Virus record (IMG/VR): IMGVR_UViG_3300032668_000011
Span: 55,645-75,644 of that record
Reading direction: 5' to 3' (one strand)
Source of the DNA: an uncultured virus (IMG/VR IMGVR_UViG_3300032668_000011)
Taxonomy: Duplodnaviria > Heunggongvirae > Uroviricota > Caudoviricetes
Length of the DNA: 20,000 nt
Part shown: in pieces, positions 1 through 20,000 of the stretch
Layout of the letters: each line of letters opens with the position of its first letter
Position numbering within the stretch: position 1 is the stretch's first letter
The notes under the pieces: generated by a model
Database searches by the model: none
The model's input: the letters and a program-made list of their open reading frames with translations, nothing else
Told to the model about the DNA's origin: nothing
Program-made: the position numbers and the translations under genes

Positions 1-566
1 TCCAGGCCCCGGGGCAGGAAATTGTCAGTGTTGCAAGCGTTCCTGTTGCGATGGTAACCGTCGCCGTACGGGTACGGATGCATGTCAGGACCTTCGGCGG
101 CGAACGTCCATTCGCTGTCAGTGCACAGACGCTTTCCGATCGCCTCGAGCTCACGCTTAGCGTCGTACCACGTCATCCACGACCTCGGACGGGTACCCAA
201 AGTGTTAGGAAATTCAAAGCGATCAATGCAGAAATGTTTGTGCAACGTGTGCTCTGACAAACACCGAGTTGGGAACTTGAATTCTCCGCATCGACCAACT
301 TCGGGACCCATCTGATCCGGATCTTCTGTGGGTTCTCCTTTGATGTCGACCCAACGCAGGCACACCTCTTCAACCTGCGGGCAATACTCACCGTCTACCT
401 CTACCATGTCATCCGGGCACACAGACCGACCCACGTATTCATTGACAGGCACGGATGGTGTATCTACGGTCGCTGCAACACGCAAATTTTCAATCGGTTG
501 GGCACCAAATCCTGGTAGCGCGACACCCGCACAGACAAAAGCCCCGACGATTACAACTCTTTTCAT
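1..566 (-). CDS. FGE-sulfatase (SUMF1/formylglycine-generating enzyme family) domain protein with signal peptide; runs off the left window edge
   Basis: Not in the ORF track (no stop in window). Manual translation from ATG at 566: MKRVVIVGAFVCAGVALPGFGA...CPDDMVEVDGEYCP...FCIDRFEFPN...MTWYDAKRELEAIGKRLCTDSEWTFAAEGPDMHPYPYGDG...CN, matching the FGE-family 'GKRLpT.aEWe.Aa.G...YPwG' motif. Confidence 0.85.
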   Translation of the reverse strand, partial: MKRVVIVGAFVCAGVALPGFGAQPIENLRVAATVDTPSVPVNEYVGRSVCPDDMVEVDGEYCPQVEEVCLRWVDIKGEPTEDPDQMGPEVGRCGEFKFPTRCLSEHTLHKHFCIDRFEFPNTLGTRPRSWMTWYDAKRELEAIGKRLCTDSEWTFAAEGPDMHPYPYGDGYHRNRNACNTDNFLPRGL

Positions 567-569
567 CTG

Positions 570-884
570 TTATTCTTCACCTTCGTAACACCGGTCGCAC
601 CAGTCACCGCTCCAACAGAGGTGTACGAATCCCAGATCAAAACTGTCGTGGGGCCCATCGTAGTAACAGTGGTGACGTCCAAGCGACCAATATTTTGTGA
701 ACGTAATCAAGTAGTAACTCGACTTCATAAAGTGCCACTCGAGCGTCTTCGCATCCTGGTACTGCTGTGACCAGCCCAGACCAAAGAGTTCAGTGTGAAA
801 CACCCAACGCCAACCAAGGATGCTGGGTCGAGCGATACCGTCCGGACTGACGTTTCTGTCAGGCTTTGTGGCAAAGAAAATCAT
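570..884 (-). CDS. hypothetical protein (Trp-rich)
   Basis: 104-aa ORF; start overlaps the ligase stop (ATGA) and it fills the gap to the next gene. Confidence 0.6.
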   Translation of the reverse strand: MIFFATKPDRNVSPDGIARPSILGWRWVFHTELFGLGWSQQYQDAKTLEWHFMKSSYYLITFTKYWSLGRHHCYYDGPHDSFDLGFVHLCWSGDWCDRCYEGEE

Positions 885-2239
885 GTAGCTTCAATGTACC
901 TCACTCCTGCCTCAATGACCTTCGGATCAACATCAGCAGCCGAGCGGAGACGCATGTACACCGGAAAGCGCATCTTGCCGTCCTTGCTCAGACCGTCAGC
1001 AGTGAGCGGATCAGGTTGCGCCTTACACTCCACGATCTTGCCGATCCATGCATCTGGAGTATCGAGTTGGATCTGAGCACGTTCTGCGTCATTGAACCCG
1101 CCTCCGCACCGGGTGACGATGCCGTTTGGAAGCACTACGTAGAAACCTCCCCACAGTCCTTCACGCTTGCTACCGCGGTGTCCCTCATAGTGACCCACGA
1201 TGACGCCTTCGTACGTGACGAAAGGCTTCAGTTTGAGGATATTCTCGCTGCGCTTGAAGACGTACGGCGTATTGAGGGTCTTCAGCATGACGCCTTCGAA
1301 ACCTTCGTCCATGCACTTCGCGAAGTACGCCTTGAGCTCGAGCTCATTCTTCGCCATGATGTGCGGGACCTGCCGCACAGGAGATCCTTCAGGAAGAGCG
1401 TCCATGATGACGCCGACGTTCGCAGCTCGGAGACGATACTGTTCGTCGTCCTCCTGCGATTCCCAACTCTTGATGCTCACACAGTCGAAGACGTTGTAGA
1501 TGAGGTTACTGTCATCTTTCTTCGTCTTTGACGACATCAGGACGCTGGCACTCTCGTTCCAATCAGCAGCCATGGCCTCGCCATCGAGTACGCTGTTATC
1601 GAACGGTGCAGCCTCGAGCACAGCCTTGATGCGCGGGAGCGTATCGAGCACCGTGCCGTTGCGGGTGTAGAAGGTGACCACACCCTGCTTCTTCACTGCG
1701 ATGCAGCGCAGGCCATCGAGCTTCGGCTCGACACGGACCGGGTAGCTCACGGGCTCGAGGATCTTGATGCCTTCGCCTTTGACGAACTCGCTCTTGAGGG
1801 TGCATGCGAGCGCGACAGCAAAGCTCTTGACGATGCCTGGCCACACCTTGTTGATGCTCGACTCCTGCACGCCACAACGCAGGTTCTTCAGGAGGATGCG
1901 TAGGCACCACTTCTGGAGCGTCTCATTGGGCATTGACCTGAAGCGACTCTCCACCAGAGCCTTCGCTGCATTTCCCGTCACCTTCCGTGTGGACAGCTGC
2001 GTCTGTAGCGTATCAAGAAAATCCTCAAGAAATTCATCATCACTGATCTCATGTGAGAGCACGCCCGGCTTGGGCATCTTGAACTTGTTGACGTAGTACA
2101 CCGTGTAGGGATCCTGCGCCGCCACGAACACACGCTTCAGGAGCTCGTTTTTTCGATGAAGCTCCAGGATGTCGCGCTTCGCATTGCTTCCAGCAGTCGC
2201 CTCAAGCTCTTCGAGAATGTCAATGACCGTGTCGCTCAT
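881..2239 (-). CDS. lig: ATP-dependent DNA ligase (phage type, T4 gp30-like)
   Basis: Motif I EPKLDGLR (KxDG), VLDGEA, YNVFD, EGFEGVMLK, LKLK, and C-terminal MRFPVYMRLR. Confidence 0.95.
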   Translation of the reverse strand: MSDTVIDILEELEATAGSNAKRDILELHRKNELLKRVFVAAQDPYTVYYVNKFKMPKPGVLSHEISDDEFLEDFLDTLQTQLSTRKVTGNAAKALVESRFRSMPNETLQKWCLRILLKNLRCGVQESSINKVWPGIVKSFAVALACTLKSEFVKGEGIKILEPVSYPVRVEPKLDGLRCIAVKKQGVVTFYTRNGTVLDTLPRIKAVLEAAPFDNSVLDGEAMAADWNESASVLMSSKTKKDDSNLIYNVFDCVSIKSWESQEDDEQYRLRAANVGVIMDALPEGSPVRQVPHIMAKNELELKAYFAKCMDEGFEGVMLKTLNTPYVFKRSENILKLKPFVTYEGVIVGHYEGHRGSKREGLWGGFYVVLPNGIVTRCGGGFNDAERAQIQLDTPDAWIGKIVECKAQPDPLTADGLSKDGKMRFPVYMRLRSAADVDPKVIEAGVRYIEAT

Positions 2240-2478
2240 GGGTCCACCTTACCACAGCCGCCCGCGGGTTGCACAAGTGCCCGGGCAAGAAGACTTGCTT
2301 CGATGCTTGTCATGACAGTGCGAATCGCTTCGCCGTCGTCATTTATCTGAACGATCTCAATCTCTCCCGAACGTCGATCGCGATAGACGTAGATCGTTGA
2401 TCGATCGTCAGCATCGTCATGCTCAAAGATCTGATCGCAGGAGTCCCTATACGTGTCGAGGTTGATGATGTCTCCCAT
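2236..2478 (-). CDS. hypothetical protein
   Basis: 80-aa ORF preceded by GGAG SD; its stop overlaps the ligase start. Confidence 0.7.
   Translation of the reverse strand: MGDIINLDTYRDSCDQIFEHDDADDRSTIYVYRDRRSGEIEIVQINDDGEAIRTVMTSIEASLLARALVQPAGGCGKVDP
2246..2274 (-). promoter_or_regulatory. putative phage promoter for a leaderless ligase mRNA
   Basis: GTGCAA-N17-TAAGGT with TGG before the -10; ATG lies 6 nt downstream. The same motif recurs 8 times in the window. Confidence 0.65.
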
Positions 2479-2487
2479 TTCGATCTC

Positions 2488-2922
2488 CTACAGAAGCTTC
2501 AACACGTTTAGATCGTGGACTATGCAGCGACCGACGGGCGTGATGAACGTGTGCTTGACAACACGTACCTCATGAGGAACACCCGAGATTACCTTGCGTT
2601 CAGAGACCCTTACCGGTCCTGAATACATCAGTAGCGATCCTTTCGGAACAGGCGCCTTTCCATCATCACCATGATATTTTTCGAGCGGAGCGAACGGATA
2701 CACACCACGCTCAGTCGAAATCTTCATGTCAAACTTTGCCATCACTGGGTGACCGGTGACAAGCGCTGAGGCGATCTCGTTGTTCTTCAACGAGACGGGT
2801 GCTTTGTAGGGTGCCGGGATCGCTCGCTTGGACGAAATCGGTCCTGTTTGCGGATCCTTCCACTCGATCGTAGTGTCCACCGCAATCTTGATGGGCTTTT
2901 TATTGTTGGTGTAGTGCCGCAT
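2488..2922 (-). CDS. hypothetical protein
   Basis: 144-aa ORF starting 6 nt after a promoter -10 element. Confidence 0.75.
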   Translation of the reverse strand: MRHYTNNKKPIKIAVDTTIEWKDPQTGPISSKRAIPAPYKAPVSLKNNEIASALVTGHPVMAKFDMKISTERGVYPFAPLEKYHGDDGKAPVPKGSLLMYSGPVRVSERKVISGVPHEVRVVKHTFITPVGRCIVHDLNVLKLL

Positions 2923-2928
2923 AGAACA

Positions 2929-2958
2929 ATACTACCACCCGTGGAGTGTACTTTACAC
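2929..2958 (-). promoter_or_regulatory. putative phage promoter (leaderless)
   Basis: GTGTAA-N18-TAGTAT with TGG before the -10; ATG 6 nt downstream. Confidence 0.65.
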
Positions 2959-2960
2959 AG

Positions 2961-3130
2961 TACGACAATGGGCCCGTGTCTCCGACGTTTGCTGTCGTAT
3001 GACCGGGCCCTACGTTACTTGCGATAGGCAGTTCTCGCGTTCACATTCTCTTATCAAGTGACCCGCATGCGTGTGTTACACGCTGCCCGGGCGCTTACTT
3101 GTGGGGGCCAAAGCACACTCCCCCAACGTT
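2961..3130 (-). ncRNA. candidate structured ncRNA with two pseudoknots
   Basis: Intergenic region. Interlocking helices GGGCCCG/CGGGCCC with TACGACA/TGTCGTA, and TGGGGG/CCCCCA with GTGCTT/AAGCGC, plus a GCGTGT/ACACGC hairpin. Confidence 0.45.
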
Positions 3131-3153
3131 AGAACACTGTGTTTTTTCTCATG

Positions 3154-3594
3154 TCATGCACTTGTTCCTTTCGCCATGCGTTCACGATCAGGGTTCTCAA
3201 ATCTCTCTAGCAGAGGCACGATGTACTTTTCCCACATCATGTCACATACCATGTCCTTGCGTGCTGTCTTCTCGTCCCTAGATGGAGTCGTCTTTCCTAC
3301 ACCAAGCCTGTGCGTCAAACCGATCGATGCAGTTTCACTTGCGGATGTCCCCGACTGCTTCAGGACCTCATTTACCTTCGCTCGAGCTGCCTTGCGCCAA
3401 AGCTTGCGAAACTTGCGCTTGAGCGCGCGGGCTTCCTCGCGTGATAGCTGTGATAGCGCTCGACGCATGTCAAGATGAGAATTTTCCATGGGAAGGATAC
3501 CGGACTCGAACATCACCGCGTTGATGAACGCACGGTCAACGTCCCTGAGTTCGCTAAGCCTCGTGCGTTTTTGCTTCTTTGTTGTCCACGCCAT
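3154..3594 (-). CDS. hypothetical basic protein
   Basis: 146-aa Lys/Arg-rich ORF within the co-oriented gene run. Confidence 0.75.
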   Translation of the reverse strand: MAWTTKKQKRTRLSELRDVDRAFINAVMFESGILPMENSHLDMRRALSQLSREEARALKRKFRKLWRKAARAKVNEVLKQSGTSASETASIGLTHRLGVGKTTPSRDEKTARKDMVCDMMWEKYIVPLLERFENPDRERMAKGTSA

Positions 3595-4129
3595 GTCCGT
3601 ACCCGTCGACTTTCAATGCAGCTTTCAAGTGGGTCTTTATGCAGTCTGCTTTCGTACGATTGTATCTCTCCACGCTAAGATCTACATTCAAGCGTTCTGC
3701 AAGTTTGAGCCCACGTGCCCACGCTTCGAATTCTTCGTCTATGATGTCAACCTGATGAACGAACGTGCGCGTGACATCAATGTCACTCGAGCGGTAACCG
3801 TTGCCAAACCTGTCAGTCGAATCTCGCTCCTTCGTCTCAACGAGATGGTGCCCGCATTCGTGCAAAAGCGTGTGAAGTTGCTTCTCGGGACCTAGATGAC
3901 AGCTAATCTTGATACGTTTTTCATCATGAATGTAAACACCCCCGTTGGGGGTCTTCACAAACTCAACCATCACGCCACGAGTTTTGCACCACTCGATGAT
4001 GACTCCCAACCCCTCGATCGAAGGAATGTCGATCATGTACGTTGTTGACCGTCGTCCCGTTGCTACGACCTTCTGGAGTCGTTGGTACGCACGTGTCCTC
4101 CAGAGGTCCGGGTCGAAGCTTCTCGGCAC
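3554..4129 (-). CDS. zincin-like metallopeptidase (HEXXH, ImmA/IrrE-like)
   Basis: TLLHECGHH motif followed by downstream EEFEAW (third ligand region). Confidence 0.7.
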   Translation of the reverse strand: MPRSFDPDLWRTRAYQRLQKVVATGRRSTTYMIDIPSIEGLGVIIEWCKTRGVMVEFVKTPNGGVYIHDEKRIKISCHLGPEKQLHTLLHECGHHLVETKERDSTDRFGNGYRSSDIDVTRTFVHQVDIIDEEFEAWARGLKLAERLNVDLSVERYNRTKADCIKTHLKAALKVDGYGHGVDNKEAKTHEA

Positions 4130-4172
4130 GATCTAAGTACCGTTGACATCGACCCGGACGCCTCTCGTTACC

Positions 4173-5408
4173 TCACTTTGCCGCCTTCGGCGGGCTGAAG
4201 ACGCCTGGAACGTTCGGGATGACGCCCACGCCTTGCTCGCCCATCGGGACACCGAACACTCCCAGGACCGTCGAAGCGCAGTACTTGTGAATGCTCTTCG
4301 CGAGGTCGACCTTGTCGATTCCGGACGCAGTGAGCTTGCTCCAGAGCGAGATTTTCAGCTCGTCAGGAAGATCCTTGATGAGCTGCGAGATGTTGTTTCC
4401 CTGCTGTTCAGTGAGCTTATTGACGCTGCCACCGGTGACGTAGTCAGCAACCTTTTCAACAATCTCGTTGAGCTGACCTTGCTTGCGACGACCAACCTTC
4501 GTCTTCACCTTGGGATCCTGCATGTACTTGTTGACGATTTCCTCGCCTGTGACTCGATTGTCGATGCTCTTTGCGTACGCCCTGAATGCGATCGACGCCT
4601 CGACGCCGAGGAATCCCAGGCAGATGTGATAGAAGAGCTCGTTCTCCGGCTTCTCCAGGACGTCAGCGTACACGAGTGCATTGTGCGTCATGACCCACGA
4701 GCGAGGACTCGTTGTGACCTCACCCGGATCGACCTCCTTGGGAGGATACAGCCATGATCCTCCCTTCGGACGCTTTGTCGCGGCGATGAAGTCCGGGAAC
4801 AGCGGGTCGAGATTGCCTCCCTGTTCCGGAGTCTTGTCACGTGCCCACTCGCACCACTCTTCCTCATCCGGCTCGAGATCAATGACGAAGAAGCGGTCGA
4901 GCAGCGCCGGATCCATCTCATTGACCGTATAGATCGAACCTGTGTTGATCGCGCTGTACACCCGGCTTTCGGGGTGCAGCTTCCACCCATTGAGCTCACG
5001 ATCAAGGACGATCTGGAACGCTGCCTGCATGACCTCAGGCGTAGCGCGGTTCAACTCGTCTAGGAAGAGTGCAGTCGGTTCTCTGCACGCTGCCTTGTAC
5101 CAGTCGGGAGGATTGAAGCGAGTGCACTCACCATCAGTGCTCGGAAGACCTACCATGTCGCCTTCAGACATCTGGCTGAGGCGCCTGTCGGTGACCTTGA
5201 AGAAGTCCTTCAGGTCTTTGTACTTCGACATGTCTACGATCTTTACCGTCGCATCGCAGTGCTTCTTGCGAAGCAACGAAACTACCTGCCTGATCACTTG
5301 CGACTTTCCGATGCCGTGCGGCGAGCGGAGCAGAACTGACGTGCAAGGAGGAAGCGCGATAGCGACCTTCTTGAACGTCTTGATGGACATTGACGTCTTC
5401 GTACCCAT
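4173..5408 (-). CDS. MoxR-like AAA+ ATPase
   Basis: Walker A SPHGIGKS, Walker B LFLDELNRA, AIN sensor, MDPALLDRF arginine finger, SPRSW; AGGAG SD upstream. Confidence 0.9.
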   Translation of the reverse strand: MGTKTSMSIKTFKKVAIALPPCTSVLLRSPHGIGKSQVIRQVVSLLRKKHCDATVKIVDMSKYKDLKDFFKVTDRRLSQMSEGDMVGLPSTDGECTRFNPPDWYKAACREPTALFLDELNRATPEVMQAAFQIVLDRELNGWKLHPESRVYSAINTGSIYTVNEMDPALLDRFFVIDLEPDEEEWCEWARDKTPEQGGNLDPLFPDFIAATKRPKGGSWLYPPKEVDPGEVTTSPRSWVMTHNALVYADVLEKPENELFYHICLGFLGVEASIAFRAYAKSIDNRVTGEEIVNKYMQDPKVKTKVGRRKQGQLNEIVEKVADYVTGGSVNKLTEQQGNNISQLIKDLPDELKISLWSKLTASGIDKVDLAKSIHKYCASTVLGVFGVPMGEQGVGVIPNVPGVFSPPKAAK

Positions 5409-5434
5409 TCGTCGTTCTCCTGGTTGATGGAGCT

Positions 5435-5464
5435 ACCGTACCACGATGGAGCGCAAACTTACAC
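5435..5464 (-). promoter_or_regulatory. putative phage promoter
   Basis: GTGTAA-N18-TACGGT with TGG before the -10. Confidence 0.6.
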
Positions 5465-5488
5465 TCGCATGACCGTGCAACATGGTTC

Positions 5489-5518
5489 AGTGTACCACTG
5501 CGTCACGCAGCTATACAC
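5489..5518 (-). promoter_or_regulatory. putative phage promoter (tandem with the previous one)
   Basis: GTGTAT-N18-TACACT with TGG before the -10. Confidence 0.55.
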
Positions 5519-5523
5519 TTTTG

Positions 5524-5922
5524 TCAAATGAGGCGCATACGCACACGAGCAGCGATCGTAGGAAGTTCATCCGCTAGCTCTTCGTATACTTTCCACTTAC
5601 CTTTGAGGATCCTGTGGCATGTGTAGTACGACAGGCGTCCAATCGATTCAATGACCTCACGATCGCGTTCAATGCTAGCCGGCGCAATTGCATCGATCCA
5701 CAACACCCAATCACCGATTCGTTGGAATGCCGTGAAGTCACCTGCTTTGCGAGCGTCGGCGTATGCAATTACAATCGAACGGTTCACAAAGACATCTTCG
5801 TCCGTTGGGTGACTCAGCGTCTTCAACACACTCGTGACGTACGCGACTGTTTCAGGTTCGTAGTTCAATCCTGTGAGCCTGTCGGCAAACCACGTATCCA
5901 AACTCTTGATGATGTCCATCAT
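5524..5922 (-). CDS. hypothetical protein
   Basis: 132-aa helical-looking ORF in the gene run. Confidence 0.75.
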   Translation of the reverse strand: MMDIIKSLDTWFADRLTGLNYEPETVAYVTSVLKTLSHPTDEDVFVNRSIVIAYADARKAGDFTAFQRIGDWVLWIDAIAPASIERDREVIESIGRLSYYTCHRILKGKWKVYEELADELPTIAARVRMRLI

Positions 5923-5961
5923 GGTTGCGTAACGGAGGCTGCCTCCTGGCTGTGATCCTAC

Positions 5962-6420
5962 TCAATCGTCTTGTGTACCGCTCTTTTTATGTTCAGTGGT
6001 GGATACCACCTTCGTTGCACGAGCCTTTTTTGATGTGGCAACCGTGGGCCCGTCAATTGCCGTCAGGAACGGCACTGTGGATGTGAAAGAGACGCCTGGT
6101 TGTGACACCGGCGCGTCGGGGTCGATCGGCGTGCCTGTTGGTTCATCGATGACAGGAGGCGCTTCAAGAACGACCACGCCTTCCCGTGCGCTGTTCACCT
6201 TTGCTGCTGCTGGAAAGGCATGAACGAACTCTTCTGCAGTAGGAGCGACCACACCCATACGATCGCACCATTGTTGCAGACCACCGTGGGTTGTCACGCC
6301 CAGTTCAGTGACAAATTTTGCAAGCGTCGTCTTCCGACGTCTGAGAAGATGTGCCAATGTCAACTTGGGCTGGTTCTTCAAGACTACCCGACCGGGCGTG
6401 CCACGTCCTTCTCTGGCCAT
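5962..6420 (-). CDS. hypothetical protein
   Basis: ORF 5962..6540; ATG at 6420 (MAREGRG) chosen as start to avoid overlap with the upstream gene. Confidence 0.7.
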   Translation of the reverse strand: MAREGRGTPGRVVLKNQPKLTLAHLLRRRKTTLAKFVTELGVTTHGGLQQWCDRMGVVAPTAEEFVHAFPAAAKVNSAREGVVVLEAPPVIDEPTGTPIDPDAPVSQPGVSFTSTVPFLTAIDGPTVATSKKARATKVVSTTEHKKSGTQDD

Positions 6421-6424
6421 TGTC

Positions 6425-6733
6425 TTATCTATTCTTCCTACGCCGACGTTGCGCTTCGATGATCTGAAGAAGATCGGCCACTCCGTGTTGGAAGCCCGGA
6501 TCTTTTGCGATCTCGTAGACTTTCTTTTCGTCGAAGTCAACGTCCATGTCGTCAGTGAATGCCTTCACGAACTTCTGCATGACGCGCAGGACGTAGTTAC
6601 GCGCTGACGAGTGGTTCATGCTGAACCCAAGCTCTGTCATCGTGTCAGCGATCTCGCGGTAGTTGATGCCGTCGTCCTCTGTGACAGTTACGTATCCTCT
6701 GTTTACGTGTGAACCCTTGCGCAGTGTCATCAT
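6425..6733 (-). CDS. helix-turn-helix protein resembling sigma region 4.2
   Basis: DDGINYREIADTMTELGFSMNHSSARNYVLRVMQKF is an HTH-like pattern; GAGG SD upstream. Confidence 0.6.
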   Translation of the reverse strand: MMTLRKGSHVNRGYVTVTEDDGINYREIADTMTELGFSMNHSSARNYVLRVMQKFVKAFTDDMDVDFDEKKVYEIAKDPGFQHGVADLLQIIEAQRRRRKNR

Positions 6734-6745
6734 AACCTCTTTCGT

Positions 6746-7177
6746 TCACTTCTCAGGCGTTGACTTCGATGATTGTTGTGCGACGGGCGTAGCCACAGGC
6801 TGACGCTCGTGACGACTTTCCTTGATGAATTGGACCCTATTGTTGGGAGGAACAGGCGCGGAACATGCGTCTCCGACCGGCGCCTTACGTTGAGGTGGAG
6901 GTGGAGTGTCATCAGCATCGACGAAAATGCGCCTGCTAATCTGCGGTGCGAACATCGATGTTGCTTGCGTCAGTTCGCGCGTAAGCTTCTGAGCGTTTCC
7001 TTCACCTGCGTCAGCCACGATCTCTGACTGCTTAGCATACTGACTGTGCAATTGAGACTGTTGCACTGCAGGCGCAAGCGGCCTGCGAGCTGTCATGATC
7101 AGGCGGATTGATGTCGCAGTTGACAGCATCGCTAAGCTGCCAGCTGCGACATACGTGAAGAAATCCGATGGGATCAT
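6746..7177 (-). CDS. hypothetical protein with N-terminal hydrophobic/membrane segment
   Basis: 143 aa; FFTYVAAGSLAMLSTATSIRLIM followed by a Pro/Gln-rich tail; ATGA overlap with the sigma stop. Confidence 0.7.
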   Translation of the reverse strand: MIPSDFFTYVAAGSLAMLSTATSIRLIMTARRPLAPAVQQSQLHSQYAKQSEIVADAGEGNAQKLTRELTQATSMFAPQISRRIFVDADDTPPPPQRKAPVGDACSAPVPPNNRVQFIKESRHERQPVATPVAQQSSKSTPEK

Positions 7178-8010
7178 GTGAGCCCGGTGCCAGCCTCGAG
7201 GACCATGCGGGCTTCCTCCTCAGTGATCGGATACTCCGCTGAGTTCGTTGCGTCCTCTACGAGACCGAAACGAAGACGAAGGATCGCCGCTTCTTTCTGT
7301 GAGAGACCATTGAGCACCTGCTGCGTGATCTCCAGCAGTTGCTTCTCTGCAACGTTCGTGAAGGGATCGCAACCGGGACGTTCGTCCTCAACCTTATCCT
7401 CAATGGTGTCGCCGTCACCGCTCGAGGAGAGCGGTTGCTGCAGAGAGATCGTCCCGCGGCCAGAGTGCATCGTAGCCTTGACGACTGTCTCGCTTGCACC
7501 GACGATGCCCTGGAGTTCTTCCTGCGTGGGCTCACAACCCATTGTCTCGCGAAATTCCTCCGCTGCCTGCAACATCTTACGTTGCACTGCTGCTGCATGT
7601 GCCGGGAGACGAATGATGCGCTTTCGCTTCAGGATCGCCTGACCGATCGCCTGCTTGATCCACCACGTTGCGTATGTGGAGAACCTGAAGCCTTTCTCCC
7701 ACTTGAAGCGGTCGATCGACTTCATGAGGCCGATGTTGCCCTCCTGGATGATGTCCTCGATTGGGATGTTGTGTCCCTTGTACTGCTTCGCGATCGAGAC
7801 GACGAGACGGAGGTTGCACTCCGTCAACTTCGCTCGGATCTTCTTGGCTTCCGAAGTACGATCGATGACTTCGTTCTCCGCGTCACGAGTGCAGCCCGCA
7901 TCGTACTTCTTGAAGAGCTCTACCACCTCAGGGTGCTTGAGCTGTGGGAAGTTGTGAAGTGCGTCAAGGTACGACCTGACGATGTTGTGTTCTGTGTTAT
8001 CTGCGCGCAT
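7174..8010 (-). CDS. RNA polymerase sigma-70 factor, RpoD/SigA-like, lacking the region 4.2 HTH
   Basis: Region 1.2 VRSYLDAL; region 2 NLRLVVSIAKQY, DIIQEGNIGLMKSIDRF, FSTYATWWIKQAI, RIIRLP; region 3 ISLQQP; region 4.1 LSQKEAAILRLRFGL. Start at 8010 (TGATG overlap) or 8019. Confidence 0.92.
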   Translation of the reverse strand: MRADNTEHNIVRSYLDALHNFPQLKHPEVVELFKKYDAGCTRDAENEVIDRTSEAKKIRAKLTECNLRLVVSIAKQYKGHNIPIEDIIQEGNIGLMKSIDRFKWEKGFRFSTYATWWIKQAIGQAILKRKRIIRLPAHAAAVQRKMLQAAEEFRETMGCEPTQEELQGIVGASETVVKATMHSGRGTISLQQPLSSSGDGDTIEDKVEDERPGCDPFTNVAEKQLLEITQQVLNGLSQKEAAILRLRFGLVEDATNSAEYPITEEEARMVLEAGTGLT

Positions 8011-8399
8011 CAGCTCCACCTTGTGGGTCGTCCACCCGTTGCGGCGTACACGAACGCCATGTTGTCGAAGTCACCGGCGGGCAGGTGCCGCTCGTCGGAC
8101 TCGAATTCTACGCCCGCAGTCCGGACGAACTCTGCATGCGTCTCGCGCCTGACTCGCCTGACCTGCTGTTCACGTCTGACGTAGGCAATCTCCTCCTGCC
8201 ACACTCGAGGATCAGATCGACCGTTCGTTTCTGCACGGTCGAGCCCCTGCTCGAGGGCTCGCAGGTGGTCAATCATGTCCTCATCCGACATCGTCGCTAG
8301 CACATCGATGCTCACGACCTCAGGCGTGTTCACCGCGCTGTACGTGCGCTGCGTTGCGGTTTCAGTCGTCTCGTTGCGCTGCTTCCTATTCTTCTGCAC
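8010..8399 (-). CDS. hypothetical protein, translationally coupled to the sigma gene
   Basis: 129 aa, GTG start with GAGGA SD. Confidence 0.75.
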   Translation of the reverse strand: MQKNRKQRNETTETATQRTYSAVNTPEVVSIDVLATMSDEDMIDHLRALEQGLDRAETNGRSDPRVWQEEIAYVRREQQVRRVRRETHAEFVRTAGVEFESDERHLPAGDFDNMAFVYAATGGRPTRWS

Positions 8400-8495
8400 G
8401 TGTTCCTCTTTTCGTTAGGGCCCCGTGAAGGGCATTCAACGTTTGACATCTGTGTATGCTGTGAGGCAATTTAGACGTTAGGGACGTATGGTGTT

Positions 8496-8524
8496 TATAT
8501 TACACCTCCTTCGAGGCTTGTACA
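8496..8524 (-). promoter_or_regulatory. sigma70-like promoter for the sigma operon
   Basis: TTGTAC-N17-TAATAT on the minus strand in the intergenic gap. Confidence 0.5.
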
Positions 8525-8525
8525 A

Positions 8526-8729
8526 TCACTTTGTTTGAGGTGGATTCTTCGTGTTTGTGTGGCCGATCCTGATTCGCTTGATGTCATCCATCGCCCTGAT
8601 CGTCGCAAGCGCGAGCTTCATCTGACCCTGCGAACCCGAGATCACCGCAGTGCATAGCACGTCAGCAGCGGCGACAAGGGCAGCGACCGCGTCAAGTACT
8701 TCGGTGTCAACTGTCACAGTTTTGTTCAT
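8526..8729 (-). CDS. hypothetical protein
   Basis: 67 aa with AAGGAG SD. Confidence 0.7.
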   Translation of the reverse strand: MNKTVTVDTEVLDAVAALVAAADVLCTAVISGSQGQMKLALATIRAMDDIKRIRIGHTNTKNPPQTK

Positions 8730-8741
8730 CAGGCGTCTCCT

Positions 8742-9080
8742 TCAGTTGAGGTCAGAACCAAACTTCTTCGTTGAGATTGTTTCGACGAGCTGCTTTGTCT
8801 CATCAGCGATGCGTGTCAACTCAGTGACGTACCGGGAACAACGCTCGAACGTTTCATCATCGAGTTTCACCTTTATGTCCTCGTAGTATTCAGTCTCCAG
8901 GACAAAATTCATGATCTCGACGTATACGATGGCCGCCATCTTCATGTGCTTGCACGCCTTCGCAAGATCGGGCTTGATGCCCAACGCTTCCTTCGAAAGG
9001 TTCAGCTGTTCATCTGCAACGTCAAGAGCCTTGTTGACAGTCTCGTTAAGCGTCAATGCGTCCATGGAGTACCCTATCAT
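8742..9080 (-). CDS. hypothetical protein
   Basis: ORF 8742..9134; start at 9080 gives an ATGA overlap with the upstream gene. Confidence 0.7.
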   Translation of the reverse strand: MIGYSMDALTLNETVNKALDVADEQLNLSKEALGIKPDLAKACKHMKMAAIVYVEIMNFVLETEYYEDIKVKLDDETFERCSRYVTELTRIADETKQLVETISTKKFGSDLN

Positions 9081-9460
9081 GGTTTGTACCCACGTTGCAC
9101 TGTCAGAGGAATGCCGCCGCACTTGATGGGACACAATGATTCATATATGCCCGTGCGATCTTTGATCACGTTCCAGACGCCTGATTGCGGTTCAAAACGC
9201 CAGACGACATCCGCACCGGACATGAGGCCTGCCGGCATCCTACCACCTCTCTCGAGCATCCTCATTATCGATGCGTCCTCAATCACAACGAGATGGATCT
9301 GTCCATCATCTGGGCTGACGTACGTGTAGCTTCGCGGGATCGTCAATGCATTGATTGTTGTGACCAGGTCGTCTACCTCATCGCTGTCAGTTGTTCTCCT
9401 GATCCTGCGATAACACTCAATGAGCATTCGCGACCTTTCACCCACGAGAGGGACGTCCAT
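9077..9460 (-). CDS. hypothetical protein
   Basis: ORF 9077..9496; ATG at 9460 lies 6 nt after a promoter -10 (leaderless). Confidence 0.7.
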   Translation of the reverse strand: MDVPLVGERSRMLIECYRRIRRTTDSDEVDDLVTTINALTIPRSYTYVSPDDGQIHLVVIEDASIMRMLERGGRMPAGLMSGADVVWRFEPQSGVWNVIKDRTGIYESLCPIKCGGIPLTVQRGYKP

Positions 9461-9466
9461 GAGAAC

Positions 9467-9496
9467 ATCATACCTCTCCAGAGAAGGGACTTGCAC
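9467..9496 (-). promoter_or_regulatory. putative phage promoter (leaderless)
   Basis: GTGCAA-N18-TATGAT, then 6 nt to ATG. Confidence 0.7.
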
Positions 9497-9510
9497 AACT
9501 TGCGTTCCGA
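9495..9510. repeat. left arm of a 16-bp perfect inverted repeat (partner 12825-12840)
   Basis: acaacttgcgttccga is the exact reverse complement of tcggaacgcaagttgt at 12825-12840. Confidence 0.9.
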
Positions 9511-9607
9511 CGAAGCGCGGGGAGAAGACGGACCAGCCGTAGTCTCCCAGGCACAGTTATCCGGTGCGCACCGGACACCCTTCCTTTTCAGGACGTGCTG
9601 TGGGATT

Positions 9608-9682
9608 TGGTTGAGGCAGTAGGACTTGCACCTACGTGATCAGGGTCAGAACCTGACATACTCGCTGCTGTATGATGCCTCA
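9608..9682 (-). tRNA. trnQ: tRNA-Gln(CTG), CCA encoded, atypical T-loop
   Basis: TGAGGCA/TGCCTCA acceptor, TCAGG-TT CTG AC-CCTGA, T arm GTAGG-TGCAAGT-CCTAC, ends ACCA. Confidence 0.85.
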
Positions 9683-9683
9683 G

Positions 9684-9756
9684 TTGAGGTGGAGGGATTC
9701 GAACCCCCGTATGTGGCTTCAAAGACCACGGTCCTGGGCCGCTGGACGACACCTCA
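9684..9756 (-). tRNA. trnQ: tRNA-Gln(TTG)
   Basis: TGAGGTG/CACCTCA, GTGGT-CT TTG AA-GCCAC, T-loop TTCGAAT. Confidence 0.92.
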
Positions 9757-9896
9757 ATGGTGATGCTTTTCTTTTATCGTGCTACACACTCTTGTGCTGG
9801 TTCGACGTCGATAATTTCACTGGGAGAGCATCAACTCGCAATGAAAACAGCTAACGTTATCCACACAAGACACTGCGTCGATTTGAGCGCAGTTAG

Positions 9897-9968
9897 CAGG
9901 GGCACTCGGACTCGAACCGAGGTGATCCGTTTTGGAGACGGACATCCTAGCCGGTAAATGATACCCCT
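9897..9968 (-). tRNA. trnW: tRNA-Trp(CCA)
   Basis: AGGGGTA/TGCCCCT with G73, TCCGT-CT CCA AA-ACGGA, T-loop TTCGAGT. Confidence 0.92.
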
Positions 9969-10070
9969 GTGAAACACGCATGTTCTGCCGATTGAGCTAC
10001 ATTCACGTTCCCTGCCACTGTCGAGGGATTGTGAAGACGACGTAGATAAACCGTAAAACATTGCGTGTAG

Positions 10071-10141
10071 CGGACACGACGGGATTCGAACCCGCATGCG
10101 TTCCCTAGACAGGGGAATGGCCTCCAGTGGCCCACGTATCC
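10071..10141 (-). tRNA. trnD: tRNA-Asp(GTC)
   Basis: GGATACG/CGTGTCC with G73, TTCCC-CT GTC TA-GGGAA (unusual U37), T-loop TTCGAAT. Confidence 0.88.
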
Positions 10142-10153
10142 ATTTCGTATCAG

Positions 10154-10284
10154 TGCCGACTCCTGGTGTTGAGCCAGGCCAATCCTCCTGTGACCGCTTC
10201 ACATCACTGATTCGCAATGATTCGAGATCTCGGTGTGAATGCCGGCTGATGTAGCCGGTGGGTTTCGTCGCTCCCTCAATCGGC
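10154..10284 (-). ncRNA. 131-nt tRNA-like RNA (nominal CAT anticodon) with a 63-nt variable region
   Basis: GCCGATT/AGTCGGC with A73, short D stem GGG/CCC, CCGGC-TA CAT CA-GCCGG, T arm CCTGG-CTCAACA-CCAGG. Confidence 0.6.
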
Positions 10285-10360
10285 GTAAGATGCTGCTGAC
10301 TCCCGGGAGGCGAACGCCTCCACTCGAGAGGCGTGAATTCGTCTCTCTAGGACTCAGCGG

Positions 10361-10433
10361 TGGAATTGAAGGGATTCGAACCCTCTACCTCCTGCATGCC
10401 GTGCAGGCGCTCTCCCAATTGAGCTACAATCCC
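10361..10433 (-). tRNA. trnA: tRNA-Ala(GGC)
   Basis: GGGATTG/CAATTCC with G3-U70 and A73; CCTGC-AC GGC AT-GCAGG. Confidence 0.92.
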
Positions 10434-10434
10434 G

Positions 10435-10511
10435 TGGACCCGGAGGGAGTCGAACCCTCAATCACGTAGGTTCCATTGTCGGCTTTCCTATGTGACTCGC
10501 CTTTCAGGCCC
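10435..10511 (-). ncRNA. 77-nt Ala-type tRNA-like RNA resembling the tmRNA tRNA-like domain (no D stem, no mRNA domain)
   Basis: GGGCCTG/CGGGTCC (G3-U70, A73), unpaired AAAGGCGAG, long helix TCACATAGG/CCTACGTGA, T arm GAGGG-TTCGACT-CCCTC. Confidence 0.65.
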
Positions 10512-10555
10512 TTTTACGCCGAGTGAAACACAACCGCACTGTGCCATGGCGTTAG

Positions 10556-10628
10556 TGGAACTCACGGGATTCGAACCCGTCGCCTCCTGCGTGCAAAGCA
10601 GGCGCTCTCCCAAATGAGCTAGAGTCCC
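10556..10628 (-). tRNA. trnA: tRNA-Ala(TGC)
   Basis: GGGACTC/GAGTTCC with G3-U70; CCTGC-TT TGC AC-GCAGG. Confidence 0.93.
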
Positions 10629-10653
10629 AAAAGAGGCAGATTGACCGCTGCCT
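10629..10653 (-). terminator. hairpin with short U run after the kinase gene (weak terminator or processing hairpin)
   Basis: AGGCAG-CGGTCAAT-CTGCCT followed by CTTTT, abutting the 5' end of tRNA-Ala(TGC). Confidence 0.35.
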
Positions 10654-10663
10654 TCCTGGTATC

Positions 10664-11419
10664 TTACTGTAAGCCTGCCTGTTGCGTGATCGTCTGAATC
10701 GCCGCTGTTCCCCTGACATTGGACATCCCAAGGTCGATGAGTACAAGCGTGCCGTCGTCTCTTTTCATCATGTTGCCGGCATGGTAGTCGTGAAAGTCAA
10801 TGCCAAGTTCCGTGAGAGTCTCGAACAATCCCTTCACACCGTACTTCTTGACTAGGAGGCTCCACTGTTCGTTTGCGTGTGCGATGAACTTCTGCGCTTC
10901 AGGTGAGGTGAAAGACTTGAACTTCTTCTTTGCAGTTTCCTTGATGTGTTCCTTCGTGAGTTCCTTGACCTTGTCCCAGGAGCCTCCTGCACGTTTGACC
11001 CAAAGCGGAAATGCTGTCGTCACAAGTGCGTCATTAAACGATTTGCCTTCTTCTGCGCTGATAGTTTGCAACTTTTCTTGCAGGATCGCGAATGTACCCG
11101 TGTCGCCTAGGCTCCATACGCCGTAAAAATTCACAACTCCGCTGACGTTCTTTCCCACGAGGATTGATGCTGCGTGCGCTTCTTTGCCGTCGTTCGTGAC
11201 CTTGAGAACCTTGTCGCCTACCTCGAAAACTGTACCCCGCGTGCCCGTACCGATCGGTTGTAATGAATCAACGTCCTTGATTCCTAGTTTCGCCGCACCT
11301 TTCGGAAAGCGTTTGAGAAGTTCTTTCGCCTCATCGGGCGTCACGGGCTTGTTTTCCTTCGCCTCGAAAATGAGTGCCTCACGCACGAGTCGACGAAGAC
11401 GTCCTAGCTTGATTCTCAT
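10664..11419 (-). CDS. protein-kinase-like (Ser/Thr or APH-fold) enzyme inside the tRNA array
   Basis: Gly loop IGTGTRGTVF, VLK lysine, catalytic HDYHAGNMM, LIDLG; N-terminal MRIKLGRLRRLVREAL motif. Confidence 0.85.
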   Translation of the reverse strand: MRIKLGRLRRLVREALIFEAKENKPVTPDEAKELLKRFPKGAAKLGIKDVDSLQPIGTGTRGTVFEVGDKVLKVTNDGKEAHAASILVGKNVSGVVNFYGVWSLGDTGTFAILQEKLQTISAEEGKSFNDALVTTAFPLWVKRAGGSWDKVKELTKEHIKETAKKKFKSFTSPEAQKFIAHANEQWSLLVKKYGVKGLFETLTELGIDFHDYHAGNMMKRDDGTLVLIDLGMSNVRGTAAIQTITQQAGLQ

Positions 11420-11440
11420 TGCTGTAAGTATGCCCTTCTT

Positions 11441-11517
11441 TGGAAGCGGAGGTCGGATTTGAACCGACGACTTCGAGGTTATGGGCCTCGCGAGCTACCT
11501 GGCTGCTCTACTCCGCA
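11441..11517 (-). tRNA. trnM: initiator-type tRNA-fMet(CAT), CCA encoded
   Basis: U1:U72 mismatch, D arm GAGC-AGCCAGGTA-GCTC typical of initiators, CGAGG-CC CAT AA-CCTCG; atypical C33 and U73. Confidence 0.85.
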
Positions 11518-11518
11518 G

Positions 11519-11591
11519 TGAATCCAGAGGGAGTTGAACCCTCAACCCTCGGGGTAAAAGCCCGCTGCGCTGCCAATTGCGCCATGGATTC
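11519..11591 (-). tRNA. trnK: tRNA-Lys(TTT)
   Basis: GAATCCA/TGGATTC with A73, GCGGG-CT TTT AC-CCCGA, T-loop TTCAACT. Confidence 0.88.
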
Positions 11592-11592
11592 A

Positions 11593-11970
11593 TTATCGAT
11601 ATTTGCCGGCATATTTCTTCATAGTCTTAGCGCGTTTACTGTTCACCACTTTACCGATATTGCGACCACGATATGTTGATGTTTGCGCATGGCAATTTGG
11701 ACAGATGAGTCTGAGATTTTCTTTTGCTTGGTTCTCAGGATTCCCATCAATGTGATCAATTTCGATTGGGATGGGTCTATTCAACCAAATTGACGTGTTA
11801 CACACTTCACATTTGTGTCCTCTTTCTTCAAGAAGACATCTTTTCTTAATACGGATGTCGTCTGTTCCTTCGAACGTCTTGCGATATTTCTCAGGAAAGT
11901 GTGCTCGTCGATGACCACCCAACGCCCCGGGAGTTTCAAACTCCTGTAAACATGTCTTACACACATACAT
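11593..11970 (-). CDS. HNH homing endonuclease with N-terminal C2H2 zinc finger
   Basis: YVCKTC...ALGGHRRAH; CEVC...EIDHIDGNPENQAKENLRLICPNCH; AT-richer than its flanks and inserted between tRNAs. Confidence 0.88.
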   Translation of the reverse strand: MYVCKTCLQEFETPGALGGHRRAHFPEKYRKTFEGTDDIRIKKRCLLEERGHKCEVCNTSIWLNRPIPIEIDHIDGNPENQAKENLRLICPNCHAQTSTYRGRNIGKVVNSKRAKTMKKYAGKYR

Positions 11971-11993
11971 GCTAGATAGTACCCCACCCGTTG

Positions 11994-12063
11994 AGCCCAA
12001 GGTTGGAGTTGAACCAGCGACCTCCCAGTGGATACCGGGCGCTCTGCACTGAGCTACGTGGGC
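11994..12063 (-). tRNA. non-canonical tRNA (Thr-like body, 6-nt anticodon loop TATCCA)
   Basis: GCCCACG/CTTGGGC with U73, D loop AGTGCA lacking GG, CCCGG-TATCCA-CTGGG, T-loop TTCAACT. Confidence 0.65.
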
Positions 12064-12065
12064 AG

Positions 12066-12139
12066 TTGCAAAGGAAGGGCTTTAACCTCCGACCTCCGGG
12101 CCATTACGCCCGGCGCTCTCTCTCCTGAGCTACTTCGCA
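12066..12139 (-). tRNA. non-canonical tRNA (8-nt anticodon loop CGTAATGG)
   Basis: TGCGAAG/CTTTGCA, D loop AGGAGAGA, CCGGG-CGTAATGG-CCCGG, T-loop TTAAAGC. Confidence 0.65.
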
Positions 12140-12140
12140 G

Positions 12141-12213
12141 TGGGAAGGGAACGGATTGAACGTCCGACCTGCGGGCTAAATGCCCGCTGCTCTTTCTCCT
12201 GAGCTACCTCCCC
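12141..12213 (-). tRNA. non-canonical tRNA, nominal TTT (Lys-like) with A33
   Basis: GGGGAGG/CCTTCCC with A73, D loop AGGAGAAA, GCGGG-CA TTT AG-CCCGC, T-loop TTCAATC. Confidence 0.65.
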
Positions 12214-12291
12214 ATAATCATCGATGATTTCACCTCCGCCGGCAGCTTCAAAGGCTGACAGTGTCGCTTGCGCTGGTTACTTGATCGACTG

Positions 12292-12366
12292 TGCCTCCGG
12301 TGGGATTCGAACCCGCAACTTTCGGTGTAAGAGACCGCTACTCTAATCCAGTTGAGTTACGAAGGC
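12292..12366 (-). tRNA. trnK: tRNA-Lys(CTT)
   Basis: GCCTTCG/CGGAGGC with A73, GCGGT-CT CTT AC-ACCGA, T-loop TTCGAAT. Confidence 0.9.
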
Positions 12367-12369
12367 ATT

Positions 12370-12480
12370 GCGAGCGTTTTTGTCGTGGGGCGCTCGCCCA
12401 CGGGTGAATTCCGCTGTGAGTTTGTTGGGTTCACCATTCCCGGTGCTCACATGCTAATGACGCTGGATGGGCCCGCGATT
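12370..12480 (-). ncRNA. candidate tandem-pseudoknot RNA between tRNAs
   Basis: TGTGAG/CTCACA interlocked with GGTGAA/TTCACC, then H-type CGTGGG-CGAGCG-C-CCCACG-ACAAAAA-CGCTCG. Confidence 0.45.
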
Positions 12481-12500
12481 GCAGACACTACCAACGTCGG

Positions 12501-12573
12501 CTGCTCATATGGGAATCGAACCCATCGTCTTCCGCTTAACAGGCGGCCGCTGCACCAAGCCAGCTAATGAGCA
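12501..12573 (-). tRNA. trnN: tRNA-Asn(GTT)
   Basis: TGCTCAT/ATGAGCA with G73, GCCGC-CT GTT AA-GCGGA, T-loop TTCGATT. Confidence 0.9.
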
Positions 12574-12650
12574 ATGAAAGTTTTTGGCAGGACCTCAGAT
12601 CAAACGCTCAGATGAATACCACCCATGTTGCGATTCATCCTCAGTCCCTG

Positions 12651-12723
12651 CTGGCACAGTAGGTTTCGAACCTACATCCTCTCGGTTAACAGCCGAGCGC
12701 ACTGCCAATTGTGCTACATGCCA
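12651..12723 (-). tRNA. trnN: tRNA-Asn(GTT)
   Basis: TGGCATG/TGTGCCA with G73, CTCGG-CT GTT AA-CCGAG, T-loop TTCGAAA. Confidence 0.92.
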
Positions 12724-12752
12724 ATGAGCCGATACGCTTTCTTGTATCGGTG

Positions 12753-12821
12753 CCCCCGGGGATGGGTTCGGGCCATCGTCTCCGCCACAAAGAGGCGGGC
12801 TCTGCACTGAGCTACCCAGGG
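12753..12821 (-). tRNA. non-canonical tRNA, nominal TTT, aberrant D and T loops
   Basis: CCCTGGG/CCCGGGG, D loop AGTGCA, CCGCC-TC TTT GT-GGCGG, T arm GATGG-CCCGAAC-CCATC. Confidence 0.6.
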
Positions 12822-12824
12822 ATA

Positions 12825-12840
12825 TCGGAACGCAAGTTGT
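12825..12840. repeat. right arm of the 16-bp perfect inverted repeat (partner 9495-9510)
   Basis: tcggaacgcaagttgt, exact reverse complement of 9495-9510. Confidence 0.9.
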
Positions 12841-12870
12841 CAATGAACGTGAAGGACTATGCCTTCGCGG

Positions 12871-12951
12871 TGCAGGGGGCCGGATTCGAACCGACACAGT
12901 ACTAAACGGGTGGTTTACAGCCACTTGAGCTCGCCGATGCTCAGCCCCTAC
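12871..12951 (-). tRNA. trnY: tRNA-Tyr(GTA)
   Basis: GTAGGGG/CCCCTGC with A73, AGTGG-CT GTA AA-CCACC, 13-nt variable region, T-loop TTCGAAT. Confidence 0.9.
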
Positions 12952-12961
12952 ATGTGTGTTT

Positions 12962-12999
12962 AAACGAAAAAACCGAGAGAAGATCCTTTCTTCCTCGGC
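12962..12999 (-). terminator. intrinsic terminator (attenuator) directly upstream of the tRNA array
   Basis: GCCGAG-GAAGA-AAGGA-TCTTC-T-CTCGGT followed by TTTTTCGTTT, 10 nt before tRNA-Tyr. Confidence 0.8.
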
Positions 13000-13061
13000 G
13001 TCGAATTGGCTTCTATTCCCAACTCATTCGCTCCGGAAGCTCGGAGCGAGAGTGCGCTCCG
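12990..13061 (-). promoter_or_regulatory. alternative-hairpin (antiterminator/anti-antiterminator) region
   Basis: TCGCTCCG (13042-49) can pair with CGGAGCG (13055-61) or with CGGAGCGA (13028-35). When freed, CTTCC..GCG..GAGTTGG pairs with CCAATTC..CGC..GGAAG, which includes the terminator 5' arm. Confidence 0.65.
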
Positions 13062-13062
13062 T

Positions 13063-13134
13063 TCACGTATCCGTATTTGCGGCGGCATACTGCCACTGCT
13101 TTTGCTGATCCTTGTTATATGTTGAAGTTTTCAT
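13063..13134 (-). CDS. putative attenuator leader peptide MKTSTYNKDQQKQWQYAAANTDT (23 aa)
   Basis: ATG AAA ACT TCA ACA TAT AAC AAG GAT CAG CAA AAG CAG TGG CAG TAT GCC GCC GCA AAT ACG GAT ACG TGA, located between a promoter and the terminator; codons match the downstream tRNA set. No SD visible. Confidence 0.7.
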   Translation of the reverse strand: MKTSTYNKDQQKQWQYAAANTDT

Positions 13135-13162
13135 GACCGTGTGGTGCGTGTTGCTTACTAGT

Positions 13163-13192
13163 ACTCTATCCAAGACCTGTGCTTTGTTTCAC
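13163..13192 (-). promoter_or_regulatory. putative promoter of the leader/tRNA operon
   Basis: GTGAAA-N18-TAGAGT, preceded by an A-rich UP-like tract. Confidence 0.55.
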
Positions 13193-13208
13193 AGTTTTTT
13201 CAATTTTG

Positions 13209-13282
13209 TCGGTACGAGTGGAATTGAACCACCGACCTCCTGCTTATCAGGCAGGCGCTCTAGACCCCTGAGCTACGTACCG
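13209..13282 (-). tRNA. trnI: tRNA-Ile(GAT)
   Basis: CGGTACG/CGTACCG with A73, CCTGC-CT GAT AA-GCAGG, T-loop TTCAATT. Confidence 0.92.
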
Positions 13283-13299
13283 CTGCACTAACAAGAGTA

Positions 13300-13329
13300 A
13301 CTATACTGCTGTAGCCCACTCACGTACAC
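13300..13329 (-). promoter_or_regulatory. putative promoter of tRNA-Ile
   Basis: GTGTAC-N18-TATAGT. Confidence 0.55.
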
Positions 13330-13390
13330 TTTTGTTTTGCACTGTGACGTTGGTGGTTCGCGTGTATGTTACATAGTGATCAGACAACCG

Positions 13391-14665
13391 ATGAATGCGC
13401 CCGCGATCCACGTGCACACCGTGTCAGACCGTTCGACCGTCAAGTACGTACAGTTCATGTGGGATACGATGCGTAACCTGGCGACTCGCCCTGACGATCT
13501 TAGGTTGACTGTGCATTGCCTAGGAAACATCGTCAACGCGTTCGGTGAACTGAAGAACGGACGCTGCGTCATCGTCAACATCAACAAGGACAATGAAACA
13601 GGATCGAACGCGCATGCCGCCGGCGTTGCTGACGCGATCAGGCAAACAAACGACGGCGCGATTCACATCATAGCCGACTCTGACACCGTCGTTGTCGTGA
13701 AAGGTTGGGACGACTACGTCAGGTGTAAGCTCATCGATGAAAAGATCGGGATTGTCGGCGTGACGTATGAGGACGTCGGCGGCTTCAGCTCGGGCGACAA
13801 GAGAACGCAAACGTACAAAGGCATACCGAACGTCGTCTGGTGCGCACTATCGCCTAGGCACAGTTGGTCAGGATTGTCCGTGATGCCTGCGAAGCACAAG
13901 ACTTTCCAGATCAGCAATGATCGTATGTCAAAGATCTACAACCTACCAATCGGGTACGACCTGTTGCGCGATGTTGCATGGCAGATCCCGCAGTACCTTG
14001 CCGACAACAACATCACGTACGTCGGCTGGAAACACCTGAAGGGATCACGCGGTGGGAAGGTCCTTGCGAAGGACATCAGCGATTACAGTGAAGAATTTCA
14101 TGTCGATGATGGAATCCCGTTCGTCGTCCACCAGCGCGGAAGCCTCAGGAACGGCTACCGTGACAATGGAGTCTCCAAGAACTTTTACGATCGCGTGGAT
14201 GCGCACCTGAACGTTGAAAGTGCTGCGCCACCGAGATGGACGTGGAATGGAATGTACGAGGTCGTCACGCCATCGCCTGCGATTGTGTCGGTCGATCCGA
14301 TCATACCTGACGATCCCACTGCGTCGTCGGGGGACGGTGGCAATTGCCCAGCGGGCGAATGGATCAAGGCAACATTTGATGGGACTATCGTGTGGCCCAA
14401 GCAAAGGACGCCGGCCCCTAAGACGCTTGACGTCAAGTTCTTACCCGATCATGGGATCAAGAGCCTGAGGCTCGAAGGGACGACGAAAGATCTGTTCGTT
14501 GCAGTCCCTCCGCTGAACGGGTACGCTCACGCGATGACGATCAGGAACATGACAGCGGGCGTCGTGACTGTCAAAACGTCAGAAGGCGATCGCACCGTCG
14601 CAGTGCCCAAGGACGCGTGTTGGATGTTGCTCGTTGATATTGACGGCGTCGTGCACGTTACGTAG
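13391..14665 (+). CDS. putative GT-A fold glycosyltransferase with a C-terminal beta-rich domain
   Basis: The only long plus-strand ORF; HIIADSDTVVV (DxD) after SNAHAAGV; Pro-rich linker; start ATG 13391 (ORF open from 13337). Confidence 0.6.
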   Translation: MNAPAIHVHTVSDRSTVKYVQFMWDTMRNLATRPDDLRLTVHCLGNIVNAFGELKNGRCVIVNINKDNETGSNAHAAGVADAIRQTNDGAIHIIADSDTVVVVKGWDDYVRCKLIDEKIGIVGVTYEDVGGFSSGDKRTQTYKGIPNVVWCALSPRHSWSGLSVMPAKHKTFQISNDRMSKIYNLPIGYDLLRDVAWQIPQYLADNNITYVGWKHLKGSRGGKVLAKDISDYSEEFHVDDGIPFVVHQRGSLRNGYRDNGVSKNFYDRVDAHLNVESAAPPRWTWNGMYEVVTPSPAIVSVDPIIPDDPTASSGDGGNCPAGEWIKATFDGTIVWPKQRTPAPKTLDVKFLPDHGIKSLRLEGTTKDLFVAVPPLNGYAHAMTIRNMTAGVVTVKTSEGDRTVAVPKDACWMLLVDIDGVVHVT

Positions 14666-15017
14666 ACCTCGGACATCTCCGCATGACGATGAACGCTCCG
14701 ATCGCAGCGATGAGTATGAGCGCCTGCTCGACGTACGTCACCTGCCTGTTCGATGGGATGAACCCGAAGACGTAACGAGCGAACTTGACTGTAAACCACT
14801 CGTTGTCCCACGTCCCACCGGCCCACCTCGCCATGCGTGTCAGGATGCACTCTCCCAGGATGTAGTGTGACACGCGGTTGACGACGATGAACGACACGAC
14901 GTAGATCGCAGACCATGTCGAGAGAACGCGCCACCTGTGCCAGAACATGAACGGGAAGGACGCGACCCATGCGACCATCAGCAACGCGTGGATGAACTCA
15001 ATGATCGTCGTCATCAT
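14658..15017 (-). CDS. membrane protein (DUF2784-like pattern)
   Basis: About 3 hydrophobic segments, FIHALL and GECILT motifs. Confidence 0.65.
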   Translation of the reverse strand: MMTTIIEFIHALLMVAWVASFPFMFWHRWRVLSTWSAIYVVSFIVVNRVSHYILGECILTRMARWAGGTWDNEWFTVKFARYVFGFIPSNRQVTYVEQALILIAAIGAFIVMRRCPRST

Positions 15018-15312
15018 CGAGTACAATGTGAAACAGGTCGACATGTTGATGCGTGCCGAACGTAGTAGTGGCGTCCTTCGCAGTCCACATCACGTGTACG
15101 GTTGATTTCTTCACGTCTGTACCCGGCATGAACATCTCGAACCTCTCTTCCACGCCTATGACGATGCCGATGCGTCCACTTCTACGAACGGAGAAGTTCC
15201 TCAATTCAACGAGGTCACCAGGCGCAAAGTTCTCGTCCCATTCCTTGCTGATGCGTATGATCTGCTTTTGCGTGAGAACAGGCTCGACGGTTGATCCGGA
15301 CTTGAACATCAT
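14998..15312 (-). CDS. hypothetical protein (possible SH3/KOW-like fold)
   Basis: FAPGDLVEL...GRIGIVIGV...VHVMW; ATGA-coupled to the upstream gene. Confidence 0.65.
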   Translation of the reverse strand: MMFKSGSTVEPVLTQKQIIRISKEWDENFAPGDLVELRNFSVRRSGRIGIVIGVEERFEMFMPGTDVKKSTVHVMWTAKDATTTFGTHQHVDLFHIVLDDDDDH

Positions 15313-15644
15313 TTCCCGACGCTACGCAGGGCCCTTGCGATCGCTCTGCACTCCGCCATCTTTGAGTACCACATATCATCGAGCTTCTTCGTCAGTAGAT
15401 GAAAGATTGATTCATCAGCGTTATCACCCCAAGCACACCAGTACCCTTCAAGAGAGCCGCAATTAACGAGGTAGGATACCCCACGAGCATTTTTGCAGCA
15501 CTCTCCTCGGTCAGGGTGTGCCTCGCAGGAGCCTTCTACCTTACAACTGGAAACAAGCGTGTCATTCCTCGACCAGGCGCAGTCGATCTCCGTGAGCAAC
15601 GTCGCGATCCTGTCAACGTAGTTCGCAGGAGGCAGTTCGTTCAT
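15309..15644 (-). CDS. hypothetical Cys-rich protein
   Basis: 111 aa; ATG 6 nt after a promoter -10. Confidence 0.65.
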   Translation of the reverse strand: MNELPPANYVDRIATLLTEIDCAWSRNDTLVSSCKVEGSCEAHPDRGECCKNARGVSYLVNCGSLEGYWCAWGDNADESIFHLLTKKLDDMWYSKMAECRAIARALRSVGK

Positions 15645-15650
15645 GGTCGT

Positions 15651-15680
15651 ACAGTACCATCAGCGTGCCTGGACTTGCAC
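15651..15680 (-). promoter_or_regulatory. putative phage promoter (leaderless)
   Basis: GTGCAA-N18-TACTGT with TGG before the -10, then 6 nt to ATG. Confidence 0.65.
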
Positions 15681-16061
15681 CTCTCGCCAACGTGTCGACC
15701 GCTTCTCCTGAAGTGCACGTATCACTTCGTCCGCGCGACCGCCCTTCCCAGCGTGACGATCATGGCGGATGCCCTTTTCATTGTTGCACCTGCTGCAAGC
15801 CAGCGCAAGATTGTGAGGATCGGTGGGATCACCTCCGTCGCATAACGGTGCGATGTGCTCGATCGTTGACTCTGTTGAACCTTGCATCGTCACGTAGAGA
15901 TGTGTCTCACAGTGGATACAGCGTCCCATCCAACCAATCTGACTTCTTAGAGACAGACGATGTGCAAACTCTTCTAGCGTCGGACGTCCGACGACGGGAG
16001 AGAATGTGTTGTCAGTGGCGACGATCGACAGGACTACCTCAGCTCTCTTGTTTTTGTTCAT
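15660..16061 (-). CDS. HNH endonuclease
   Basis: CIHC...TIEHIAPLCDGG....NLALACSRCNNEKG; start ATG 16061 (MNKNKR). Confidence 0.88.
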   Translation of the reverse strand: MNKNKRAEVVLSIVATDNTFSPVVGRPTLEEFAHRLSLRSQIGWMGRCIHCETHLYVTMQGSTESTIEHIAPLCDGGDPTDPHNLALACSRCNNEKGIRHDRHAGKGGRADEVIRALQEKRSTRWREVQVQAR

Positions 16062-16692
16062 ACTTAATTTCACCGTTGATAACAACACGCTTACAACCTT
16101 TATTACCGGGAGAACGACCCTTACTAGCGAGCGATATCTTTGACCGTGTGACATCACTCATTCGTTTTCCCCTGTGAGAAAGGGACATTTTCATCTTTGT
16201 TTCATCTGATAATGGGTGTGCATCAAATGTAGCCTTGACCGCAGCTGACAATTTTGCTTTGTGTGTATCAGATTTTGCCTTTCCTTTGAAAGAGGCAGAC
16301 ATTCTTGCACGAGTTTCTATTGATAGATGACATCCTGCAGTGCCTTCGCCACCATGAGTGAAGTTACACCCGATGTCGTTGTCATCATCATGTGAATGGT
16401 TCGTCGAAAACGTCTTCATCAACGTGATATTCTCAATCTCCCAAGTACATGCCGCTACGTCAGCAGGACATCTTTCGCCAGAAAGATGTTTATGTTCATT
16501 GCACATAAATGATATGCATTCCTCAACACGAAGTCCAAGTCGTTTGACGATTGCATGCCACTTGTGATTACGTTTATGTAAACTTCTAGAACGACCTTCA
16601 AGTCCCTTACCCACATTGAAGCAGCGAGAAGGTTCTTCAAGAGACCAATGTTTGTAACCATAGAACGTCTTTGCGCTAGCGCGTTCACTCAT
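16039..16692 (-). CDS. GIY-YIG-like homing endonuclease with NUMOD3 repeats
   Basis: FYGYKH...CFNVGKG...R, CNFTHGGEG, repeats HLSIETRARMS / LSDETKMKMSLSHRGK / MSDVTRSKIS; AT-richer than its flanks. Confidence 0.8.
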   Translation of the reverse strand: MSERASAKTFYGYKHWSLEEPSRCFNVGKGLEGRSRSLHKRNHKWHAIVKRLGLRVEECISFMCNEHKHLSGERCPADVAACTWEIENITLMKTFSTNHSHDDDNDIGCNFTHGGEGTAGCHLSIETRARMSASFKGKAKSDTHKAKLSAAVKATFDAHPLSDETKMKMSLSHRGKRMSDVTRSKISLASKGRSPGNKGCKRVVINGEIKYEQKQES

Positions 16693-16710
16693 AATCAATT
16701 CTACAGTTCG

Positions 16711-17595
16711 TTACAAGGATTGTTCACTTGCATCATCAGAGTTTTCTTCTCCCTCTTCTCCTTCGACGCCCTCGCCTTCTTCGCCTTCTTCCCCATCGCC
16801 CGATCCTACATCACTTGCCGGCGCCTTTGCACTTGGCCCCAACATCGTTGATGTATCGCCTCCACCAGAGAGTTGCCAAATTTCGGGCGCTCTGCGAGAT
16901 GCATTTCCTTCCTCACCGTTTACCGCAGGATGCGACGTTGAATCCCTGCGATCGGGTGGGTGAAAGCCCAAGCGTGACGCAGGATCCTCAGTGCGGAACG
17001 GATCGCCTGCCGTCCCCTTCTGTTGCCCGGGCGACTTGTACCACGTAGCGGACAAGTCGTCAGTGCCCGTGTGATCCTTGACAGGGTCATAATTCGTGTA
17101 GAAACCCTTCGGGTCCTTCGTGGGATCCACCATGCCCGCTCCGGCAGGGTATTCCTGAAGCATGTATCGTTTGATCTCACGGTTGAGCATCGTTGCTTCC
17201 TGGACGTCCTTCATCACCTCGTTGTCAGGCGGGTCGCCCAGAGACAATTTTTCATCGTCACCACGCAAGTGGGCGGAGATCCTGAAGTCATCGCTGTCTG
17301 GGTCATTGCGATCCTTCTCTCCATTGCCGAGGTTATCGCCTATGTTGAAGCCGTCAGTCTCACCGAGAGGTTCTCCCAACCTGGACGCTTCGTCGTCATC
17401 GAGGGGCTCTCCCTCGGTCGGATTCCACCTACCGGGAACCCATGCCTCTTCATCGATCGCAGCACTGTCCGGTAACTCTGATGGAAGATGACCCGGAGTC
17501 TGTGCATCATCGTCGCTGCGCGCTGAACTGCTGTTTGCACGAGCAACAAGTTCCTCATTGATGAGCCTGCGTAGGTCGCCTAGTCTGATCTTCAC
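16711..17595 (-). CDS. acidic low-complexity protein, probable virion/head protein
   Basis: 294 aa D/E/G/P-rich; N-terminal MKIRLGDLRRLINEEL motif shared with the kinase. Confidence 0.7.
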   Translation of the reverse strand: MKIRLGDLRRLINEELVARANSSSARSDDDAQTPGHLPSELPDSAAIDEEAWVPGRWNPTEGEPLDDDEASRLGEPLGETDGFNIGDNLGNGEKDRNDPDSDDFRISAHLRGDDEKLSLGDPPDNEVMKDVQEATMLNREIKRYMLQEYPAGAGMVDPTKDPKGFYTNYDPVKDHTGTDDLSATWYKSPGQQKGTAGDPFRTEDPASRLGFHPPDRRDSTSHPAVNGEEGNASRRAPEIWQLSGGGDTSTMLGPSAKAPASDVGSGDGEEGEEGEGVEGEEGEENSDDASEQSL

Positions 17596-17607
17596 GTGAG
17601 TAACTAT

Positions 17608-18912
17608 TCACTTCCTTGGATCTGCGTTGAACACGTCGATGATGCGCATCGCAACCTTGTCCCACGTGTTCTCTGAAATGTACTCGAGTTGACGGTCAAC
17701 CTGAACTTTGCGCGCACATGGATTCGAGAACATGCAGTCAAGATTGTTCGCAATTTCCTCAGGCGTGTCAGCCTTGATCGTTGGAACATCAGAGAAGTGA
17801 TTTGCGCTCGAAGTGATGACTGGTAACGCCTTCGACATCGCGTAACGTGCAGCACCGGACGCACCGAACACCTCGTGTTCATGGTGAGTGACGTATGGAA
17901 ACACGATCGCCTGGTTCGTTCTCATGTATGAGTCAAGCGCAGTGTCAGACTGATAGCCGCGAATGATCGCCACGTTGTTTGACATGTCGAGCTCGTTGAC
18001 CAACCTCATAAGCTCATCGTAGTACACCTGGTGATCGACAGCATTGAACGGTGACTCGCTGAATAGGGCCGTGAAGAAGACATCACTGTATTTTTCGTGC
18101 AGCACATGTGCGGCTCGAATCGCCGTCTCCCAACCCTTGTACCTGAAACCGAACCCTGCTTGCATGAACGTGTGCTCGCTCTTGTAGAAGTTCCACAGGC
18201 GCTCAGTTTCAGTGACTGGCATGCAACCGTGCGGGATGACGTGGATCGGCGCTGTGATCCCTTTTTCATCCTGCAACACCTTCCTCGCGCCGTCGAGGTG
18301 AACTATGATCTCAGGCATCGCTGCCTCGACAATCGTCTTGTCACGATGATGAAAGACTGAATGCATAGTCACGATGACACGATAGTCGCTGAGCTGGCTC
18401 ATGAACGACAACCATGCCGCAGCATTGCTCCACAGGCCAAATTCGTGTTGGATCCACACGATATCGGGGTCGTACGACTTGATCTCGCCGATCAACTCTC
18501 CCAGAGGTTGTCCTCTGTTCCAGCACGACATGACCTTGTCGGGCGGCACGGCAAGGTTTCCTATGACGTTGATCGGGCCGGTCGGACAGTCATTTCTCTC
18601 GATGAACAGTTTGAAATCGCCGACGTGCTTAGCGACCTCGGGCCACAGGTTCTCACTGTACGTCGCGATGCCGCATCGCATCTTCCAATTGCCGACGAAC
18701 GCTACTTTGAGTGTGGATGCTTTGCCGCCGTACCGTCGCTTCAATCTCCCGTTGACAACGCGAAAATCTGTGAAGACGCTTGCCTTGGAAAACTCACAAC
18801 CATCAGTCGGGACGTTCAGAACCTCAATTCCTGGGTCATCGCTGACAATCGGCGAGCTTGATACGACGTAGATGCTTCCGCTACGGATCCCTGCGTACAG
18901 ATTCTTCGACAC
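17608..18912 (-). CDS. glycosyltransferase family 4 (GT-B)
   Basis: CGIATYS, PDIVWIQHEFGL, VTMHSV, VIPHG, GFGFRYKGWE, SGAARYAMSKALPVITS; GTG start at 18912 with AAGGAG SD. Confidence 0.88.
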   Translation of the reverse strand: MSKNLYAGIRSGSIYVVSSSPIVSDDPGIEVLNVPTDGCEFSKASVFTDFRVVNGRLKRRYGGKASTLKVAFVGNWKMRCGIATYSENLWPEVAKHVGDFKLFIERNDCPTGPINVIGNLAVPPDKVMSCWNRGQPLGELIGEIKSYDPDIVWIQHEFGLWSNAAAWLSFMSQLSDYRVIVTMHSVFHHRDKTIVEAAMPEIIVHLDGARKVLQDEKGITAPIHVIPHGCMPVTETERLWNFYKSEHTFMQAGFGFRYKGWETAIRAAHVLHEKYSDVFFTALFSESPFNAVDHQVYYDELMRLVNELDMSNNVAIIRGYQSDTALDSYMRTNQAIVFPYVTHHEHEVFGASGAARYAMSKALPVITSSANHFSDVPTIKADTPEEIANNLDCMFSNPCARKVQVDRQLEYISENTWDKVAMRIIDVFNADPRK

Positions 18913-19903
18913 GGGATCTCCTTTCCTGCGTGACGATCTGCGACATGGCGGAGGCAAGACCGTCGTACACCTCCCGAGAAACACGTGATGGTTCACACTT
19001 TGACTTCATCGCAGACTTGCACGCCGAGAACAACCCATCCTTCGTTAGGCCGTGATATGGAAGATTTTCGCCGCGGCGTGGCCATGCATACTTCAACTTA
19101 TCATGATGATCGATTGAGATGCATGGGACTCCCGCCATCTCCGCAAGGATGATGCCGTGATAACGCTGCGTGATGACGACCTTGTACCTGCTGACGAGAT
19201 TCGTCAGGTGTTGACTGTCAACTGGCTGGTTTGCATGCAGGTCGAAGTATGTTGAGCGATTCTTCATCCTTGCAACGATCTCCGTTGCCACCCAGGCATC
19301 GTTCACCGAGCTGTTCTGGCACATGATCAGGAACGCCGGACACTTCGTTAGACGTTCATCGATGACCTGGTCCATGAACTGGGCACACTCGTCCTTAAAA
19401 CGCTCGAATGCGACGTGTTTCCAGTGAGGCTCGTTCCACGTGGGTAACACCTCTACGTTTGGAATGAATAGAACATCGTGCTTATCATCGTCAACGTCGC
19501 CTTGAGGCAATGCATACACGAGGTCAGGCGCTCCGTATGTTTGCTTGGGAACCCAATCGGGCCACGGTGTGGGGGAACGTGTGATGACTACCCTTGCGAT
19601 CTGCATGAGCGATCGGTGATCAGCATGAACCTCTGTTTCGATCCCGACACCCACGTAGAAGCATGGCCGCATGTTCTTCTGCAACATGTCAAACGCATCC
19701 TTGTCAATGACGGGCTTGTCATACAGCATGCTGCCGCCGCCGAAGATGACGCCATCGCTCTGGATGAGCATCGTGCCGGTTATGTAGTCAACGAACTGCA
19801 GGTCGATGCCGTGAGGATTCAGCATCGACAGCAACGCTTGCGCCATCAATTCATCGCCGAGATTCCCGCGCCCGTACCAGCCGTACACCAAGACCTTTGC
19901 CAT
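18881..19903 (-). CDS. polysaccharide pyruvyl transferase family protein (CsaB/WcaK-like)
   Basis: GWYGRGNLGDELM, IFGGGSML, GVGI, PDLVYAL, VITQRYHGIILA; ATG 19903 lies 6 nt after TACAAT. Confidence 0.88.
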   Translation of the reverse strand: MAKVLVYGWYGRGNLGDELMAQALLSMLNPHGIDLQFVDYITGTMLIQSDGVIFGGGSMLYDKPVIDKDAFDMLQKNMRPCFYVGVGIETEVHADHRSLMQIARVVITRSPTPWPDWVPKQTYGAPDLVYALPQGDVDDDKHDVLFIPNVEVLPTWNEPHWKHVAFERFKDECAQFMDQVIDERLTKCPAFLIMCQNSSVNDAWVATEIVARMKNRSTYFDLHANQPVDSQHLTNLVSRYKVVITQRYHGIILAEMAGVPCISIDHHDKLKYAWPRRGENLPYHGLTKDGLFSACKSAMKSKCEPSRVSREVYDGLASAMSQIVTQERRSRVEESVRRDP

Positions 19904-20000
19904 GCCTTGATTGTACACGATCTACGTCACTCTGGGATGTAGATCTTCCACAAGATAGTTCGCGCTGTGCTCACCGTCCAGATGATCTTGAGCCGTAGCT

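Follow-up and report, generated by a model that had tools for sequence, protein, structure and literature searches.

A candidate gene for a message-less mini-tmRNA in the tRNA array of a lake-water jumbo phage

The window, the whole 20-kb stretch of DNA that was analyzed, is the last part of the 75.6-kb IMG/VR record IMGVR_UViG_3300032668_000011, which has a CheckV completeness of about 20%. In the 75.6-kb record ARAGORN called 51 tRNAs, every one on the minus strand, indicating a large phage with a near-complete tRNA set as the source. The stretch is present in DNA runs mostly from lake-water metagenomes, with no RNA run among the public runs listed for it, and the source is a lake-water jumbo phage. 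Between two Ala tRNA genes of the array lies a 77-nt element, the putative gene for a small RNA resembling the tRNA-like domain (TLD) of tmRNA. The features of the locus are as follows.

10359..10433, minus strand: flanking tRNA-Ala(GGC), 1 nt downstream of the element in the RNA sense (ARAGORN; Rfam tRNA, 60.3 bits)
10434..10434, minus strand: single spacer base, C in the RNA sense, separating the element from tRNA-Ala(GGC)
10435..10511, minus strand: putative mini-tmRNA gene (TLD-only, tmRNA-like), whole, 77 nt (sequence, fold, covariance-model homologues at 82-101 bits in other phages, covariation)
10505..10511, minus strand: acceptor stem, 5' strand, nt 1-7 (GGGCCUG), paired with nt 70-76
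10498..10504, minus strand: D-loop analogue, unpaired, nt 8-14 (AAAGGCG), including a conserved GG; no D stem forms in the fold
10487..10497, minus strand: long helix, 5' strand, nt 15-25; 10 bp with one A.C mismatch
10471..10486, minus strand: distal module, nt 26-41 (AAAGCCGACAAUGGAA); internal loop, CCG/UGG mini-stem, ACAA tetraloop
10460..10470, minus strand: long helix, 3' strand, nt 42-52 (fold and covariation)
10443..10459, minus strand: T arm, nt 53-69 (GAGGG-UUCGACU-CCCUC); 5 pairs, paired in 100% of cells
10435..10442, minus strand: acceptor stem, 3' strand, nt 70-76 (CGGGUCC), and discriminator A, nt 77 (fold and covariation; A in all 46 family members)
10555..10628, minus strand: flanking tRNA-Ala(UGC), upstream in the RNA sense (ARAGORN; Rfam tRNA, 64.6 bits)

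The original prediction, made by reading the letters of the window, had described a 77-nt unit between the two Ala tRNAs and 1 nt from tRNA-Ala(GGC), which is borne out on the minus strand. The G3-U70/A73 acceptor and the unpaired D region that it proposed are both present in the sequence and the fold, and the T arm it spelled out lies at nt 53-69. The helix of 9-11 bp with a 16-nt loop, said to replace the anticodon arm, is found as 10 bp with one mismatch. In tRNA numbering the first acceptor pairs are G1:C72, G2:C71, and G3:U70, and nt 77 is the discriminator A73. As nt 8-14 are unpaired, there is no D stem. The long helix is built of 6 + 4 bp around the A.C mismatch and carries the 16-nt loop (nt 26-41), in which a 3-bp mini-stem (CCG/UGG) with a tetraloop on top probably forms. 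The T arm abuts the long helix directly, the variable region being absent. The spacer C at 10434 probably becomes C74 of the mature CCA terminus. When the central 45 nt were shuffled 2000 times with dinucleotide content preserved, no shuffle reached a helix of 10 bp with one mismatch or none. The MFE of those 45 nt has a z-score of -2.8, with 18 of the 2000 shuffles folding as well, and the whole element has an MFE of -30.1 kcal/mol (z -2.38), equaled by 6 of 200 shuffles.

Several searches covered the array itself. Promoter and terminator scans gave counts no higher than in shuffles. A near-identity search with the 3.9-kb tRNA array against GenBank phages returned generic tRNA matches only, and an exact 20-mer scan of IMG/VR found the same phage again and nothing else. 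A copy identical to the window element is present in record G001, and contigs from four DNA runs showed no variants inside the 77 nt.

Beside the Ala tRNA cluster is a gene for a 251-aa protein (10664-11419, minus strand) with a weak match to the ABC1 atypical kinases (E 6e-4; 19.4 bits against a cut-off of 22.9). This kinase-like protein adjoins the Ala tRNA cluster in relatives as well, at 51-62% identity, and a metagenome scan with it for intermediates yielded 100% copies and, beyond those, no relative above 57% identity. Within the array, an open reading frame at 11593-12000 (minus strand) matches a C2H2 zinc finger and, weakly and below threshold, HNH endonucleases; an annotated HNH endonuclease gene also lies in the tRNA array of Streptomyces phage Wofford. 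For the two adjacent tRNA genes at 11993-12063 and 12065-12139 (minus strand; Rfam tRNA scores of 40.1 and 47 bits), ARAGORN reports two-base "anticodons" (tc and aa), which imply undersized anticodon loops. Odd tRNAs with four-base anticodons occur in relatives. ARAGORN also calls candidate suppressor tRNAs with the anticodon UUA, reading UAA, at G000:C1:34591-34682, which belongs to the source phage outside the window, and at L005:9545-9620 and L016:1578-1652; these may point to stop-codon recoding. The phage further encodes a sigma-70 family protein, an ATP-dependent DNA ligase, a glycosyltransferase, and a polysaccharide pyruvyl transferase (7174-8019, 881-2239, 17608-19918, all on the minus strand).

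At the element ARAGORN called neither a tRNA nor a tmRNA. The Rfam tRNA model (RF00005) gave 12.7 bits, below its cut-off of 29, by matching the T arm only (model positions 44-63). A D arm, an anticodon arm, and an anticodon, as a tRNA would have, are all absent. The Rfam tmRNA model (RF00023; gathering cut-off 47 bits) likewise matched only the T arm of the window copy, at 11.3 bits. It gave the identical copy in G001 14.9 bits, with the neighboring tRNA-Ala scoring higher (22.8 bits), and other copies of the same branch 33-41 bits. In all, the window copy and seven other scored copies of its branch miss the tmRNA cut-off. With 77 nt, the element has neither the pseudoknots nor the mRNA-like domain (resume codon, tag frame, and stop) of a full-length tmRNA. 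Read from the loop GCC onward, the window copy meets no stop codon in frame, and a UGA follows after 5 codons in one homologue only (L033). The mitochondrial tmRNA model (RF02544; cut-off 65 bits) had no match at E <= 1 in the whole phage record. Of the three Rfam models to which the original prediction looked, those for tmRNA and tRNA thus see the T arm alone in the window copy and that for mt-tmRNA sees nothing, while the tmRNA model does recognize members of the wider family described below. No known Rfam motif matched the distal module.

A partial match of 30 bits to the YrlA / Y RNA-like model (RF02553; cut-off 69) at 10407-10465 (minus strand) was rejected. It joins the T arm of the element to the D arm of the next tRNA and is therefore a composite of two genes and no Y RNA.

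A covariance model built from the single window sequence (R1) found full-length 77-nt matches in three distant phages (L007, L016, and L011) at 82.5-86.3 bits, with ordinary tRNAs reaching at most 31.2 bits. The kinase-like neighbor protein in these three phages is only 51-58% identical to that of the window. Eighteen loci emerged from a pattern scan of IMG/VR that combined the loop with the beginning of the T arm; 17 were scored, one (L022) being omitted as it is in the same record as L003. The covariance model confirmed 16 of the 17, and the homologues are 77-78 nt long. The remaining locus (L038) failed the model and is a chance match.

Among 14 distinct sequences, 95.1% of cells pair according to the proposed structure, against 77.5% in shuffles, and both partners change in 13 of 22 pairs. 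The covariation score was reached by none of 500 shuffles, and controls in which the structure was slid pair in at most 52.5% of cells. The original prediction had turned to covariation among phage homologs, and it is strong: nine of the ten pairs of the long helix change on both sides, unlike what a recently decayed tRNA-Ala lacking covariation in that helix would give. In the acceptor stem G1:C72, G2:C71, and G3:U70 are invariant in all 14 sequences and pairs 4:69, 5:68, and 6:67 covary. All 14 also keep a GG followed by a pyrimidine in the D-loop analogue (alignment A4). MAFFT and RNAalifold, with an alignment not fitted to the proposed structure, returned the same fold, in which 13 of 23 pairs show compensatory changes. 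Of the 16 positions of the distal module, 15 are fixed in 13 of these sequences, and the sequence of L011 has one further change. The 77-nt element is confirmed as a real, conserved RNA gene.

We considered whether the element is instead a tRNA-Ala(CGC) that has decayed or been remodeled into a pseudogene, or just a processing spacer between tRNAs. In three relatives found through the kinase-like neighbor (L005, L006, and L007; 54-61% identity) the corresponding slot is occupied by tRNA-Ala(CGC), ARAGORN finds no tRNA-Ala(CGC) in the 75.6-kb fragment, and the acceptor stem is that of the tRNA-Ala(CGC) of L008 save one position. However, an intact tRNA-Ala(CGC) stands beside the element in L007, L016, and L011, and in Streptomyces phages the element is found outside Ala clusters. 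Strong covariation and a nearly invariant module across phages whose neighbor proteins share 51-58% identity also speak against decay, as does a helix that shuffling never reproduced. Such an origin is extremely improbable.

To look beyond the close branch we used a looser scan allowing any tetraloop, which gave 82 loci in IMG/VR; 63 were scored, the other 19 being in records already covered. A family member is present at 48 of the 63. With the earlier sequences and the element of Mycobacterium phage DS6A, the family totals 46 distinct sequences of 77-82 nt. Five loci (L066, L097, L118, L130, and L131; four distinct sequences) were set aside as ordinary tRNAs, since they are without GGG...CCA ends or carry a G discriminator. 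The members come from proviruses, 35-112-kb phages, Streptomyces phages, and jumbo phages, amounting to at least 46 distinct sequences from a pattern-limited scan.

All 46 members have G3:U70 and A73. As the neighboring acceptor pairs covary freely, alanine identity is under selection. A C directly follows A73 in 44 of the 46, and the full CCA is encoded in only four. The module, G-AAAR-CCG-NNNN-YGG, is also found in all 46, but the set was selected on that motif, which makes its presence throughout partly circular. G:C forms the third pair of the mini-stem in 37 members and G:U in nine. The tetraloop is CACG in 27, ACAA in eight, CAUG in seven, CUUG in three, and AAAA in one. A 5' motif of the GG..UCGAC type is present in 27 of the 46 and GGAC before the T stem in 23.

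These last two motifs connect the family to tmRNA. Four full-length phage tmRNAs carry the same GG(N)UUCGAC-type and GGAC motifs. Phage RNAs of about 80 nt with the tmRNA motifs GGUUUCGAC and GGAC share the architecture and the distal module of the window copy and exceed the tmRNA cut-off. In 16 of 20 further records an element of about 81 nt lies above that cut-off (49.6-73.9 bits), so a "tmRNA" call in a phage can mean a TLD-only gene, as these RNAs have no message domain. Examples from the smaller phage and provirus records are G014:C1:14964-15046 and G018:C1:29856-29936, with 14 more places. The window copy itself lacks the UUCGAC and GGAC motifs and has AAAGGCG-AGUCAC and GAUU instead, making SmpB binding uncertain for its branch. 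Its D-loop analogue has a mean identity of 0.22 to the four phage tmRNAs versus 0.27 to four tRNA-Ala genes, and some other family members are 80-87% identical over this region to the best of the four phage tmRNAs. With its score below the cut-off and a D-loop analogue no nearer to tmRNA than to tRNA-Ala, the window copy is linked to tmRNA transitively.

The family is tmRNA-derived, given the shared architecture and module, the tmRNA motifs, and the members above the cut-off. The window copy shares the layout of the TLD-only members throughout: a 7-bp acceptor, connector, helix, module, and T arm with a UUCGANU loop. The tmRNA tRNA-like-domain layout put forward in the original prediction is hence supported by transitive homology, through the members above the cut-off and DS6A. 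Judged by sequence and architecture, the window copy is the gene for a message-less mini-tmRNA, little more than a TLD and a short capped helix, and represents a divergent branch of a tmRNA-derived phage family that includes the "TLD only" tmRNA of DS6A.

The latter element is listed as "Mycobacterium phage DS6A (TLD only)" in PMC4131195 (Hudson, Lau & Williams 2014), where its sequence is described as little more than the TLD. In the DS6A genome it lies at L041:1479-1558, unannotated in its record, between gp33 and gp34, and has the same module. It is the sole match of covariance model R2 in that genome; its 37.7 bits alone do not discriminate, as ordinary tRNAs reach 38.4 bits on R2. According to PMC4131195, citing Mao et al. 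2009, a molecule similar to that of DS6A strongly inhibits tmRNA whether chargeable or not, perhaps by titrating SmpB. PMC11915505 repeats this inhibition by such a molecule, seen in E. coli, and counts nine "standard, no CDS" tmRNA sequences. In the portions of these two papers that deal with TLD-only tmRNA, DS6A is the only phage example named. The kind of gene is therefore already published for one phage, and the window copy adds to it an unannotated new member from a divergent branch.

We also considered the loop as a remnant of a tag start. The full tmRNA of a related phage record, G002 (L045), begins its tag with GCC-AAC-GAC-AAU-GGU, to be compared with GCC-GAC-AAU-GGA in the loop; the two share the 9-mer CGACAAUGG. 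The best local match of the loop falls on tag codons 2-5 in two of four phage tmRNAs; of 2000 shuffled loops, 125 score as well against the better of these two and 1095 against the other. With no conserved stop, no synonymous variation, and shuffles scoring as well, this idea was rejected as evidence and serves only as a lead.

To GenBank the element is not foreign: blastn finds it in 44 Streptomyces phage records, with an annotated feature under the match in none. Cultured Streptomyces phages are among the carriers confirmed by the covariance model; in Wofford (NC_048722.1) the element lies unannotated between tRNA-Val and tRNA-Leu. A search for the module-plus-T-arm pattern in 185,579 prokaryote species genomes, one per species, had no match. 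Related records G002 (91% complete) and G004 (86% complete) are without the element.

All five complete element-bearing genomes of the window's branch (G003, Wofford, G007, G008, and G009) also encode a full tmRNA. The source phage is known from fragments 20% and 39% complete, which give no verdict on a full tmRNA of its own. ARAGORN predicts the tags of four full phage tmRNAs, in Wofford, G003, and the element-less G002 and G004, as ANSNVASAYALAA, ANDNGALPLRLAA, ANDNGVAPLALAA, and ANDNATVLRAAA; the tags of the phage full tmRNAs end in ...ALAA or the LAA type. In the canonical branch none of 20 records, 11 of them at least 90% complete, has a full-length tmRNA. An SmpB gene was found in none of five phage records, and the partner would then be host SmpB. 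A Pth homologue was found in none of five records, and genes for RF-1-domain proteins, Pth, and CCA-adding enzymes show no pattern of co-occurrence with the element. Proteins with an RF-1 domain (GGQ peptidyl-tRNA hydrolase) and proteins like the CCA-adding enzyme are encoded in the related jumbo phages G002 and G003 (G002:C1:260577-260894, G003:C1:93119-93439, G003:C1:222153-222524, and G002:C1:60570-61302). The CCA-enzyme match in G002 is split into two open frames.

What such an RNA could do is suggested by the biology of tRNA and tmRNA. AlaRS recognizes G3:U70 in minihelices too, SmpB and EF-Tu are bound by the TLD of tmRNA, and RNase P together with 3' trimming would free the element from the array. 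The mini-tmRNA would be transcribed within the tRNA array, and RNase P would generate its 5' end and that of the tRNA 1 nt downstream, leaving ...A73-C74. A CCA-adding enzyme would complete the 3' end, and the host alanyl-tRNA synthetase would charge the RNA through G3:U70 and A73. The mini-tmRNA would then bind host SmpB and EF-Tu and compete with full-length tmRNA for SmpB and stalled ribosomes. No degradation tag would be added, as there is no resume codon, tag frame, or stop codon, and tagging by trans-translation would be blocked or bypassed during infection, separating rescue from tagging. The nearly invariant distal module would provide a second, sequence-specific contact.

A message-less, alanine-charged mini-tmRNA that competes for host SmpB and ribosomes and so blocks tagging is the best explanation we have for the identity and presumed mechanism of the element, and we put it forward tentatively. 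The outcome could be a block, as the E. coli result cited above suggests, or rescue without a tag. Against an inhibitor stands the full tmRNA encoded alongside in all five complete genomes of the window's branch, which would be odd for a pure inhibitor of trans-translation. In addition, charging is reportedly dispensable for inhibition, so a pure SmpB sponge would not need an invariant alanine identity. Simple titration of SmpB also leaves the conservation of the distal module unexplained, implying a specific partner for the module.

A different possibility is that the RNA rescues ribosomes without adding a tag, as proposed for the message-less mitochondrial tmRNA, with the peptidyl-RNA released by drop-off or by a hydrolase. 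Ribosomes would be recycled and the product left unmarked for proteolysis, to the benefit of the phage. The invariance of G3:U70/A73 in 46 of 46 members and the C74 in 44 of 46 argue for selection on charging and thereby on use at the ribosome, and the length is tightly kept at 77-82 nt. The mitochondrial tmRNA seems to have no tag frame, yet it is conserved and co-occurs with SmpB, according to the part of PMC11915505 on that RNA. The mini form is the only one carried in 20 of 20 smaller phage records (11 at least 90% complete), and an RF-1-domain (GGQ hydrolase) protein is encoded in relatives G002 and G003. However, this gene does not track the element, as G002 has the gene without the element, and a Pth homologue is found in none of five records. 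The sole experimental result cited in the relevant passages of PMC4131195 and PMC11915505 is moreover inhibition. Taken together, we find rescue without tagging somewhat unlikely.

Alternatively, the distal module carries the main function, and the rest of the RNA is an alanine-bearing or tRNA-shaped handle for a specific host or phage partner. Candidate partners would be a defense nuclease, a tRNA-dependent transferase, or a ribosomal site, with the RNA acting for example as a decoy for tRNA-targeting defenses or as a non-ribosomal donor of alanine. Consistent with this, 15 of 16 module positions are fixed in 13 of 14 sequences above a helix that changes at nearly every pair, the pattern is kept in the 46 members, albeit members selected on it, and titration of SmpB alone does not account for it. 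On the other hand, no conserved partner gene lies alongside, the neighbors being Ala tRNAs in the jumbo phages and tRNA-Val and tRNA-Leu in Wofford. Furthermore, no Rfam motif was matched and the universality of the module is partly circular. We regard a module-centered role as unlikely.

In a more far-reaching reading, the mini-tmRNA would be a dedicated RNA acting on the ribosome and not a passive sponge. Its helix of about 11 layers equals the length of the stacked D and anticodon stems of a tRNA, and invariant alanine identity, conserved C74, and fixed length would fit such a role. The charged mini-tmRNA might then enter ribosomes with an empty A site, its nearly invariant distal hairpin docking in the decoding center or mRNA channel where a message would otherwise lie, and the mini and full tmRNAs might together form a two-RNA switch. 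In phages with both forms such a switch would decide between release of stalled products and tagging for destruction. This whole reading is speculative and we consider it quite unlikely.

Several aspects of the family go beyond the published DS6A example. At least 46 distinct sequences are found with a pattern-limited scan of IMG/VR. The conserved distal module is not mentioned in the portions of PMC4131195 and PMC11915505 on TLD-only tmRNA, and no member departs from the alanine identity. Although common among phages, these genes have been left unannotated: ARAGORN and the Rfam cut-off miss the window copy, and 44 GenBank records carry no annotation for the element. This suggests that many phages manipulate trans-translation, a question that is testable in Streptomyces phage-host pairs.

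Among the closest known systems is the DS6A RNA. Like the window copy, it is phage-borne, about 80 nt long, and has a 7-bp acceptor with G3:U70 and A73, a GG-containing connector, and no D stem. Both have a helix of about 10 layers under the same cap, a T arm abutting the helix, and no tag frame. The cap reads GAAAACCG-CACG-CGG in DS6A and GAAAGCCG-ACAA-UGG in the window, so that the tetraloop differs and the third pair of the mini-stem is G:C in the former and G:U in the latter. DS6A keeps GGUCGAC on the 5' side and GCAC before the T stem and scores 43.2 bits, whereas the window copy scores about 11-15 bits. The DS6A genome is also without a full-length tmRNA, unlike the five of five complete genomes of the window's branch. 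Full-length tmRNA (RF00023) shares with the element the alanine acceptor identity, the lack of a D stem, the T arm, and a helix in the P2a position. Those of phages are 282-372 nt long, in contrast to 77 nt for the element, which has no pseudoknots, no mRNA-like domain, and no conserved in-frame stop after the GCC of the loop. The jakobid mitochondrial tmRNA (RF02544) is, similar to the element, a tRNA-like domain without a tag frame; its gene is usually permuted, according to the account in PMC11915505, and it differs in its independent origin and host setting. Canonical tRNA-Ala has in common with the element the G3:U70/A73 acceptor, the T arm, and a place in the Ala tRNA cluster.

What the first reader, a model, noticed from the sequence alone, without database searches (positions are those of the whole stretch)
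12962..13192. Leader-peptide attenuator whose codons inventory the downstream phage tRNA operon (candidate tRNA-depletion sensor)
Seen: promoter, then a 23-codon ORF MKTSTYNKDQQKQWQYAAANTDT, then mutually exclusive hairpins, an intrinsic terminator and the tRNA array. The canonical tRNAs downstream are Tyr-GTA, Asn-GTT x2, Lys-CTT, Lys-TTT, fMet, Ala-TGC, Ala-GGC, Asp-GTC, Trp-CCA, Gln-TTG and Gln-CTG. Each of these 11 anticodons has a cognate codon in the leader (TAT, AAC/AAT, AAG, AAA, ATG, GCA, GCC, GAT, TGG, CAA, CAG). 18 of 23 codons match, including an unbroken run of 15 (YNKDQQKQWQYAAAN); at roughly 1/4 per codon that is about 1e-9 under uniform usage, higher given the A-rich composition. 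The exceptions are Thr x4 and Ser x1, and a Thr-bodied aberrant tRNA is in the array. tRNA-Ile lies upstream of the leader, and Ile is absent from the peptide. The folding logic fits: a ribosome at the stop covers CGGAGCG (13055-61), so 13042-49 pairs with 13028-35 and the terminator forms. A ribosome stalled earlier lets 13055-61 pair with 13042-49, freeing CTTCC-GGA-GCG to invade the terminator 5' arm. Established: trp/his/pheST-type attenuation; anti-phage tRNA nucleases such as PrrC and PARIS AriB cut tRNA-Lys. Inference: a multi-input sensor that releases replacement tRNAs when host tRNAs are cleaved or uncharged. I am not aware of a described leader-peptide attenuator on a phage tRNA array. 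Caveats: no SD is visible, and the hairpin at 10629-10653 could interrupt the transcript.
Basis: partly seen in the sequence, partly recalled or inferred. Interest (0 to 1): 0.95.

Follow-up and report, generated by a model that had tools for sequence, protein, structure and literature searches.

The report
Codon-matched leader gating phage tRNA genes
A tiny reading frame at the head of a lake phage's block of tRNA genes is spelled in the codons those tRNAs read and is joined to a switchable RNA stop signal, so the phage probably makes these tRNAs mainly when ribosomes decode those codons slowly.

Summary
A 23-codon ATG frame (13134-13063) lies between tRNA-Ile and tRNA-Tyr, at the head of a 16-gene tRNA array. 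It is followed by alternative hairpins and a hairpin with a U6 run.

It is conserved. Of the 20 related jumbo-phage loci that show the array head, 18 carry an 18-26-codon frame at this place. Its stop codon abuts the first stem. Four competing helices (A:B, B:C, C:D, D:E) are each supported by matched complementarity.

The pooled peptides are 77% Gln/Ala/Lys/Asn/Tyr/Asp/Trp, the amino acids of the array. Rarer codons (Val, Arg, Ile, Glu) track the tRNAs present in each locus (P about 1e-4).

Outside the window, the same genome has a second leader ahead of its second array. It is spelled in that array's codons (Ser/Leu/Arg/Thr/Gly/Pro), and the cross-table gives P=4e-9.

Best reading: a multivalent leader-peptide attenuator that gauges tRNA supply.

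Not shown: translation, RNA ends, or termination in relatives, most of which lack a clean U run. The trigger by anti-phage tRNases is untested.

No published account was found. This scan has noted the same kind of element in other phages.

The parts
13296..13305 (-). -10-like motif (TATAGTTACT) 13 nt upstream of tRNA-Ile; candidate promoter of the unit
   Evidence: Read. The same TAGTTACT / AGTACT motif sits 3-8 nt upstream of several start codons of the record. That it acts as a promoter is inferred, not shown.
13208..13282 (-). tRNA-Ile(GAT), first gene of the unit, upstream of the leader
   Evidence: ARAGORN; Rfam tRNA 70.3 bits. The order Ile(GAT), spacer, Tyr(GTA) is conserved in relatives.
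13160..13169 (-). second -10-like motif (ATAGAGTACT) inside a 73-nt spacer between tRNA-Ile and the ATG; possible extra promoter
   Evidence: No sigma-70 consensus site is called here. Long spacers of 58-77 nt occur in 5 of 17 loci; the other 12 have 11-33 nt.
13063..13134 (-). leader ORF: ATG, 22 further sense codons, TGA
   Evidence: An ORF of 18-26 codons stands at this place in 18 of 20 related loci that show the array head. Frame 0 is open in 17 of 17; frames +1 and +2 hold stops in 15 and 12 of 17.
13079..13099 (-). hairpin H0 inside the ORF, with the invariant Trp codon (13095-13093) in its 5' arm; possible polymerase pause hairpin
   Evidence: Fold. Matched arms -12.2 against permuted -10.5 +/- 0.46 kcal/mol, 0 of 5000 permutations. 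Absent in L088 and L017. The pause role is inferred.
13055..13061 (-). segment A (CGGAGCG), starting 1 nt after the stop codon
   Evidence: The stem starts within -2 to +2 nt of the stop codon in 15 of 16 loci.
13042..13048 (-). segment B (CGCTCCG); pairs with A or with C
   Evidence: A:B matched -11.0 against permuted -8.0 +/- 0.52 kcal/mol, 0 of 5000. B:C: 97.2% of cells paired, 7 of 9 pairs with changes on both sides, 0 of 500 shuffles. RNAalifold predicts exactly this helix.
13029..13041 (-). linker with the near-invariant CUUCC (13041-13036) and segment C (13035-13029); pairs with B or with D
   Evidence: TCCG is invariant in 16 of 16. C:D matched -13.9 against permuted -11.4 +/- 0.53 kcal/mol, 0 of 5000.
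13003..13025 (-). small hairpin H3 with a purine-rich GAAG loop, enclosed by C:D in the read-through fold
   Evidence: Folds. Stems differ in sequence between loci but keep pairing (read). No formal count was made.
12989..13000 (-). segment D: partner of the linker and C (antiterminator), and also the 5' arm of the terminator hairpin
   Evidence: Snapshot fold with A free: A:B plus CUUCC:GGAAG plus GCG:CGC, -31.9 kcal/mol. With A masked: B:C and D unpaired, -23.0 kcal/mol.
12967..12998 (-). terminator: 10-bp stem with one bulge (12998-12973), then T6 (12972-12967), 15 nt before tRNA-Tyr
   Evidence: Hairpin -14.1 kcal/mol, 6 U in the first 8 nt after the stem. The simple scan did not call it, because the stem is bulged.
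9608..12951 (-). the gated array: 16 tRNA(-like) genes from Tyr-GTA to Gln-CTG, with two protein genes inside (HNH 12000-11593; a 251-aa protein 11419-10664)

Best explanation
This is a multivalent leader-peptide attenuator that gates a block of phage tRNA genes.

Transcription starts upstream of tRNA-Ile. In this phage it may also start at a second -10-like motif.

The 23-codon leader is translated while the RNA is being made. Hairpin H0, inside the ORF, may pause the polymerase until a ribosome arrives.

If the ribosome runs quickly through the Lys, Gln, Trp, Tyr, Ala, Asn and Asp codons to the UGA, it covers segment A. B then pairs with C, D stays free and pairs with E, and the hairpin plus U6 stops transcription 15 nt before tRNA-Tyr.

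If the ribosome lags at any of those codons, or does not come at all, A pairs with B. The linker CUUCC and C then pair with D as an antiterminator, and the polymerase reads into the 16 tRNA genes. The new tRNAs speed up leader translation and close the loop.

Shown here by sequence and comparison: the ORF, its conservation, the four competing helices, the position of the stop codon, the codon-to-array match and its co-variation, and a second matched leader on the second array.

Inferred: translation, pausing, the direction of the switch, and termination as the output.
For: 1. The ORF is conserved although its sequence drifts.
- 13 of 13 viral-contig loci with the Ile(GAT)-to-Tyr(GTA) order carry it, as do 4 of 4 metagenome loci and L232.
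- Lengths are 18-26 codons. Frame 0 is open in 17 of 17, while frames +1 and +2 hold stops in 15 and 12 of 17.

2. The stop codon lies -2 to +2 nt from stem A in 15 of 16 loci.

3. The competing helices are supported.
- B:C: 97.2% of cells paired, 7 of 9 pairs with changes on both sides, 0 of 500 shuffles. RNAalifold finds the same helix on its own.
- A:B: matched -11.0 against permuted -8.0 kcal/mol, 0 of 5000.
- C:D: matched -13.9 against permuted -11.4 kcal/mol, 0 of 5000.

4. Snapshot folds of the window give A:B plus C:D when A is free, and B:C with D free when the first 14 nt are masked. The full length then adds the hairpin plus U6.

5. Composition.
- Pooled over 17 leaders, 292 of 381 residues after the initiator are in the 8-amino-acid set of the array.
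- Glu is seen once where 15-20 are expected, Gly twice (18-36 expected) and Leu three times (23-27 expected).

6. Co-variation.
- Of 89 codons outside the core set, 23 are cognate to a tRNA of their own array. Permuting arrays among loci gives 11.0 +/- 2.7, and 0 of 20000 permutations reach 23.
- With 18 loci: 25 against 13.0. With one locus per cluster (12 loci): 16 against 6.3 +/- 2.3, P=1e-4.
- The only array with a tRNA-Glu (L096) has the only leader with Glu.

7. Internal control in the same genome.
- A 40-codon ORF at G000:C1:48639-48517 (-), between tRNA-Glu and tRNA-Pro, heads the second array. It is conserved in G004, G002 and G003.
- Cross-table of codons read by one array only: G000 [[17,5],[1,33]], Fisher P=4e-9; G004 [[21,3],[2,32]], P=1.3e-10.

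8. The covariance model finds one strong copy in each of 6 records, three of which are 91-100% complete.

9. Missing Shine-Dalgarno sequences are the rule in this phage, so their absence here is not an objection.
Against: - No evidence of translation or of an RNA 3' end.
- Only the window's phage has a clean U run after the hairpin (6 U in the first 8 nt). L011 has 4, L088 has 3, and L014, L012, L109, L019 and L006 have 1-2 (11 loci examined before the script stopped). L096 has a terminator of its own kind.
- L022 and L023 show no strong hairpin. L026 and L089 show none in the folds. So termination may not be the output across the family.
- At full length the minimum-energy fold always holds B:C plus the terminator hairpin (-38.7 against about -32 kcal/mol for the read-through fold). 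Read-through therefore needs a kinetic trap.
- There are no tandem runs of one regulatory codon, unlike trp or his.
- Thr makes up 33 of 398 residues, yet only L006 has a tRNA-Thr in its array.
- Some arrays lack tRNAs for frequent leader codons: L023 has no Lys or Ala tRNA, L018 no Asn, L010 no Ala.
- The K-Q-W-Q core is kept even where H0 is lost (L088, L017). This could mean a peptide-specific role.
- The loci are related, so the permutation P values are not fully independent.
- Two loci that show the array head lack this leader. L021 has none. L007 has a different 37-codon ORF.
Confidence: 0.65

Rival explanations
1. A structured, untranslated RNA, for instance a processing or stability element for the tRNA precursor or a small RNA. 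On this view the open frame is a by-product of conserved RNA sequence.
For: - Helices H0, B:C, H3 and the linker motif are conserved as RNA.
- Most relatives have no clean terminator, and a purine-rich GGAAG tract lies just upstream of the first gated tRNA in both leader regions. This would suit a processing signal.
- No Shine-Dalgarno sequence is present.
Against: - The 5' half of the ORF has no conserved structure and little sequence identity, yet it stays open, starts with ATG and keeps its peculiar composition in 18 loci.
- Length changes keep the frame, for example the shorter 19-codon L088.
- The stop codon keeps its place next to stem A.
- Codon content tracks the array's tRNAs, and a second, unrelated ORF does the same for the other array. 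A purely structural RNA predicts none of this.
Confidence: 0.1
2. A nascent-peptide arrest leader of the TnaC/SecM/Erm kind. The conserved K-Q-W-Q motif inside the exit tunnel stalls the ribosome in response to a small molecule or a factor, rather than in response to tRNA supply.
For: - Trp is the only invariant codon.
- It lies 9-12 codons before the stop in 16 of 17 leaders (read).
- The motif is kept in L088 and L017, which lack hairpin H0.
Against: - Residues near the C terminus, where arrest peptides are most constrained, vary. The last residue is T, V, R, P, F, I, Q, A or L.
- The composition rule, its co-variation with the arrays and the second leader, which has no Trp motif, are not predicted by this view.
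Confidence: 0.1
3. An ordinary small protein gene with its own terminator, placed by chance at the head of the array.
For: Small ORFs and mobile genes (HNH, NUMOD3) are scattered through these arrays.
Against: - Peptide sequence is poorly conserved apart from 4 residues, while composition and position are conserved.
- The stop codon abuts a switchable helix set.
- There is no Pfam-size domain.
- Only 1 of 209 short ORFs of the record has such a composition.
Confidence: 0.05

Closest known systems
Multivalent leader-peptide attenuators of enterobacterial amino-acid operons (thr leader: Thr and Ile codons; ilvGMEDA leader: Ile, Val and Leu codons); recalled knowledge, no paper read here
   Same: A short translated leader. 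Regulatory codons for more than one amino acid. Competing helices arranged 1:2, 2:3, 3:4. The ribosome's position decides between antiterminator and terminator.
   Different: The gated genes are tRNAs, not enzymes. Seven or eight amino acids are listed, without tandem runs. There are five segments rather than four, so the fold without a ribosome is read-through rather than termination. It belongs to a phage. No Rfam leader family matches.
pheST (pheM) attenuator of E. coli; recalled knowledge
   Same: Leader-peptide attenuation of a gene of the translation apparatus, in response to the supply of a charged tRNA.
   Different: One amino acid (Phe). The gated gene is a synthetase, not the tRNAs themselves.
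trp and his leaders (trpL, hisL); recalled knowledge
   Same: The stop codon lies close to the first stem. A hairpin in or near the ORF could pause the polymerase. An intrinsic terminator with a U run (in this window).
   Different: Those leaders have runs of one codon. Without translation they default to termination. Here B:C is stronger than A:B (-15.4 against -11.0 kcal/mol) and the default is read-through.
T-box riboswitches; recalled knowledge
   Same: A cis-acting RNA that reports on tRNA status and switches a terminator.
   Different: A T-box binds the uncharged tRNA directly and needs no translation. No T-box match in Rfam at E up to 1.
TnaC-type arrest leader; recalled knowledge
   Same: A conserved Trp about 10 residues before a UGA stop.
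   Different: No conserved C-terminal Pro. No evidence for a Rho site. Composition rather than sequence is conserved.

Membership tests
Leader-peptide (ribosome-mediated) transcription attenuator | A short ORF directly upstream of the regulated genes, conserved among relatives | tested here: met
   18 of 20 related loci that show the array head. Frame 0 open in 17 of 17.
Leader-peptide (ribosome-mediated) transcription attenuator | The leader is enriched in codons whose decoding reports on the regulated function | tested here: met
   18 of 23 codons here. 292 of 381 pooled. Co-variation P about 1e-4. Second leader matched to the second array. There are no tandem runs of one codon.
Leader-peptide (ribosome-mediated) transcription attenuator | Mutually exclusive helices, one of which is the terminator stem | tested here: met
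   A:B, B:C and C:D are supported by matched complementarity. D is the terminator's 5' arm in the window.
Leader-peptide (ribosome-mediated) transcription attenuator | The stop codon is placed so that a terminating ribosome occludes the first segment | tested here: met
   -2 to +2 nt in 15 of 16 loci.
Leader-peptide (ribosome-mediated) transcription attenuator | An intrinsic terminator (stem plus U run) before the first regulated gene | tested here: inconclusive
   Met in the window (U6) and in L096. In relatives the strong hairpins have only 1-4 U in the next 8 nt, and four loci have no strong hairpin.
Leader-peptide (ribosome-mediated) transcription attenuator | The leader is translated, and read-through responds to the supply of charged tRNA | not testable with these tools
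   No experiment could be run here.
Rfam leader families (Trp, His, Thr, Leu leaders and the like) and T-box | A match to the curated covariance model | tested here: not met
   cmscan of 9000-14000 at E up to 1 gave only tRNA hits above gathering score and nothing at 12960-13200.
tmRNA | A tRNA-like domain plus a tag ORF without a start codon | tested here: not met
   ARAGORN with tmRNA search finds none. The ORF starts with ATG.
TnaC-like arrest peptide | Conserved Trp, conserved residues at the C terminus, a Rho-dependent output | tested here: inconclusive
   Trp is invariant and 9-12 codons from the stop in 16 of 17. The C-terminal residue is not conserved. Rho dependence cannot be tested here.

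The most novel reading that the evidence does not exclude
These jumbo phages split their roughly 50 tRNA genes into two blocks that are gated separately. Each block sits behind a promoter, one ungated tRNA and a 'checklist' ORF. The second leader uses five different Leu codons, three Pro codons and three Thr codons, each cognate to a different isoacceptor of its block. The ribosome thus acts as a direct gauge of the pool of usable tRNAs, and the tRNAs themselves are the product that closes the loop. The same circuit would switch the blocks on when host tRNAs are cut by anticodon nucleases or lost in host shut-off. That would make it a sensor coupled to a counter-defence.
Probability: 0.35. Interest if true: 0.92.

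Novelty: new variant of a known kind. Interest (0 to 1): 0.86.

Why it matters
Phage tRNA genes are usually treated as constitutively expressed helpers for codon usage, or as replacements for tRNAs that defence nucleases cut. One example is PARIS AriB, which cuts tRNA-Lys, tRNA-Thr and tRNA-Asn (abstract of PMC12409363).

A leader that reads the very codons served by the downstream tRNAs would be feedback control of tRNA supply by the ribosome. I found no published account of that logic for tRNA genes.

It gives a simple and testable rule: leader codons equal array anticodons. It suggests a way to find further cases by computation. It offers a compact multi-input sensor of decoding speed for synthetic biology.

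It may also explain why the tRNA genes of large phages are sorted into isotype blocks.

Tried and rejected
- Cultured phages: blastn of the region hit only tRNA-Ile genes. tblastn with the neighbouring 442-aa ORF found nothing. The AAA protein had hits of at most 30.5% identity. So there is no close isolate.
- A degenerate pattern for the peptide core found only the same phage.
- A looser DNA pattern gave 66 viral stretches. Of the 65 searched with the covariance model, 7 matched, and 2 of those were new.
- Sigma-70 promoter scan: nothing between tRNA-Ile and the ORF. The simple terminator scan missed the bulged hairpin.
- RNA evidence: no RNA holder listed.
- Contigs of four lake or biocathode DNA runs laid on 12850-13350 showed no differing letters, so there is no population variation to read.
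- Anchor error: anchored on the first TCCG after the stop. In six loci that lies inside segment B. The C:D test was redone with alignment-based anchors. The folds printed remain valid as folds.
- One search stopped with an error after 11 of 17 loci.
- In one search I first passed over the 40-codon ORF between tRNA-Glu and tRNA-Pro. I recognised it only.
- Full-length minimum-energy folds with ribosome masks did not show loss of the terminator hairpin. Only truncated, co-transcriptional snapshots do.
- Literature: five full-text searches found no account of leader-peptide control of tRNA genes in phages or bacteria. I saw only listings and abstracts. Subscription journals and old phage T5 papers are not in the library.
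- An overlapping ORF starting at the ATG inside TATGCC occurs in 12 of 17 loci. I take it as a by-product of the conserved Tyr-Ala codons.
Full report
WHAT IS THERE

The finding lies on the minus strand. Reading 5' to 3' on that strand, the order is as follows.
- A -10-like motif at 13305-13296.
- tRNA-Ile(GAT) at 13282-13208.
- A 73-nt spacer with a second -10-like motif at 13169-13160.
- An ATG at 13134, 22 further sense codons, and TGA at 13065-13063.
- Segment A (13061-13055), a 6-nt loop, and segment B (13048-13042).
- A linker with CUUCC (13041-13036) and segment C (13035-13029), which repeats A.
- A small hairpin H3 (13025-13003).
- A 10-bp bulged hairpin (12998-12973) followed by T6 (12972-12967).
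- After 15 more nt, tRNA-Tyr (12951-12869) and 15 more tRNA(-like) genes down to 9608.

Rfam confirms 16 of the 17 tRNA calls. It reports no other family in 9000-14000 at E up to 1, apart from weak sub-threshold hits on tRNA sequences.

The window is the last 20 kb of a 75.6-kb virus record (about 20% complete) with 51 tRNA(-like) genes in two minus-strand arrays. The same phage is a 145-kb IMG/VR contig. No close cultured phage exists in the collection searched.

Neighbouring genes:
- ATP-dependent DNA ligase;
- AAA_5 ATPase;
- a sigma-70-family factor;
- HNH and NUMOD3 endonucleases;
- two sugar-modifying enzymes.

IS IT MORE THAN CHANCE IN THIS ONE SEQUENCE?

Eighteen of 23 codons are cognate to a downstream tRNA, with a run of 15. 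With the proteome composition of the record, 32.8% of residues fall in the eight amino acids of the array, and the binomial P for 17 or more of 22 is 2.4e-5. With the ORF's own A-rich base composition it is 1.3e-4.

Among 209 ATG ORFs of 18-26 codons in all six frames of the record, this is the only one at or above 0.7.

The weight of the case lies in comparison.

RELATIVES

The sigma factor 5 kb downstream served as a handle.
- It brought 80 of 133 viral loci and 80 of 587 metagenome loci.
- A protein inside the array brought 4 more relatives.
- A DNA pattern followed by the covariance model added L232, and L213, which has the same peptide as L014.

Twenty distinct loci show the head of the homologous array.
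- In 18 of them an ATG ORF of 18-26 codons stands between tRNA-Ile(GAT) and the next tRNA.
- L021 has only a promoter-like motif in front of tRNA-Tyr.
- L007 has a different, 37-codon ORF.

The hosts of these loci are jumbo phages. The covariance model built from 16 loci finds one strong copy (E of 1e-16 to 4e-25) in each of six records of 76-369 kb, three of them 91-100% complete.

Mean column identity of the region is 49%. The 5' half of the ORF is poorly alignable, yet frame 0 is open in 17 of 17, while frames +1 and +2 contain stops in 15 and 12 of 17.

The only invariant codon is TGG. It is usually set in Lys-Gln/Arg-Trp-Gln and lies 9-12 codons before the stop in 16 of 17 leaders.

THE RNA SWITCH

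B:C is the best-supported helix.
- 97.2% of 144 cells are paired.
- 7 of 9 pairs show changes on both sides.
- 0 of 500 shuffles reach the observed covariation.
- Slid registers fall to 31-46% paired.
- RNAalifold predicts exactly this helix.

For helices that MAFFT does not align in register, I compared duplex energies of matched arms with arms permuted among loci (16 loci; L096 is too divergent and was left out).

| Helix | Matched (kcal/mol) | Permuted (kcal/mol) | Permutations reaching matched |
|---|---|---|---|
| A:B | -11.0 | -8.0 +/- 0.5 | 0 of 5000 |
| B:C | -15.4 | -8.9 +/- 0.8 | 0 of 5000 |
| H0 (inside the ORF) | -12.2 | -10.5 +/- 0.5 | 0 of 5000 |
| Linker plus C with D | -13.9 | -11.4 +/- 0.5 | 0 of 5000 |

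It corrects an anchoring error.

The C:D helix has a constant part (CUUCC with GGAAG) and a variable part that changes in step between loci (listed).

Stem A begins -2 to +2 nt from the stop codon in 15 of 16 loci.

L096 builds the same logic from unrelated sequence and ends in a classic stem plus U run.

Folding truncated transcripts of the window gives the following.
- With A free: A:B plus C:D, enclosing H3 (-31.9 kcal/mol).
- With the first 14 nt masked, as by a ribosome at the stop: B:C, with D unpaired (-23.0 kcal/mol).
- At full length: D joins E in the terminator hairpin (-38.7 kcal/mol).

The layout has five segments. A fast ribosome therefore causes termination. A late or absent ribosome allows read-through. 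Because B:C is stronger than A:B, the read-through state must be a kinetic trap.

THE CODON INVENTORY

Pooled over 17 leaders (398 residues) the counts are Gln 72, Ala 54, Lys 51, Asn 49, Thr 33, Tyr 25, Asp 23, Trp 18, Met 17, Val 12, Ile 12, Arg 10, Ser 6, Phe 6, Pro 4, Leu 3, Gly 2, Glu 1, His 0 and Cys 0.

Against both the base composition of the ORFs and the phage proteome, the amino acids of the array are enriched 1.2- to 6-fold. Glu, Gly, Leu, Ser, Pro and His are strongly depleted. Thr is at expectation.

The arrays differ between loci in their minor members, and the leaders follow.
- Of 89 codons outside the core set, 23 are cognate to a tRNA of the same locus. Permuting arrays among loci gives 11.0 +/- 2.7, and 0 of 20000 permutations reach 23.
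- With 18 loci the figures are 25 against 13.0 (P=5e-5).
- With one locus per cluster of at least 75% ORF identity (12 loci) they are 16 against 6.3 +/- 2.3 (P=1e-4).
- All four arrays with Arg-GCG have CGT or CGC in the leader.
- Six of nine arrays with Val-GAC have a Val codon, against two of eight without.
- The one array with a tRNA-Glu has the one leader with Glu.

There are misses.
- L023 has no Lys or Ala tRNA but 5 Lys and 2 Ala codons.
- L018 has no Asn tRNA.
- L010 has no Ala tRNA.
- Thr codons are unserved except in L006.

A SECOND LEADER IN THE SAME GENOME

Earlier notes of this scan describe codon-matched leaders before each tRNA block in other phages. They sent me back to the gaps listed.

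Between tRNA-Glu(CTC) and tRNA-Pro(TGG), at the head of the second array, lies a 40-codon ATG ORF (G000:C1:48639-48517, minus strand, 7 kb outside the window). It is rich in Ser, Leu, Arg, Thr, Gly, Pro, Val and Cys. It uses five different Leu codons, three Pro codons and three Thr codons, each cognate to a different isoacceptor of that array.

Homologues of 37-38 codons stand at the same place in G004, G002 and G003.

Codons after the ATG that are cognate to each array:

| Genome | Leader | Codons after ATG | Array 1 | Array 2 | Neither |
|---|---|---|---|---|---|
| G000 | 1 | 22 | 17 | 5 | 0 |
| G000 | 2 | 39 | 3 | 35 | 3 |
| G004 | 1 | 24 | 21 | 3 | 0 |
| G004 | 2 | 36 | 4 | 34 | 0 |

- Fisher's test on codons read by one array only gives P=4e-9 for G000 ([[17,5],[1,33]]) and P=1.3e-10 for G004 ([[21,3],[2,32]]).
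- Two unrelated ORFs in one genome, each spelled in the codons of its own block, form an internal control that composition or RNA structure alone does not explain.

The second leader region has conserved hairpins around its stop codon but no U run before tRNA-Pro.

WEAK POINTS

- Nothing shows translation or an RNA end.
- Shine-Dalgarno sequences are missing here, but they are weak or missing before most genes of the record. A TAGTTACT-type motif often lies 3-8 nt before start codons, which suggests short or no 5' leaders.
- In 12 of 17 loci only 11-33 nt separate tRNA-Ile from the ATG. The leader is therefore normally co-transcribed with tRNA-Ile. A promoter of its own is at most an extra in this phage and four others.
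- The output step is the least certain. Only the window's phage (U6), and L096 with its own terminator, have canonical terminators.
- Seven further hairpins of -16.5 to -21.2 kcal/mol are followed by 1-4 U in 8 nt. L004, L022 and L023 have weak or no hairpins (11 loci before the script stopped). L026 and L089 show none.
- In those phages, and for the second leader, the switch may act on something other than intrinsic termination, for instance precursor processing. That is speculation.

WHAT IT IS CLOSEST TO, AND NOVELTY

In mechanism it is a leader-peptide attenuator, nearest to the multivalent thr and ilvGMEDA leaders and to pheST (recalled knowledge).

It differs in several ways.
- The gated genes are tRNAs.
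- It has seven to eight inputs without tandem codons.
- The default state is read-through.
- It sits behind an ungated first tRNA.
- It occurs in a phage.

It matches no Rfam leader or T-box model.

Five full-text searches found no account of such control of tRNA genes. I saw listings and abstracts only, and subscription journals are not covered.

The link to tRNA-cutting defences rests on background only. [quoted passage not shown] Nothing here tests that link.

This scan has recorded the same kind of element on other phage DNA. Those are unchecked AI notes. I used them as a lead, not as evidence.

VERDICT

- The interpretation as a codon-matched leader-peptide attenuator is supported by comparative evidence.
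- Confidence that it is a translation-coupled gate on the tRNA block is about 0.65.
- The trigger by defence nucleases is open.

Noticed in passing
G000:C1:48517-48639 (-), outside the window; homologues in L242:14905-15110 (G004), L261, L262: A second leader-like ORF of 37-40 codons lies between tRNA-Glu(CTC) and tRNA-Pro(TGG), at the head of the second tRNA array. It is spelled almost wholly in codons read by that array. There are conserved hairpins around its stop codon but no U run.
   Followed up: yes
window 11993-12063 (-) and 12065-12139 (-): Two tRNA-like genes have 6-nt anticodon loops (ARAGORN: ?(Asp|Gly)(tc) and ?(Leu|Ile)(aa)). Relatives carry similar odd tRNAs with 6- or 8-nt loops at the same place. 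They also carry suppressor-like tRNAs: anticodon TTA in G000 and L004, CTA in L019, TCA in L232.
   Followed up: partly
window 13296-13305 (-); genome-wide: A TAGTTACT / AGTACT motif lies 3-8 nt upstream of several start codons and 13 nt upstream of tRNA-Ile. A related TGTATACT lies before tRNA-Glu. This may be a phage-specific -10 element giving leaderless or near-leaderless transcripts. The phage encodes its own sigma factor (7174-8019).
   Followed up: partly
window 10664-11419 (-), 16711-17595 (-); genome gap Phe-to-Cys: Three proteins encoded in or near the tRNA arrays share an N-terminal motif of the form (K/R)I(K/R/S)L..LRRL(I/V).E. The 251-aa one has a weak ABC1 kinase-like hit (E=6e-4, below Pfam's cut-off).
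   Followed up: no
window 13086-12960 (-) and the same place in 11 other loci: An overlapping ORF in another frame starts at the ATG inside the conserved TATGCC (Tyr-Ala codons). It is 20-52 codons long and present in 12 of 17 loci. It is probably a by-product of the conserved RNA sequence.
   Followed up: partly
window 13177-13194 (+): A hairpin followed by a T run, read on the plus strand, lies just after the 3' end of tRNA-Ile. L017 has a similar insert. It may be a terminator for antisense transcription or part of an inserted promoter cassette.
   Followed up: no
window 10629-10653 (-): A 5-bp hairpin followed by TCTTTT lies between the 251-aa gene and tRNA-Ala(TGC).
   Followed up: partly
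L018:5151-5552: In one relative a 133-codon HNH-type endonuclease gene is inserted between the attenuator and tRNA-Tyr. HNH and NUMOD3 genes also lie in and near the window's array.
   Followed up: no
window 13337-14665 (+): A 442-codon ORF divergent from tRNA-Ile has no Pfam family. It has no relative in the phage or viral collections except in the same phage.
   Followed up: partly
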